Source: Bacteroidia bacterium (lineage in GTDB: Bacteria; Bacteroidota; Bacteroidia; Bacteroidales; GCA-2748055). Taken from it: 64,000 bases of DNA. The DNA lies in assembly GCA_030639005.1 (NCBI GenBank), contig DAOWDN010000091.1, positions 15,110 to 79,109 on the forward strand, written 5' to 3'. This document shows, piece after piece, positions 1 to 64,000 of the stretch (positions are counted from its first letter, which is position 1; each line of letters starts with the position of its first letter). Below the pieces are notes generated by a model. That model saw only the letters and a program-made list of their open reading frames with translations. It searched no databases and was not told where the DNA came from. The position numbers and the translations under genes are program-made.

Positions 1-358
1 ATTTCAGGGCAATGTTCAATTCATCAAGCACCACCCCGGGTTCCACCCTTACCCATCGCTCCTTTTCATTGATCTCCAGAATCCTGGTCATGTGCTTCGA
101 CACATCCACCACCATCCCGTTACCAACTACCTGACCTGCAAGGGAGGTCCCGGCAGCTCTGGGGATCAGGGACAAATGATTCTCACGGGCAAACCGGACC
201 AGTTCCCGGATGTCGTTTTCATGTTTGGGATAGACCACCGCCTGTGGATACTCCTTATAATCGGAGGCATCGGTGGAGTACATAATCAGCCTCAGGCGAT
301 CGGTATGCAACTCGCCATCGAGGCGTGCCCTAAGCTCATCAAACTTGCTTTTCTCTAT
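1..358 (-). CDS. FAD-binding oxidoreductase (FAD-linked oxidase, GlcD/YdiJ-like), N-terminal part; gene runs off the left edge
   Basis: Manual minus-strand translation gives (I)EKSKFDELRARLDGELHTDRLRLIMYSTDASDYKEYPQAVVYPKHENDIRELVRFARENHLSLIPRAAGTSLAGQVVGNGMVVDVSKHMTRILEINEKERWVRVEPGVVLDELNIALK. This is a typical FAD_binding_4 N-terminus. It is absent from the ORF track because there is no stop in the window and no ATG. The frame is open from 433. The expected start position carries ATA (356-358). Confidence 0.75.
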   Translation of the reverse strand, partial: MEKSKFDELRARLDGELHTDRLRLIMYSTDASDYKEYPQAVVYPKHENDIRELVRFARENHLSLIPRAAGTSLAGQVVGNGMVVDVSKHMTRILEINEKERWVRVEPGVVLDELNIALK

Positions 359-449
359 TTGTGTGGTACTTTTCAGACCAACAAATATAACAGAATCTCC
401 AAAGCCAAAAACCCCCCTCCACAGACTTTCACCTTATGCCTTTCAGCTT

Positions 450-1250
450 TTACCTAAAATCGGTGCTCTCAAAGATCTTATCGGCCGAACCGGCAATAAA
501 ACCACTGAAAATATGACCGTCTCTATCGGGGTACCTCAGGGCAAATTCATAGTAACATCCCGGGATGGTATGTACTCCGTCTGTGAAATTAAGCTCCACC
601 CTGTCGGCCAGGGTACTGGATTGTTCCAGAAGCTGTTCAGGAGTTCCCTTGATCTCACCACCGGAGCTGTTCAGCTGGTATCCACTCTCCTTCAGAAAGC
701 CATTTACTGCTTCGATTCCGTCAAATCCGGTAAGGTAGTTGATGCTTACTGTAAAATGGTTGGCACGGTAGCCAAATGCATACAACCAGGCCGCATATTC
801 CGACTCCTCCCTTAAACGAGTATACACTTCATAACTAATTGATTTGAAAATAGTTCCATGAAAAATAAGTTCAGGTGAAGCAAGCAGCTCTCCCGGAATT
901 GCATCCAGTTGACTCCTGATGGTCCGACGCAGATCCTCCGAAAATTCATTCAGGATCAGTTCGCTGATAAAGACCCGGGGCGACTCAGGTTCTCCCGGCA
1001 GCTCAAAGTGCTTGGCTCTCAACTTCTTTACCTCAAAATAGTACTCTCCGGCAGGGACATACCCGGCCTCAAGAAACGGGCGGGCAATCACATCTATGTT
1101 CACTCTGGGATCGTCGAATGTGCGAAACGCCACATGGTCGTTCACTACCCTTTCTCCAGAGTTTTGAAACAGATCAGATATCTGTCCGGCACTTGGATTC
1201 TCCCCGGAATACTGCTCCCACAACTTTTCAAATATTTCAGCGGATTTCAT
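450..1250 (-). CDS. DUF1338 family protein (2-oxoadipate dioxygenase/decarboxylase HglS / YdcJ-like)
   Basis: 266-aa ORF with an ATG start. It carries VNDHVAFRTFD and a C-terminal ..YYEFALRY.. pattern typical of DUF1338. Confidence 0.7.
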   Translation of the reverse strand: MKSAEIFEKLWEQYSGENPSAGQISDLFQNSGERVVNDHVAFRTFDDPRVNIDVIARPFLEAGYVPAGEYYFEVKKLRAKHFELPGEPESPRVFISELILNEFSEDLRRTIRSQLDAIPGELLASPELIFHGTIFKSISYEVYTRLREESEYAAWLYAFGYRANHFTVSINYLTGFDGIEAVNGFLKESGYQLNSSGGEIKGTPEQLLEQSSTLADRVELNFTDGVHTIPGCYYEFALRYPDRDGHIFSGFIAGSADKIFESTDFR

Positions 1251-1384
1251 AATTCTTTGGTTTTTATTTATTAATAACCATACACATCCAAAAGTGTTGC
1301 AAAAGATGTTTTCTGAAGATTAGACTCTATTTTTTTGACTACCTTTATATCTACAATTTACAAAACATAAATTATTGATAATCA

Positions 1385-2398
1385 ATGAATTTAATTGAGA
1401 AAATAAAGGAAAAGGCTCGCATGGACTGCCAGCGAATCGTGCTTCCGGAAGGCTTTGAAGATCGAACCATTATGGCAGCAGATGCCATCATCAGAGAGAA
1501 ACTGTGCTACATCAAGCTGATTGCAGATCCGGTAGAGCTGGAGAAAAAGGTCCATCAATTCGGTCTGAATAACATCAAAAAAGCCACAGTGATCAATCCC
1601 AAGGACCACCCCAAGAAGCAGGAGTATACCGAACTTCTTTATAAAATCAGGAAGTCCAAGGGCATGACCATGGAGAAGGCAGCTGAACTGGTAGAAGATC
1701 CCCTTTACCTGGGAACCCTGATGATTAAGGCAGGAGATGCTGATGGTGAAGTGGCCGGTGCTGCAAATGCTACCACCGATGTGTTGCGTCCCGCCTTCCA
1801 GATTGTGAAAACCCTGCCGGGCATCAGCGTTGTTTCAGGCGCTTTTATCATGATTCTGCAGGACCACTCGTTCGGGGAAGATGGCGTGATAGTTTTCGCC
1901 GACGGAGCAGTACACCCCGATCCCGATGAGAAACAACTGGCCGAAATTGCTGTTGCCACTGCAGGAACAACGCGTTCCATACTCGGATTTGAACCCCGAA
2001 TTGCCATGGTCAGTTTCTCCACCAAGGGAAGTGCTTCTCATCCCATGGTGGATAAAGTGGTGAATGCCACCAAACTGGCCAAAGAGATGGATCCTACCCT
2101 GATGATCGATGGCGAATTGCAGGCCGATGCTGCACTTATTGAGGCCATTGCCAAAAGCAAGGCGCCGGACAGTCCCATCCAGGGAAATGCCAATGTGATG
2201 ATCTTCCCCGATCTGAACGCAGGTAATACTGCCTATAAACTTGTACAGCGACTGGCCAAGGCCGAAGCAGTCGGACCGGTGCTGCAGGGAATGGCAGCTC
2301 CCATCAATGATCTTTCCAGGGGATGTTCGGTGAGCGATATTGTGAACCTGGTTGCCATTACATCTAACCAGGCCTCGGGATTGAAAAAACAGAAGTAA
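1385..2398 (+). CDS. pta: phosphate acetyltransferase (short form)
   Basis: 337 aa. MNLIEKIKEKAR..RIVLPEGFEDRTI.. and ..INDLSRGCSVSDIVN.. are canonical PTA_PTB features. ackA lies immediately downstream. Confidence 0.9.
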   Translation: MNLIEKIKEKARMDCQRIVLPEGFEDRTIMAADAIIREKLCYIKLIADPVELEKKVHQFGLNNIKKATVINPKDHPKKQEYTELLYKIRKSKGMTMEKAAELVEDPLYLGTLMIKAGDADGEVAGAANATTDVLRPAFQIVKTLPGISVVSGAFIMILQDHSFGEDGVIVFADGAVHPDPDEKQLAEIAVATAGTTRSILGFEPRIAMVSFSTKGSASHPMVDKVVNATKLAKEMDPTLMIDGELQADAALIEAIAKSKAPDSPIQGNANVMIFPDLNAGNTAYKLVQRLAKAEAVGPVLQGMAAPINDLSRGCSVSDIVNLVAITSNQASGLKKQK

Positions 2399-2431
2399 TT
2401 GTAATTATCAAAATTTAACAGACAACTATTC

Positions 2432-3643
2432 ATGGTAATATTAGTATTAAACTGCGGCAGCTCTTCCATTAAGTACCAGTTATTTAACATGGACGAAAAT
2501 GAAGAGTCGGTGATTGCCAAAGGCATAGTGGAAAGGATCGGTTTTACCGATGCGGTGATCTCTCACAAACCTATGGGAAAGAATAAGTACAAGGATGTCA
2601 AACCCATCATGGACCATACCTCCGGAATCAACCTGGTCATGGGAGCACTGGTGGACAAGGACCACGGTGTATTAAAGACCATTGAGGAGATATCTGCTGT
2701 GGGGCACCGCGTGGTACAGGGCGGAGAGAAATATAAGGAGAGCGTGCTGATCACCAAGGAGGTTATCCAGGACATTGAAGCATGCATGGATCTGGCCCCT
2801 CTCCACAACCCGGCCAACCTGAAAGGGATCATTTCGGTGGACGGTCTTCTTCCCGGAATCCCCCAGATCGCTGTATTTGACACCTCTTTCCACCAGAGCA
2901 TGCCTCCACATGCCTTTATGTATGCTATTCCACGTGAGTATTATGAGAAATACGGGGTCCGGAAATACGGATACCACGGCACCAGTCATAAATACGTCTA
3001 CAAGAGAACCAGCAAGATCCTGGGCAGGGATACCCGCGATATGAAGGTGGTTTCGTGTCACCTGGGCAATGGAGCTTCAGTGACCGCCATAGAGCACGGA
3101 AAATCGATGGATACCTCCATGGGGTTTACCCCCGTGGACGGATTGATTATGGGTACCCGCACCGGGGATATCGATCCTGGAGTGTTACTTTTCCTGGCCG
3201 ACAAGGAGCACCTGAGCCTGAAAGGAATCAGCAATATGATCAATAAACGCAGTGGCATGGTCGGTATCTCGGAAATTTCCTCGGATATGCGTGATCTGGA
3301 ACTGGCTTATTATGAAGGAAATGAACGTGCCAACCTGGCACTTACCATGTATGCCTACCGTGTCAAAAAATTTATTGGTGCGTATGCTGCTATTATGAAT
3401 GGCCTCGATTGTGTCATCTTTACCGGGGGGATCGGTGAGAACGATTTCAACATCCGTCGCATGATCCTTCAGAACATGGATTACCTGGGACTCGATTTCG
3501 ATGAAACTGAAAACCATGGGGTGAAAGGAGAGGATAAGATCATCTCCAAGCCCGATTCGCGGGTCACGGCTCTTGTGGTTAAAACCAACGAAGAACAAGT
3601 GATCGCGAGCGACACATATAAAATCCTGGAGAAGTGCTGCTAG
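2432..3643 (+). CDS. ackA: acetate kinase
   Basis: 403 aa. The N-terminus MVILVLNCGSSSIKYQLF and the motifs YGYHGTSH and CHLGNGAS are present. Confidence 0.95.
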   Translation: MVILVLNCGSSSIKYQLFNMDENEESVIAKGIVERIGFTDAVISHKPMGKNKYKDVKPIMDHTSGINLVMGALVDKDHGVLKTIEEISAVGHRVVQGGEKYKESVLITKEVIQDIEACMDLAPLHNPANLKGIISVDGLLPGIPQIAVFDTSFHQSMPPHAFMYAIPREYYEKYGVRKYGYHGTSHKYVYKRTSKILGRDTRDMKVVSCHLGNGASVTAIEHGKSMDTSMGFTPVDGLIMGTRTGDIDPGVLLFLADKEHLSLKGISNMINKRSGMVGISEISSDMRDLELAYYEGNERANLALTMYAYRVKKFIGAYAAIMNGLDCVIFTGGIGENDFNIRRMILQNMDYLGLDFDETENHGVKGEDKIISKPDSRVTALVVKTNEEQVIASDTYKILEKCC

Positions 3644-3673
3644 TCTTTCAAATGTGTTAAAGAACCTACCTGG

Positions 3674-3703
3674 ATACCCGGTTTGCACCGGGTATTTTTT
3701 TTT
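3674..3703 (+). terminator. rho-independent terminator after ackA
   Basis: ATACCCGGT-TTGC-ACCGGGTAT forms a perfect 9-bp stem followed by T9. It separates pta-ackA from ptb-buk. Confidence 0.75.
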
Positions 3704-3730
3704 CTTTGTGGTGAATAAACAAAATTCGAT

Positions 3731-4639
3731 ATGCTGACAGAACTTTCTCAGTTGCGTGACTTGCTGGACAAGAGCCATAAACCAAAAAGACTGGTACTTG
3801 CTGCCTCTGAAGATGCACACTCCCTGAATGCTGTAGTCAATGCAGCCAATCAGAATATCATTCGTCCGGTGCTGGTAGGCGACAAAGAGAAGACTTTCGG
3901 GATGGCTGAGATCCTGAACCTGGATATCAGTAAATATGAGTTTGTGGAGACTGCAAGCCCAAAAGAAGCGGTGCAAACTGCTGTAAAACTGGTTCATGAT
4001 GGTCAGGCCGATGTGCTGATGAAGGGAAAGGTAGGTACTTCCGACATGCTTCACAGTGTGCTGAATAAGGAGTACGGGCTTCGCATCGGCAAACTCCTCT
4101 CCCATTTCGCCTACTTCGAGATTGAGACCTATCACAAGCTTATTGCGGTAACCGATGTGGCCCTGAACATCGCACCCACCCTCACAGAAAAAATCGCTAT
4201 CCTCAACAACGCGGTAAAAGTGCTCAATAACCTGGGCATTGAAATGCCGAAAGTGGCGGTACTCGGTGCCATCGAAAAGGTAAATACCGAAATGGATGCC
4301 ACCCTGGATGCAGCGCTGCTGTCCAAAATGAACCAGCGCGACCAGATCCTCAACTGCATTGTGGACGGTCCCCTGGCATTCGACAATGCCGTCTCCTTTG
4401 AAAGTGCCAAGCACAAAGAGATCAAAAGTGATGTGGCCGGCGATACAGACCTTTTACTTATGCCTGATATTGAAGTGGGAAATGTACTTTATAAATCCAT
4501 GGTTTTCTTTGCCAAGGCTAAAGTGGCCGCCATTATTGTGGGTGCGAAAGTTCCCATTGTACTTACCTCCAGATCCGATTCTGAGCAGGCAAAATTCGAT
4601 TCCATCCTCCTGGCAGCAGTAGCGGCCGATAAACAATAG
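3731..4639 (+). CDS. ptb: phosphate butyryltransferase
   Basis: 302 aa with a PTA_PTB fold (..ADVLMKGKV.., ..VLTSRSDS..). It lies directly upstream of butyrate kinase. Confidence 0.8.
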   Translation: MLTELSQLRDLLDKSHKPKRLVLAASEDAHSLNAVVNAANQNIIRPVLVGDKEKTFGMAEILNLDISKYEFVETASPKEAVQTAVKLVHDGQADVLMKGKVGTSDMLHSVLNKEYGLRIGKLLSHFAYFEIETYHKLIAVTDVALNIAPTLTEKIAILNNAVKVLNNLGIEMPKVAVLGAIEKVNTEMDATLDAALLSKMNQRDQILNCIVDGPLAFDNAVSFESAKHKEIKSDVAGDTDLLLMPDIEVGNVLYKSMVFFAKAKVAAIIVGAKVPIVLTSRSDSEQAKFDSILLAAVAADKQ

Positions 4640-4673
4640 AAAAGCTGAATAAGGGGCTAAAAAGTAGTTTAAT

Positions 4674-5768
4674 ATGGGTGCTGACTATATACTTGTAATC
4701 AATCCGGGTGCAACCTCCACCAAAATTGCGGTCTACCGAAATAACCAATCGGTTTTTTTAAAAAGCATACGCCACGAGAGTGGAGAGCTTGAAACGTTTG
4801 CCCGCACCAGCGATCAGCTCCCCTACCGGCTCAACCTTGTACTTTCAGAAGTAGAGGAGAATCATATTCCCCATGACAAGGTGGGTATGATCATCGCCAG
4901 GGGGGGATTGATCCACCCCATTGAATCGGGTGTTTATGAAGTGAATGAGGTGATGATCAAAGATCTTGAAGAGGGTGTTATGGGCGATCATGCCAGCAAC
5001 CTGGGGGGATTGGTCGCTCACCGGCTGCTGGAAACATTTACCCAGGCCAGGGCCTATATTGCAGACCCGGTAGTGGTGGATGAGATGGATGAAGTGGCCA
5101 GGATCAGCGGTCATCCCGAATTCCGGCGCACCTCCATCTTCCATGCCCTGAATCAGAAATCTGTAGCCAGATCGCATGCCCACTCCATGGGTCTTGAGTA
5201 TGAAGAGATAAACCTGGTGGTGGTCCATATGGGTAGCGGGATTTCAGTGGGCGCACATCAAAAAGGACGGGTGGTTGATGTGAACAATGCTCTCGACGGA
5301 GAGGGACCGTTCGGCCCGGAACGTTCGGGTACCCTGCCTGCAGGAGCCCTGGCCAGGTACTGCTTCCAGGAGGGCAACTCGTGGAATAGAGTCACGAAGA
5401 TGCTGACCGGCGAAGGCGGAATGTTTGCCTACCTGGGCCATAAGGATGCTCAGTTGCTTGAAAAGATGACCGGTGAGGGTGATGCGGAAGCGGGACTGAT
5501 ACAGAATGCCCTGGCCTACCAGGTGAGCAAAGAGATCGGTGCCATGGCTGCTGTGCTCTCCGGCAGCATCGACGGCATCCTGATTACCGGCGGAATGGCA
5601 CATAACCCCGGTCTGACCGGTGCCATCAAGGAGCGGATCGAATTTATGGCCCCGGTGTATATCTACCCGGGCGAGGATGAAATGAGGGCGCTGGCCCACA
5701 ACGGTTCCCTGCTGCTGAGCGGAAAAGTCTCCGTGAAACAGTATATTGGGAAAAAATCCGGAAAATGA
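4674..5768 (+). CDS. buk: butyrate kinase
   Basis: 364 aa. The N-terminus ILVINPGATSTKIAVY and the motifs VVHMGSGISVGA and ITGGMAHN are present. Confidence 0.9.
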   Translation: MGADYILVINPGATSTKIAVYRNNQSVFLKSIRHESGELETFARTSDQLPYRLNLVLSEVEENHIPHDKVGMIIARGGLIHPIESGVYEVNEVMIKDLEEGVMGDHASNLGGLVAHRLLETFTQARAYIADPVVVDEMDEVARISGHPEFRRTSIFHALNQKSVARSHAHSMGLEYEEINLVVVHMGSGISVGAHQKGRVVDVNNALDGEGPFGPERSGTLPAGALARYCFQEGNSWNRVTKMLTGEGGMFAYLGHKDAQLLEKMTGEGDAEAGLIQNALAYQVSKEIGAMAAVLSGSIDGILITGGMAHNPGLTGAIKERIEFMAPVYIYPGEDEMRALAHNGSLLLSGKVSVKQYIGKKSGK

Positions 5769-6337
5769 AGAAAGCGATCCTGCTGATCCTCCTTCTTTCA
5801 ACAATTGCAGCATCTTTACATGCACAGGAAGAGATTCCGAGCCGCAAAGGTAAATTTTTCCTGATCCCGGAACTCTGGCTCTCGTTCGGATCCCGGACCT
5901 ATATCGATGTGGCGCCCCTGGTAGGTTACCATGTGAATAATCGCCTTTCTGTAGGACTGGGGCCACACTATATTTTTCAGTCACAAAAGGCCATACCTCC
6001 TTATCCGTCATACCAGACACATGCGTACGGACTCAAAGGATTTGCACGGTTTTCACTGATTACCAATGCCGAAGAGTTTCTTCCCATTAAACTGTTCAGC
6101 GAACTGTTCGTTCATATGGAGTATGAAGGACTGAGCCTGGAGAAGGAACACTATATGCCTCCCTATACCGAAGACGGCAGGTTTGTCTACAGTGGGTTCC
6201 TGGTGGGAGGCGGACTCTCCCAGAGGGTGGGTATGTATAACTCTGTCTCCTTCATGGTCCTGTGGGACATCAATGAATCGACCTCTTCACCCTACTCGAA
6301 CCCGGTTTTCAGAATAGGTTTTAATGCCTACTTTTAA
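5765..6337 (+). CDS. predicted outer-membrane beta-barrel protein of unknown function
   Basis: 190 aa with the signal peptide MKKAILLILLLSTIAASLHAQ, alternating beta-strand-like pattern and a C-terminal ..FNAYF. The start overlaps the buk stop (ATGA). Confidence 0.5.
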   Translation: MKKAILLILLLSTIAASLHAQEEIPSRKGKFFLIPELWLSFGSRTYIDVAPLVGYHVNNRLSVGLGPHYIFQSQKAIPPYPSYQTHAYGLKGFARFSLITNAEEFLPIKLFSELFVHMEYEGLSLEKEHYMPPYTEDGRFVYSGFLVGGGLSQRVGMYNSVSFMVLWDINESTSSPYSNPVFRIGFNAYF

Positions 6338-6345
6338 AAGAACAC

Positions 6346-7632
6346 ATGGAACAGTTAACCTTGTTGAGCTCGCAAGCTCCGTTTTCATCTAATGGCCTGG
6401 TGATCATCGGATCGGTGATCGTAATTATCTCCTACCTGTTCAACCTGGTGGCCAAACGGTACAGCATACCCAGTGTGCTGCTGTTGATTTTCCTTGGCAT
6501 GGGGCTGCACGGTGTGGTATCAGCCACCGGGCTCGAGTCGCCCGACCTGACCCCCATCCTCGAAGTGCTTGGGATCATCGGACTGATCATGATCGTGCTG
6601 GAGGCTTCGCTGGACCTGGAACTGGCCGGTGAAAAAAGAACGCTGATCTCACGCGCCTTCTTTACCGCCCTGGTGAACCTGGCCTTCTCCTCCTTCCTCA
6701 TCGCAGGTGTCATGATGATCTACCTCAAAGTGGACCTCACCACCGGGCTGCTCTATGCCGTTCCGCTCTCCATCATGAGTTCGGCCATCATCATCCCCAG
6801 TGTATCGGCACTTAATAAGGATAAAAGGGAGTTCATGGTCTATGAAAGCACCTTTTCTGATATCCTTGGTATTATGCTGTTCTATTTCCTGATCAGCAGC
6901 ATGGAGACGGAGAGTTTCGGAGAGATGAGTCTGGCGGTACTGCTCAACCTGTCGCTCACCGTATTGGTCTCGCTGGCAGCAAGTTATTTCCTGATCTTTC
7001 TCTTCCAGAAGATCCGCACCGAACTGAAGCTATTCCTGCTGATCGCTGTCCTGATCCTGCTTTACTCGCTCAGTAAGATGTTCCATTTATCCAGTCTCCT
7101 GATCATACTGGTATTCGGACTGATCCTCTCCAACAGGAACATCTTCTTCCCGGGTAAAATGAGGAAGTTTCTGAATGAGGAACACATGGCCACCATCTTC
7201 GACAATTTCAAGATGATTACACTGGAGTCCTCCTTCATTGTCCGCACCTTTTTCTTTGTGATTTTTGGGTTTACCATCGTATTGGCCAGCCTGCTCGACC
7301 TGAAGGTCTGGCTGGTAAGCATCCTGATCCTGGGCATCCTTTATGGACTGCGGTGGGCATGGTTCCGGCTGGTGATCCGTAAGGATATCTACCCCGCTGT
7401 ATGGATGGCCCCCAGGGGACTGATCACCATCCTGCTCTTCTACTCCATTCCTGAAAACCTGGTGGTGGCGGAGTTCAATACCGGCATCCTGCTACTGGTG
7501 ATTCTCGCCTCCAGCATCATGATGGCTGTATCGCTTATAAAATACAGGAAATCAGGGCCCGGAGAGCCTGAATTGACAATCGCGGAAGCGGTCGAAGAGG
7601 GAGAATACCTCCCTGATTCTGACTCGCCGTGA
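6346..7632 (+). CDS. cation:proton antiporter family membrane protein (Na+/H+ exchanger-like)
   Basis: 428 aa, polytopic and hydrophobic throughout. Helix spacing and an acidic C-terminal tail resemble the CPA family. This is a family-level call only. Confidence 0.65.
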   Translation: MEQLTLLSSQAPFSSNGLVIIGSVIVIISYLFNLVAKRYSIPSVLLLIFLGMGLHGVVSATGLESPDLTPILEVLGIIGLIMIVLEASLDLELAGEKRTLISRAFFTALVNLAFSSFLIAGVMMIYLKVDLTTGLLYAVPLSIMSSAIIIPSVSALNKDKREFMVYESTFSDILGIMLFYFLISSMETESFGEMSLAVLLNLSLTVLVSLAASYFLIFLFQKIRTELKLFLLIAVLILLYSLSKMFHLSSLLIILVFGLILSNRNIFFPGKMRKFLNEEHMATIFDNFKMITLESSFIVRTFFFVIFGFTIVLASLLDLKVWLVSILILGILYGLRWAWFRLVIRKDIYPAVWMAPRGLITILLFYSIPENLVVAEFNTGILLLVILASSIMMAVSLIKYRKSGPGEPELTIAEAVEEGEYLPDSDSP

Positions 7633-7734
7633 ACAAGATGATTTAAATTTTTGTTAAATACCCTTTAGCGATTCATTTCCCTTTATTTAAAGAGAAATAA
7701 TTGCTTTATTTGCATCTTCAAAATTTAACAGAAC

Positions 7735-8334
7735 ATGATTGCTGAAAAAAATAATGTAGTATCCATCGTCTATGAACTGAGATCCGGATCAAAAGAGGGC
7801 GAAGTAGTTGAATCTCTGAACAATGAAAATCCCCTCACTTTTCTTTTTGGAACAGGTGGCATGCTGCCGAAATTTGAAGAGAAACTGAGTGGCCTGACCA
7901 ACGGTGACGGTTTTGAATTCCTGCTGGGGTTGGAAGATGCATACGGCCCTGTGGTGGAAAACGCCATTGTGCAAGTTCCCCAAACAGTTTTTGAAGTTGA
8001 AGGGGAAATCGACGAATCCATGATGAAGGTGGGAAACACCGTCCCCATGATGGATGCGGAAGGCAGGCGCCTGAACGGTAAAGTCATTGCCATTGAAGAA
8101 GATGCCGTTAAGATGGATTTTAATCACCCCATGGCCGGAAATGATCTCCATTTCAAGGGCCAGGTGACCGACGTTCGCAATGCCACCGATGAGGAGCTTA
8201 CTCACGGTCATGTACACGCTGCCGGAGGTTGCGGATGCGGTAGTAGTGAAAGCGGCGAATGCAACGACGGCAACTGCGACGACGATTCCTGGAAGAGCGA
8301 AGGAGAAGGCGGAAGTTGCGGCTGCGGTTGCTAA
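7735..8334 (+). CDS. slyD: FKBP-type peptidyl-prolyl isomerase, SlyD-like, with Cys/Gly/Asp-rich C-terminal tail
   Basis: 199 aa. VVSIVYELR.., LTFLFGTGGMLPKFEEKL, and NHPMAGNDLHFKGQVTDVRNATDEEL match the SlyD core. The tail is HGHVHAAGGCGCGSSESGECNDGNCDDD..GGSCGCGC. Confidence 0.8.
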   Translation: MIAEKNNVVSIVYELRSGSKEGEVVESLNNENPLTFLFGTGGMLPKFEEKLSGLTNGDGFEFLLGLEDAYGPVVENAIVQVPQTVFEVEGEIDESMMKVGNTVPMMDAEGRRLNGKVIAIEEDAVKMDFNHPMAGNDLHFKGQVTDVRNATDEELTHGHVHAAGGCGCGSSESGECNDGNCDDDSWKSEGEGGSCGCGC

Positions 8335-8349
8335 TCCACCTTTGATCTT

Positions 8350-9126
8350 CTATTTCATTTCAAACAGGTCTGCATCTTTCCAGACCGGGAACTTCTCCCT
8401 GTAATCCCTGAGTTTATCCAGATCCAGTGTAGATGTTTGTATACCGGGTTGTTTGTCCATTTTACGCATGATGCTGCCCATGGGATCAATGGCACAGGTT
8501 CCCCCTGTATGCACAGTTCCCAGGCCATCAATACCCGCCCGGTTGACCCCGAGAAAATAGCACTGGTTCTCAATGGCCCGTGCCCGGGTAAGCACCTCCC
8601 ACACCTGCTGTCGTGGAGCCGGCCAGTTGGCCACATTCAGAAGCACATCATAATCCCCCCTGTTCCTATAGAATACCGGAAACCTCAGGTCGTAACAGAT
8701 CTGTGGCAAAATCCTGAACTCGCCCAGGGTAAATACCTCTCTGGAACCACCGGGTATAAAGTGCTCATTCTCACGCCCCAGCCGAAACAGGTGGCGCTTG
8801 TCATAGTGCCCCTCCACTCCGTGGGGTGAAACCCAGTATAGCCTGTTGTAGATATTTTGGCCGTCACGTACGATGAGGCTGCCTGTAATGTATATTTCCT
8901 TCTCCCTGGCGATCTTCTGCATCCAGGCCAGCGCCTTCCCGTTCTCTCCTTCGGCATACTTTTCCGACTGCATGGTGAACCCCGTTGAAAAAGTCTCAGG
9001 CAATGCCACCAGGTCCGTACCATCAGGCACTTCCTCCAGCATCCGGACCATCAGTTCCAGGTTGGCATCAATCTCTTCCCAGACCAGATCGGCCTGAACC
9101 AGGCACACATTTAACTGCTTCTTCAT
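8350..9126 (-). CDS. carbon-nitrogen hydrolase family amidohydrolase (omega-amidase/YafV-like)
   Basis: 258 aa. ..VALPETFSTGF.., ..YDKRHLF.. and ..ICYDLRFP.. supply the Glu-Lys-Cys catalytic context of the nitrilase superfamily. Confidence 0.8.
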   Translation of the reverse strand: MKKQLNVCLVQADLVWEEIDANLELMVRMLEEVPDGTDLVALPETFSTGFTMQSEKYAEGENGKALAWMQKIAREKEIYITGSLIVRDGQNIYNRLYWVSPHGVEGHYDKRHLFRLGRENEHFIPGGSREVFTLGEFRILPQICYDLRFPVFYRNRGDYDVLLNVANWPAPRQQVWEVLTRARAIENQCYFLGVNRAGIDGLGTVHTGGTCAIDPMGSIMRKMDKQPGIQTSTLDLDKLRDYREKFPVWKDADLFEMK

Positions 9127-9209
9127 TACATTGTTTTAAACTCCCGCAAAGCTAAGTGCTTTCGGTTAATGATGCAATTATCAATCTGTTGTTGTATAAT
9201 ATTTCATTT

Positions 9210-9227
9210 ACATTAACTTAACATTAA
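9210..9227 (+). promoter_or_regulatory. candidate response-regulator operator (Pho-box-like direct repeat ACATTAA-CTTA-ACATTAA)
   Basis: Two identical 7-mers with 11-bp periodicity sit 61 bp upstream of the PiT start codon. A near-identical copy is at 12367-12384. Confidence 0.45.
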
Positions 9228-9254
9228 ATTAATATAGTGCGTCTCATTAAACCC

Positions 9255-9262
9255 TATTTTTG
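9255..9262 (+). promoter_or_regulatory. candidate Bacteroidota -7 promoter box (TATTTTTG = TAnnTTTG)
   Basis: Matches TAnnTTTG. It lies 26 bp upstream of the PiT ATG and 28 bp downstream of the direct-repeat box. Confidence 0.35.
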
Positions 9263-9287
9263 AACCTTAACCTAACAATTACTTTAC

Positions 9288-11552
9288 ATGGAGGCGTATT
9301 ACATTCTTATCGTAGGTGTTCTCTTTCTTCTGGCCATCTCTGACCTGATCGTAGGGGTAAGCAATGATGCTGTGAATTTCCTTAATTCGGCCATTGGATC
9401 CAAAGCCGCACCATTTAAAATCATCCTGGCCATTGCGGCCGCTGGTGTCCTTGTGGGGGCTGTTTTTTCCAACGGGATGATGGAGGTGGCCCGAAAAGGG
9501 ATCTTCAATCCGGAATTTTTCGCCTTCAATGAGATCATGGTTATTTTCCTGGCAGTGATGCTCACCGATATCCTGCTTCTCGATTTCTTCAACACCATTG
9601 GTCTGCCCACTTCGACCACTGTCTCCATCGTGTTTGAGATCCTCGGGTCGGCAGTGGCTGTTTCGATCTACAAATTCACAAGAAGCACAGAAGTTGTCCA
9701 TGAGATGAGCGACTACATCAATGTGGAGAGTTCAGTGATGATTATCGTTGGAATATTCCTCTCCGTGATCATCGCCTTTTCGGTAGGAATGATTATTCAA
9801 TGGATTGTCAGGCTCGCCTTCTCGTTTAATGTGAAAAAAACATACAAATACTGGACCGGTGTCTGGGGTGGTTTCGCCATCACCGCCATCCTCTATTTCT
9901 TGTTAATCAAAGGAGCCAAGGGATCGACCCTGGTGTCGGCCGAAATGCTCACATTCATTAAAGCAAATACCACTAGAATGTTGTTGTTCAGTCTTGTGGG
10001 CTGGACTGCACTGTTCCAGGTGCTGATCCTGTTTACACGGGTCAATATATTGAAAATCACCGTACTGGTGGGAACCTTTGCGCTGGCCATGGCCTTTGCA
10101 GGAAACGACCTGGTAAACTTCATCGGGGTACCCCTGGCAGGTTTTGAATCGTTCAAAGCATTCATGGCCTCAGGGAGTGCCGAGCCGGGAAGTTTCCTGA
10201 TGAACGCATTGCGTGAGCCGGTAATTACCCCCATCTATTTCCTGATAGCTGCCGGTTTGATAATGGTAATGACGCTGCGCTTCTCCAAAAAAGCGAAGTC
10301 GGTGACCGCAACTACCCTCGATTTGAGCAGACAGGGTGAAGGCTCGGAACGCTTCGCCTCCTCCTCACTGGCAAGGTTCATTGTCAGAAGATCAGTTGAG
10401 ATGAGTAATGGGATAGGAAAGATCAGTCCCGCTGTCGCCACCAGGTTTGTTCAGGCCCGTTTCGATGCAGAAAGTCACCGCGATGAGAAGCAGGAGGGCC
10501 TTGCTTTTGACCTGGTCCGCGCTTCGGTGAACCTTGTTGTAGCGAGTATATTGATCGCCATAGGTACTTCATTAAAACTTCCTCTTTCCACCACCTATGT
10601 TACATTTATGGTGGCCATGGGAACCTCTCTGGCCGATGGTGCCTGGGGAAGGGAGAGTGCCGTGTACCGCATTACCGGAGTGCTGACAGTCATAGGGGGC
10701 TGGTTCTTTACAGCTTTCAGTGCTTTCCTGGCTTCCTTCCTGATCGCTTCGCTGATCTTCTTCGGAAAACTGCCGGTGATCCTGATCCTGATAGTACTTT
10801 CCATCTTCATACTTCTTAGAACGCACGCTTTCCACAAAAGAAGAGCAGAGAAGCAGGTGCTGATCGACAGCAAGATCATTACCGCTTCCTATGAAGTGCT
10901 GAAATCGTGTGATGATGAAGTGAGGAGTTCCATTATTAAAGTATCCAAAATTCTCTACCTGACCTATACCAACCTGTTCAAGGAGAAACATAAGGAACTC
11001 AAAAACCTGAAGAAGGAAACAAAACATTTAACCAAGGACATCAAAGTGATCGTGGAGAATATTCCTGATACACTGAATAAATTCAAAGAGACCGAGCTCG
11101 CCAGCGGCCACCACTATGTCCAGGTAGTGGCTTATATGAAGGAGATGAGCTATTCACTGATGCATATTGTGCAACCTGCCTTCAACCACCTGGATAACAA
11201 CCATCCGCTGGACAAAGAGCAGGTCGATACATTGAAAAACTTTAATGAAAAAGCCAGTGAATTCTTCAATTTTGTGATAAACATATTGAAGAACAGGAAT
11301 TACGAAAGCATTGATGAACTGGTGCTGCGCCGGGATGAGATGATTAACCTGGCCAATGATATTCTGCTCCACCGAATCAAGATTCTTAAGAAGACCCAAA
11401 AAGGGGTCAAATTGAGTATCACCTACATGGAGATGCTGTCGGAGACCAAGAGCCTGTTCCTGAATGTGGTACAGCTGGTAAAAGCAGATTCGCAGCTTCA
11501 GGATTCGCTGGGCAAAGGGGAAGCAGATATTGATATGGAGGTACTTGATTAA
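9288..11552 (+). CDS. inorganic phosphate transporter (PiT/PHO4 family) with long helical, possibly PhoU-like, C-terminal extension
   Basis: 754 aa. GVSNDAVNFLNSAIGSKAA and a second ..GNDLVNFIGVPLAG.. are the duplicated PiT signature. The last ~230 aa are soluble and helical. Confidence 0.75.
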   Translation: MEAYYILIVGVLFLLAISDLIVGVSNDAVNFLNSAIGSKAAPFKIILAIAAAGVLVGAVFSNGMMEVARKGIFNPEFFAFNEIMVIFLAVMLTDILLLDFFNTIGLPTSTTVSIVFEILGSAVAVSIYKFTRSTEVVHEMSDYINVESSVMIIVGIFLSVIIAFSVGMIIQWIVRLAFSFNVKKTYKYWTGVWGGFAITAILYFLLIKGAKGSTLVSAEMLTFIKANTTRMLLFSLVGWTALFQVLILFTRVNILKITVLVGTFALAMAFAGNDLVNFIGVPLAGFESFKAFMASGSAEPGSFLMNALREPVITPIYFLIAAGLIMVMTLRFSKKAKSVTATTLDLSRQGEGSERFASSSLARFIVRRSVEMSNGIGKISPAVATRFVQARFDAESHRDEKQEGLAFDLVRASVNLVVASILIAIGTSLKLPLSTTYVTFMVAMGTSLADGAWGRESAVYRITGVLTVIGGWFFTAFSAFLASFLIASLIFFGKLPVILILIVLSIFILLRTHAFHKRRAEKQVLIDSKIITASYEVLKSCDDEVRSSIIKVSKILYLTYTNLFKEKHKELKNLKKETKHLTKDIKVIVENIPDTLNKFKETELASGHHYVQVVAYMKEMSYSLMHIVQPAFNHLDNNHPLDKEQVDTLKNFNEKASEFFNFVINILKNRNYESIDELVLRRDEMINLANDILLHRIKILKKTQKGVKLSITYMEMLSETKSLFLNVVQLVKADSQLQDSLGKGEADIDMEVLD

Positions 11553-11567
11553 ACGGGGAAGCGGGGA

Positions 11568-12269
11568 TCAGTACATCACATATTTGTAACCAATCCCCTT
11601 TACTGTCTGGATATATTTATCACCCAGTTTCTCCCTTAGTTTGCGGATATGTACATCTATGGTGCGGTCGCCTACCACTATGTTCTCATCCCAAACCCGG
11701 TCGAATATCTCCTCCCTGGTAAATACTTTCTCTGGTTTGGAGATCAGCAGGGAGAGCAGTTCAAACTCTTTTCTTGGAAGGGTGATGTCTTTTCCCTTTT
11801 TCACCACCAGGTACCGCTCTTTATCGACCACCAATTCTCCCGATACGATCTTATTTACAGAACCTGAATTGGCATCTTCAATCGTCACACTCCGGCGTTT
11901 CAGCAAGGCTTTCACCCTGCTTACCAGCACCTTGGGCTTGATGGGCTTGGTGATATAATCATCTCCTCCTGCCTCGAAACCTGCGATCTGGGAGTAGTCC
12001 TCTCCCCTGGCGGTTAAAAATGCCACCAGTGTGTTCTCCAGGTTTTCGGTGGACCTGATCTCCTCGCAGGCAGCAATGCCATCCATCTCCGGCATCATCA
12101 CATCCATCAGGACCAGATGAGGCTTAATCTCTTTAGATAACCGGACGGCCTCTTTTCCATTGGAGGCTGTGTAAATATGAAAGCCTTCATTCCTGAGGTT
12201 GTAACTCAGAAATTCGAGGATGTCCTTTTCATCATCCACAAGCAATATCTTGTAGTCACTCCAGTTCAT
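11568..12269 (-). CDS. OmpR/PhoB-family response regulator (receiver plus winged-helix); no kinase gene adjacent
   Basis: 233 aa. The receiver is ILLVDDEKDILEF..LVLMDVMMPEMDG.. and the winged helix is ..LPRKEFELLSLL..TIDVHIRKLREKL...GIGYK. Confidence 0.9.
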   Translation of the reverse strand: MNWSDYKILLVDDEKDILEFLSYNLRNEGFHIYTASNGKEAVRLSKEIKPHLVLMDVMMPEMDGIAACEEIRSTENLENTLVAFLTARGEDYSQIAGFEAGGDDYITKPIKPKVLVSRVKALLKRRSVTIEDANSGSVNKIVSGELVVDKERYLVVKKGKDITLPRKEFELLSLLISKPEKVFTREEIFDRVWDENIVVGDRTIDVHIRKLREKLGDKYIQTVKGIGYKYVMY

Positions 12270-12366
12270 TGGTTCTCTGAAAATTGATTGTACATCTTTC
12301 GACGAATTTACACCAAAAAATTAGGTTCTGAAAACCTTGCCCCATGCCCTCAGAGGCAGTGTAAAT

Positions 12367-12384
12367 TTAATGTTAAGATAATGT
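12367..12384 (-). promoter_or_regulatory. second copy of the Pho-box-like direct repeat (ACATTAT-CTTA-ACATTAA on the minus strand)
   Basis: Located in the divergent regulator/porin intergenic region. It matches the 9210-9227 box at 17 of 18 positions. Confidence 0.45.
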
Positions 12385-12476
12385 TAGCTGAATAAAAAAT
12401 TTAACGGCCGGTTAGTGGTAACTTTATATTAAATTAATCCGATTTCTTATCATTGTGGTGTTTTAATTATCTTCCT

Positions 12477-13472
12477 ATGAAACAGCTTAGTATCCTTGTG
12501 GTCATCCTTTCGGTGATGCCCATAGTCAGAAGTCAGGACACCATTCCGGATCCACCAAAACCGGGAACGGTTTCAGCCAGGATCTTCACCCACTTTAACT
12601 ACAGCCTCGACCGGGACAATCCGGCCACTGCATTTGAGGTGAGACGTGCCTATTTTGGCTATACACGTGAGCTTGACAGCCATTTCTCCGCCGAGGTGCA
12701 GCTGGACATTGGCAGCGTGGACGATCAGTCAGAATTCAGCCTGATCAGGCGTTATACCTACTTTAAGAATGCCTACCTGAGTTACAAAACCGGGAACATC
12801 AAAACCTGGTTCGGTCTGATGGACATGCTTCAGTTTAATTTGCAGGAGAAGTTCTGGGGATACCGTTACCTCTACAGGTCCTACCTGGATGAGTACCGGT
12901 TCGGATCCAGTGCCGACCTGGGGGCCGGAATCCAGTACTCCCCTACCAAACATTTCACAGCCGACCTGGTCCTGAGTAACGGGGAAGGATATAAAAATCT
13001 TCAGTTTGACAATGCATACAGGATTGGAGCTGGAGTGACCCTTCAGCCCACACCGCGACTGACCCTGAGAACCTACTATACCATTCATACCAGTGAAGTG
13101 CACCAGATGATCTTCTCGGGCTTCGTAGGGTACAGAATGAACAGGCTGAGGATCGGAGGAGAATACAACCACCAGCTGAATTACAAATTCAACGATGGAC
13201 ACGACAGGTACGGCTACTCCATATACTCCACCTATATGTTCTCTGACAAATGGGAGGTGTTTGCCAGGTACGACCAGCTTTACTCCAATATCCTTCCGGA
13301 AGATGATGTTCCCTGGAACCTGGCCAGGGACGGAAGTGCCATCATCAGCGGAGTTCAGTTTACCCCCATCGAATATATCCATATGTCGCTGAATTACCAG
13401 GACTGGGTGGAGTTTGCCGAGAATGGAGGCTCTGCACCCTATCTCTACCTGAACATTGAAATCCTATTTTAA
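12477..13472 (+). CDS. porin (possibly phosphate-selective porin O/P-like)
   Basis: The track ORF starts at TTG 12453. ATG 12477 gives the signal peptide MKQLSILVVILSVMPIVRSQ. The body is beta-rich, has the ..FEVRRAYFGY.. motif, and ends ..NIEILF. Confidence 0.6.
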   Translation: MKQLSILVVILSVMPIVRSQDTIPDPPKPGTVSARIFTHFNYSLDRDNPATAFEVRRAYFGYTRELDSHFSAEVQLDIGSVDDQSEFSLIRRYTYFKNAYLSYKTGNIKTWFGLMDMLQFNLQEKFWGYRYLYRSYLDEYRFGSSADLGAGIQYSPTKHFTADLVLSNGEGYKNLQFDNAYRIGAGVTLQPTPRLTLRTYYTIHTSEVHQMIFSGFVGYRMNRLRIGGEYNHQLNYKFNDGHDRYGYSIYSTYMFSDKWEVFARYDQLYSNILPEDDVPWNLARDGSAIISGVQFTPIEYIHMSLNYQDWVEFAENGGSAPYLYLNIEILF

Positions 13473-13486
13473 TCCCGCGGCCACCT

Positions 13487-14815
13487 ATGAGACAAAGTTT
13501 AACATTTCTTACAGTTCTAACACTTCTAAGCACTTTTTCGGCGTGCCGTAAAAGTGCTTACATCATCGAAGAGGTAGAATCCATCACCGACATGGGCGGT
13601 GGAACCGGGACCGTTACCTGGAGCAATGATAAAGATTACCTGATCAACGGTTTTGTCTTTGTCAATGACGGGCAGACCCTTACCATAGAGGCCGGAACAG
13701 TAATACGGGGCCGCACCGGGCAGGGAAGCCTTGCCAGCGGACTGATCGTAGCCAGGGGAGGCACCATCATTGCAGAAGGCACCCAGATCAATCCCATTAT
13801 ATTTACTGTGGAGGGAGACGACCTTCAAGGGAGTGTGCCCATTGAGGCCCGGGGACTCTGGGGTGGTCTGATTATCCTGGGAAATGCCACCATCAATACC
13901 GAATCGGGGGAGGATATGATCGAAGGGATTCCCATCAGTGAACCCCGGGGGATCTACGGCGGTTACGACGATGATGACAACTCAGGGATTCTTCGTTATG
14001 TCTCAATCAGGCACGGCGGAACCAATATCGGGGAAGGAAACGAGATCAACGGGCTAACCCTGGGAGCTGTGGGGCGACAGACCATCATCGATCATGTGGA
14101 GGTAATTGCCAATGCAGATGACGGGGTGGAATTTTTCGGGGGTACTGTGAACTGTAAAAATCTGGTAGTTGCCTTTTGCGGTGACGACGCCTTTGATCTG
14201 GATCAGGGATACCGCGGGAAGGGCCAGTTCTGGCTGGGCATCCATAATAATGATAAATGTTTAGAGATAACAGGCGGTTTACAACCAGTACAGTTACTTA
14301 CTGAATGTCAGACAATTATCTATAATGCCACCCTGATCCACAGCCATCTTTCATCCATAGCCGTACCGGTTCATTTTCTCCAGTATGGCGGGGGGTACCT
14401 GAGGAACTCCATCATTCTCAATCCCATGGATGGGGTTGCTCTTCGATATTCGGATAAACCGGGTGATACCTGGTCACTGTTTCAATCCGGTCGATTGGCA
14501 CTGGAAAACAACATCCTCTATCCGGGGTCCGGTCCCACCACTGCATATCATACCTATTCGGAGCTTGGAGAGGATCTAACTGAAGAAAACCAACAGCTCG
14601 CAGATTCAACCCTGGCATGGCAAACCAGCTTTGAAGATCCCGGGATCTCGGACCTGGACGGATTTACCCTGCTACCCCCAACCACCGAGTTTGAGAACAT
14701 GGCTCCCTATGAGTGTGATTGGTTGGAGGAGGTTACCTACAAGGGTAGTTTCGGATCCAATCTCTGGATCGCGGGGTGGACCCTTCTTTACGAATCTGGT
14801 TATATCAACGACTGA
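13487..14815 (+). CDS. lipoprotein of unknown function, probably right-handed beta-helix-like
   Basis: 442 aa with the lipobox LLSTFSAC. Repetitive G/N/I-rich turns (GLWGGLIILGNATIN, GILRYVSIRHGG, EINGLTLGAVG, DDGVEFFGGTVNC, GDDAFDLDQGYRG) are present. It starts 14 bp after the porin gene. Confidence 0.5.
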   Translation: MRQSLTFLTVLTLLSTFSACRKSAYIIEEVESITDMGGGTGTVTWSNDKDYLINGFVFVNDGQTLTIEAGTVIRGRTGQGSLASGLIVARGGTIIAEGTQINPIIFTVEGDDLQGSVPIEARGLWGGLIILGNATINTESGEDMIEGIPISEPRGIYGGYDDDDNSGILRYVSIRHGGTNIGEGNEINGLTLGAVGRQTIIDHVEVIANADDGVEFFGGTVNCKNLVVAFCGDDAFDLDQGYRGKGQFWLGIHNNDKCLEITGGLQPVQLLTECQTIIYNATLIHSHLSSIAVPVHFLQYGGGYLRNSIILNPMDGVALRYSDKPGDTWSLFQSGRLALENNILYPGSGPTTAYHTYSELGEDLTEENQQLADSTLAWQTSFEDPGISDLDGFTLLPPTTEFENMAPYECDWLEEVTYKGSFGSNLWIAGWTLLYESGYIND

Positions 14816-14836
14816 CCTCTCTGAGCAGCATACTGT

Positions 14837-16354
14837 TTACGTCCTGTGTTCCTTTCGGTTCAGATCAAATACGGTTTTTACAGGTGAGAAAGTGTCGATG
14901 GGAACCTCCACAAAAAGAGTCAGCCAGCGGGCCATGGCCCCGTTCCAGAGTCCAGGTAATTCAAGGGCTTTGAGTGACTTCCCGGCCACCGATTTTTCTG
15001 AAATAAATCCGGAATTCTGGTCCACATAGCGGATCAGGTTGAATTTTTTTCCCTGGTAATCACGAATGCTGCACACCAGGTCGACCGGATTAAAGTGGGT
15101 CGACTCATTTAGCTGCAATGCCTTCTCCGGATCCTCCATATCGATCTGAGAAGACTCTACGATCTGCAGCGACATTTCTCCCGATTCGGAACGCACGTAG
15201 AAGGGTCCGCCGCCCGGTTCACCCTCGTTCCGGACCATCCCACAAACCCTGATCGGCCGGTTCATGGTGCTTATCAACCACTTTCTGAGTTCTGAAGCAT
15301 CCCACTGCTCAAGTATGTCGGGTATAGCAATACCCAGTCGATCATGCAGGTAGTTCACCATGTGATCCATGCGGGTCTTCTCCACCTTCTCGTCCCCTGT
15401 CAGTTGCTGCAGGTAATAAAACACTTTGGAGCGGATCTCAAGCAATACCCCACCCAGCACCTGCTTGTGTTTTACCCTTACATTCTTTCGGGAATCAGGC
15501 GCCACGTTATCTATGTTGCTGATAAAGACCAGGTCGGAGTCGAGAGCATCCAGGTTCCGTATCAGGGCTCCATGTCCGGCGGGTCTGAAAAGCAGGGAAC
15601 CATCGTTGTTGCGGAATGGTTCGTTGTCCAGATCCACAGCAATGGTATCGGTTTCCGGCTTCTGAAATGAGAAAGAGAGATCGAAAATGAATCCTGTCTC
15701 CTTTTCAATCAGCGGCAGGATCCTGGCTGCCTCTGTCTGGAATCCATCCAGGTGATCGGGCGAAACCGTCAGGTGAATTCTTACCATCCCTTCCCGGTTT
15801 CCACAATACTTAACTGCTTCGCGCACATGCTCCTCAAATGCGGTTCTGCGGTCCTTTTCACTGTATTTATGAAATTTCAGAAGTCCTTTGGGTTTATTCC
15901 CGTAATTCAGTCCCTCTTCTCCAAGCACCTGCCGGAGAATCTCAGCAGGCGTTGTCTTCTCCTGCAGACTAAGATCTTCGTAAAAAGGATATTTCTCCAG
16001 CTTCCTGAAAAAACGATTTAACTCCTTGTTCCCTTCAATCCACTCCTCCTGCTTTGCCAGTGATTTCCCTTCCAGCTCTTCCTGTGCACCAAACAGCGTT
16101 TTAAACATACGTGTTGCCGCACCTGATGCAGGAATAAAACGGATGATCCTGAAGTCGGGAGCATTATCGAGAAAAACATCCAGGAAATGTTTCTCGTCCC
16201 CCTCTGAAATTACAAGAATACCCTTTCCGGGAGTGGCCGGCATGGTGATATCTGAAGGAGGAAATCCCTGCTTGAAATGTTTGATCTGTCGGTTGATCTC
16301 ATCTATATGGATCCCTTTGGAACGGATCTGCTGAAGGTCTTTCTGGCTGAACAT
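14837..16354 (-). CDS. DUF4301 family protein (nucleotidyltransferase-like)
   Basis: 505 aa. The N-terminus MFSQKDLQQIRSKGI..I.RQIKHFKQGFP and ..FIPASGAATRMFK.. are recognised as DUF4301-type. Confidence 0.65.
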   Translation of the reverse strand: MFSQKDLQQIRSKGIHIDEINRQIKHFKQGFPPSDITMPATPGKGILVISEGDEKHFLDVFLDNAPDFRIIRFIPASGAATRMFKTLFGAQEELEGKSLAKQEEWIEGNKELNRFFRKLEKYPFYEDLSLQEKTTPAEILRQVLGEEGLNYGNKPKGLLKFHKYSEKDRRTAFEEHVREAVKYCGNREGMVRIHLTVSPDHLDGFQTEAARILPLIEKETGFIFDLSFSFQKPETDTIAVDLDNEPFRNNDGSLLFRPAGHGALIRNLDALDSDLVFISNIDNVAPDSRKNVRVKHKQVLGGVLLEIRSKVFYYLQQLTGDEKVEKTRMDHMVNYLHDRLGIAIPDILEQWDASELRKWLISTMNRPIRVCGMVRNEGEPGGGPFYVRSESGEMSLQIVESSQIDMEDPEKALQLNESTHFNPVDLVCSIRDYQGKKFNLIRYVDQNSGFISEKSVAGKSLKALELPGLWNGAMARWLTLFVEVPIDTFSPVKTVFDLNRKEHRT

Positions 16355-16396
16355 GATATGGCGTTTTCATTATAACGCCATCAAGATAAAAAAGTT

Positions 16397-16972
16397 TCAG
16401 ATTTTTACCCCGTTTTTTCCCGCCTTAAGCGCCTTGATATTCAGCATTACCACATCCTCCCCTTTTCTTCTGAAAAGCGTATCCAGTGCACCTTCCAGGC
16501 TTTCCTGGGTGAGGCCCAGGTAGTCTGAGGCAGCTCCAAGCATCACGATGTTGGAGACTTTCTGTGACCCGATTTCCCTGGCAATGGCAAAAGCATCGAT
16601 GATGACATGGTTCTGAAGCTTCCTGATCTCCGCAAACAGGTCATCTTCCGGGGGGTAGTCATCAATGTTCTTAAAAGTCCTGCTGCTGGTCACCACCCAT
16701 CCCTCTTTTGCCAGGAAGGGAAGATAACGCAAGGCCTCCATGGGCTCCACAGAGAGGATCATATCACAGTTGCCTTCCGGTATCAGGTCAGAAGCAATGG
16801 GCGAATCAGCAATTCTAAGGTGTGACTGAACTGCACCGCCACGCTGACTCATGCCATGCACCTCAGCCTGCTTCAGGTAGAGTCCCGACTCAACCGCAGC
16901 CATCCCTATCACCGCAGCGATGGAGAGAATTCCCTGTCCCCCTACCCCTGCCAGTATAATATCCCTTTTCAT
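16397..16972 (-). CDS. iorB: indolepyruvate ferredoxin oxidoreductase, beta subunit
   Basis: MKRDIILAGVGGQGILS.. from ATG 16972. The track ORF is extended upstream into iorA. The gene follows iorA. Confidence 0.85.
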   Translation of the reverse strand: MKRDIILAGVGGQGILSIAAVIGMAAVESGLYLKQAEVHGMSQRGGAVQSHLRIADSPIASDLIPEGNCDMILSVEPMEALRYLPFLAKEGWVVTSSRTFKNIDDYPPEDDLFAEIRKLQNHVIIDAFAIAREIGSQKVSNIVMLGAASDYLGLTQESLEGALDTLFRRKGEDVVMLNIKALKAGKNGVKI

Positions 16973-16982
16973 ACTTTTAGCT

Positions 16983-18587
16983 TTAGACTTTTGACTTTTG
17001 ACTTTTAAGACGGCGAGAAGCCGTTTGAATACACTCCCGTTGGGCAATGATTACAGATACTCCATTGTATTCCAGCTCCTCCGACACCATCTTCCGATTC
17101 TCTTCATGATGTTTTCGCAGAGGATTCATCTCCCTGATGTGCTCCTTTTCTACTCCAAGCCCCCTGCATATATCCACCAGCCGGTTGGTGGCATGCGACT
17201 GCTGTCCTCCGGTCATCCCGGTGGTGGAATTGTCAGAGATAATTACGGTAACGGGCGTCTTCTCTACCACTGCATCCAGTAAACCGGTCATGCCTGAATG
17301 GGTAAAGGTGGAATCTCCTATGACAGCCACCGAGGGACGAATACCGGCATCCGATGCCCCCTTGGCCATGGTCACCGAAGCACCCATATCCACACAGGAG
17401 TTGATGGCATTATAGGGTGGAAGAGCTCCCAGTGTATAACAACCAATGTCTGAGAACACCCTTCCAGGCCCATAGGGCTCCAGGGCCTCTCCCAGCGCAT
17501 TGTACATATCGATGTGACTGCAACCCTTGCAGAGGGCCGGGGGCCTGTTCTTCACTATACCCGGAACCTCCCGGGCAGGCTCTACGGTGACTCCCAGGGC
17601 CAGTTTCACCAGTGAGGGTGTTAGCTCTCCATCCCTGGGGAGCAAACCATCCAGCCGGCCGTTGATCCGATAGCTGTTCTCCAGGACGCCAACCAGCGAC
17701 TCCTCCAGCAAGGGGGCACCCTCCTCCAGCACAACCACACGGTCCACCTGCTGCACAAATTGGTTCAACATCTTTGCAGATACAGGGTACTGTGAGATCT
17801 TCAGCACAGGGTGATTCAGTCCCGCCTCACCAGCCACCTCTCTGTAATAGTTATAGGCCAGTCCGCATGCAATCACCCCTGTGGAGCTATCTTTCCCCTC
17901 CTCCAGCCTGTTCAGACCTGAATTTTCGCCCTCTTGCTCAAGCTTATCCTGGGTGGAAAGCAGCATCTTGTACCTCTTTCTTGCATTGGCTGGCAACAGA
18001 ATAAACTGCTTCAGATCGGATGGAAATTTAACAGGATTCTCCTCCCGGTTTGCTTTCCGCTCCACCGAAGAACGTGAGTGGGCCAGCCGGGTGGTAATTC
18101 TAAGCATAACAGGCAGGGCATACTTCTCCGACAGGTCGAAACCGTAACGGGTCATTTCGTACGCCTCCTGCTGGGTGGACGGCTCCAGTACCGGAACCAT
18201 GGAAAACTTGCCGTAGAACCTGGAATCCTGTTCATTTTGCGAAGAGTGCATGGATGGATCGTCTGCCACCACCACCACAAGACCTCCATTCACACCGGTC
18301 ATCCCGGCATTGATGAATGCATCGGCTGCCACATTAAGCCCCACATGTTTCATACAAACAAGAGCACGTTTGCCGGCATAGGACATCCCCAACCCCGCTT
18401 CCATGGCAGTCTTCTCATTGGCCGACCATTGTGCGTGTACTTTTCGCTCCTGCGCCTCTTTCGACTTCTGTATATACTCGGTTATTTCTGTGGAGGGTGT
18501 ACCCGGGTATGCATATACACCCGAAAGGCCTGCATCCAGTGCTCCCTGACCAATGGCTTCGTCTCCCAATAATACAAATCTGGACAT
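16983..18587 (-). CDS. iorA: indolepyruvate ferredoxin oxidoreductase, alpha subunit
   Basis: MSRFVLLGDEAIGQGALDAGLSGVYAYPGTPSTEI.., TPP-binding ..GDSTFTHSG.., and ..CKGCSH.. are present. ATG at 18587; the track uses TTG at 18593. Confidence 0.9.
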   Translation of the reverse strand: MSRFVLLGDEAIGQGALDAGLSGVYAYPGTPSTEITEYIQKSKEAQERKVHAQWSANEKTAMEAGLGMSYAGKRALVCMKHVGLNVAADAFINAGMTGVNGGLVVVVADDPSMHSSQNEQDSRFYGKFSMVPVLEPSTQQEAYEMTRYGFDLSEKYALPVMLRITTRLAHSRSSVERKANREENPVKFPSDLKQFILLPANARKRYKMLLSTQDKLEQEGENSGLNRLEEGKDSSTGVIACGLAYNYYREVAGEAGLNHPVLKISQYPVSAKMLNQFVQQVDRVVVLEEGAPLLEESLVGVLENSYRINGRLDGLLPRDGELTPSLVKLALGVTVEPAREVPGIVKNRPPALCKGCSHIDMYNALGEALEPYGPGRVFSDIGCYTLGALPPYNAINSCVDMGASVTMAKGASDAGIRPSVAVIGDSTFTHSGMTGLLDAVVEKTPVTVIISDNSTTGMTGGQQSHATNRLVDICRGLGVEKEHIREMNPLRKHHEENRKMVSEELEYNGVSVIIAQRECIQTASRRLKSQKSKV

Positions 18588-18609
18588 GAACAACAGCTTT
18601 TGTGATGCT

Positions 18610-18617
18610 CAAAATTA
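18610..18617 (-). promoter_or_regulatory. candidate -7 promoter box (TAATTTTG on minus strand) for iorAB
   Basis: Matches TAnnTTTG and lies about 23 nt upstream of the iorA ATG. Confidence 0.3.
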
Positions 18618-18680
18618 TATAAAATAAGTACGGCTATTTGCTATTCTAAAACATGCATGTACAAGCTGCCAGGGTGACAT

Positions 18681-19091
18681 TTAGGAAGTGATGGTAATTA
18701 CCAGGCGGCGCGATCCCCCATGGTTCCGGAACTCGCCCAGGTAGATTCCCTGCCAGGTACCCAAGTTCAACTTTCCATTGGTAATGGGGATGGTAACAGA
18801 ATTGCCTATGATGGAGGCCTTCAGATGTGCCGGCATATCATCGGCACCTTCATAAATATGGGAGTACAAAGGATGGTTTTCAGGGACCAGGTCATTCATA
18901 AACAACTCGAAATCGTCTCTTACCGAAGAGTCTGCATTCTCATTAAGCGTAAGGCCTGCCGAAGTATGCTGGATCAGTACATGCATGATCCCGGTATCGG
19001 GAAGTTCTCCCGCTGCCTCCACCACCCTTCGGGTAATAAGGTGAAATCCCCTGGGCATGGGTGATAAGGTGACTGTTTTCTGGGAGACCAT
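18681..19091 (-). CDS. yjbQ: YjbQ/UPF0047 family protein (secondary thiamine-phosphate synthase-like)
   Basis: 136 aa. ..ITRRV..GIMHVLIQHTSAGLTLNENADSSVRDD..H.YEGADDMPAHLK.. is the typical UPF0047 pattern. Confidence 0.85.
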   Translation of the reverse strand: MVSQKTVTLSPMPRGFHLITRRVVEAAGELPDTGIMHVLIQHTSAGLTLNENADSSVRDDFELFMNDLVPENHPLYSHIYEGADDMPAHLKASIIGNSVTIPITNGKLNLGTWQGIYLGEFRNHGGSRRLVITITS

Positions 19092-19181
19092 GGCACTATT
19101 TTAATGTTAATATTTCACAAAAATAGTTCTTAATTGCAGCAACCGGCTCTGTTTCCGCTGATTTTTTATCTACTTTTGGGC

Positions 19182-19856
19182 ATGTTTTTCGGGAAACAGA
19201 GGCTCCATTTGAGGTTGCTGCTGGGGATTGTTCTCCTGGTGGCAATATCGATGAATGCTGAGGGTCAGAGGAAAAGGGACCAGGATGAGAAACCGGACGA
19301 TGACCTGGTACAGTTCTCCGGTATCGTGAGGGACCTGCAGCACCGTCCCCTCCCTCATGTAAATATCATTATCCTGACCGAGAGACGGGGGACCACCTCC
19401 GACAGGCGGGGCATGTTCTCTTTTGTGGTGAGGCCCAACGATACGATTCTTTTCAGCCACATGGGGCACAAAGGGACCATCCATGTGATCCCTGACTCAC
19501 TGGGCGGACAGCAGTACCCTGCAGATATCTTCATGGTCAGCGACACTTTCCATCTGGCGGAAGTCAGGATCTATCCATGGAAAACTTACCAGGAGTTCAA
19601 AGAGGCTTTCCTGGCACTTGATCTGCCCGACGACGACGAGCAGCGGGCCTACCATAACATTGCCCTGATTAAAACACAGATCAAAATGAATGATTTTGGA
19701 CCCAGTCCAAACATCAATTTCCGGGAGGTGATGAAGCAGCAGTATAACCAGCTTTACACAGCCGGTCAGACCCCCTATTACACCATTTTCGATCCCATAC
19801 GGTGGGCCAAGTTCTTCGACGCCCTGAAACGGGGCGACTTCAAAGAGGATGATTAA
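19182..19856 (+). CDS. CarboxypepD_reg-like domain protein, function unknown
   Basis: ATG 19182 gives the signal/TM segment MFFGKQRLHLRLLLGIVLLVAISMNAEGQ. ..FSGIVRDLQHRPLPHVNIIILTERRGTTSDRRGMFSFVV.. is a carboxypeptidase-regulatory-like fold. The track start at 19134 is TTG. Confidence 0.55.
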   Translation: MFFGKQRLHLRLLLGIVLLVAISMNAEGQRKRDQDEKPDDDLVQFSGIVRDLQHRPLPHVNIIILTERRGTTSDRRGMFSFVVRPNDTILFSHMGHKGTIHVIPDSLGGQQYPADIFMVSDTFHLAEVRIYPWKTYQEFKEAFLALDLPDDDEQRAYHNIALIKTQIKMNDFGPSPNINFREVMKQQYNQLYTAGQTPYYTIFDPIRWAKFFDALKRGDFKEDD

Positions 19857-19888
19857 ATACTGCAGATCACCTCACATTGCGGCTAAAA

Positions 19889-21574
19889 CTAACGCAGCCC
19901 AATCTTCTTAAGCAGGGCATCGAATCGAAGATCATCAGCCCGAAGGGCATCAGAGCCTGCCCCGTACCAACAGATCCATGGGTCGCGTTCTTTGGCGGCT
20001 TTTTGCAGCCAGTGGAATGCTTCATCAATATTATTTCGAGCTGAGTAAATCCATACCAGAAAAGTTGCTGGCACGTATGTGCTTTCTGATCTTACCTTTA
20101 AACTTTCTAATAGCTCCTCTCCTCTTTTTACCCGGCCGGACAGAAAACAGGCACAGGCAAGTACCGCCTTTGCAATGGAGGCACTCCCTGAAAGCTCCAC
20201 TGCCTTTTCACCCGCTAAGACTGCCTCTTCGAACATTGATTCAGATATAAACCCAAAACAGAGCCAAAGTTGAGGTTGCCAGTAGCCAGGATCCTTTGCG
20301 ACAACCTGCTGCAGTCCCTCGATTGCTTCCTCACATTGACCCGCAAACATCAGAATCATCGAAACCCATGTATTAATCATACTCGAAAGAGGATCAAGTT
20401 TTTGGGCTTTCCCTGCGTGGACGAGTGCCTCCTCGAATCGTTTCTGATTTGTCAGAATTATGGCGTAGTTTGCGTAACCCAGTGCATTTGTTGGATCCAA
20501 TTCTATGGTTCTTTTGAACTCCCTGTCAGCAGCAGACCAGTTCCAATCATACGTTGCATAGATGACAGCCAGAGCGTTGTGGGCATCGGAAATGGAATCA
20601 TCAAGCTCAATTGCCTTTTGTGCAAACTCCCGTGATTTAGGGATCGCCTGACCCGGTGGCACATCTCCCCAGAATGCCAGGCTCTGGTGCCAGATAGAGA
20701 GTCCCACATATGCTAAAGCGTAGGTCGGGTCTATCTCGATTGCTTTCTGATAACATTCAATGCTTTTTTCCCATCCTTCCGAAGTCAGGCTGTTCCAGTA
20801 ATAGCGGCCCTTCAAATTGAGGCTGTAAGCCTCCAGGTTGTCCGTGTAGCGCTTCACCAGTTTATCTTTTTCTCCTCTCAATAGTTTTACTTTCAGATTG
20901 TCAACAATAGCCAGTGATATCTCATCCTGAATAGCAAAAATATCCTCCATATCCCGATCATATTTCTCCGACCATAGATGGTAACCGTCTGATACATTGA
21001 TAAGCTGGGCAGTAATCCGCAATTTGTTTCCAGCTTTCCGAATACTCCCTTCCAGTACCGAATGAACATTTAATTCTTTACCAATTTTACCAATATCATA
21101 TCCTTTTCCTTTAAATTGAAATGCCGAGGTTCTTGAAGCAACTTTTAGTCTTGCAACTTTAGTCAGAGCATTGATGAGTTCCTCAGCCATTCCTTCACAA
21201 AAATATTCCTGATCTTTTTGTGGACTCATATCCTGAAAGGGCAGAACAGCAATAGAATTCTCTAACCGGGAGGTGTTATCAGACAGTGAATAATCTTCCC
21301 CTGGTTCCTTATCCGGTTCAATGGATTCAGTTTTTACAATACCTTTCAGGCTGATATCAAATATCCATGAAAAAATGATGGCAAAGGGAAATCCGATAGC
21401 AAGAATTACTATCACCATAGTAGGTGTCCAGTCCGGCAATTGCAGAGGTTCAAACACATTATTTACCAATTCAATAATCACAAATGCAGCAGTGGCATAT
21501 ACAATGATTACCTGAATTACTTTACGGCGTTTCAGTTCTTGCCAGAACCGGGCAATTCTATTTTGGTGAATCAT
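19889..21574 (-). CDS. membrane-anchored TolB-N-like/TPR repeat protein (paralogue 1)
   Basis: 561 aa. The N-terminus is ..IARFWQELKRRKVIQVIIVYATAAFVIIELV.. with hydrophobic helices. This is followed by ..SIAVLPFQDMSP..DQEYFCEGMAEE.. (TolB-N-like) and a C-terminal TPR region. Confidence 0.75.
   Translation of the reverse strand: MIHQNRIARFWQELKRRKVIQVIIVYATAAFVIIELVNNVFEPLQLPDWTPTMVIVILAIGFPFAIIFSWIFDISLKGIVKTESIEPDKEPGEDYSLSDNTSRLENSIAVLPFQDMSPQKDQEYFCEGMAEELINALTKVARLKVASRTSAFQFKGKGYDIGKIGKELNVHSVLEGSIRKAGNKLRITAQLINVSDGYHLWSEKYDRDMEDIFAIQDEISLAIVDNLKVKLLRGEKDKLVKRYTDNLEAYSLNLKGRYYWNSLTSEGWEKSIECYQKAIEIDPTYALAYVGLSIWHQSLAFWGDVPPGQAIPKSREFAQKAIELDDSISDAHNALAVIYATYDWNWSAADREFKRTIELDPTNALGYANYAIILTNQKRFEEALVHAGKAQKLDPLSSMINTWVSMILMFAGQCEEAIEGLQQVVAKDPGYWQPQLWLCFGFISESMFEEAVLAGEKAVELSGSASIAKAVLACACFLSGRVKRGEELLESLKVRSESTYVPATFLVWIYSARNNIDEAFHWLQKAAKERDPWICWYGAGSDALRADDLRFDALLKKIGLR
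21465..21562. repeat. 98-bp block, 94/98 identical to 23261-23358 (5' ends of the two paralogues)
   Basis: By-eye alignment finds 4 mismatches. Identity falls sharply immediately 3' of the block. Confidence 0.85.
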
Positions 21575-23373
21575 TTTTCAATACCAATTCTTGTCAGAAA
21601 ATCTTTGAATCTCGGGTCCTGTAACAGATCTTCGAACCATAATTCGGCTTCACACCCCATCAATGCAACACCAAATTCATGATTCCTGTAGGCGATATCC
21701 AGCCACTCAAAAACCTTATCATTATTCTTAAGGCCTGCATAGATCAAACAGTATTCGAAAGCTCTGATATCCTCCTCTGTTTTAGCTAAACTATCTAATC
21801 TGTTCAGTTCACCAATTGCTGCTTCATGATTCCCTAATTTAGCATATGTAAGGCCCATCACTCCAGTAATATCAAAAAAAACTCCTGTCATTTCTCTCAC
21901 TTTCTCAAAATATTCAATCGCTAATTCATATTCTTTCATCCAAAAATAGACGTTGCCCATAAAAAAATAAGCAGGAGCGAAACCGGGATCCATATCAATT
22001 GTATATAAAAGCTGGTCTAATGCTTTCTGGTAGTCACCAGCCCAGGCATACATTACCGCAAGATCGCGATTGATAATTGGTGATCCGGGATCATATTCCC
22101 ATGCTTGCGTCATGTAGTGTATAGCTTCATCATGGCGGTTGAGGATGCTGAGCAGCAAAGCATACCAGTTGTTGGCAGTTGGATAATGCGGATTAAGATG
22201 AATGGCCTGCTTAAAAGAACGTTCAGATCCAAGCCAATCCCAATCATAAGTTAATTTAATAAAACCCAATGATGCATGGGCTTCAGCCAGTGTTTCATCA
22301 ATGGACAGGGCCTTTTCAGCGGCTGTCCTCCCCTTCCGAATAAATGATTCTGGCCTGCCTAAATGTATTGAAAGCATACAATAACAATCCGCCAGACCTG
22401 CATATGCAAGCGCATAGTCAGGATCAAGCTCAATAGCCCTTTCGAAGAACCCGAAAGCTTCATTGAATCCAACTTCGCTTCTCCTGTTCCAGGAGTATCT
22501 GCCTTTTAAAAAAAGGTTATAGGCCTCCTTGTTTTCAGTGAACCGTTTAACCAGTTCATTCTTTTCGCCACTCAGCAGTTTTACTTTTAGTTTGTCAACA
22601 ATAGCCAGGGATATCTCATCCTGGATAGCAAAAACATCTTCCAGTTTCCTTTCATATTTTTCCGACCACAGGTGATATCCATCCTCTATATTAATAAGCT
22701 GGGCAGTAACTCGTAAATGATCACCTGATTTGCGGACACTCCCTTCAAGAATAGCTTCGACATTCAGCTTTTTGCCAATTTCACGAATGTCCATATTCTT
22801 GCCTTTAAATGAGAATGCAGAAGTCCGGGCAACGACTCGCAGGTCGGTAATATGTGATAGAGCATTTATAATTTCTTCGGCCATACCCTCACAGAAGTAT
22901 TCCTGATCATTATTCGGACTCATATCTGCAAAAGGGAGGACCGCAATGGAAATTTTACCATCCGTATCCCTGATACCTTCAAACTTGTCTTTCCTGAATA
23001 TCTTTGGATAAGCTAATATCACTGCAGCAATGATCAACACTGCAATAATCACACCGCTTACTTTTACTCCTTTTTTAACAGGGACTGAAGGTGGTACTTG
23101 CTCTTTTGTAACTTCTATGGATTCAGTCTTTTTCACACCTTCCGGGCCAAGGTCATAAATCCAGGACAGGATAACCGCAATGATAAAACCAACACAAAGC
23201 AGCACAATAATAAATGCCACTGTCCACTCAGGTAATTTTAAGGGTTCTGTGATAATATCAACCAATTCAAGAATCACAAATGCAGCAGTGGCATATACAA
23301 TGATGACCTGAATTACTTTACGGCGTTTCAGTTCTTGCCAAAACCGGGCAATTTTATTAGGACCTGAGGCCAT
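21571..23373 (-). CDS. membrane-anchored TolB-N-like/TPR repeat protein (paralogue 2, with an extra hydrophobic segment)
   Basis: 600 aa with the same architecture as 19889-21574. It has an additional segment VKVSGVIIAVLIIAAVILAYPKIF. It overlaps the downstream paralogue by 4 bp. Confidence 0.75.
   Translation of the reverse strand: MASGPNKIARFWQELKRRKVIQVIIVYATAAFVILELVDIITEPLKLPEWTVAFIIVLLCVGFIIAVILSWIYDLGPEGVKKTESIEVTKEQVPPSVPVKKGVKVSGVIIAVLIIAAVILAYPKIFRKDKFEGIRDTDGKISIAVLPFADMSPNNDQEYFCEGMAEEIINALSHITDLRVVARTSAFSFKGKNMDIREIGKKLNVEAILEGSVRKSGDHLRVTAQLINIEDGYHLWSEKYERKLEDVFAIQDEISLAIVDKLKVKLLSGEKNELVKRFTENKEAYNLFLKGRYSWNRRSEVGFNEAFGFFERAIELDPDYALAYAGLADCYCMLSIHLGRPESFIRKGRTAAEKALSIDETLAEAHASLGFIKLTYDWDWLGSERSFKQAIHLNPHYPTANNWYALLLSILNRHDEAIHYMTQAWEYDPGSPIINRDLAVMYAWAGDYQKALDQLLYTIDMDPGFAPAYFFMGNVYFWMKEYELAIEYFEKVREMTGVFFDITGVMGLTYAKLGNHEAAIGELNRLDSLAKTEEDIRAFEYCLIYAGLKNNDKVFEWLDIAYRNHEFGVALMGCEAELWFEDLLQDPRFKDFLTRIGIEK
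23261..23358. repeat. 98-bp block, partner of 21465-21562
   Basis: See the partner feature; the offset is 1796 bp. Confidence 0.85.
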
Positions 23374-23426
23374 GATGGTTTTGAAATATCTATTAAGATA
23401 TAAAATCTGAATGGGTAGATCAAGTT

Positions 23427-23448
23427 AGGGAATTATTGTGCATACCCC
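23427..23448 (+). repeat. 22-bp direct repeat AGGGAATTATTGTGCATACCCC (copy 1)
   Basis: Identical to 23851-23872. Both copies are followed by an AATAAT-containing tail. Confidence 0.9.
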
Positions 23449-23599
23449 AATAATACCTGATGCTTTCCCTGCATGGCTGGCTGGGCCTGAAGTTCAAGTA
23501 TTCAGCAAGTGATAAGCAATAAAAAATGGGGATACTTTCTTAAGATTTTGCTCAACGGCGTAGTGTATGAAAACTGGGTTGTCCATTTCAGGAAATCCG

Positions 23600-23768
23600 G
23601 AAGTCACAAGCTTGTGAGTTTTTCCCAATGTGTGACTTCTAGCTTCATTTGCATATGCTTAGTTGTTATTATAATAGACTGCATAACAGTGTTTTACAAG
23701 GATGCGGAAGATACGTAATCATTATTCAGGAGTCACATCTCTGTGAAGAAGTCACTACCCTGTGACTT
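23600..23768. promoter_or_regulatory. array of inverted repeats built on the half-site GTCACA/TGTGAC
   Basis: TCACAAGCTTGTGA is at 23604-23617 and TCACATCTCTGTGA at 23733-23746. GAAGTCACA (23600-23608) pairs with TGTGACTTC (23631-23639). AAGTCAC-N6-GTGACTT is at 23749-23768. Confidence 0.5.
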
Positions 23769-23850
23769 GCAAAAAACCGAAAATGGGATAGGTAGGAGGC
23801 CTGAAAGTAACACAGCATGTATTCCGATGCAGCTCAATAATGGGGTCCAA

Positions 23851-23872
23851 AGGGAATTATTGTGCATACCCC
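23851..23872 (+). repeat. 22-bp direct repeat AGGGAATTATTGTGCATACCCC (copy 2)
   Basis: Identical to 23427-23448 and 424 bp downstream of it. It overlaps the GTG at 23862 that opens the long ORF. Confidence 0.9.
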
Positions 23873-23897
23873 TAAAATAATCAAACCCAAAACCAAG

Positions 23898-26465
23898 ATG
23901 AGTTTGTATGTCCTGAAACGAATGGTATTGTTGGAACATTGTTTCCAGTACAATTTTCCAACACTTTCGTTAGTTAGTATTATATTCGGAAAACTTCTGA
24001 TTGTGAATATCCGCCTGCTTCTGTTTTCACTAATACTGATCGTCGCTACAGCAGTGAACGGACAGGAAAGAGGTATGCTGACCGGGAGTGTAAAGGACAG
24101 CATTGGCGATCCGGTGGACCTGGCCAATGTGGCCCTGCTTGGAACCGGGGAAGGGACCATGACAAAACCTGATGGCAGCTATGAACTGGAGATTCCTGCT
24201 GGCCGCTCCTACACCGTGGTGATCTCGTGCGTGGGATACCGGACCAAGCAGTTTGCTGTCCGCCTCAATCCGGGAGAATCAAGAAACCAGGAGATCTCCC
24301 TTCAGAGAGATATAAGGTCCATCAATGAAGTATCGGTTACCGCCCGCCAGGAAAGGGCCAGTACGTTTCAACGCATTAATGTGGAGGAGCTGAATTACAT
24401 GCCCACCTCAATAGGAAAAGTTGAAACCATCATAAAATCCCAGGCCGGAGTCAGTTCAAACAATGAATTAAGTTCCCAATACTCCGTAAGGGGCGGAAAC
24501 TTCGATGAAAACCTGGTCTATGTGAACGATATAGAGATCTACAGACCCTTCCTGGTTCGTTCAGGGCAACAGGAGGGACTGAGTTTTGTAAATTCCGACC
24601 TGGTATCGTCCATCAAGTTTTCAGCCGGGGGATACGATGCGAGGTACGGTGATAAGATGTCTTCGGCACTTGATATCACCTACAAGAGGCCACGTCAATT
24701 TCGGGGATCAACCTCAGTCAGTCTGCTGGGTGCCTCTGCACACCTGGAAGGAGCATCCAAAACACAACGCTTTACCTTCCTGGCCGGATACCGTTACAAA
24801 ACCACCTCCTACCTGTTGAATACCCTGGAAACAAGCGGGGATTATAAACCACAGTTTTCCGACTTCCAAACCCTCCTCACCTACCAGCTCACGCGAAAAA
24901 TGGAGATCTCTTTCCTGGGCAACTACTCCTCCAACATATACCAGTTTGTTCCTGCCACCCGGAATACGCAATTTGGTACCAAGGATCTGCCCCTCAACCT
25001 GAAAATCTACTATGATGGCCAGGAGGTGGACCAGTTCGATACCTACCTCGGGGCTCTTTCACTCCGCTGGACACCAGTGAAGGGCCTGTCGCTGAAAGTA
25101 ATCGGATCAGCATTCCGAACCTCCGAAGAGGAGACCTTCGACATCATGGGGCAATACTGGATCAATGAACTTGACAACACCGTCAACTCTGAAACTTATG
25201 GCGATTCCATTCTCAATATAGGCGTGGGCACAGTACTTTCACATGCCCGTAACTACCTGGATGCCATTGTGATATCAGGCTCGCACCTGGGAAGCTACCA
25301 GACCGGCAACATGCACCTGCAATGGGGAATCAACTACCAGTACCAGGACTTTTACGACCACATAAACGAGTGGGAACTGATCGACTCTGCCGGTTATGTG
25401 ATTCCGTATGACGGAAAGGAACTGATCCTGACTAAATCGAGGAGATCTGAGAACAAAATAGCCTACGACCAGTTCAGCGGTTTTATCCAGAATACACTGG
25501 AAATCAACAACGAAAAGGCCGATTTTTTTGTTACCACCGGGATCCGCGGTACCGTATGGAACTTCAACCGGACCACCATGATTAGTCCGCGTGTTACCGT
25601 CAGCACCCAGCCCAACTGGAAGCGTGATATGATGTTTCACTTCTCAGCCGGGTACTTTTACCAACCCCCCTTTTACAAAGAGATGCGGATGCCCGACGGG
25701 ACGGTCAATTATGATATCGAGCCTCAGCGTTCCATTCACGTTTTAATGGGAGGCGATTACATATTTTCCCTATGGGACAGACCATTTAAGCTGACCGGAG
25801 AAGCGTGGTATAAATGGCTCAATAACCTGATTCCCTATAAGATAGAAAATGTCAGATTATCCTATGCGGGAGAGAATATCTCCGAGGGCTTTGCACGGGG
25901 TATCGATTTCAAGCTAAACGGGGAGTTTGTACATGGAGCAGAATCGTGGCTCACCCTCTCCCTGCTGCAAACCAGGGAAGATGTGGAAGGCGATGTACTG
26001 CTCGAATGGAACGGAAGTGAATTTATCCGGAAGCCTGCAGGTGAGTTCCCCAGGCCCACCGACCAGTTATTTACCTTCGGACTCTATTTCCAGGATTACT
26101 TCCCCAACAATCCGGGATACAAAGTGCATCTGAATGCATTCTACGGCAGCGGCCTTCCCCTGAGCAGTCCCAACGAAGAGCAATACTATACCAACCTTCG
26201 AATGCACCCCTACCGCAGGGTCGACATCGGATTTTCAAAGGTGATCAAAAGGGAAACAGATCTCTGGGGCGAACGAAACCCACTCCGTTTTTTTGAAAGT
26301 ATCTGGCTCAGTGCAGAAATCTTTAACCTACTCGGTATCAACAACGAGGCATCCTACCTGTGGGTCAGGACCATCTCCGATCAGCGTGGTATCCCGGGCA
26401 TGTTCGGGATTCCCAACTACCTCACCGGCCGCAGGTTCAACTTCAAAATCTCCGTAAGCTTTTAA
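23898..26465 (+). CDS. TonB-dependent receptor with N-terminal CarboxypepD_reg domain
   Basis: ..LTGSVKDSIGDPVDLANVALLG..TKPDGSYELEIPAG.. is followed by a plug and barrel, ending ..FNFKISVSF. The start is ambiguous: GTG 23862, ATG 23898, ATG 23922, or GTG 24003. GTG 24003 gives the clean signal peptide MNIRLLLFSLILIVATAVNGQ. Confidence 0.85.
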   Translation: MSLYVLKRMVLLEHCFQYNFPTLSLVSIIFGKLLIVNIRLLLFSLILIVATAVNGQERGMLTGSVKDSIGDPVDLANVALLGTGEGTMTKPDGSYELEIPAGRSYTVVISCVGYRTKQFAVRLNPGESRNQEISLQRDIRSINEVSVTARQERASTFQRINVEELNYMPTSIGKVETIIKSQAGVSSNNELSSQYSVRGGNFDENLVYVNDIEIYRPFLVRSGQQEGLSFVNSDLVSSIKFSAGGYDARYGDKMSSALDITYKRPRQFRGSTSVSLLGASAHLEGASKTQRFTFLAGYRYKTTSYLLNTLETSGDYKPQFSDFQTLLTYQLTRKMEISFLGNYSSNIYQFVPATRNTQFGTKDLPLNLKIYYDGQEVDQFDTYLGALSLRWTPVKGLSLKVIGSAFRTSEEETFDIMGQYWINELDNTVNSETYGDSILNIGVGTVLSHARNYLDAIVISGSHLGSYQTGNMHLQWGINYQYQDFYDHINEWELIDSAGYVIPYDGKELILTKSRRSENKIAYDQFSGFIQNTLEINNEKADFFVTTGIRGTVWNFNRTTMISPRVTVSTQPNWKRDMMFHFSAGYFYQPPFYKEMRMPDGTVNYDIEPQRSIHVLMGGDYIFSLWDRPFKLTGEAWYKWLNNLIPYKIENVRLSYAGENISEGFARGIDFKLNGEFVHGAESWLTLSLLQTREDVEGDVLLEWNGSEFIRKPAGEFPRPTDQLFTFGLYFQDYFPNNPGYKVHLNAFYGSGLPLSSPNEEQYYTNLRMHPYRRVDIGFSKVIKRETDLWGERNPLRFFESIWLSAEIFNLLGINNEASYLWVRTISDQRGIPGMFGIPNYLTGRRFNFKISVSF

Positions 26466-26469
26466 AGTA

Positions 26470-27027
26470 CTATTTGCATCTTCCTGACACCAGGAATTTG
26501 CTGATTTCCATGCGGGTACGATCCATTGTCTCCCGGGCAGCCACATCATTAGGTAACTGTGCAACATCTCCCTTATAACCGATGGCCATCATTGCCATGG
26601 GTTCATACCGGGTGGGTATCACCAGTTCTTCTTTGGCACGATCCACATCATATCCGCTAGCCTGGTGAACCAGCAGGCCCATGTGGGTGGCTTGCAGCAA
26701 CAGGTTCCCTACAGCCATCCCCGCTTCGTAGAAAGCAAGCCTGTTGGGCCTGTTCTTGTAAGTGGAGATGATCTGGGTAAGTGGCAGCACCAACAGGGGA
26801 GCGGTGGTTGCCCATACCTGATTCTGTTCACTTAGCAGGCTAAGAAGCACCTTGTAATCAGGCATATCCCTGGTAGCAAAAATAAAGCGCCAGGGCTGTG
26901 CATTCATGCTGGAGGGTGCCCACCTGGCAGCCTCAAAAAGGAGGTGGATGGTGTCATACTCCACCGGGCGGGAGTCGAAGGCCACCGGACTCCATCGGTC
27001 CGTGATAAGTTTGTTCAGTTTATCCAT
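26470..27027 (-). CDS. nitroreductase family protein
   Basis: 185 aa. ..RWSPVAFDSRPV.. and ..AARWAPSSMNAQPWRFI.. are classic nitroreductase motifs. Confidence 0.85.
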   Translation of the reverse strand: MDKLNKLITDRWSPVAFDSRPVEYDTIHLLFEAARWAPSSMNAQPWRFIFATRDMPDYKVLLSLLSEQNQVWATTAPLLVLPLTQIISTYKNRPNRLAFYEAGMAVGNLLLQATHMGLLVHQASGYDVDRAKEELVIPTRYEPMAMMAIGYKGDVAQLPNDVAARETMDRTRMEISKFLVSGRCK

Positions 27028-27139
27028 GTTTTGCTGATAAGAAAGTGAGTATTATTACCATTAATAACAGTCATACCTTGAGATATGTTTTATTACCTTT
27101 ATGACTTCGTTTTATTATTCACTACAATATCGTCTAATT

Positions 27140-28351
27140 ATGAATACAAAAGACTACATCCAGCGAGAAGACAAGTATGGTGCACACAACTACCACCCGC
27201 TTCCCGTGGTGCTTGACCGTGGAGAAGGGGTGTATGTATGGGATGTAGAAGGCAGGAGGTACTATGATTTTCTTTCGGCTTATTCAGCTGTTAACCAGGG
27301 GCATTGCCACCCGAAGATCGTGGGTGCGATGACTGAGCAGGCCTCAAAGCTTACTCTCACCTCCAGGGCATTCTACAGCAGCATGCTGGGTGAATTTGAA
27401 GAATATATTACCAGTTATTTCGGCTATGACAAGGTGCTTCCCATGAATTCAGGAGCTGAGGGGGATGAGACTGCACTGAAACTCTGTCGCAAATGGGGCT
27501 ATGAGAAGAAAGGAATTCCCGAAAATGAAGCAAAGATCATTGTATGTGAAGGCAATTTCCATGGCCGGACCATCACCATCATCTCCATGTCGACTGATCC
27601 TGATTCCTACAAAGGATTCGGACCCTATACTCCCGGGTTTGTCACCATTCCCTACAACGACACCAAAGCGCTGGCTAAGGCACTTGAAGATCCCAATGTG
27701 GCCGGTTTCCTGGTGGAACCCATCCAGGGTGAAGCCGGGGTATATGTTCCCGACAGTGGCTTCCTGAGCAAAGCGTATGAGCTGTGTAAAAATAAAAATG
27801 TACTCTTCATTGCCGACGAAGTTCAAACCGGACTGGCCAGGACAGGGAAACTGCTTGCCTGTGACCACGAAGAGGTTCGTCCCGATATCCTGATCCTGGG
27901 CAAAGCACTCTCAGGAGGTGTCTACCCGGTATCGGCTGTACTGGCTGACGACGACATCATGCTCTGCATTCGCCCAGGAGAGCACGGATCGACCTATGGT
28001 GGAAATCCTGTGGCTGCCAAAGTGGCCATCGCTGCACTGGAGGTGATCAGGGAGGAGAAACTCTCGGAACGTGCTGAAGATCTGGGTGAGAAATTCAGAG
28101 CCGAATTGAGAAAAATTGACTCTCCCATGGTTGAACTGGTCAGGGGCAAAGGCCTGCTCAATGCCATTGTAATCAAACCCACCAACGGCAAAACCGCCTG
28201 GGATGTTTGCGTGGCACTGAAAGAGAACGGACTGCTGGCCAAACCCACCCACGAGCACATCATCCGTTTCGCTCCTCCCCTGGTGATCACCGAAGAACAG
28301 CTGATGGAGTGTGCAGAAATCATAGGCAAAACCATTAAGGAATTCAGCTAA
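27140..28351 (+). CDS. rocD: ornithine aminotransferase
   Basis: [61 protein letters not shown].. and ..[12 protein letters not shown].. are present. ATG 27140 is preferred over the upstream ATG 27101. Confidence 0.9.
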
Positions 28352-28359
28352 CTGAATTA

Positions 28360-28401
28360 GGCGTAAGCTGAAAGGCGTAAGCTGAAAGGCGTAAGCTGAA
28401 A
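28360..28401 (+). repeat. perfect tandem repeat, 3 x 14 bp (GGCGTAAGCTGAAA)
   Basis: Read directly from the sequence. It starts 9 bp after the rocD stop. Confidence 0.95.
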
Positions 28402-28402
28402 G

Positions 28403-28437
28403 AAAAAACTCCGGGAATTTCCTCCCGGAGTTTTTTT
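28403..28437. terminator. bidirectional rho-independent terminator
   Basis: A6-ACTCCGGGA-ATTTCC-TCCCGGAGT-T7 has a perfect 9-bp stem. It lies between convergent rocD (+) and the T9SS cargo gene (-). Confidence 0.8.
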
Positions 28438-28477
28438 CTAACACTATAACATTTCTAACGTTTGCGGAGCAAACACT

Positions 28478-31069
28478 CTATTTCTTAATATACTTCCGTG
28501 TGGTTTTTGTTTCCGGACCCTCAATGCTGAGGATATACAAGCCCTTGTTCTCCTCTGAAATGTCCAGGGTGATCACACCCCCTGCCGACCTGAACTCATC
28601 GGTTCTTATCATCCTCCCGTCTGCAGCGTAAATCCTGACCGAATAATCACCTGCAGCAGGCAGATCCATCATAATCAAACCCTCTCCCGGATTGGGCCAG
28701 ATATTGAGTGTCTTATTCTCCAGGAATGAGACTCCAACGGGCCATCCGGCGTAGATTCCATCATCACTTACGGTATAATTCAAACCCGATACAATCTGAT
28801 TTCCTGCTATAGTCACCTCATGGGTATTCAACATTTCAAGACCCGCCACATCCACAACGAGTATATAATCACCGTCTGGAACGTTGTCGAATATAAACAT
28901 CCCCGTTTCATCGGTCTCAGCATATGCGACCACTTCACCCGCATTGGTTGATTTTTTGCTCTTTTTCAGAAGGATAACCGCAGTCTTTTTCGCCGGATGC
29001 GCATTGGTTCCCTTCAGGCCATATACATCTTCGGTGGAGATAATACCCGACATTTCTCCAGAGCCATCACCCGAAGTAAGTTTAGGGATCTCTACCAGGA
29101 TAATATTGACAATATTGGCATTGAATTCGGGAGTGATATCAATGAACTGGGCAGTCTGCCAATCCACGCTGTTCCCATAATAGGTGGGGATACCATTGGG
29201 ATATTGTCCCAGGTCAGTCATCGCCTGAAGCTCATAGTTTCCGGGGTAAAGGTCAGTAAACTGGTAGGATCCGCCAGCGTTGATCAAAGTGGAATCAACT
29301 ACAGGATAGCCTCCCCAGGGAGCCGATTTGATGGCCCGTACCAGTCCCGGGTATACCGGACTACCCGTCCCATCGGTCACCAGTCCCCCCAGATTAATAT
29401 CCGGTGTAAGTTCTACCAGCCAGCTGGAATAAGTATCACTTATTGCAGGTAATATGGCTGATCCAATGACCAGGCTATTTGCCTCTGTCATATACATGGA
29501 AGAGAAAACTTCTCCATTGGGAAGCACTTCCAGGTCAACTCCGTTTAATCGATAATAGTAAGGACCATTCAACAGGTTTGCATTATTATACCAGAGTGCC
29601 TGTCCATTGTAATCGAGTCCCACATGGAACAGAAAATCAGAGACACCAACCGGAACTTCGGTGATTCCTTCCAGATCCTGTGTCATATAATTGGATCCCA
29701 TCAACGAAACATTGCCGGAGCGGTCAGAGTCAAAACCATAAAGATTGAGATAATCGGAAGTAAGTCCGTATCCCCAGAGCTCTTCACCGGTCTCCATATC
29801 AACAGCTGCCACAAAAATACCTTCATTAAAGGTATGGTCGAGTGTTCTTCCGGCAATTGAGAAGCCAGTGGTGGTATTGAAGAAACCAGTCATATAGAGG
29901 ATCTTGTTTCTCCAGTTGATTGCGTCATAATTGAGGTATGCCTGAAACACCTCACTTTGCGCACCTTTCTTCTTCTTATCCACGTTTGGCCTCATGTTTT
30001 GAATGGGCCGTCCCCAGATGAAGTCTCCATTTTGTCCCATCCTGTAAACAAATTGGTTTTCAAAATTCGCGCCACCGGGAAAAGAAATTTCAGCATTACC
30101 CAGTTTGAAATATCCCGTACTGCTTACCCCGGCCAGTACAAAATCGCCATTAGGCATTGGATATGCCTCAAAAACAGCAGTCTGATAACCATTGCCATTC
30201 ATCGGACCGTCCTGAACCCACCTAGGGCTACCGGCCGCGTTAAACATTACTGCAAACATGCCATAGGTGTCCATGTAGGCTGGGAGTGAATTGTCATTGA
30301 TCAGGGGACTGCTTTCGGTACCATAGGATCCGGTCAGCAATACGGTGCCATCATTCCCGGGATGAATGTTTATTTTATTGAAATAGGGGGAGGTACCAGA
30401 TGCATCCATGTCAAACCCGGCTGTATAGGCCCACTCAACATCAAGATTGCGGTTGTATTTAACCAGGTAGAAATAGTCAGGAGAGACATCTTTACCCAGA
30501 GTCCCATAGCCAAGTAGTACCATGGGTGCAGATGCTTTCCCATAAATATAAACTGAGCCATCCTGGGGATCCATAATGGCATCGGAATAGACATACATGC
30601 CAGGAGCCAGGTCCCAGATATTGATGATTTTTATCAGCTGACAATTCGGATCATAGCTAGCTATGAACTCAAGATGGTTGTCCCCACCTATTGGAAGTAC
30701 CTGGCCGTTGGCATCCACATCCTCCGAAGCCTTGGCCATTACAGTGAGGCCACCCTTGAATGAAAAAGCATTCTCTGCATAATAGGCTCCCCTGATATAA
30801 TTGGATTTCAGGGGCACCCCTTCACGATCATACTTGATAAAATAGATGTTGCTGAAATCAGAGTAGACTTCTGTCAGCAAGGGGTGGTTTACTGCGGAGT
30901 GATTGGATCCTGAGATCCAGTACAATCCCTGAGCATCTGCCTCAACCAGGTGTGGATCACTTGGATAAGCAGACAAACCAACAATATCTGTGCTACCGGG
31001 TACCAACTGTTGTCCCATTGCTGTTACAGCAATCAACAGTATATAAGTAAGAAGTAGATGTTTTTTCAT
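28478..31069 (-). CDS. secreted protein with T9SS type-A C-terminal sorting domain; function unknown
   Basis: 863 aa with the signal peptide MKKHLLLTYILLIAVTAMGQQ. Two CarboxypepD_reg-like segments are present. The C-terminus ..LNIWPNPGEGLIMMDL..YSVRIYAADGRMI..GLYILSIEG..TRKYIKK is T9SS-CTD-like. Confidence 0.75.
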   Translation of the reverse strand: MKKHLLLTYILLIAVTAMGQQLVPGSTDIVGLSAYPSDPHLVEADAQGLYWISGSNHSAVNHPLLTEVYSDFSNIYFIKYDREGVPLKSNYIRGAYYAENAFSFKGGLTVMAKASEDVDANGQVLPIGGDNHLEFIASYDPNCQLIKIINIWDLAPGMYVYSDAIMDPQDGSVYIYGKASAPMVLLGYGTLGKDVSPDYFYLVKYNRNLDVEWAYTAGFDMDASGTSPYFNKINIHPGNDGTVLLTGSYGTESSPLINDNSLPAYMDTYGMFAVMFNAAGSPRWVQDGPMNGNGYQTAVFEAYPMPNGDFVLAGVSSTGYFKLGNAEISFPGGANFENQFVYRMGQNGDFIWGRPIQNMRPNVDKKKKGAQSEVFQAYLNYDAINWRNKILYMTGFFNTTTGFSIAGRTLDHTFNEGIFVAAVDMETGEELWGYGLTSDYLNLYGFDSDRSGNVSLMGSNYMTQDLEGITEVPVGVSDFLFHVGLDYNGQALWYNNANLLNGPYYYRLNGVDLEVLPNGEVFSSMYMTEANSLVIGSAILPAISDTYSSWLVELTPDINLGGLVTDGTGSPVYPGLVRAIKSAPWGGYPVVDSTLINAGGSYQFTDLYPGNYELQAMTDLGQYPNGIPTYYGNSVDWQTAQFIDITPEFNANIVNIILVEIPKLTSGDGSGEMSGIISTEDVYGLKGTNAHPAKKTAVILLKKSKKSTNAGEVVAYAETDETGMFIFDNVPDGDYILVVDVAGLEMLNTHEVTIAGNQIVSGLNYTVSDDGIYAGWPVGVSFLENKTLNIWPNPGEGLIMMDLPAAGDYSVRIYAADGRMIRTDEFRSAGGVITLDISEENKGLYILSIEGPETKTTRKYIKK

Positions 31070-31085
31070 GGTATCAATAGTTAGT

Positions 31086-34000
31086 TTATTTCAAATATCT
31101 GATTCCCATCACCAGGATATCATCCACCTGCTCCTCTCTTCCCATCCAGGTTTTGAGTTCCATTTCAAGAAGACTTAACTGAGTTTTGGCTGGCTCACCG
31201 CTGATCCGTGTCAACAGTCGTTTAAAGGGTCTGGCTTTGTATTTTGATCCCTTCTCACCACCGAACTGGTCAGGAAATCCATCCGTGTAGAGGTAGATCA
31301 TATCCCCGTTCTCAAGCTGGATCTTGTGGTTGGTAAAGGGTCCTTCCTCACCCACATGTTTGCCCACAGGCATTTTGTCTGCTTTATATTCAATTAATTC
31401 ACCATTTCGTAATATCACCAATTGATTATAGGCGCCTGCAAACTCAAGGATATCCAACTGGGGATCGATCACCACCAGCGCAACGTCCATTCCGTCCCTG
31501 GCCTGATTATCCTCATCCTTATGAGACATGGACCTGATGATATTCGTTCTCAATCGGTCAAGGATCCTGGATGCTTTCAGAATCCCGTCATGATTTACAA
31601 TTTCATTCAGGAAGGTGAGCCCCAACAGACTCATAAAGGCACCCGGAACGCCGTGACCGGTGCAATCAGCTGCACAGACAATGATTCGCTCCTCACTCTT
31701 CTCTACCCAGAAAAAATCACCACTTACAATGTCCCTGGGTTTAAAGAGGATAAAGTGTTCCGGAAGGGTCTTCTCCAGGGTCCTCTTTCCAGGCAATACC
31801 GCTTGTTGTATCCTTTTTGCATACAGAATGCTGTCGGTAATCTCCTTATTCTGAAAGGCGATCTGGTCGCGCTGCTCCTCCACATAACTCTTTTGCTCAG
31901 AAATCTCATCTCTTTGAGCCTCAATCTCCACCTTCTGGTCCTCGATCTCCCGGGTACGCAGCTTAACCTTATGTTCAAGGATCCTCTTTTCCCTGATCAG
32001 CTGACGTTCCCTGTATTTGAATACACCGTAAATAAGGGCAAGTCCTGCCAGTACTTCCAGAATAACAAACCAGAAAGTCTTCCAGATCGGAGGCTTAATG
32101 GTAAAGGCAAAGTTGGCCTCATTCTCCACCTCAACTCCATCAAGATTATATGCCTTTACCCTGAATATATAATGTCCATTGGGTAGTCTGGGATAGGGAG
32201 CAGACCTGGTGGTTCCGGGTTCGGACCAATCCTCATCAAATCCTTCCAGAAGCCATGAGAAAGTATTCCTGGAAGGAATGGTGGTATGAATTCCTGTAAA
32301 ATTGAATTCCAGTGAGTTCTGCCTGTAAGGGAAAAATACCTCTCCGGAGTATTTGCTTCTGCTTTCCGGACTATCTTCCTCCAATGGGGAGTACTCCACA
32401 CCATTCACCAGGGCTGGATAGAGGAATAGAGCAGGTTGTTCGTGATGTTTGATATCATACCTGGGGTCATATTGAACCAAACCCTCTGCGGTGCCGATCC
32501 ACAATTGACCACCATCTCCTTTAGAAATGGCCCTGGCATTGGTCTCAATGGGATAGAATCCTTCATCATATCCATAGAAAGAGATCTCCCCTGATTCAAT
32601 GTTAAGCACATTGATTCCCAGGTTGGTGCCAATCCAGAGAGAAACGCTGTCAGCAAACTCCACGAAATAGGTGGAGTTCGATACCAGACCTTGGTTTGTA
32701 CCATAGTTAACAATAGTGCCGGAAGAGCCGGGAGAAATTTTTGAAATCCCTCTGCTTTTTGTGGCTATCCATATCGCTCCATTTTGATCACTAACTAAAT
32801 CAATACAAACACTGGAGGCTAAACCCCCGGCTTCAGTATAACTCCTGATGTGACCTCCATAAAGATCAAAGACAGACAGGCCTCCGGCTGTGGCACAGTA
32901 GATCAGGGAGTCTGCCTGTAACAAGCTATTCACCTGCGGATCCACAAGCCCCTCACTCTCGCCAAGGGTATTAGATACTATGCCATTATCAAGGATATAA
33001 ATCGCGGAATCAGTAGCACACCAAAGTTTTTTATTGCTGGTTAAGAGCAGACTGTTGATGGTGTTATCCAGTTTACTAATATTATCCAGATCTAAGGGGT
33101 AAATAGATCTGCCATTGTACCGCATCAATCCTACATCGGTGCCAATATAGATGTTATGTTCAGAATCTTCTGCAAAAGAAAATGGCTGAGCCTCTTTTTT
33201 ATAACCATCGTTTTCAGTTAGTGAAAATACTCCACCTCCCTGAAAATAGAGCAGGTTATTCTGGGCCCCAAACCATATCCTCCCCCTGGAATCCTTAAAT
33301 ACTGATTGAATGGAGTTATTTGGAAGGCCGGTGTCCAGGTCAAAGATCTCAAAAATTGCTTTTCCATATTTAGATGCGCCTCCCTGGGTTCCCATCCAGA
33401 TGCTTCCAAATGTATCCTCAAAAATAGTCCCCACATCATCATGAACCAGGTTATTGGCTACTGTTATATGCTTGAATCTGTTATCATCTAACATCCATAC
33501 ACCGTCCTGGAATCCCCTGAGCCAAATTCGTCCCTGACGGTCCTCTGTCAACTCCTGTGCAATGGGATTCTCAGAACCATCACCAGGTACCTGACGGAAC
33601 ATGCCATTTTCATAAACAAACAATCCATCATGGTATGTGCTGCACCAGACCCTGTCATATTGGTCCTTCATCAGGCAGAGTACAATTGAATCAGATAATC
33701 CTTCGTTCTGCCCCAGTCTGTATTTTATCTCCTCTTTGCAAACCAGTATTCCCGATTCCTGTGAAGCGTACCAGATTTCATCCGGACCTACTTCAAGTAT
33801 AGCACGGAAAATCTCATCCCCATCAACTAATTTCTCAGGGCTTCGGGGATCGGTAAAGATTGTAATCCCCTGCTTCTTATGGGTAACCAGATGTACCCGG
33901 CCCCTGCTGTCCACAATAGCATCCAATACCACATTCCCTGTCAATCCACTATTCCTGTCATAGTTAAATATGGAATCGCTTGTGATGACTGAAATACCAT

Positions 34001-34442
34001 AGGGGGTCCAGGCCCAGATATTTCCGTCATGATCCTCGATCATTCCATTCACCCAGTTATCAATCAATCCGCTATCCTCATCAATAGTGTATACTGTTTC
34101 ACCATCATACACTCCTATTCCACCCTGGGTTCCGAACCAAATCTTTCCTTTGCTGTCCACAAACAGGCAGTTGACATAATCGTCAGGCAGTCCGGTGGAC
34201 TCATTAAAAAACTCATAATCATATCCATCATAGCGGACCGCTCCCACCTGGGTGGCAAACCAGATAAAGCCCAAATCGTCCTGGACGATGTCGTTAACTG
34301 TGTTTTGAGGAAGTCCTGTTTTCAGGGTATGGTTCTCAAGTGCAATTTTCTGTGCCTGCAGAACAGGAGTGGAGAGGCTTATCAAAATCAGCCAGAAGCA
34401 GCTTCTGAGGATAGTATAAGCGAATCTTTTTCTAAATTGCAT
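31086..34442 (-). CDS. sensor protein: beta-propeller repeats (two-component regulator propeller) + Y_Y_Y + TM + coiled coil + PP2C/SpoIIE phosphatase
   Basis: ATG 34442 gives MQFRKRFAYTILRSCFWLILISLSTPVLQAQ; the track start is a TTG at 34463. Many ..IW(F/I)GT..G(L/I).. propeller repeats are present. The TM is WFVILEVLAGLALIYGVF. The C-terminus has ..SGDFFWV..AADCTGHGVPGAFMS.. and ..DGMDVAL.. . Confidence 0.8.
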   Translation of the reverse strand: MQFRKRFAYTILRSCFWLILISLSTPVLQAQKIALENHTLKTGLPQNTVNDIVQDDLGFIWFATQVGAVRYDGYDYEFFNESTGLPDDYVNCLFVDSKGKIWFGTQGGIGVYDGETVYTIDEDSGLIDNWVNGMIEDHDGNIWAWTPYGISVITSDSIFNYDRNSGLTGNVVLDAIVDSRGRVHLVTHKKQGITIFTDPRSPEKLVDGDEIFRAILEVGPDEIWYASQESGILVCKEEIKYRLGQNEGLSDSIVLCLMKDQYDRVWCSTYHDGLFVYENGMFRQVPGDGSENPIAQELTEDRQGRIWLRGFQDGVWMLDDNRFKHITVANNLVHDDVGTIFEDTFGSIWMGTQGGASKYGKAIFEIFDLDTGLPNNSIQSVFKDSRGRIWFGAQNNLLYFQGGGVFSLTENDGYKKEAQPFSFAEDSEHNIYIGTDVGLMRYNGRSIYPLDLDNISKLDNTINSLLLTSNKKLWCATDSAIYILDNGIVSNTLGESEGLVDPQVNSLLQADSLIYCATAGGLSVFDLYGGHIRSYTEAGGLASSVCIDLVSDQNGAIWIATKSRGISKISPGSSGTIVNYGTNQGLVSNSTYFVEFADSVSLWIGTNLGINVLNIESGEISFYGYDEGFYPIETNARAISKGDGGQLWIGTAEGLVQYDPRYDIKHHEQPALFLYPALVNGVEYSPLEEDSPESRSKYSGEVFFPYRQNSLEFNFTGIHTTIPSRNTFSWLLEGFDEDWSEPGTTRSAPYPRLPNGHYIFRVKAYNLDGVEVENEANFAFTIKPPIWKTFWFVILEVLAGLALIYGVFKYRERQLIREKRILEHKVKLRTREIEDQKVEIEAQRDEISEQKSYVEEQRDQIAFQNKEITDSILYAKRIQQAVLPGKRTLEKTLPEHFILFKPRDIVSGDFFWVEKSEERIIVCAADCTGHGVPGAFMSLLGLTFLNEIVNHDGILKASRILDRLRTNIIRSMSHKDEDNQARDGMDVALVVIDPQLDILEFAGAYNQLVILRNGELIEYKADKMPVGKHVGEEGPFTNHKIQLENGDMIYLYTDGFPDQFGGEKGSKYKARPFKRLLTRISGEPAKTQLSLLEMELKTWMGREEQVDDILVMGIRYLK

Positions 34443-34466
34443 CGCGATTCCTAATTCAATCAAATT

Positions 34467-35894
34467 ATGAAAAAATATCTGTTGCTTCTGATATACTTAT
34501 CAATAGTCAGCGGGTGCAACAATCCGGGGGGAAGATCATGGATGATCCCCGTCAGCATTGATCCTTCTGATCTTGTTTATACGCCCTCACATGCGGAAAG
34601 TTTCGAAATGCGTCGCAATCAGGTCATTGACTCTTTGGAAGGGGCTTATGTGATCCTCAGATCGTGGGATCAGAATAGTCACAACAGGCACCAGTTCAGA
34701 CCCAATAACTATTTCTACTACCTGACAGGCAATGATGCCCCGCGTACCTATGCCATCCTGGGCTACAATCCGGAGGCCCAATTTGTCCTTTCGCTCCCCT
34801 CACAGAGTATCCGCACCATGATATACGATGGCAACGAACTCCCGGCTGATGAAATTCATAAACAGTTCAATCCAGATCAATTGCTATCACGCAAAGATGT
34901 TATAATCCTGATAGACAGCATACTGGGAACAGGATCCCCCATATATATGGATAGGTCGGACAGGCTTTTCCAGCACGAACTTCAAAGCATGGCCGGCGAG
35001 AAGGCCAGGGTGGATTTCAGGCACATTGGAGACTTGGTGGATGAAATGCGTGTGATCAAGGAATCGACAGAGGTAGAACGGATGCAGAAGGCATGCAATA
35101 TCACCGCCAAATCGCTGACCAATGTGATGAGGGAGTGTGAACCTGATATGTATGAATTTGAAATTGAGGCGGTAATCGAAGGAACGTTTCTGGAGTATGG
35201 TTCAGCCATGCCGGGTTTCAATTCCATTGTGGGATCGGGTCCCAACAGCACCACCCTGCATTATGAACCGAATAACCGGCTGATGGTGGACGGAGATCTC
35301 CTGTTGATGGATATTGGAGCTGAATATGGCTATTACACAGCCGATATTACCCGTACAATTCCTGTGAACGGCAAGTTCTCACCCGAACAGAGAACCATTT
35401 ACCAGCTGGTACTGGAGGCACAGAAAGCCGCCATTGAGCAAATGATCCCGGGCAATATGTTTACCGACCCTAATGTGGCTGTAAAAGAGGTGATCATTAA
35501 GGGTCTGGCCGAACTGGGACTAATCACAGATCCGGATTCTCCCTGGCAGGTCACTTTCTATACACTTCATGGTATATCACACTTCCTGGGACTGGATGTG
35601 CATGATGTGGGAAATTATCATGAATGTGAACTGGAGCCGGGAATGGTCCTGACCATTGAACCAGGCATCTACTTCAGGGAAATGGCGCTGGAACAGGCTC
35701 CTGAGATGTTTAAGCGAGACGCTGACAGTACGGAAATAGCAGAGTTTATCGAACAGATTGCTCCGGTCTATGAACAATATATCAATATCGGGGTTCGTAT
35801 CGAAGACGATATCCTGATCACAAAGGGGGGAAACATCAACCTGTCGAGGTATGCTCCCAAAGAGATTGACGATATCGAACAAATAATGAGATAA
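34467..35894 (+). CDS. Xaa-Pro aminopeptidase (M24B family) lipoprotein
   Basis: 475 aa with the lipobox LSIVSGC. ..[16 protein letters not shown].., ..[13 protein letters not shown].. and ..LTIEPGIY.. are the M24 metal ligands. Confidence 0.85.
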
Positions 35895-35911
35895 TCTATA
35901 ACAAAAGAAAC

Positions 35912-36346
35912 ATGAGCAAAGCGACGATCCATACTGAAAAAGGAGTAATGAAGGTTGAATTCTACGACAAGGATGCCTCCGGTAATGTAGAGAACTTTAT
36001 CAAGTTATCCAAAGATGGCTTCTATGATGGTCTCACCTTTCACAGGGTGATCCCCGATTTTGTAATCCAGGGCGGATGTCCCGACGGAAACGGAATGGGC
36101 GGACCCGGATACAACATTAAGTGTGAGCTCGATGGAGAAAACCAGTACCACGATCGTGGTGTACTCTCCATGGCCCATGCAGGCAGGGATACAGGAGGTT
36201 CACAATTCTTTGTCTGCCACTCACGCAACAATACCAGTCACCTCGACCGGGTGCATACCTGCTTTGGGAAAGTGTATGAGGGCCTGGAGGTGATTGATGA
36301 CATCCGGGAGGGTGACAAGATTGAGAAAATCGTGGTCGAAGAGTAA
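35912..36346 (+). CDS. cyclophilin-type peptidyl-prolyl isomerase
   Basis: 144 aa. ..[19 protein letters not shown].. and ..[18 protein letters not shown].. are present. Confidence 0.9.
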
Positions 36347-36356
36347 GTCCTGCGTA

Positions 36357-36941
36357 CTACTTGTGACGTTGTTCAAGGAGGGATGAAACATCCCTGATAT
36401 CCTTTCCCCTGGCCGACAACAACACCAGCAGGTGATAGACCAGGTCGGCAGCTTCATTGAGGAAAAGATCGTCGTTGTTGTCCTTGGCTTCAATTACCAG
36501 TTCCACAGCCTCCTCACCTACTTTCTGGGCGATCTTATTTATGCCCTTGCTAAAGAGTGAGGTGGTGTATGAACCTTCGGGCATCTCCTCTTTCCGTGCA
36601 TGAATCAGCTCCTGGAGCTGGTTAATGAAGCTGGTATCGGTATTCTGTTCATTAAAACAGGTATCGCTGCCGGTGTGGCAGACCGGTCCGGCCGGTGTGG
36701 CCCTGATAAGCAGGGTGTCATGGTCGCAATCCTCCAGGATCTCCTCAACATGCAGGAAATTGCCACTCTCCTCCCCTTTGGTCCAGAGCCTGTTTTTTGT
36801 GCGGCTGAAGAAGGTGACTCTGCCCTCTTCTTTAGTAAGTTCCAGTGCTTCAGGAGTCATGAACCCGAGCATCAGCACCTTTTGTGATTTAGCATCCTGG
36901 ATGATGGCAGGAACGATTCCGTTCAGTTTTTTAAAATCCAT
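36357..36941 (-). CDS. hisIE: bifunctional phosphoribosyl-AMP cyclohydrolase / phosphoribosyl-ATP diphosphatase
   Basis: MDFKKLNGIVPAIIQD.. starts at ATG 36941. ..CHTGSDTCF.. is present and the C-terminus is PRA-PH-like. Confidence 0.9.
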   Translation of the reverse strand: MDFKKLNGIVPAIIQDAKSQKVLMLGFMTPEALELTKEEGRVTFFSRTKNRLWTKGEESGNFLHVEEILEDCDHDTLLIRATPAGPVCHTGSDTCFNEQNTDTSFINQLQELIHARKEEMPEGSYTTSLFSKGINKIAQKVGEEAVELVIEAKDNNDDLFLNEAADLVYHLLVLLSARGKDIRDVSSLLEQRHK

Positions 36942-36942
36942 G

Positions 36943-37695
36943 TTATCTGACAATTATATTGTTCTTTTTCAGGTACGCTTTTAATTCCGGAACGGGAATT
37001 TCGTTGTAGTGGAAGATGCTGGCAGCCAGGGCTGCGTCGGCCTCTCCCTTTTCAAATACCTCCACGAAGTGCTCCTTCTCCCCTGCACCACCGGATGCTA
37101 TCACCGGGATGGAGAGTTTCTGAGAGAGTTCTCTGAGAGCCTCACAGGCATACCCCTTCTTGGTGCCGTCGTGGTTCATGGATGTAAAGAGGATCTCCCC
37201 TGCTCCCCTCTCCTGGGCCTCCAGTGCCCAGCTGCTTAGCTCTTTCTCAGTGGCGATCCTGCCTCCGTTAATATAAACGGTCCAGCGATCATTCTTCCAC
37301 TGGGCATCGATGGCCACCACCACAAACTGGTTCCCGAACCCGCGTGCTATCCGGTCTATCAGGCCGGGATCCCTGACTGCCGAAGAGTTGACCGATACCT
37401 TGTCAGCACCTGCCGACAACAGCTGGTCTGCATCCTCCACACGGTCGATGCCTCCGCCCACCGTGAAGGGGATATTCAGGTGCTCCGATATGCTACTTAC
37501 CAGGTTGGTAAACAGCTTCCTCCCTTCATGGGTTGCCGTAATATCCAGGTATACCAGTTCATCGGCACCTTCACGCGCATACTTTGCTCCCAGTTCAACG
37601 GGATCTCCAACATCCACCACATTCTCAAAGTTGATCCCTTTGACTGTAAGTCCATTCCTGATGTCCAGGCAGGGTATAATCCTTTTTGCCAGCAT
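36943..37695 (-). CDS. hisF: imidazole glycerol phosphate synthase, cyclase subunit
   Basis: 250 aa starting [15 protein letters not shown].. . Confidence 0.95.
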
Positions 37696-37696
37696 T

Positions 37697-38425
37697 CTAA
37701 GCCTTATTTAGTATATAAGTTTCAATGATTTTGAGCCCGATCTTATGTTCATAGATCGCTTTCCCCACAATCACCCCGTCGATTCCCGATTCATCGAGGA
37801 GCTCTATATCCTCCATTTTACTGATGCCCCCGCTGGCCACCAGATTGAGACCAGGATCTGAGGCTTTCATCTCTTTGTAAGTATCCATGGAAGGGCCTTC
37901 CAGCATGCCGTCTTTATCTATATCGGTACAGATGGCTGTGGTAATGCCGTCTAAACGATAAGCAGAGATAAACTCGTTCAGGTCCAGTGATGTGGTTTCA
38001 TGCCAGCCGCTTACCGCGATCTTCCCCGATCTGAAATCGGCTCCCAGTATAATCCGTTCCGCACCGTATTGTTTCAGCCAGCGCAGGAACATGGAACGGT
38101 CCTTCACTGCAACGCTTCCTCCTGTCACCATCCGGGCCCCAGATTCAAAGACAATCTGTACATCCTTATCGCTCCGCAATCCCCCGCCTGCATCGATCAC
38201 CAGGCCGGTATGTGAAGCGATCTTCTCCAGGATCCGGTAGTTCACCACCCGCTTCTCCCTGGCTCCGTCCAGATCCACCAGGTGTAGTCTTTCGATCCCA
38301 TGATCTTCAAACTGTTGCGCCATTTCAAATGGATCGCCATACTCCTTCTTGTGCCCGTAATCGCCCCTGGTGAGCCTGACACATTTGCCTTCAATGATAT
38401 CTATGGCAGGAATAATCTCAATCAT
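37697..38425 (-). CDS. hisA: ProFAR isomerase
   Basis: 242 aa starting [18 protein letters not shown].. . Confidence 0.9.
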
Positions 38426-39006
38426 AGCTTCAGAAATTGGGACAGAATAAGTTCACCCGGATCACCACTCTTCTCCGGGTGGAACTGGGTGGCATAAAAA
38501 TTGTTTTTCTGCATGGCAGCACTGAAAGGCACCATGTAGTTTGTTTCAGCAGCAGTGTTTTCACCCACAGGCACATAATAGGAGTGTACAAAGTAGACAT
38601 AACTCCCTTTAAGTTCGGCAGGAAAAAGGTCACCCCCCACCCAATCGAGGCTGTTCCAACCCATGTGGGGAACTTTCAGTCCACCTGCCGGGAAGCGGCG
38701 AACCGGCTGATCGAAGATGCCAATGCAGGTGGTATCGCCCTCCTCTGACCAGCTGCACATTAGCTGCTGACCCAGACAGATCCCGAGCACCGGCTGGGTC
38801 AGGCCCTTTAGTAAGCGGTCCAGACCACGCTCCTCCAGGTACTTCATGGTGGTGCCCGCTTCGCCCACACCGGGAAATATGACCCTGTCGGCCGCAGTAA
38901 TTGTGGCGGGATCATCTGTAATATCCCCATGCACTCCCAATCTTTTAAGGGCGTGATCTACCGATCTGATGTTGCCTGCATTATATTTAATAATCGCTAC
39001 TTTCAT
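38422..39006 (-). CDS. hisH: imidazole glycerol phosphate synthase, glutaminase subunit
   Basis: MKVAIIKYNAGNIRSV.., ..GICLGQQL.. and ..FHPEKS.. are present. ATG at 39006. Confidence 0.9.
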   Translation of the reverse strand: MKVAIIKYNAGNIRSVDHALKRLGVHGDITDDPATITAADRVIFPGVGEAGTTMKYLEERGLDRLLKGLTQPVLGICLGQQLMCSWSEEGDTTCIGIFDQPVRRFPAGGLKVPHMGWNSLDWVGGDLFPAELKGSYVYFVHSYYVPVGENTAAETNYMVPFSAAMQKNNFYATQFHPEKSGDPGELILSQFLKL

Positions 39007-39017
39007 CTCTCTCAGGC

Positions 39018-40142
39018 TCAAAGTTTTCCTTTGGTGGAGGGAAGTTTGTTGTTGTCCGGATCCAGTTTCACCGCATGGCCCACAGCCCTGGCAAATCCCT
39101 TGAATATGGCTTCAATCTTATGGTGTTCATTGTTGCCCGATGCCTTGATGTTCAGGTTGCATCTGGCCGCATCAGAGAAGCTCTTGAAAAAGTGGAAAAA
39201 CATCTCGGTGGGGACGTCACCTATCTTCTCTCTGTTGAATTCTACCTCCCATTCGATCCATGGCCTGCCCCCGAAGTCCACTGCCACAGTGACCAGGGAG
39301 TCGTCCATGGGCAGTACAAATGCGTATCTCTCAATGCCTCTCTTGTTTCCCAGTGCCTGCAGAAACGCTTCTCCCAGGACGATGGCAGTATCTTCAATGG
39401 TATGGTGTTCATCTACCTCCAGATCGCCCGTGACTTTCACCTCCAGGTCGAATCCACCGTGTTTTCCAAGCTGATCCAGCATGTGATCAAAAAAACCGAG
39501 CCCGGTAGAAATCCGGCTCCTGCCCTCTCCATCCAGGGAGAGATCAATATTGATCGCTGTTTCACCGGTCACCCTGCTCAAGCTTGCATTGCGTTGCTGT
39601 GAGCGGATAAAGCGGTAGATCTGGTCCCAGTCATTATTGATAAAAACGGTATGTTCCGACAGACCAACTGTCTCCAGTTCCTTCCGAACTCCCTCTTCGC
39701 CCAGGAAGATCGCCCTGGCTCCCAGGTTTCCCGCCAGTTCAATATCTGTCTTCCTGTCTCCGATCACAAATGAGTTTTCCAGGTCATAACCGCCCTTCAT
39801 GTATCCGGTAAGCATACCTGTCCGGGGCTTTCTGTTGGGAGAATTCTCTTCAGGCAGGGAGGGATCCATGTGAATCGCATCAAATTCCACCCCTTCGTTT
39901 CTGAATGCCTCCAGGAATTTTTCATGTGGAAGCCTGAAATCTTCTTCCGGAAAGGAATCGGTCCCCAGTCCGTCCTGGTTGCTGACCAGCACCAGTTCAA
40001 AGTCGGTATAATGTCTCAATTTGTATAGGTTCCTGAATACCCCGGGGAGATACTCCAGCTTCTCCAGCGAATCTACCTGGTAATCGCCGGCCGGCTCCCT
40101 GATCAGTGTACCGTCGCGATCGATAAATAAGACTTTTTTCAT
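39018..40142 (-). CDS. hisB: bifunctional histidinol-phosphatase / imidazoleglycerol-phosphate dehydratase
   Basis: 374 aa. The N-terminus is HAD-type (FIDRDGTLI) and the C-terminus is IGPD-type (..HHTIED.., ..NEHHKIEA..). Confidence 0.9.
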
Positions 40143-41188
40143 GACGATCTGTATTTTCTGAGTGTTTCAATCAACAAGCGGTTCTCCTCCGGACTTCCCA
40201 CGGTGATCCGCAAACAACCTGCACAGAGCGGTACCGACGAACGATCCCTGACAATGATTCCCCTGTTCACCAGGAACTCATAGAGTCTGCCCGGATCTTC
40301 CACCTTCACCAGCAGAAAATTGGCATCGGAAGGAAACACCTCCAGGATCACATCCATCGATTTCAGTTGAACGGCCATGTTTTCCCGCTCTTCCAGGATC
40401 TCACTGACCCACCTCTCTGCTTGTTTTACATCACCCAGTCCGGCCAATGCCTCCTTCAGTGTCAGGGCATTGATGTTGTAAGGGTACTTCACCCCGGAGA
40501 GATATCGCACCAGGTCGGGATGAGCAAACAACATTCCCAGCCTGATCCCGGCCAGTCCCCACGCTTTGGAGAGTGTCTGCAACACCACCAGGTTCTGCTT
40601 CTCAGGCAGCAGGGAGAGCACTCCCTGTCCGCTGCTGAAATCGATATAAGCTTCATCCACCACCACCACACAGTTCACATTGTCGATGATTATTAACAGG
40701 GCGTCCCGATCCAGCGAGTTGGCAGTGGGATTGTTTGGAGAGCAGAGGAAGATCATCTTGGTGTTCCGGTCCACTGCTTCAAGTACCGCATGAGCATCGA
40801 GGCTGAAATCGTCCGTGAGCAAAACTGATCTCCGCTCTACATCGTTGATCTTTGCGCAGACACCATACATGCCATAGGTAGGATCCACTGTAATCACATT
40901 GTCTTTGCCGGGATCGCATAATACCCTGAATAACAAGTCGATACCCTCATCGCTTCCATTCCCCAGGAAGAGGTTCTCTATGGCTTGATCCTTGAGCCCG
41001 GCGATGGTCCGCTTCAATTCAAGCTGTCCCGGATCGGGGTACCTGTTCAAAGGTGTATTGTAGGGATTTTCATTGGCATCCAAAAAAACCGAAGCCGATC
41101 CTGAGAATTCATCACGGGCCGATGAATAGGGATCCAGTTCCAGGATATTCTCCCTTACCAGACTTTTAATATCAAACCGCCTTTTCAT
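40139..41188 (-). CDS. hisC: histidinol-phosphate aminotransferase
   Basis: 349 aa, class-II aminotransferase. ..[16 protein letters not shown].. supplies the pyridoxal-lysine context. Confidence 0.9.
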
Positions 41189-42470
41189 CCCCAGTGTATT
41201 TTAACCTGATGGAAACCGCATTGCTGTGGGCCTGAAGCTGTTCAGCCTCTGCCATGGTCATGATGGCGTCTCCGATATTGTGCAGACCGTACCTGCTGAT
41301 CTCCTGGAAGGTAATCTTCTTGCAAAAACTATCCATATTCACCCCGCTGTAAGCGTGTGCCCATCCGTTGGTGGGAAGGGTGTGGTTGGTCCCGGAGGCG
41401 TAATCCCCGGCACTTTCAGGGGTATAATCGCCCAGGAACACCGATCCCGCATTGACCACCTGTTCGGCCAGCTCGGCAAAATTCTCCGTCACAATGATCA
41501 GGTGCTCGGGAGCATAATCGTTGACCATCTCGATCATCTCCTCCTGGTTTTTCAAGAGAATCAGCTTGCTGTTATTCAAAGCTTGAATTGCAATTTCTTT
41601 TCGGGGAAGGATCTCCAGCTGCTTCTGTAACTCCCCCTTTACCCGGTCGATCATTTCGTCCGAGTCGCAGATCAGCAGCACCTGGCTGTCAGGACCGTGC
41701 TCGGCCTGGGAGAGCAAATCTGAAGCAATGAATGCCGGATTAGAGGTGTGGTCGGCCAGTACCGCCAGTTCGGAGGGACCGGCAGGCATGTCAATGGCCA
41801 CAGTGTCCCGGCTTACCACCTGCTTGGCCATGGTCACGTACTGGTTACCCGGACCAAATATCTTATTTACTTTCGGAATGGTTTCGGTGCCATGGGCCAT
41901 GGCAGCAATGGCCTGCACCCCTCCCACTTTAAACACCCTGTGGATGCCCAGTAGCGAAGCAATATAGAGAATGGATGCACTCACTTTCCCGCTGCTGTCG
42001 GGCGGAGTACAAAGAATCACCTCCTGGCATCCTGCGATCTTTGCCGGGATCCCGAGCATCAGTACAGTCGATAGCAAAGGAGCCGACCCCCCGGGAATGT
42101 AAAGTCCCACTTTGCTGATTGGAACCGGTTTTTGCCAGCAGCGTACCCCGGCAGTGGTCACAGTGATTCCCTGCGGGTGTACCTGCTTCTTATGAAAGGT
42201 CTGGATGTTCCAGTGGGCCTCCTCAATGGCTTTTCTTAATTCGAGGCTCACCTCCTTTTCCGACGACCGGATCTCGTCCCGGGAGACTTCCAGCGATTCA
42301 GCATCGTATCCGTCAAACTCTCTGGTATAGGTTTTTACTGCACTGTCTCCGTTGGCAGCCACATCCTGAATGATAAGCTGAACCTGTTCTTCAAGGGTAT
42401 GGTGATTCAGTTCAGGTCTCTGAAGCAAGCCGGACCACTCATTTTTATCAGGATAACGAAGGATATTCAT
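41172..42470 (-). CDS. hisD: histidinol dehydrogenase
   Basis: MNILRYPDKNEW.. starts at ATG 42470. ..SQAEHGPDSQ.. and ..GDYASGTNHTLPT.. are present. Confidence 0.9.
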   Translation of the reverse strand: MNILRYPDKNEWSGLLQRPELNHHTLEEQVQLIIQDVAANGDSAVKTYTREFDGYDAESLEVSRDEIRSSEKEVSLELRKAIEEAHWNIQTFHKKQVHPQGITVTTAGVRCWQKPVPISKVGLYIPGGSAPLLSTVLMLGIPAKIAGCQEVILCTPPDSSGKVSASILYIASLLGIHRVFKVGGVQAIAAMAHGTETIPKVNKIFGPGNQYVTMAKQVVSRDTVAIDMPAGPSELAVLADHTSNPAFIASDLLSQAEHGPDSQVLLICDSDEMIDRVKGELQKQLEILPRKEIAIQALNNSKLILLKNQEEMIEMVNDYAPEHLIIVTENFAELAEQVVNAGSVFLGDYTPESAGDYASGTNHTLPTNGWAHAYSGVNMDSFCKKITFQEISRYGLHNIGDAIMTMAEAEQLQAHSNAVSIRLKYTGDEKAV

Positions 42471-42487
42471 CTCTTGTGGATTAAAGA

Positions 42488-43345
42488 TCAAACAATCATT
42501 TTTTCAATAGGAATCACCAGGATGCCCTGTGCACCCAGTTCTCTGAGGCGGTCAATGACCCCCCAGAACTCTTTTTCACTGAGAACCGAATGAACCGAGC
42601 TCCACCCCTCTTCGGCAAGGGGCATCACGGTGGGACTCTTCATGCCCGGTATGGTCTGAATGATCTGATCCAGCTTCTCATTGGGGGCATTCAGCAGGAT
42701 ATACTTGTTATTGGAAGCAGCCTTTACACTCCGTATCCTGAAGAGCAGATTGGCAAGAATGCTTTTTACACCCTCTTCCATGTTCCGGTTGGCAATGACC
42801 ACTGCTTCCGACCGCATGATGGTTTCCACCTCTTTCAAACCGTTGCTGATCAGGGTACTTCCCGAACTAACTATATCAAAGATGGCATCGGAAACCCCGA
42901 TGGACGGAGCCAGCTCCACCGACCCGCTTAACACATGAACATCAGCCTTTACCCCATGCTCTCCCAGGTATTTCGTCAGGATCACCGGGTAAGAGGTGGC
43001 GATCCTTCTGCCGTTCATATCCTCCAATCCTCCGTAATCTTCTGATTTGGGAATGGCAATGGAGAGCCTGCACCTCGAGTAACCAAGACGTTCGACCAGG
43101 TCCACGGCACACTCTTTCTCGGCGAATTCATTCTCCCCCACAATTCCTATGTGGGCCACTCCATCCTCCACATACTGAGGAATATCATCGTCGCGCAGGT
43201 AGATTACCTCCAGCGGAAAGGACTGTGCCACCGACCGCAACTTTCGGGATCCGTTGTTTAATGAGATCCCAGCCTCCTTAAGCAATTCAAGTGACTTTTC
43301 ACTGAGTCGGCCCGATTTCTGAATGGCTATTCTAAGTTTCTCCAT
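42488..43345 (-). CDS. hisG: ATP phosphoribosyltransferase (long form)
   Basis: MEKLRIAIQKSGRLSEKSLELL.. starts at ATG 43345. The upstream extension in the track is not supported. Confidence 0.9.
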   Translation of the reverse strand: MEKLRIAIQKSGRLSEKSLELLKEAGISLNNGSRKLRSVAQSFPLEVIYLRDDDIPQYVEDGVAHIGIVGENEFAEKECAVDLVERLGYSRCRLSIAIPKSEDYGGLEDMNGRRIATSYPVILTKYLGEHGVKADVHVLSGSVELAPSIGVSDAIFDIVSSGSTLISNGLKEVETIMRSEAVVIANRNMEEGVKSILANLLFRIRSVKAASNNKYILLNAPNEKLDQIIQTIPGMKSPTVMPLAEEGWSSVHSVLSEKEFWGVIDRLRELGAQGILVIPIEKMIV

Positions 43346-43362
43346 AATTCTTGTTATTAAAC

Positions 43363-43390
43363 AAAAAAAGGTCTGCAGTATCTGCAAACC
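43363..43390 (-). terminator. intrinsic terminator of the his leader (attenuator terminator)
   Basis: The minus-strand RNA is GGUUUGCAG-AUA-CUGCAGACC followed by U7 (8 Watson-Crick pairs plus one G.U). It ends 17 nt before the hisG ATG. Confidence 0.7.
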
Positions 43391-43420
43391 TAACAACAAC
43401 TCTTTTTGGATTACAATGTA

Positions 43421-43489
43421 CTACACAGGGTCCTGACCAATCACGTGGTGATGGTGATGATGAACACTATGCCTCCTGCAGATCCTCAT
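43421..43489 (-). CDS. hisL: his operon leader peptide MRICRRHSVHHHHHHVIGQDPV
   Basis: 22 codons plus stop, read manually. There are 7 His codons, 6 of them consecutive (CAT CAT CAC CAT CAC CAC). It lies between a terminator hairpin and the upstream intergenic DNA. Confidence 0.7.
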   Translation of the reverse strand: MRICRRHSVHHHHHHVIGQDPV

Positions 43490-43600
43490 GTCTTTAAAAT
43501 CTACTGCAATATTAGTTATTAAATTGATAACATCAAACCGAAAGGTTGAATAATTTATTGGTAAATACTCCGGTTTGCTTTCGAATCGATAGCTGAACGC

Positions 43601-44899
43601 CTAAATATCCTTCAGAAGGATGTTGGACGGAGATTCCCGGATGGAGTGAAGTAAATGCTCATGGATCCTGGTAATCCGGTTCAGCTCGTCTGTCTCTGTA
43701 ACCACCATCTGGTCACCCCCCATCAGCTCCATCTTGCTATAGATGTAGGCCACGGTGATCCTGTTGATGTCAGTCGCCGGCAGGTAGGAGCGGTCCTTGG
43801 GATTGTCGGCCGCCATCTCGGCCAGGATCCCCGCTTCCACCAGTTCATATACCAGGTCATTGACCAGCCTGATTGGAATCCCGAGTTCATGACTCAGTGT
43901 ATCGGTGCTCCACGGATCCCCGCCATCCTCGAAATTCTTGATGATTTGGTAGGAGATCAGCAGTGTCAGGATCCGTTTGTTGTTGTGACTCAGGTTCAGG
44001 GCATCCTCCTCGAACTCGTAGTTCTCAATGTTCTGATAAGCAAAAGAGATTTCGGCGCCCACCAGAACAATCAGCCAGGTGAACTGCAGCCATATCAGGA
44101 AAAGCGGGATCATGGCAATACTTCCGTAGAGGGTATTGAATCGCCAGACTCCGATCTGCAGGTCCGTGTATAGTGATTGAAATATCATGGCCACTGTACC
44201 TGCAAAAATCCCGGCAATCAGGGCATACTTGAACTTTACCTTGGTATTGGGCATAACGATGTAGACGATGGTAAAAAGCAGCCAGATCGAGACATAGGGC
44301 ACCGACTTGATCATCATGACAATCAGGGGCTTGAACAGCTCAAACTCGGTGGCAGCCGACTGGATCTTCACCATGAAACCTCCGGAAAGACCTATGGCAA
44401 AGGGGCTCAGTATCATGATGGCCAGGTAGTCCGAGAATTTTCTCATGGGGCTCCTCGCCTTGCGGATCTGCCAGATATCGTTAAAAGCGGCCTCAATATT
44501 ATTCAGTACCTGGATCACCGACCAGAAGAGGATCACACCACCTACTCCGGCAAGAATCCCTCCTTTGGTTTTGGAAAGCAGGCTGTCGACCGTTTCGGTA
44601 AGCCATTTCATGATATCTTGCTGACCCTGCATGTTGTTGTTGATCGCTTCATGCATGCGGTCCTCGAAGCCGAAATTACGTGCAATGGCAAAGGCTATTG
44701 CAAAAATGGGCACAATGGAGAGCATGGTAAAGTAGGTAAGGGCGGCGGCCTTGACTGCAGCCCTGTCCTCGAAGAAACCTTTGAAGGCAAGAATATAAAT
44801 CCTTGATTGCCTGATCAAAAAGGTTTTTCGACGCGATTTGGAAGTGAGATCGTGCGACCAGATCTCCTCCTTGAAGAAAATTCTGAGTCTCTTAAGCAT
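43601..44899 (-). CDS. YihY/BrkB family membrane protein with C-terminal soluble (winged-helix-like) domain
   Basis: MLKRLRIFFKEEIWSHDL.. starts at ATG 44899. ..AAALTYFTMLSIVP.. is present. The protein is polytopic. Confidence 0.75.
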   Translation of the reverse strand: MLKRLRIFFKEEIWSHDLTSKSRRKTFLIRQSRIYILAFKGFFEDRAAVKAAALTYFTMLSIVPIFAIAFAIARNFGFEDRMHEAINNNMQGQQDIMKWLTETVDSLLSKTKGGILAGVGGVILFWSVIQVLNNIEAAFNDIWQIRKARSPMRKFSDYLAIMILSPFAIGLSGGFMVKIQSAATEFELFKPLIVMMIKSVPYVSIWLLFTIVYIVMPNTKVKFKYALIAGIFAGTVAMIFQSLYTDLQIGVWRFNTLYGSIAMIPLFLIWLQFTWLIVLVGAEISFAYQNIENYEFEEDALNLSHNNKRILTLLISYQIIKNFEDGGDPWSTDTLSHELGIPIRLVNDLVYELVEAGILAEMAADNPKDRSYLPATDINRITVAYIYSKMELMGGDQMVVTETDELNRITRIHEHLLHSIRESPSNILLKDI

Positions 44900-44982
44900 A
44901 CCGTAGCCTTTAGCCAAACAAATATAATAAACTTGCACAAAGGATTGGGGAAAAACTATCTTTGCACCAAAATGCACACCCT

Positions 44983-45591
44983 ATGGCTACTATCAAAGAG
45001 AGATTGATTAAATGGAAAGAGACGCGGAGCGTTTGGCAAAAAGTAACCGACATTCTGTTCTGGTTGCTGCTGATCCTGCTGATTGTTCCGGGTCCCCGAA
45101 AAATTATCGCAACAGGAGTAAATAAAGTATTTCTACAGGTGAAAACTCCTGGCCTGGAGAATGAGGAGAACCAGGAAATGATCTCGGACCTGGATTACGG
45201 CTGGGTGCTTGCCTGGGACCAAAATGAACCATTCTATTTCAGCAATACCAGGGATGAGGTGGTCTTCCTGAATTTCTGGGCCACCTGGTGCCCCCCCTGT
45301 GTGGCTGAAATGCCGGAAATCCAGAAGTTGTATGAGAAATATGGCGACAGGGTGGTTTTCATGCTGGTGACCAATGAATCGCCCGAGGTGGTGAAAGCTT
45401 TTATGGAGAAGCACGGATACGTAATGCCGGTGTTCTATATGGGTACTGAACCTCCCCAGGCCCTGGCTCACACTTCGCTACCCACCACATTCATTCTCTC
45501 GAGAGATGGAAAAGTGGTGACCCGCAAGAAAGGTGCGGCCAAGTGGAACTCCAGGGCCACCGAAAAGATCTTCGAAGGGCTTCTTAAGTAG
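44983..45591 (+). CDS. TlpA/ResA-like thiol:disulfide oxidoreductase (membrane anchored thioredoxin fold)
   Basis: MATIKERL.. is followed by a TM segment and ..FLNFWATWCPPCVAEMPE.. . Confidence 0.85.
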   Translation: MATIKERLIKWKETRSVWQKVTDILFWLLLILLIVPGPRKIIATGVNKVFLQVKTPGLENEENQEMISDLDYGWVLAWDQNEPFYFSNTRDEVVFLNFWATWCPPCVAEMPEIQKLYEKYGDRVVFMLVTNESPEVVKAFMEKHGYVMPVFYMGTEPPQALAHTSLPTTFILSRDGKVVTRKKGAAKWNSRATEKIFEGLLK

Positions 45592-46702
45592 TTTTCCGGT
45601 AGTTGGTTACTGCCAGGGTAAGAATCACCACCGCATAAATACTCAGGCTGAAAAATTCACGGCTGATGTCCCGGAATTCTGAACCCTTCAGCAGAATCAT
45701 GCGGATCACCTTCATGAAATAGGCTGCCGGATTCAACAGGTTGATCTTCTGTGCCCACCCTGGCATGCTGTCTGTGGGGGTAAATACCCCGCTCATCAGG
45801 ATAAATGTGATCATAAAGAAGAACGCCATGAACATCAGCTGCTGCTGGGTATTGGAAATGGTCGAAAGAAAGAGTCCGATCCCGAGTACCACAAAAAGGT
45901 AGACGCTGGTAAAGAGGAAAAGCAATCCCAGGCTGCCTTCCATCGGCAGATTGTACAAGAGCCGGCCGATGACCAGGCCAAATGCCAGTTCAAACAGGGC
46001 AATGACCCAGAAGGGCAACAGTTTGGCCACTAAAAACTGATACTTCCGGATAGGTGTTACATTGATCTGCTCTGTGGTCCCCATCTCCTTCTCCCTCACC
46101 AGGTTCAAAGCAGTTAGCATCATCCCTATGAGGGTCACCAGGATCACCAGGATCCCCGAAAACATGTAGATTTTGTAATCGAGCAGCGGATTGTACCAGT
46201 ATTTGGGAATGATTTCCAGGGTGGTCATACCACCAGAGTCATCCAGTCCGAACCACTCGGCCCTTACCTGGCTGTTATACTCTGCGATAATCTGGGTACA
46301 ATAGGCATTGATCAGTCCCGCTTCTGTGGCATTGATGGCATTGATCACAAGTTGAAGATCGGTCTCCTGCTCGCTGTAGAGCCTTTTTTCGAAATGGTGC
46401 TGAACATGCAGGATCACATCCACCTTATCGCGCGTCAGCATCCTGACCGCTTCCTGGTAATCATTGGTGGTCAGGCTGATATCAAAGAAGGGCGATCCGG
46501 TGAATTCGGAGACCAGCAAGCGCGACGCCTGGGAGTAATCCTGGTCAACCACAGCCATTTTTATGCCTTTCATCTCCAGGCTGGCTGCATAGGTAAGCAC
46601 GATCATCTGAACCACAGGAACCACAAAAATGACCGGAATCATAAACTTGTTCCTGAAGATCTGCTTAAACTCTTTGACCAGTAATGTGATTAGTATCCTC
46701 AT
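45584..46702 (-). CDS. ABC-2 type transporter permease (YbhR/YbhS-like)
   Basis: 372 aa with an N-terminal TM, a large loop, and a C-terminal 5-TM ABC-2 pattern. Confidence 0.8.
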   Translation of the reverse strand: MRILITLLVKEFKQIFRNKFMIPVIFVVPVVQMIVLTYAASLEMKGIKMAVVDQDYSQASRLLVSEFTGSPFFDISLTTNDYQEAVRMLTRDKVDVILHVQHHFEKRLYSEQETDLQLVINAINATEAGLINAYCTQIIAEYNSQVRAEWFGLDDSGGMTTLEIIPKYWYNPLLDYKIYMFSGILVILVTLIGMMLTALNLVREKEMGTTEQINVTPIRKYQFLVAKLLPFWVIALFELAFGLVIGRLLYNLPMEGSLGLLFLFTSVYLFVVLGIGLFLSTISNTQQQLMFMAFFFMITFILMSGVFTPTDSMPGWAQKINLLNPAAYFMKVIRMILLKGSEFRDISREFFSLSIYAVVILTLAVTNYRKTT

Positions 46703-46714
46703 TCCTATGTGGCT

Positions 46715-47821
46715 TTATTGCAGCCTGATTTTAAACCGTTTTACTGCCGCCAGGATAAAAAACAGGGTCATTCCCAACAGGATCAGGGTCTCTTTCCAGA
46801 TAAATGCAAACCCGGTTCCCTTCAGCATGATGTTCTTTACAATGACAATAAACCAGCGGGCGGGCATAATGGCAGAGAACCATTGAAGCACCTTTGGCAT
46901 GTTGTCAATGGGAAAGATAAAGCCTGAAAGCAGGATGGTGGGAAGCATCAGTCCCAGCAAGCTCATTACCATGGCCACCTGCTGGGTCTTTGCACTGGTG
47001 GAGATCAACACCCCCAGTGAAAGTGCCAGGGTAATATAGAGCATGCACTCCAGCATAAGCAACCAGATACTTCCCACTACCGGTACATGAAATACCAGGT
47101 TGCCCAGGACAACAATGGTCATGGCATTCACAAAGGATAGCAATACATAGGGAGTCACCTTCCCCAGGATGATCTCCCTGGGTTTCAGTGGCGAGGCCAG
47201 CAGCAGTTCCATGGTTCCGAACTCCTTTTCACGTGTGATGGTTACAGAGGTCATCAGCGCACAAATCAGCATCAGGATCAATGCCATCAGTCCCGGCACA
47301 AACATATAGGCCCCTTTCATCTCTTCGTTGTAGAACATCCTCGAATGCAGGTTCACCGACCACGGAACATTTATATTCTGGTTGAGGGACTGAAAATAGT
47401 TCATCAACACTCCCTGCAGATAAGTCTGGGCCAGCTGTGCCGAGTTGGCATCCGATGCATCTGTTATCAGTTTTATGGCAGCCCCTTTCTCGGTTTGAAG
47501 GTGTTTCTGAAAACCAGCTTCAAATACCACCACCACCTTTGCCCTGCCGCTTCGGAAAAGTTCTCCGATCTCCTCCTCCCTTTCCAGGTAGCCTGCCGGC
47601 ACAAAATAGCCGGAAGAGAATATTTTCTGGGTGGCCCGGATGGAAGCCTGATCCATGGAACGGTCCCAGATGCCCACCTCCACATCCCTGATCTCAGTGG
47701 TTACCACGTAACCGAAAAGAACAATCATCACGATGGGAAGCCCGAAAAGAATCACCAGTGTCCTCACATCCCGGAAAATGTGCTGAAACTCCTTCTTTAC
47801 AAATCCAAGAAACCTGTTCAC
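46715..47821 (-). CDS. ABC-2 type transporter permease (YbhS/YbhR-like)
   Basis: 368 aa, paralogous to 45584-46702. The GTG start overlaps the upstream stop (GTGA). Confidence 0.8.
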   Translation of the reverse strand: MNRFLGFVKKEFQHIFRDVRTLVILFGLPIVMIVLFGYVVTTEIRDVEVGIWDRSMDQASIRATQKIFSSGYFVPAGYLEREEEIGELFRSGRAKVVVVFEAGFQKHLQTEKGAAIKLITDASDANSAQLAQTYLQGVLMNYFQSLNQNINVPWSVNLHSRMFYNEEMKGAYMFVPGLMALILMLICALMTSVTITREKEFGTMELLLASPLKPREIILGKVTPYVLLSFVNAMTIVVLGNLVFHVPVVGSIWLLMLECMLYITLALSLGVLISTSAKTQQVAMVMSLLGLMLPTILLSGFIFPIDNMPKVLQWFSAIMPARWFIVIVKNIMLKGTGFAFIWKETLILLGMTLFFILAAVKRFKIRLQ

Positions 47822-48552
47822 GACCTTGCCAGTTTTAGGAACACCTCTTTCATGTTCTTCGATTCATACTGCTGCTTTAATGAAGCCGGGGTATCCAATG
47901 CTTCGATGCGTCCGTCCACCATGATCGAAACGCGGTCGCAATACTCGGCCTCATCCATATAGTGGGTTGTGACAAATGCGGTAATACCTTCCAGGGTGGC
48001 ATCGTGTATCATCTCCCAGAATTGTCGCCTGGTGATGGGATCTACTCCACCTGTTGGTTCATCCAGGAAAACAATGGCAGGTTTGTGAAAAATGGCCACA
48101 GAAAAAGCCAGTTTCTGCTTCCATCCCAGAGGGATATCCCGAATCAGCTTATTGCGAATATGCGACAAATCCAGTCGCTTCAGCAACTGCTGTTCTCTGC
48201 TGGAGATCTCTCTCCTTCCCAGCCGGTAGATCCCTGCATATAGCCTGATATTCTCCGACAATGTAAGATCCTCATAGAGAGAAAATTTCTGGGACATGTA
48301 CCCTATTTTGCGTTTGATCTTTTCCCGTTCATTATATACATTGTGACCAGCAACCATGATCTCCCCCGACGTTGGGTAGGAAAGGCCGCAAAGGATTCTG
48401 ATGGCGGTGGTTTTCCCGGCGCCATTGGCCCCCAGGAATCCGAAAATCTCCCCCCTTTCCACATGAAAGGTGAGCCGGTCATTGGCCACAAAAGAGCCAA
48501 ACTTCTTAACCATTTCCTTCACCTCGATAATATGTTCCGGTGCTGTGGTCAT
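47818..48552 (-). CDS. ABC transporter ATP-binding protein
   Basis: MTTAPEHIIEVKEMVKKFG.. starts at ATG 48552 (ATGA overlap). Walker A is GANGAGKTT, the signature is LSLGWKQKL-type, and Walker B is FLDEPT. Confidence 0.9.
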   Translation of the reverse strand: MTTAPEHIIEVKEMVKKFGSFVANDRLTFHVERGEIFGFLGANGAGKTTAIRILCGLSYPTSGEIMVAGHNVYNEREKIKRKIGYMSQKFSLYEDLTLSENIRLYAGIYRLGRREISSREQQLLKRLDLSHIRNKLIRDIPLGWKQKLAFSVAIFHKPAIVFLDEPTGGVDPITRRQFWEMIHDATLEGITAFVTTHYMDEAEYCDRVSIMVDGRIEALDTPASLKQQYESKNMKEVFLKLARS

Positions 48553-49463
48553 ATTTCCTCCTCCTTTAGCAACTCCATAAACCGGTCCTCGATGGTGGGT
48601 ACTATGGATTTCCACTCTAAGGAATCATCTGCCCATTCCCGGATTGCTGACTGTACCTGGTTTACATCAGCAGCCGAACGAAGAGTCACATGCAACTCAT
48701 CTCCAAAGAGCCAGACATGCCGGCACCCCTCCATCTTACGAAGCTGGTCGAGGTAAGCATAGACCCCTTTGTTGCTGCGCAGTGAAAACAGCCGGGCATC
48801 ACTTCCATCTGCAAGAGAAGCAGGATCGGAGATGGCCATAAGGTTTCCCTTTTGAATCAGCCCTACCCGGTCGCACATCTCTGCCTCATCCATGTAGGGG
48901 GTAGAAACCACAATGGTAATACCCTCTCCCTGGATCTTCTTTAACATATCCCAGAATTCGCGTCGGCTTACTGCATCCACACCGGTGGTGGGTTCATCCA
49001 GGATCAATACCCTGGGCCGGTGGATCAGGGCACAGGAGAGGGCCAGTTTCTGCTTCATCCCGCCGGACAATTTCCCCGCCAGACGCTTTCTGAAAGGGGC
49101 TATCTGGTCGTACACATCCCTGATCAGGTCGTAATTCTCCTTTACCGTGGTTCCAAATACCCTGGCATAGAAAGCCAGGTTCTCCTCCACCGACAGATCC
49201 ATATAGAGCGAAAAACGACCCGGCATATAACCTATGATCTGTCTTACTTCACGGTACTCCTTTACCACATCATGTCCCAGCATGGTACATCGGCCCGAAT
49301 CGGGAATCAGCAGGGAAGCCATGATGCGGAACAGGGTCGATTTTCCGGCTCCGTCCGGACCTATCAATCCAAACAGCTCTCCCTCCTGCACCTCAAGGTT
49401 CACCTGCCTGAGTGCCTGAACGGTCTCAAAAGATTTATCGATATGGTCTAGAATCAATGACAT
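48549..49463 (-). CDS. ABC transporter ATP-binding protein
   Basis: 304 aa. GPDGAGKST, LSGGMKQKL and ILDEPTTGVD are present. Confidence 0.9.
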   Translation of the reverse strand: MSLILDHIDKSFETVQALRQVNLEVQEGELFGLIGPDGAGKSTLFRIMASLLIPDSGRCTMLGHDVVKEYREVRQIIGYMPGRFSLYMDLSVEENLAFYARVFGTTVKENYDLIRDVYDQIAPFRKRLAGKLSGGMKQKLALSCALIHRPRVLILDEPTTGVDAVSRREFWDMLKKIQGEGITIVVSTPYMDEAEMCDRVGLIQKGNLMAISDPASLADGSDARLFSLRSNKGVYAYLDQLRKMEGCRHVWLFGDELHVTLRSAADVNQVQSAIREWADDSLEWKSIVPTIEDRFMELLKEEEI

Positions 49464-49484
49464 AGGGATATCAGATGCGCGCTA

Positions 49485-50363
49485 TCAGAATATTACCTCA
49501 CCCGGCATACCGATCTTCAGGCTTCCGTCGTTGCTTACCATCACCTTGATGGCGTACACCAGGTTCACCCTCTCCTCCCTGGTCTGGATAATCTTGGGGG
49601 TAAATTCGGCACGTGGAGAGATCCAGCTCACCATCCCGGTGATCTCCTCCATGCCCTCCTGCACATCAAAACGGACCCGAACTTCTTTCCCGACAATGAC
49701 CGAAGAGAGCTGGTTGCCCGACACATAGGCCCTCAATATCAGTTCATCCAGGTTGGCCACCTTATAGAGGGGCTGACCAGGGGCTGCAATTTCACCCTCC
49801 TCTTTGTATTTGGTCAATAAGATTCCGTTTATGGGATTCCGGATGGCACATTTCAGGATCTGGTCCTCCACCTGTCTGATCTGCACCTCCAGGGTCTTCC
49901 TCTCGGCATAGACCGATGATTTTTGAGACTCCGTGGCAAGGATCTGAGCTTCCAGCAGGGCGATCTGACCATTCATATCATCCTGCTGCTGACTGGTGGC
50001 TGCCCCCCCTTCCACCAGCTTATCGATGCGCTGCTTTTCACGCTCCAGGTTGTTCATCCGGACACGGCTGGCGGTGATTTGTGCATCCAGGGTTTGGATC
50101 CTAGTGCCCAGGGAGGCAAAACCGGACTCAAGCTGAATCTTTTTCAGGTAGTGCTGCGTGGTATCGATAACCACGCTCACCTGGTCCTCCTGCAGGGTGG
50201 CACCCTCCTCAGGCTCAAAAGCCACGACTCTCCCCTGCGACTCGGCCGAGACCATTACCTCTATGGCTTCAAAATTCCCGTAAGCATCGGCAACTTCCTC
50301 ATGCTTGCTGCAGGCAGCAAGGAAAAGAAGCAAGAACGGTAGTATATATCTGCTTGACTTCAT
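49485..50363 (-). CDS. HlyD-family periplasmic adaptor lipoprotein (YbhG-like)
   Basis: 292 aa with the lipobox LLFLAAC, a coiled-coil middle, and a beta-barrel C-terminus. Confidence 0.8.
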   Translation of the reverse strand: MKSSRYILPFLLLFLAACSKHEEVADAYGNFEAIEVMVSAESQGRVVAFEPEEGATLQEDQVSVVIDTTQHYLKKIQLESGFASLGTRIQTLDAQITASRVRMNNLEREKQRIDKLVEGGAATSQQQDDMNGQIALLEAQILATESQKSSVYAERKTLEVQIRQVEDQILKCAIRNPINGILLTKYKEEGEIAAPGQPLYKVANLDELILRAYVSGNQLSSVIVGKEVRVRFDVQEGMEEITGMVSWISPRAEFTPKIIQTREERVNLVYAIKVMVSNDGSLKIGMPGEVIF

Positions 50364-50374
50364 GGTAGCTTGTT

Positions 50375-51640
50375 TTAAAGATTTCCCTGAATGGTTAAAT
50401 AGTTGGCCATAGCCTGCATAAGCTGAACCTGGTGGGTGGCCAGTCTGATCCTTGCCAGGCTCTCCTTGTTCAGCTCAGTAACATAGTCGGTGGCGGTTAT
50501 GGTGCCGTTGGCCAGTTTGACGGCTGCATACTCGGAGATCTCTTGCTGCAGGACCACTACCTGCTCCTCCATCTCCATGGTAAGCCGGTACTGTTCAATA
50601 AGGGCCTCTTCCTGGACCAGGATCGATTCCAGCTCCTTATCAAAGGTGGCACGCTGGTTCTGAATCACCTGCTGCTGGTACCCGATTACCTGTTTTTCAT
50701 TTTTGGTATGGCTCCAGTCCCACAGGTTCCAGCGTAATCCGGCACCCACCCGGTAATAGAAATCCCAGTCCGAACTCATCATGTTGTAGCCCGGCTTTCC
50801 ATACCCGGTCTGTCCAAAGGCATAGAGAACCGGCATCCGCTTCTTGCCGACCAGTTCCTTCCCAGCCTCCAGGGAAGCGTTTTTCAGGTCAAACAACTTG
50901 TGCTCGGGCCGGATCACCTGACCGGTATTGTACTCTTCAAACTGCGGAGTCTCCAAAACCACATTGCCCGACAGGGTCTCCCCGCACAAGACTTTCAGGG
51001 CATCCATAAAGGAGCTCTTTCGCGATTCCACCTCAATCATGGATTGTTTCACTTTCAGCTTCTCCACCTCTATAACTTTGATCTCCGCTTCCAGCAGGGT
51101 ACCGTGAGCAATGGCTGTCCGCATAACCTCCTCGCGGGCTTCCAGATTCTCCATGTGAATCTCCAGGTTCAGCTTATTCTCCTGCAACACCAGAATGGCA
51201 AAGAAATAGCTGTTCACCTTTCCTTTGATCCCGTAGAGATCCACCTCTACTTTCTGCAGATCAGCTTCTGTCAACGCCTCCTCATAACTCTTTTTCGTCC
51301 TGGCGATCCCCCCGTCATAAAGGTTCTGAGAAACATCCAGGTTCAACCCGTACTGATCGTGGGGAACTTCCGGGAACTCCACCGGGATGGTGGGATCGGT
51401 CAGCGCCACAGTCACCACATCGGACTGATAACTTATCTTTCCATTGAGGTTCAGCGACGGATACCACGTGGTTCCTGCCTGGTCCACTTTCAATTCACCC
51501 ATTTGCCTGATCAGCTCCCGGTCGCCCAGCCTGGGTGCGTTTTCTATGGCCAGCCTGTGACATTCGGCCAGCGTAAAGGTCCCCTGTCCCCAAACCAGGC
51601 CGGAAACAAGAAGAAATAGTGCTGTTGTTAGTGCTTTCAT
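50375..51640 (-). CDS. TolC-family outer membrane efflux protein
   Basis: 421 aa with a signal peptide and two OEP-type helical repeats. Confidence 0.8.
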   Translation of the reverse strand: MKALTTALFLLVSGLVWGQGTFTLAECHRLAIENAPRLGDRELIRQMGELKVDQAGTTWYPSLNLNGKISYQSDVVTVALTDPTIPVEFPEVPHDQYGLNLDVSQNLYDGGIARTKKSYEEALTEADLQKVEVDLYGIKGKVNSYFFAILVLQENKLNLEIHMENLEAREEVMRTAIAHGTLLEAEIKVIEVEKLKVKQSMIEVESRKSSFMDALKVLCGETLSGNVVLETPQFEEYNTGQVIRPEHKLFDLKNASLEAGKELVGKKRMPVLYAFGQTGYGKPGYNMMSSDWDFYYRVGAGLRWNLWDWSHTKNEKQVIGYQQQVIQNQRATFDKELESILVQEEALIEQYRLTMEMEEQVVVLQQEISEYAAVKLANGTITATDYVTELNKESLARIRLATHQVQLMQAMANYLTIQGNL

Positions 51641-52254
51641 TTGGAAGGATTTTGCATCATGAATTGTTTCACCATCCCTGGAACCAGTTTTTTACGCTCC
51701 TTCATTGCAGCGATATAGGCATCGTTGTCCCCGTCAAAAAGAATATCTATGATGACCGGTCGTGCTGCAAATGGAAAAATACAGAGGCTTAAGATATTGA
51801 TAATAAGCTGTATGGAGTCATAATTCTGATCAGCCGGCAAAACTCCATCTGCAGCCATTTTCTTTTTAGCTATGGCCGGATTAATTCCCATCTCCCTGAT
51901 GATCTGTGGCATTCTTGCGGGATTGGACGATAGCTCCTGCAACACAAAGGTGGGGATCTGGGGATTTTCAATCAAGGTATCGATGACCGTCTCGACCATC
52001 GCCGGCACATACTCCTGGAAGGTGATATCGGAGTGGAGTATGGATGCCAGGCTGGGGACAAAACTGCCCATTGCTTTGCGGAACACCGCTTCAAACAACT
52101 GGTCCTTGCTCCGAAAATAGTAATTCAGCAGGGTGCGGTTGATCCCGGCATCATTGGCAATATCCTGCATGGAGCATCCTGCCTTCCCTCTCTGGTAGAA
52201 TAGTTTTTCTGCCGATGCAATGATCTTCTCTTCAGTTTCTGTTTGGAGTACCAT
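51637..52254 (-). CDS. TetR/AcrR family transcriptional regulator
   Basis: 205 aa. ..FYQRGKAGCSMQDIANDAGINRTLLNYYFRSK.. is the HTH. Confidence 0.9.
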   Translation of the reverse strand: MVLQTETEEKIIASAEKLFYQRGKAGCSMQDIANDAGINRTLLNYYFRSKDQLFEAVFRKAMGSFVPSLASILHSDITFQEYVPAMVETVIDTLIENPQIPTFVLQELSSNPARMPQIIREMGINPAIAKKKMAADGVLPADQNYDSIQLIINILSLCIFPFAARPVIIDILFDGDNDAYIAAMKERKKLVPGMVKQFMMQNPSK

Positions 52255-52282
52255 AATATTGACAAAAGGGTTTTACATAATT

Positions 52283-52302
52283 GTTTAACGTTTTCGTTAA
52301 AC
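52283..52302. promoter_or_regulatory. candidate TetR operator: perfect inverted repeat GTTTAACG-TTTT-CGTTAAAC
   Basis: 8-bp arms, located 29-48 bp upstream of the TetR start codon at the head of the exporter operon. Confidence 0.5.
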
Positions 52303-52435
52303 TATTTGGTAAATATAATTCCTTTCCTAATTCGTGTCAAGTTTTTATCGTAGAAAAAGAAATAATCGTATCTTTCGCTTCTTTAAAATCAGTGTAAATT
52401 AGAATTGTAAATAACTAATTAACAATAGTTTAATT

Positions 52436-54202
52436 ATGAATAAGACGTTTTTACTTCTCCTGATTCCAATGCTGTTTTCATGTCAGCCACGGTTTGAAGA
52501 GGAGATAACCGTACAGGAGATTGAGGAACACATCACATTTTTGGCCTCAGAAGAACTCAAGGGACGCTATCCCGGTACAGCTGAAGATCAGAAGCTCTCA
52601 GAATATATTGCTGCTGAATTCAGGAATGCAGGCCTTGACCTGTATGAAAAAAGCGGTATACAGCATTTTGATATTGTGACTGACCTGGAGCTGGGATCCG
52701 ACAACAGCTTCCTGTTGGGTGAGTCTGAACTCGCCCCCGGATCAGATTACTCTCCCCTCTCTTTCAGTAATTCAGGTTCAGTAAAGGCTGAAGTGGTTTT
52801 TGCAGGCTACGGATTCCAGATTGAAGATGAGGAGATCGTGTGGAACGATTATGCCGGCGTGGAGGTAAGCGGGAAATGGGTATTGATTTTCCGCGGGGTA
52901 CCAGGAGAACAGGATGCATCGTCGCCCTATGTAAACTACAGTGAAGACAGGGGAAAAGCGCTTCTGGCCTCCGACCAGGATGCTGCAGGTGTAATTTTTG
53001 TTTCCGGTACATCTTTCGATCCCAAGGACCAGCTTTCGGAGCTGAAAGGGAAACAACACGCCCTCTCCATCCCGGTGGTCCACGTGGGAAGAGAGACAGC
53101 GGACCGGATCATTGAAGCTTCCGGGTCGGAAAGCCTGGAAAAACTTGAAAGCGCATTTGCAGAAAGTCTTCAGCCATCCTCCTTCTCTACCGGTACTGAA
53201 GTGGATATTACCGTCGATCTTCAACCCAAAAAGATGGTCACTTCCAATGTCATCGCCATCCTGAAAGGATCCGATCCTGCACTGAAAGAGGAGTATGTGA
53301 TCATAGGTGCCCACCACGACCACCTGGGCATGGGCGGACCCGGCACCTCTTCGCGGGCCCCCGATACCCTGGCCGTTCATTGGGGTGCAGACGACAACGC
53401 ATCGGGTGTGGCCGGGGTCATGGAGATTTCAGAAGCCATGGCGGCCGCTTCGCCTGCTCGCAGCGTGGTTTTTGCCACCTTTGGAGCAGAGGAGATGGGA
53501 CTTGTGGGATCCAAATACCTGTCAGAGCATTCACCGGTCGATATGGATGCAGTTCAGACCATGATCAACCTGGATATGATAGGGAGACTGAATGAGGACC
53601 GGCAGGTGCAGGTTGGCGGGATCGGGACCTCTCCCGGTTTCAAGGCACTGCTCGACTCGGTCAACAGCAGCTATGGATTCAGTTTGAAATACTCCAACGA
53701 AGGATTCGGACCGTCCGATCATGCATCGTTTTATGCCAAAGATGTGCCGGTTCTGTTTATCTCCACCGGCGCCCATCCCGATTACCACACTCCCGGCGAT
53801 CATATTTCAGCCATCAATATGGAAGGAGCACAGGAGGTCATGTTATTTGCTTCCGAGGTGGCCATAGCCCTGGCAAACGAGCAGGAGCGCATTGCCTTTA
53901 CCGAAGCGGGACCCAAAGTGAGAGGTTCTTCACGCGGTCGGCGGGGTGGAATCACCCTTGGACTCATGCCCGATATGACCTATGACGGAAGTGAGGGTAT
54001 GCCGGTCATGTTTGTAACTGAAGGAAAGCCTGCAGCTGTAGGCGGCATTCAGAAGGACGATATCATCGTCGCCATCGAAGGAAAAAATGTGGGCAATATC
54101 TACGACTATATGAGCCGCCTGGAACAACTGAAAGAGGGCATGGATATCGTGGTTACCGTGAAAAGGGACGAGGATCTCCTCGACCTTGTGATCAGAATCT
54201 AA
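52436..54202 (+). CDS. M28 family metallopeptidase with PA domain and C-terminal PDZ domain
   Basis: 588 aa. ..IGAHHDHLG.., ..GADDNASGVAGVME.., ..FGAEEMGLVGS.. and ..DHASF.. are present. The C-terminus ..GGIQKDDIIVAIEGKNV.. is PDZ-like. Confidence 0.8.
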   Translation: MNKTFLLLLIPMLFSCQPRFEEEITVQEIEEHITFLASEELKGRYPGTAEDQKLSEYIAAEFRNAGLDLYEKSGIQHFDIVTDLELGSDNSFLLGESELAPGSDYSPLSFSNSGSVKAEVVFAGYGFQIEDEEIVWNDYAGVEVSGKWVLIFRGVPGEQDASSPYVNYSEDRGKALLASDQDAAGVIFVSGTSFDPKDQLSELKGKQHALSIPVVHVGRETADRIIEASGSESLEKLESAFAESLQPSSFSTGTEVDITVDLQPKKMVTSNVIAILKGSDPALKEEYVIIGAHHDHLGMGGPGTSSRAPDTLAVHWGADDNASGVAGVMEISEAMAAASPARSVVFATFGAEEMGLVGSKYLSEHSPVDMDAVQTMINLDMIGRLNEDRQVQVGGIGTSPGFKALLDSVNSSYGFSLKYSNEGFGPSDHASFYAKDVPVLFISTGAHPDYHTPGDHISAINMEGAQEVMLFASEVAIALANEQERIAFTEAGPKVRGSSRGRRGGITLGLMPDMTYDGSEGMPVMFVTEGKPAAVGGIQKDDIIVAIEGKNVGNIYDYMSRLEQLKEGMDIVVTVKRDEDLLDLVIRI

Positions 54203-54222
54203 TAACGAATAAATAAAGGATT

Positions 54223-55092
54223 ATGAAGCTGAAAAAAGTATTGTTCTGGGTTCTGGCAGTGATTATATCAATGGCCGCCATGTTTTACCAGCGGATGACC
54301 GGACCCACCTACCCGAAAAAATATGAAATAAGTTACCAGAACGAGGAATATAGCTTTACCCTTCCACGTTCCAATAATGGAAGACCAGGCGATTACCCAG
54401 TGGAAATTCAGCTTCCCGATGCCTTTTCTGCTAATCTGGTCTGGCGTCTCTTCCCCACTGATAACTCCTGGGATACCCTGGAAATGGAAAGGCAGGGAGA
54501 TCTTCTGAGTACAAGTCTCTCCCATCAACCACCAGCCGGTAAAATTGAATACCACCTGGAATTAATGGCCGATGACAAACCAATTGATTTGCTTGAAGAT
54601 GAGAACGTAGTCATCCGGTTCCGGGGTGATGTGCCTGCCTGGGCCCTGATTCCACATGTACTAATGATGATATTGACTGTGATCTGGTCCATGGCCACCA
54701 TCCTGTTCGCTCTTGCCAACATGCCGGAGTACAAAAGGTATACCGGGATCACCATTATATTGCTGCTTATTGGTGGGTTCATCCTGGGTCCCATTGTGCA
54801 GAAATACTCGTTCGGACAATTATGGACCGGGTGGCCGCTGGGCGAGGACCTGACCGACAATAAAGTGTTGTTTGCCCTGATAGCATTCCTGGTGGCCTGG
54901 TTCCTGAGGAAAAAATCTTATGGCCGATGGCTGTCCATTGGTGCAGCCCTGGTGATGCTTGCTGTATACCTTATCCCGCACAGCATGAACGGATCTGAAC
55001 TGGATCCCGAGTCAGGCGAGGTGGTAACCGGCAGCCTGCTGCTGCTTCTTACCAGGTTCCGGACGGGAGTGCGTATCAAACACCATATGTGA
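54223..55092 (+). CDS. membrane protein of unknown function
   Basis: 289 aa with an N-terminal TM, a soluble domain of about 120 aa, then 4-5 TM helices. Two helices carry an IPH motif. Confidence 0.7.
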
Positions 55093-55253
55093 TGCAAAAA
55101 TTTCAGTGCGCCGTTTGTGGTTATGTATACGATCCCGTGGAAGGGGATCCGGACAGTGGTATTGCACCGGGTACTGAATTTAAGGATATCCCTGAAGACT
55201 GGTACTGCCCGGTTTGCGGGGTTTCTAAAAGAGATTTTGAACCGGTGGAGTAA
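55092..55253 (+). CDS. rubredoxin
   Basis: Manual translation gives [53 protein letters not shown] (53 aa) with CxxCG and CPxCG. It is below the track length cutoff. Its ATG shares one base with the upstream TGA. Confidence 0.9.
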
Positions 55254-55262
55254 GGAAATGGG

Positions 55263-56717
55263 TCAGGGAGCCTGTTTCAGCAGCTCCAGCAGGAATACCC
55301 AGAATTTCTCGACCGTATCGATACGTATACGCTCCTCCGGGGTGTGTGCTCCCTTGATGGTCGGACCAAACGAGATCATATCCAGGTCGGGATACTTCTG
55401 TAAAAAGAGTCCGCACTCCAGCCCGGCATGGATCGCTTTCACATCAGGTTCCTTCAGGAACAGCTCCTGGTAGACCCTCTCGGAGATCTTCAGCACCTCC
55501 GACGAAATGTCAGGTTTCCAACCGGGGTAACCGTCTGAATGCTTCACCGAAGCCCCCATCAGACTGAACAGCGATCCCATCCTGTTGGCAATATCCTGTT
55601 TGGCCGATTCGACACTGCTGCGCTGACTGGTAACAATCTCCAGCGTATCTTCGCCCGAATGTTTGATGGATGCAAGGTTTGTGGAGGTCTCCACCAATCC
55701 GGGAATCTCCTGGCTCATGGCTACAACGCCGTGGGGGCATGCATAGAGTGCATTGAACAGCTTTCTTTGTGATTTACGGCGCATACTGAACTCAGGGGGA
55801 TCTGCCTGCTCCAGTGTCATATCAAATTCCGGCTCGATCACCTCCATTTCACTTCTCAGGATGCTTACAAATGATTCAAAATAGACCCGGATCAGGTCCA
55901 GGCTCCCGGTAGGGGCCATGATCAGCGCCTCTGACTCACGGGGTATGGCATTCCTGGCCTTCCCTCCCTCCAGGGTGGAGAGTCTGATCTTAAAACGCTG
56001 ATCAGCGTTCCAGAGAAATCTGTTCAGAATCTTCACAGAGTTTCCGTATCCCCGGTGGATCTCATCCCCCGAATGGCCTCCCTGCAATCCCCCTACCTTC
56101 ACCCGTAGAGCGATCCAGTTTCTCTTAACCCTCCTCTTCTTATACTTATAGGATGCTACTGTATCAATCCCACCGGCACAACCGATGAAGATCTCTCCTT
56201 CATCCTCCGAATCAAGATTCAGCAATATTGAACCCTTTAGAAATCCGGGCTGCAAGCCTAAAGCACCAGTCATCCCGCTCTCCTCATCAATGGTAAAGAG
56301 ACATTCCAGAGGACCATGTTCAATGGCACCGGAGGCCAGAATGGCCAATGATGCAGCAATCCCGATTCCGTCGTCGGCACCCAGGGTGGTTCCCTTTGCC
56401 CTTACCCATCCCTCTTCCTGGTAAGAGTTTATGGGATCCTTGTCAAAATCATGTTTTACTTCAGCCTGCTTCTCTCCCACCATATCGGCATGCGACTGCA
56501 GGATAATGCCTTTTCTAAGCTCAAATCTCTTTGTGGCCGGCTTGGATATCAGAAGGTTACCCACACGGTCCCTCTTGTGTGAGAGCTTGTGCTTTTTGGC
56601 AAAACTAATCAGGTAAGTGATGATCTTCTCCTCCTTTTTGGAAATTCTGGGTATGGCGAGAATTTCATTAAAATACCCCCATACCTCCTCGGGTTTGAGG
56701 CTGTCTAATTTCTGCAT
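55263..56717 (-). CDS. pepD: aminoacyl-histidine dipeptidase (M20 family, PepD)
   Basis: MQKLDSLKPEEVWGYFNEILAIPRISKKEEKI.. starts at ATG 56717. ..LQSHADMV.. and ..LGADDGIG.. are present. Confidence 0.85.
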   Translation of the reverse strand: MQKLDSLKPEEVWGYFNEILAIPRISKKEEKIITYLISFAKKHKLSHKRDRVGNLLISKPATKRFELRKGIILQSHADMVGEKQAEVKHDFDKDPINSYQEEGWVRAKGTTLGADDGIGIAASLAILASGAIEHGPLECLFTIDEESGMTGALGLQPGFLKGSILLNLDSEDEGEIFIGCAGGIDTVASYKYKKRRVKRNWIALRVKVGGLQGGHSGDEIHRGYGNSVKILNRFLWNADQRFKIRLSTLEGGKARNAIPRESEALIMAPTGSLDLIRVYFESFVSILRSEMEVIEPEFDMTLEQADPPEFSMRRKSQRKLFNALYACPHGVVAMSQEIPGLVETSTNLASIKHSGEDTLEIVTSQRSSVESAKQDIANRMGSLFSLMGASVKHSDGYPGWKPDISSEVLKISERVYQELFLKEPDVKAIHAGLECGLFLQKYPDLDMISFGPTIKGAHTPEERIRIDTVEKFWVFLLELLKQAP

Positions 56718-56850
56718 TAACGGATTGAATATATGGCTATATGTTATGCAATACTTTTGTCTCAAATATGATCTTCACCCTTAAAAGAGACTTAAATAAA
56801 TTCTACTTTTAACAAAGATAACATTTATGAAACCTCACTTTTAACTGTTT

Positions 56851-58047
56851 ATGAACATGCGGAAAAGAACCATTGTAGCGCTTCCCGGAGATGGCATCGG
56901 GAGAGTAGTATTAGAGGAGACCATCAGGGTGCTTGACCGGGCCGGATTCAGTGCGGGATATATTGAAGGAGATATTGGCTGGGAGTTCTGGAAAAAAGAG
57001 GGAAATCCGCTGCCCGACAGGACTCTTGAACTGCTGGAACAGCATAAGATCGGACTCTTCGGAGCCATCACCAGCAAGCCCAAAGATGCGGCGGCTTCAG
57101 AACTTGATCCTTCACTCAGGGATCAGGGACTGGTCTACTCCAGCCCCATCGTGGGACTCAGACAGCACTTTAACCTGGATGTTTGTATCAGGCCTTGCAG
57201 GACCTATAAAGGCAACCCGCTCAATTTCATCCGAAGAGGAGCCGGGGACACCATCGAAGAGCCAGGAGTGGATGTGGCCATCTTCCGTCAGAATACAGAA
57301 GGACTTTACGGAGGAGTGGAGTGGAGCAATCCGCCCGACATTGTATACCAGGGGCTTTCCTCCCATCCTAAATTTGTGAAGAATTTTGGTGATGTTCCCG
57401 TGGAGGAGCTTTCTGTCTCGACCCGGATTTTCACAAAACGGGCCACCGAACGAATCCTGAGGGCAGCTTTTGAGTATGCCCGTAAGTTTGGGTATAAAAG
57501 CGTGACGGTTTGCGAAAAACCCAATGTGATCAGGGAAACCTCCGGCATGATGTATAAAATGGCCCAGGAGATCCAGGCAGCCGATTTTTCAGAGATCGAA
57601 CTCTGGAACACCAACATCGATGCCCAGATGATGTGGCTGACCAAGAATCCGGAAAACTACGGAGTCATTGTGGCTGGCAATATGTTCGGAGATATTGTTT
57701 CCGACGGGTTTGCCGGACTAATCGGGGGACTGGGCTTTGCCTGCAGTGCCAACCTGGGAGAGGAGGTATCTGTTTTTGAACCCACCCATGGATCGGCTCC
57801 CAAGTATGCCGACTACCCCGAGAGCATTGTCAATCCCATCGCCATGATGGAGTCGGCCTGCATGATGCTCGACCACATTGGTGAAGCGGAGGTGGCAAAA
57901 AGGATCAGGAACTCCATTGCGAAGGTGATCCTGGAGGGAAAGGTCAGAACCTACGACATGATGAAAATGGCCGGCCGGGCCGATGTGATCAAGAATGGTG
58001 CTGCCTCCACCAGGCAGATGACCGATGCTATCATTGCAAATCTATAA
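56851..58047 (+). CDS. isocitrate/isopropylmalate dehydrogenase family protein (substrate not assignable)
   Basis: 398 aa. ..IVALPGDGIG.. and ..NMFGDIVSDGFAGLIGGLG.. are present. Confidence 0.75.
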   Translation: MNMRKRTIVALPGDGIGRVVLEETIRVLDRAGFSAGYIEGDIGWEFWKKEGNPLPDRTLELLEQHKIGLFGAITSKPKDAAASELDPSLRDQGLVYSSPIVGLRQHFNLDVCIRPCRTYKGNPLNFIRRGAGDTIEEPGVDVAIFRQNTEGLYGGVEWSNPPDIVYQGLSSHPKFVKNFGDVPVEELSVSTRIFTKRATERILRAAFEYARKFGYKSVTVCEKPNVIRETSGMMYKMAQEIQAADFSEIELWNTNIDAQMMWLTKNPENYGVIVAGNMFGDIVSDGFAGLIGGLGFACSANLGEEVSVFEPTHGSAPKYADYPESIVNPIAMMESACMMLDHIGEAEVAKRIRNSIAKVILEGKVRTYDMMKMAGRADVIKNGAASTRQMTDAIIANL

Positions 58048-58057
58048 CACCCTTTCT

Positions 58058-58618
58058 ATGGAAACCATCAAACCTGAAGTACTGGAACTGTGGCCCGAAC
58101 TGGAGTGGATCGCAAATGAAAATTTACGCCTGGGCACCGCCAGGGTATGGGAGAGCGCCCTGGAAAAGAGTGTCCTGAGCCCGGACGATCTGAACCGGAT
58201 CCCGTTTACCCTGTTGTGCGGACCCGATCTAAAGGTCACATTTATGGAACACAAACGTGCCGTGGTCCACATTGCCCGGGACAGCGGCAATAAGATGAAC
58301 GAGTTTTTCGGAGAGGAACTACCTGTGGATATGGATGTGCTGATCTCAGGAGCCATACTGGCCGATGTGGGTAAACTGCTGGAGTATGTGCTGGACGAAA
58401 ACGGCAAAGCGGTCCAGGGGAGTTACGGGAAATACCTGCGTCACCCCTTTTCCGGGGTCTCGCTGGCCGAAAGCTGTGGTATTCCCGCAGAGGTGTGTCA
58501 CATTATAGCGGCCCATGCGGGCGAAGGCAACATGGTCAAACGAAGCACCGAAGCGTACATCGTTCATCATGCGGATTTTATGACCTTCTTGCCGTTTAAA
58601 CAGAAGAGTCAGTCGTAA
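58058..58618 (+). CDS. HD domain-containing protein
   Basis: METIKPEVLELW.. starts at ATG 58058. ..HKRAVVHIA.., ..AILADVGK.. and ..IIAAHAGEG..HHADF.. are present. Confidence 0.6.
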   Translation: METIKPEVLELWPELEWIANENLRLGTARVWESALEKSVLSPDDLNRIPFTLLCGPDLKVTFMEHKRAVVHIARDSGNKMNEFFGEELPVDMDVLISGAILADVGKLLEYVLDENGKAVQGSYGKYLRHPFSGVSLAESCGIPAEVCHIIAAHAGEGNMVKRSTEAYIVHHADFMTFLPFKQKSQS

Positions 58619-58854
58619 TCAAACCCTCTATCCCAGGCTCCTGGCATCTGTCTTATTTTTTAAGTAGCGATTGAATCATCTTCAGGTTGTTCTTCACCGG
58701 TGGATCGGTGCCCCTCCCTTGAGCAGATACTCTGACTGGCCGAATGAGGTTTTGGGCATCTATCACTCCTGGGGTCGTGCCAAAATCACGGCCGGAACAA
58801 TCAGTCGCAGGCAGAAGATTGTAATGTTTGTTTTCATGAGGGTCCTCTGCTCAT

Positions 58855-59244
58855 TCAATAAGAAAGTTGTTCTGGAAGTATATCCACAAAATCAGGAGGT
58901 ACCTCCTCAGTAAACCTCACAGCTTTGATCTCGTGAAGTCCTTGATATAAAGCCTTTGCAACCCTGTGCATTCCGTCCATAACTTTACCCGTATTCGATA
59001 ATATGATAGGATAGCACAGTTCAGTATCATTCATTAATCGAAAATGCTCTACGATGGAACGACAGCTTGGTTCGTCATCGGACCCCTGATACCAGAAATT
59101 CTCATCAATCTCATTAATATCTTCTAAACTTACTGTGAGAACAGGGAGTGCTTTCGACTTTTCAATCAATTTATCAACGTCCCAGGCAAAATAGCCATTC
59201 CCTGACGGCTGAAAGTAGTATTGCTTCCTCATGATTCTTGCCAT
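58855..59244 (-). CDS. small ParB/sulfiredoxin-fold-like protein, function unknown
   Basis: 129 aa. ..YPIILSNTGKVMDGMHRVAKAL.. resembles the ParB-N DGhHR motif. It is visibly AT-richer than its neighbours. Confidence 0.55.
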   Translation of the reverse strand: MARIMRKQYYFQPSGNGYFAWDVDKLIEKSKALPVLTVSLEDINEIDENFWYQGSDDEPSCRSIVEHFRLMNDTELCYPIILSNTGKVMDGMHRVAKALYQGLHEIKAVRFTEEVPPDFVDILPEQLSY

Positions 59245-59257
59245 TCCACCTGTCCAT

Positions 59258-60259
59258 TCACTTAAAAATGGCTACAAGATGTTCACCTTCAGAATTGCCA
59301 TAGGCCCTGAACATGCCGCTGGTGTTGGTGACCATGGCTGGACGACCGTACTTGTCCAGACAGACCACACCGCCGCTGCCCCCCACTTCCACCAGCTGCT
59401 TTTCCACCACCTCTCTGGCGGCGGTCTCCACATCATAGCCCTTATACTCCATCAAAACAGAGATCTGGTGGGCTACGGTCCACCGAATAAAGTACTCTCC
59501 GTGTCCGGTGGCCGACACACCGCAGGTGGCGTTGTTGGCATAGGTACCTGCCCCGATAATGGGAGAATCCCCGATTCGTCCGTATTTCTTATTGGTCATC
59601 CCCCCGGTGGAGGTTCCCGCGCAGAGGTTACCCTCCTGATCGAGAGCCACACATCCCACGGTCCCATGCTTCTCTTTCTCAATGGCCCGCTGGTACGATT
59701 CAAATCGTTTCTCAGTAAAGAACCAGGATGGATCCACTATCTCGAGCCCTACCTGCTCTGCAAACACCGAGGCACCCTTCCCGGCCAGCATCACATGTTC
59801 TGACTGCTCCATCACTGCCCTGGCCGCTGAAATGGGGTGCCTGACATCGGTCACACTGGCTACAGCCCCTGCATTCATATCCTGGCCGCTCATGATGGAT
59901 GCATCCAGCTCATTCTTTCCTTCACTGGTAAAAACGGCACCGCGACCAGCATTAAATAAGGGGTTGTCCTCCAGGTACCGGATCACCACCTCCACCGCAT
60001 CGATGCTGGTACCTCCCTCCTTCAAAACATCCAGTCCCAGTTGCAACGCACTGTCCAACGCATGTTTATATATATTCTGCCGCTCCTCAGGGAGGTTCTG
60101 AAAATTCATGTTACCCGCGCCTCCATGGATCACCAGGGCATACTCAAAAGCATCCGGGGATGTGACCTCGCTGTTTGAAGCATGATCTGCAGGAGCCTTG
60201 CATGAGGTAAAGAGGATGGCCAGCAGGCCAAGGATTGGAAACAGGATACGGTAGTTCAT
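59258..60259 (-). CDS. isoaspartyl peptidase / L-asparaginase (Ntn hydrolase) lipoprotein
   Basis: 333 aa with the lipobox ILFTSC. ..HGGAGN.., ..HGTVGCVALD.. and ..TSTGGMTNK.. are present. Confidence 0.9.
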   Translation of the reverse strand: MNYRILFPILGLLAILFTSCKAPADHASNSEVTSPDAFEYALVIHGGAGNMNFQNLPEERQNIYKHALDSALQLGLDVLKEGGTSIDAVEVVIRYLEDNPLFNAGRGAVFTSEGKNELDASIMSGQDMNAGAVASVTDVRHPISAARAVMEQSEHVMLAGKGASVFAEQVGLEIVDPSWFFTEKRFESYQRAIEKEKHGTVGCVALDQEGNLCAGTSTGGMTNKKYGRIGDSPIIGAGTYANNATCGVSATGHGEYFIRWTVAHQISVLMEYKGYDVETAAREVVEKQLVEVGGSGGVVCLDKYGRPAMVTNTSGMFRAYGNSEGEHLVAIFK

Positions 60260-60286
60260 AATGATGAGTGATCAGGGGTATAAAAT

Positions 60287-60378
60287 AACACTCCCGAATT
60301 TATGAAAAATCCGGGAGTGTGTAAAGAGCCTGAGTAAAGGTTCTACTCAAAATTCGAGTTCCCGTACTTGGTAGTAAC
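60287..60378. repeat. 92-bp copy of the 3' end plus terminator hairpin of the DUF4097 gene (copy A, 87/92 identical to 61131-61222)
   Basis: By-eye alignment. It contains a relic of the last 11 codons (VTTKYGNSNFE*) and the hairpin ACACTCCCGAATTT/AAATCCGGGAGTGT. Confidence 0.85.
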
Positions 60379-60410
60379 TACAAAGTGCCCGACCTAGCCA
60401 ATAAAGCGGA

Positions 60411-60929
60411 TTAATAAGGAGTTACTTTAAACTTTTGGCCACCCACTGAGGCTTCATACATTAAACCACCTATGGTCATTGTTACAACAAGGAGCCCATC
60501 CTTGTAGGCTGCATCTGCAGAGGCTCCTGATGTCAGTGCAACTGCAGATACCTGGGCTGCAAACTCGAAGTTGCCGGAGACAAAGTCTTTGTATGTTTCT
60601 GCATCTTCAAAAAAGATGACTTCAGCATATTTCTGACCTCCCGCCTGAAACCCGATTGTAAGTTGTGAAATTTTAGCATCTGCAACGGCAACTCCACTTT
60701 TAAATAAAGTTCCTTTTCCTGCAGCACCACCCACGCCTAATCCGCCTTTCCCGATGCCCGGGAATACAGCATAACCAAACGCCGATGAGAAAAACTCACT
60801 CATCCCCGAATCTTTTTCTTTAAACTCCTTAATTGTATTGTTGGCTTCTCCAACATCATTTTTTTGTGAATAAGATGCCATTGAGAAAATTGCCAGCATC
60901 AAAACGACAACGGTGATTTTTGCTTTCAT
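60411..60929 (-). CDS. SYLF (DUF500/Ysc84-like) domain lipid-binding protein, secreted
   Basis: 172 aa with a signal peptide. ..AFGYAVFPGIGKGGLGVGGAAGKG.. and ..IGFQAGGQKY.. are present. Confidence 0.75.
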   Translation of the reverse strand: MKAKITVVVLMLAIFSMASYSQKNDVGEANNTIKEFKEKDSGMSEFFSSAFGYAVFPGIGKGGLGVGGAAGKGTLFKSGVAVADAKISQLTIGFQAGGQKYAEVIFFEDAETYKDFVSGNFEFAAQVSAVALTSGASADAAYKDGLLVVTMTIGGLMYEASVGGQKFKVTPY

Positions 60930-61121
60930 GGTAAGTTTGTTTGTACTCCTGATTTAGACTCTTTAATATGTGTAAATAAGATCCTTACAACCTACATAAC
61001 AAATGATCTTTCTTTTTGTTTAGCTTCCTGATTCAGTCAGTGCATTATCTTTGCTGAACTCGTTGGGTTCATAAAAGAGGTGCTTGTAGAGACATGCACG
61101 AATCAAAGGGAGTCGTAATCT

Positions 61122-61164
61122 TATAACAAAAACACTCCCGGATTTATGAGAAATCCGGGAGTGT
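61122..61164 (-). terminator. rho-independent terminator of the sigma/anti-sigma/DUF4097 operon
   Basis: A perfect 14-bp stem ACACTCCCGGATTT / AAATCCGGGAGTGT with a 5-nt loop is followed on the minus strand by TTTTTGTT. It lies 23 nt after the stop. Confidence 0.75.
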
Positions 61165-61222
61165 GTAAAGAGCCTGAGTATAGGTTCTACTCAAAATTCG
61201 AGTTCCCATACTTGGTAATAAC
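61131..61222. repeat. 92-bp repeat copy B (authentic gene 3' end plus terminator)
   Basis: Partner of 60287-60378; the offset is 844 bp. Confidence 0.85.
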
Positions 61223-62239
61223 TTTTATGCTTGATTTCGGATTGGAACCCACACTGCCCCAAACCTTCACATAGTTGTTCTCCTTGGTCTTGCTCAGGCG
61301 ATCGCCAGTGTTGATATTGACATTTCCATATTTGGCTTCGCCTTCAAACTTAAAGGAGGCTCCAGGCTCCAGGCCTATGGTTAAGTTGCCATAGGAGAGG
61401 GCTGCTTCCACCTTATCAAATCCTTTGGAGAGTGTACCAATCTTTACACCAGTATAACCCGAATGTAGATCTAGTGTTTTATTTAGCTTACCGAATTTAA
61501 TTCCAGAGTATTTAAGTTCTCCTACAAAACTATCGACCTCGTCGAAATAGTACTTATCATAAGCACCCTCGGTGATGATCCCTCCGGCCTTTACTCCCCT
61601 GAGTTTGGAGTATTTGTTTTCCACAAAGAGCATCTTGGAGGAATTGATCTCCATATCAGAATATGAAATCTCAAGTTCCAGCCATCCCAGTTCATCAATT
61701 TCAGCATTGGAATAGGCCATATCTATCTGGCTGTAGGGCTTATTATTCTCCCTGCTGAGGCTCCCTGCTTTCATGTTGCCATATTTCAGGTCAAGCAGAA
61801 CCAGCCCTGTAGCTTCCTGAATAAAAAGGTCTCCATAGGCGTTCTCCATATCCAGGTTCACCCAGGCAGGTGCCTTTATGGTAATTTTGATCTCTGTTTT
61901 CACATTTCGCGACCAGCCATTCTCAAACTCAGTCTCCAGGGAGATGTTATTCCCTGATTTGCTGATCTGGACATCAATTTTTTCCAGCGCAGATTCCGCC
62001 CTGCTTTTGGAAGAGGCATCCACCACCACCACCACCAGGATATCCACCACACTCTTATCCCAGGTGAGAACTTCCACATCCGAATACCTGGTATCTGTGT
62101 TCAGGGTGACGCCCTTACTTACATCATAGGTTTCGGTGTATTCCTTTCTCGCATCCTGGGCAGAGATAAAAAAGCTTACTGTAACAATCAGGAGCAGTGA
62201 CAGGAGCAAACTTTTCGATTCAAACACTCTCTTTTTCAT
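61187..62239 (-). CDS. DUF4097-like beta-strand repeat protein (putative adhesin fold)
   Basis: 350 aa with a signal peptide and repeated ..YG(D/N)(L/V)xI.. / ..SYS(D/N)xEI.. beta-helix-like units. Confidence 0.65.
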   Translation of the reverse strand: MKKRVFESKSLLLSLLLIVTVSFFISAQDARKEYTETYDVSKGVTLNTDTRYSDVEVLTWDKSVVDILVVVVVDASSKSRAESALEKIDVQISKSGNNISLETEFENGWSRNVKTEIKITIKAPAWVNLDMENAYGDLFIQEATGLVLLDLKYGNMKAGSLSRENNKPYSQIDMAYSNAEIDELGWLELEISYSDMEINSSKMLFVENKYSKLRGVKAGGIITEGAYDKYYFDEVDSFVGELKYSGIKFGKLNKTLDLHSGYTGVKIGTLSKGFDKVEAALSYGNLTIGLEPGASFKFEGEAKYGNVNINTGDRLSKTKENNYVKVWGSVGSNPKSSIKVITKYGNSNFE

Positions 62240-62780
62240 GATTTTCAGATGTTTCTGATTTCACTTGATTTAATTGTATAATAATCTGGTCCATTACTTC
62301 CAGCTTTAACTTGTAGTGCCGGATCATGGCATTGATAACACGGTCATCGTCAGGGTTGGCCTCCAGGTCTACCATCAACTGCTGATGGTAGGACTCCAGG
62401 TCCTTCAACTCATTTAGCAAAACTGTTTTCTCTTCGGCATTTTCAAAATTGAATTCCTTGATCTGGTCATATTTTGCATCTACCTGTGAGGTATAATAGA
62501 TATCTGCTTCCATCATGGCAGCAGGGATCTCACGTTGAGCCACCTGGTTGTCGCCTCTGTTCTGTCTGATCAACAACACTGTTGAAGTAAGGATAATGGC
62601 CAGAGAAGCAGCCACCTGCAGCACATGCCTGAAGTTGATCCTTCTGGCAGGCTGAACAGCGGGCTCCCTTCCCAGCTTCTGCAGAAACCGCTCTTCATGT
62701 CCCTCCCGGGGAAGATCGGAATCCAGGAGCATCCTTTGCTCTTTGATATGTTTTTCAAAATCAGTCATCATCCTCTTCAT
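62220..62780 (-). CDS. putative anti-sigma factor (single TM)
   Basis: 186 aa. The central TM is VLQVAASLAIILTSTVLLI. It overlaps the ECF sigma gene by 20 bp. Confidence 0.55.
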   Translation of the reverse strand: MKRMMTDFEKHIKEQRMLLDSDLPREGHEERFLQKLGREPAVQPARRINFRHVLQVAASLAIILTSTVLLIRQNRGDNQVAQREIPAAMMEADIYYTSQVDAKYDQIKEFNFENAEEKTVLLNELKDLESYHQQLMVDLEANPDDDRVINAMIRHYKLKLEVMDQIIIQLNQVKSETSENHEKESV

Positions 62781-63336
62781 TTTCCATTAACAAGCCTTTC
62801 AGTCTCTTTTTAGCCCTGTGGTACTGGGTTCTTGATGTGGCGTTGGAGATATTCAGAATTATGGAGACCTCTTCGTGGTCGTACCCCTCCAGCAGAATCA
62901 GTGAAAGCACTATCCTGTAACCTTCCGGAAGGGCATATATGGCTTTCTTAATGGTTTCGGCTGTGTATTTATAATCCACATTTTCAGCCTCTTCCTCTGC
63001 CATCTCCCCAAGTTCGCCGGCATCTTCCAGGGAGAGCTGCTCTCTCTTTAATCTGAGAAAATCCAGGGCCTTGTTGATCACAATCCGCTTCAACCAGGCT
63101 CCGAAGCTCACCTCCCCCCTGTAAGAATCCAACTTTGCAAATGCCTTTAAGAACGCTTCCTGCATGACATCTTCTGCGTCATCGGAATCCCCTACAATGC
63201 GCAGGGTGGTATTAAACATGGCTGCATGATACAACCGGTATATTTCAAACTGAGCTTTCTGATCTCCCTTTTTGCACTGTCTGATCAGATCCAGATGCCT
63301 GGGAGTAAACTTCTCAGTCTTCTCATTATTTGCCAC
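62761..63336 (-). CDS. ECF-type RNA polymerase sigma-70 factor
   Basis: 191 aa with a GTG start. Region 2 is ..DAEDVMQEAFLKAF... and ..FGAWLKRIVINKALDFLR.. . Region 4 is ..LPEGYRIVLSLILLEGYDHEEVSIILN.. . Confidence 0.9.
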   Translation of the reverse strand: MANNEKTEKFTPRHLDLIRQCKKGDQKAQFEIYRLYHAAMFNTTLRIVGDSDDAEDVMQEAFLKAFAKLDSYRGEVSFGAWLKRIVINKALDFLRLKREQLSLEDAGELGEMAEEEAENVDYKYTAETIKKAIYALPEGYRIVLSLILLEGYDHEEVSIILNISNATSRTQYHRAKKRLKGLLMENEEDDD

Positions 63337-63386
63337 AATGACGAAGGATTAATTCAAATGTTGCACGTAAGATAGGAAAAAGCTAA

Positions 63387-64000
63387 TTATCGGCTTACCT
63401 GCTTCACCACATCGATGAGGGTTCCGTCCACCCACTTTATGGCCGCCACCACCCTGTCGGTCACTTCCGGGGGTTCCGGAACGCCACAGATCCGGTCGGC
63501 TTCGGCTTTCAGTTCCTCCATGGATTTAATGGGAAGTCCGCTCTTTTTTGTCAACTCCATGAGGTCGGTCCGCCGCGGATTGATGGCGATGCCCCGCTCG
63601 GTGACCACTACATCGATCAGCTCTCCGGGTCCGCACAAAGTGGTTACCTGTTCCCTGACCACCGGAACACGATCCCTGAACAGCGGTATGGGCAGGATCA
63701 CTGTTTTGGAGAAGAGACAGTTCTGCCACCCTCCGAGGCCATGAAGGAGGTAACCGTCGGAGTGGGTTACCACATTGGCATTAAATTCCAGGTCCACTTC
63801 GGTGGCCCCCAGGATCACCACATCCACCATGCCGGCAAAATTTCCTTTCCCGTGATAGTTGTAGCTGGTAAACGGACTGGTCCACACATGACCGGGGTTT
63901 TCGGCCATGGAACGCACCCCCTCCAGGTCGAAGGTCTGTCCGTCGAGAATATAATCCACCAGTCCCTCTTCCAGCATGGAGACCAGGTATTTGTTGCTTC
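63387..64000 (-). CDS. citF: citrate lyase alpha subunit (citrate CoA-transferase), C-terminal part; gene continues past the right edge
   Basis: ..DVVVTERGIAINPRRTDLMELTKKSGLPIKSMEEL..VTDRVVAAIKWVDGTLIDVVKQV is a CitF-type C-terminus. The frame stays open to position 64000. Confidence 0.7.
   Translation of the reverse strand, partial: SNKYLVSMLEEGLVDYILDGQTFDLEGVRSMAENPGHVWTSPFTSYNYHGKGNFAGMVDVVILGATEVDLEFNANVVTHSDGYLLHGLGGWQNCLFSKTVILPIPLFRDRVPVVREQVTTLCGPGELIDVVVTERGIAINPRRTDLMELTKKSGLPIKSMEELKAEADRICGVPEPPEVTDRVVAAIKWVDGTLIDVVKQVSR

Follow-up and report, generated by a model that had tools for sequence, protein, structure and literature searches.

Introduction

Leader-peptide attenuation is textbook biology and, to our knowledge, has been demonstrated almost only in Proteobacteria. 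The abstract of Vitreschak et al. 2004 reportedly mentions attenuators in "Bacteroidetes/Chlorobi".

Naville and Gautheret (2010) described leader peptides as unknown outside Proteobacteria and Actinobacteria, save for their own Firmicutes cases. Leaders of hisS and hisZ have been predicted in Firmicutes (PMC2965389), and Ashniev et al. (2022; PMC9413887) predicted His attenuators in the Bacillus cereus group, the Peptostreptococcaceae and the Erysipelotrichales. In the Bacteroidetes, Weinberg et al. (2010; PMC2864571) predicted a leader-peptide attenuator of the trp operon, the Bacteroid-trp leader (RF01692), which indicates that leader-peptide regulatory logic is in use in the phylum. Furthermore, Guérin et al. 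(2021; PMC9723704, Table S7 and SI D9) list an attenuation element with a His-rich leader ahead of hisG in Flavobacterium psychrophilum. Its start site is mapped, it yields a 129-nt 5' transcript, read-through varies with conditions, and expression is highest in minimal nutrient media. Leaders were not analysed in the study of the his genes of this superphylum by Del Duca et al. (2021), and the Bacteroides thetaiotaomicron transcriptome paper treats leader-like small ORFs in general terms only.

Here we analyse a sequence upstream of hisG in a Bacteroidia bacterium, which an earlier note, made from the DNA alone, had read as a ribosome-dependent His attenuator. For Bacteroidota, the same note mentioned only comparative predictions of such elements. 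This is roughly right but incomplete, given the transcriptome evidence from F. psychrophilum (PMC9723704).

Results

A His-rich leader ORF and an intrinsic terminator precede a complete his operon

The window, i.e. the whole 64,000-nt stretch of DNA that was analysed, has the following features at and around the start of the his operon.

43507..43537, minus strand: candidate promoter TTTG-N19-TAATATTG (-33 and -7 boxes), from motif and conservation
43489-43421, minus strand: leader ORF, 22 codons plus TAG, encoding MRICRRHSVHHHHHHVIGQDPV, from the minus-strand reading
43462..43485, minus strand: 5' strand of hairpin P1, leader codons 2-9 (GG..UGCA, GCAUAG, UUC), the predicted anti-antiterminator strand, from RNAalifold
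43462-43445, minus strand: His run CAT CAT CAC CAT CAC CAC, codons 10-15, the proposed ribosome stall site
43408..43434, minus strand: switch segment (region 2), predicted to pair with the P1 5' strand or with the whole terminator
43425-43419, minus strand: X, UGUAGUA, a near copy of the terminator 5' arm, with outer pairs at 43427 and 43434-43432
43416-43408, minus strand: B, UUGUAA.CC, predicted to pair with the terminator 5' arm
43391-43363, minus strand: intrinsic terminator, from sequence, fold and an independent terminator scan
43391-43382, minus strand: terminator 5' arm, AGGTTTGCAG
43381-43379, minus strand: terminator loop, ATA
43378-43369, minus strand: terminator 3' arm, CTGCAGACCT
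43369-43363, minus strand: T-run
43345 to 36357, minus strand: operon hisG-hisD-hisC-hisB-hisH-hisA-hisF-hisIE, from NCBIfam

The leader ORF runs from an ATG at 43489 to a TAG at 43423-43421 and ends 75 nt before the hisG ATG. It encodes seven His residues, six of them in tandem; the extra His, at codon 7 (43471-43469), is conserved too. The ORF agrees base for base with that described in the earlier note, and it is also present in the mechanical ORF list. The terminator hairpin, GGTTTGCAG-ATA-CTGCAGACC at 43390-43370, begins 30 nt past the leader stop and has 10 pairs if A43391:T43369 is counted. It is followed by T7 (43369-43363), which ends 17 nt ahead of the hisG ATG at 43345, and has an energy of about -13.4 to -13.8 kcal/mol. 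An independent consensus scan of 42900-44100 made a single call, the terminator at 43391-43363. Thus, the hairpin and T-run lie where the earlier note had placed them.

The colinear hisGDCBHAF-IE operon reported in the earlier note is complete: all eight his ORFs score above the curated NCBIfam cut-offs, in that order, and hisB is bifunctional. The HisG protein is 100% identical to that of an uncultured Bacteroidales MAG. The mechanical hisG ORF begins at a TTG at 43399 and is 303 aa long (window 43345-43399, minus strand), and several database HisG entries (P0002, P0013, P0035 and P0054) have 299-304 aa rather than 285. These long forms start upstream of the real ATG (43345), inside or before the terminator hairpin, and are probably mis-calls caused by the unannotated leader.

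We take TTTG-N19-TAATATTG (43507..43537) as a candidate Bacteroidota-type promoter, from a consensus that reportedly goes back to Bayley et al. 2000. The pattern TTTG-N18-21-TANNWTTG has a single match in the 64-kb window, ending 18 nt before the leader ATG. Because about 1.5 chance matches are expected somewhere in the window, the weight rests on the placement and conservation of the motif and not on its count. The motif is kept in 20/20 members of the window's clade (20 genomes with HisG 84-91% identical), and the variant in one of them (L014), TAGTTTTG, is a perfect TAnnTTTG, presumably a perfect Bacteroidota -7 box. The predicted transcript start is at ~43503-43500, for a 5' UTR of roughly 11-14 nt. 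The gene upstream of the leader, on the same strand, encodes a YihY-family membrane protein (NCBIfam) and stops at 43601. No terminator-like site was found between this stop and the leader (43490-43601, minus strand); hence, transcription that continues past the yihY-family gene would run into the attenuator. Outside the window's clade, the yihY-hisG neighbourhood has been retained at L019 and L020 only.

His-rich leaders precede hisG across the Bacteroidota

The earlier note had suggested aligning the regions upstream of hisG in related genomes. We took hisG loci from 80 species-representative genomes of Bacteroidales, Cytophagales, Chitinophagales, Saprospiraceae, Flavobacteriales and Balneolaceae, and searched within 300 nt upstream of hisG for ORFs of at most 60 aa that start with ATG and contain HHH. 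Such a mini-ORF is present at 59 of the 78 loci, from at least five orders, and most of the fetched loci have their His-run ORF about 130-170 nt upstream of hisG. The same search found none on the reverse complement of the 78 loci, one in 1441 random windows drawn from the same hisG loci (about 0.07%) and one in 1560 shuffles. A triple run of any other amino acid occurs upstream of hisG at no more than 2/78 loci. A mini-ORF is combined with a terminator of -10 kcal/mol or better and a T-run at 62 loci (61 from species genomes, plus the window), and in most of these the terminator starts 24-46 nt past the leader stop. No His mini-ORF was found within 450 nt upstream of hisG at L047, L053 (Paludibacteraceae), L056, L058 and L077 (Balneolaceae); at these loci, either the operon is regulated differently or hisG is not its first gene.

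All members of the window's clade have the promoter motif, a leader of the form MR(I/F)YRQHSVHHHHHH..G, the non-coding segment GACCCTGTGTAGTACATTGTAATCC and a near-invariant terminator, the pairs of which are intact in 100% of cells across 22 sequences. This leader has homologues in 20 species genomes and in dozens of contigs from metagenomes. Leaders from the different orders form several families, and the His run is the single trait that they have in common; the remaining peptide is not conserved. Families that share only the His run favour a codon sensor over a functional peptide.

The leader of most clade members ends at a first TAG. In the window and at L001, L005, L107, L119, L154 and L191, this stop has become CAG (window 43423-43436, minus strand), such that the leader is four codons longer (QDPV or QNPV) and ends at a second conserved TAG inside the switch segment. 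According to a footprint model, the antiterminator of this sub-lineage is thereby blocked more fully by the ribosome during termination. Leader codons 3-4 (window 43478-43483, minus strand) also vary: they read ATC TGC in the window, L001 and L191, and ATT TAC in most relatives. ATC TGC creates CTGCAG, such that the leader pairs strongly with the terminator 3' arm in this lineage only; the attenuator of the window may be leakier as a result.

The terminator also occurs without a leader. Sequences of the form GGTTTGCAG-loop-CTGCAAACC-T4+ with no leader were found at nine metagenome loci (L097, L104, L105, L108, L121, L159, L167, L173 and L187), where they are often palindromic two-way terminators or directly follow a sequence resembling a tRNA 3' end. 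These copies suggest that the hairpin is a common terminator "word" in these bacteria, on which the his leader was built.

The leader and switch segment are predicted to form a hairpin

In the RNAalifold consensus, codons 2-9 pair with the segment that follows the ORF to form a hairpin (P1) that has the His run at its tip and is followed by the terminator. P1 is paired in 94% of cells in 20 sequences, as compared with 17-60% when the partners are slid. Compensatory changes in P1 number zero in this shallow clade of 20-22 genomes. Relative to shuffled sequences, the pairing between leader and switch segment has z of about -1 to -4. The earlier note had paired the His codons with the adjacent GUGAUUGGU. 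This hairpin is present in the minimum-energy fold of the window, but among relatives its pairs are intact in no more than 77% of cells, and it cannot be told apart from controls.

A conserved predicted fold that excludes the terminator

With the ribosome stalled, the best fold other than the terminator is one long hairpin between the post-His segment and the whole terminator region. In this predicted fold, X pairs with the last two bases of the terminator loop and with the 3' arm, and UUGUAAUCC holds the 5' arm. The fold and the terminator are mutually exclusive, though the terminator is the stronger at equilibrium: in the window, the isolated antiterminator has -15.3 kcal/mol and the terminator state -17.0 kcal/mol. 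The antiterminator pairs are intact in 92.7% of cells in 22 aligned sequences, versus 31-47% with slid partners, and two pairs have changed on both sides among these 22 close sequences. Against shuffled segments, the extended antiterminator is modestly favoured at best, with z from -0.5 (in the window, where it is no better than a shuffle) to -3.3.

For most clade members, and given an assumed ribosome footprint, the net advantage of the terminator falls from between -7 and -11 kcal/mol to between -0.2 and -6.9 kcal/mol, and does so in the stalled state only. The in-silico switch of the window itself is small (-2.8 / -2.5 / -1.1 / -4.8), because the lineage-specific pairing of codons 2-4 competes in every state. 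At six loci with Chryseobacterium-type leaders, MxRTHHHHHL.C...PE (L050, L052, L054, L055, L066 and L072), the terminator has -21 to -23 kcal/mol and the ribosome-dependent switch is also small in silico.

The earlier note had proposed to fold the RNA with and without masking of the His codons. We masked the mRNA under a ribosome placed at each codon and folded the remainder at equilibrium. For the window, the probability of the terminator is at least 0.82 in every ribosome state, such that this test cannot discriminate between readings. Since the terminator wins at equilibrium, a switch in the window would have to be kinetic. The equilibrium result alone is no refutation because an antiterminator only needs to form first. 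In classical attenuators, too, the terminator is more stable than the antiterminator.

Covariation supports a contact between the switch segment and the terminator loop

Because covariation among 20-22 close genomes is too shallow, we searched metagenome contigs for copies of this terminator, allowing any loop of 3-5 nt. The scan gave 131 terminator matches, 92 of them with an upstream His leader, and the loops vary widely. The terminator leaves its own loop unconstrained; if the loop covaries with a base upstream, a different pairing must be the cause. The upstream G[C/U]AG motif was picked blind to the loop, and duplicates were removed. The base after G[C/U]AG (43420) can pair with the last base of the terminator loop (43379) at 85 of 100 loci, as U:A (47), A:U (20), G:C (4), C:G (3), G:U (5) or U:G (6). 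Permuting the loops gives a mean of 49.5 paired loci, and 0/5000 permutations reach 85; owing to the shared phylogeny of the loci, the permutation test overstates their independence, though six pair types imply several events. The second position gives no signal.

Leaderless copies of the same terminator served as negative controls (n=31, against n=86 with a leader). The upstream region pairs with the loop and 3' arm at -9.0 kcal/mol where there is a leader and at -5.8 kcal/mol where there is none (p=3e-10), and the gap between the antiterminator and terminator states is 4.3 versus 10.5 kcal/mol (p=3e-11). Contact of the upstream region with the 5' arm is weakly better than in the controls, at -6.5 versus -5.95 kcal/mol (p=0.012).

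Loci of Fulvivirga, Saprospiraceae, Chitinophagaceae and Flavobacteriales behave as textbook attenuators and served as positive controls. There, sequestration of the 5' arm, scored before the 3' arm has been made, goes from -1 to -5 kcal/mol (no ribosome, or a ribosome at the stop codon) to -6 to -15 kcal/mol (a ribosome on the His run). The window's clade has no such stall-dependent sequestration of the 5' arm. A classical antiterminator, formed by the post-His segment and the 5' arm, was also considered for this clade and was no better than shuffles.

Folding of the growing transcript

We also modelled folding of the growing transcript. When the ribosome is stalled on the leader of the window, the 5' arm is bound by B on emerging, after which X closes along the loop and 3' arm; the terminator does not become the best fold until the last base of the 3' arm has been made. 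With a ribosome at the stop codon, the terminator nucleates early. With no ribosome, antiterminator-type pairs last through most of the 3' arm, and the trace switches to the terminator only one base before that of the stalled ribosome. Given this one-base difference, the model can tell a stalled ribosome in the window from one at the stop codon, but not from a lack of translation. For most clade members, the assumed footprint of a ribosome on the first stop leaves B exposed, such that "replete" and "starved" are poorly separated, as at L004. At L009 and L019, the growing-transcript model gives no switch.

Discussion

We consider it likely that this element is a ribosome-mediated leader-peptide transcription attenuator of the his operon. 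The reading of the earlier note is supported in this respect, both by conservation across the phylum and by folds in relatives that depend on ribosome position. His leaders precede hisG in most of the Bacteroidota sampled, in families that are unrelated to one another and that are missing from Rfam and from genome annotation.

How would such an element work? Transcription would probably start about 11-14 nt before the leader ATG, from the Bacteroidota-type promoter. In the OFF fold, codons 2-9 would pair with the post-His segment to form P1, the terminator would form, and RNA polymerase would stop before hisG. We infer that the leader is translated, and that a shortage of charged His-tRNA makes ribosomes stall at the six His codons. 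A ribosome stalled there would mask the 5' strand of P1. The freed segment would then grip the 5' arm through UUGUAAUCC, and UGUAGUA would zip onto the terminator loop and 3' arm. The resulting single long hairpin would exclude the terminator, and polymerase would enter hisG. With ample histidine, the ribosome would reach the stop codon, which in the window is inside the switch segment; the antiterminator would be blocked, and the terminator would form.

We tentatively propose that, in this widespread Bacteroidales lineage with its terminator of the type GGUUUGCAG-loop-CUGCARRCC, sequestration of the 5' arm is not the main route, as it is in textbook attenuators. A decoy copy of the 5' arm may capture both loop and 3' arm, with the real 5' arm retained by a second, weak helix, such that the whole terminator is unzipped onto one strand. 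If true, leader-peptide attenuation would be achieved here in a distinct way, and there would be a defined element for probing transcription-translation coupling in Bacteroidia.

Two other antiterminators must be weighed against this arrangement. The earlier note suggested that leader codons 2-4 (GGAUCUGCAG) compete for the terminator 3' arm; we considered a version in which they would do so upstream of a stalled ribosome. These codons are similar to the 5' arm, as the note observed, and in the window and L001 the pairing amounts to 11 bp and -16.5 kcal/mol, equal in strength to the terminator; in the window, it lowers the net advantage of the terminator. However, the pairing is strong only in these two, and has -4.4 to -11.6 kcal/mol elsewhere: -4.4 (L005), -5.4 (L013) and -5.8 (L021) kcal/mol, and -6 to -11.6 kcal/mol in most other clade members. 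It needs two derived substitutions (ATT TAC to ATC TGC) that are common to the window, L001 and L191. Moreover, it cuts the advantage of the terminator in every ribosome state, so it is independent of stalling, and in kinetic terms the adjacent 5' arm is greatly favoured over a partner at a distance of about 100 nt. We regard this pairing as an improbable antiterminator and reject it as the conserved mechanism; it is a lineage-specific competitor in all ribosome states. The other possibility is a classical three-helix attenuator and nothing more, with UUGUAAUCC and the 5' arm as antiterminator and the contact with the loop and 3' arm irrelevant. That helix is the first to form in the growing transcript with a stalled ribosome, and the corresponding pairing is clear in relatives from the Flavobacteriales and Chitinophagales. 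In the window's clade, however, the helix is weak (a duplex of about -6.5 kcal/mol, with z of about 0 against shuffles) and barely exceeds that of leaderless terminators (p=0.012), and the covariation signal sits on the loop and 3'-arm side. Hence, we think it unlikely that the classical helix acts alone here.

It is also conceivable that there is no attenuation at all, the hairpin being the terminator of the yihY-family gene and the mini-ORF either incidental or a His-rich micropeptide with a function of its own. The yihY-family gene shares the strand of the leader, no terminator-like site lies between the two, and the same terminator sequence is found elsewhere as a generic terminator. Nonetheless, hisG is still preceded by the leader and terminator in all lineages that have another upstream neighbour in place of the yihY-family gene, which indicates that the hairpin is not merely a yihY terminator, and a conserved promoter motif separates yihY from the leader. 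The enrichment of mini-ORFs (59/78 versus 1/1441) speaks against an incidental ORF, and the lack of conservation between orders outside the His run speaks against a functional protein; we therefore consider this explanation very unlikely. T-box, riboswitch and repressor systems control his genes in Firmicutes and Actinobacteria (PMC9413887), and a histidine sensor of another kind in the region (T-box, riboswitch or HisR-type operator) would make the mini-ORF a bystander. This seems extremely unlikely for the window, given that Rfam returned no family for the leader region at E up to 10 apart from Thr_leader at E=7, and that the ~125 nt from ATG to T-run are fully explained by the ORF, P1 and the terminator. 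No T-box fold was matched in the region or in the whole window, and the whole window (1-64000) has zero RNA families at curated thresholds.

What is the practical significance of an attenuator of this kind? It overturns nothing. The leaders are of use for annotation, for expression models of gut and environmental Bacteroidota, and for the design of histidine-responsive parts. The element is also compact (~125 nt, leader ATG to T-run end), has an alternative fold that is backed by covariation, and is suited to tests of ribosome-polymerase coupling in a phylum with unusual promoters and Shine-Dalgarno-independent initiation. Bacteroidia ribosomes ignore Shine-Dalgarno sequences.

The Firmicutes His leaders resemble the element in having 3-5 tandem His codons before an alternative terminator and antiterminator, and are themselves comparative predictions only; their sequences are unrelated and they belong to a different phylum. 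The Bacteroid-trp leader has Trp codons and precedes the trp operon, and RF01692 does not match the region. The F. psychrophilum element is from the same phylum and, like that of the window, lies before hisG, has a His-rich leader of about 20 aa and a terminator, and matches no Rfam family. Its leader family, MSLNQLHHHHFHICSQAKC (also at L049, L061, L068, L076 and L080), differs from MR(I/F)YRQHSVHHHHHH, and its terminator, ACCCGUUUG..., differs from that of the window; the relatives at those loci show a clear classical 5'-arm antiterminator. In sequence, the leader and terminator of the window differ from MSLNQLHHHHFHICSQAKC and ACCCGUUUGAG..., and thus fall outside the flavobacterial hisG leader family.

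The E. coli and Salmonella hisL leader has the same logic. In both cases, a short ORF with a His run is followed by an intrinsic terminator just before hisG, and the operon has the same gene order. Mutually exclusive RNA folds are chosen by ribosome position, and charged tRNA-His is sensed, as we propose here. The enterobacterial His_leader family (RF00514) is matched neither in the region at E up to 10 nor in the whole window at the gathering threshold; the element is an analogue of that family and not a member. Unlike hisL, it has a different type of promoter and no Shine-Dalgarno sequence, and a single long leader hairpin, tipped by the His codons, takes the place of a series of helices. 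Thus, the kind of element is already known, also within the Bacteroidota, but the geometry of its antiterminator is possibly distinctive: in the best-supported contact, a copy of the 5' arm engages the loop and 3' arm, and pairing is not, as in hisL, with the 5' arm alone.
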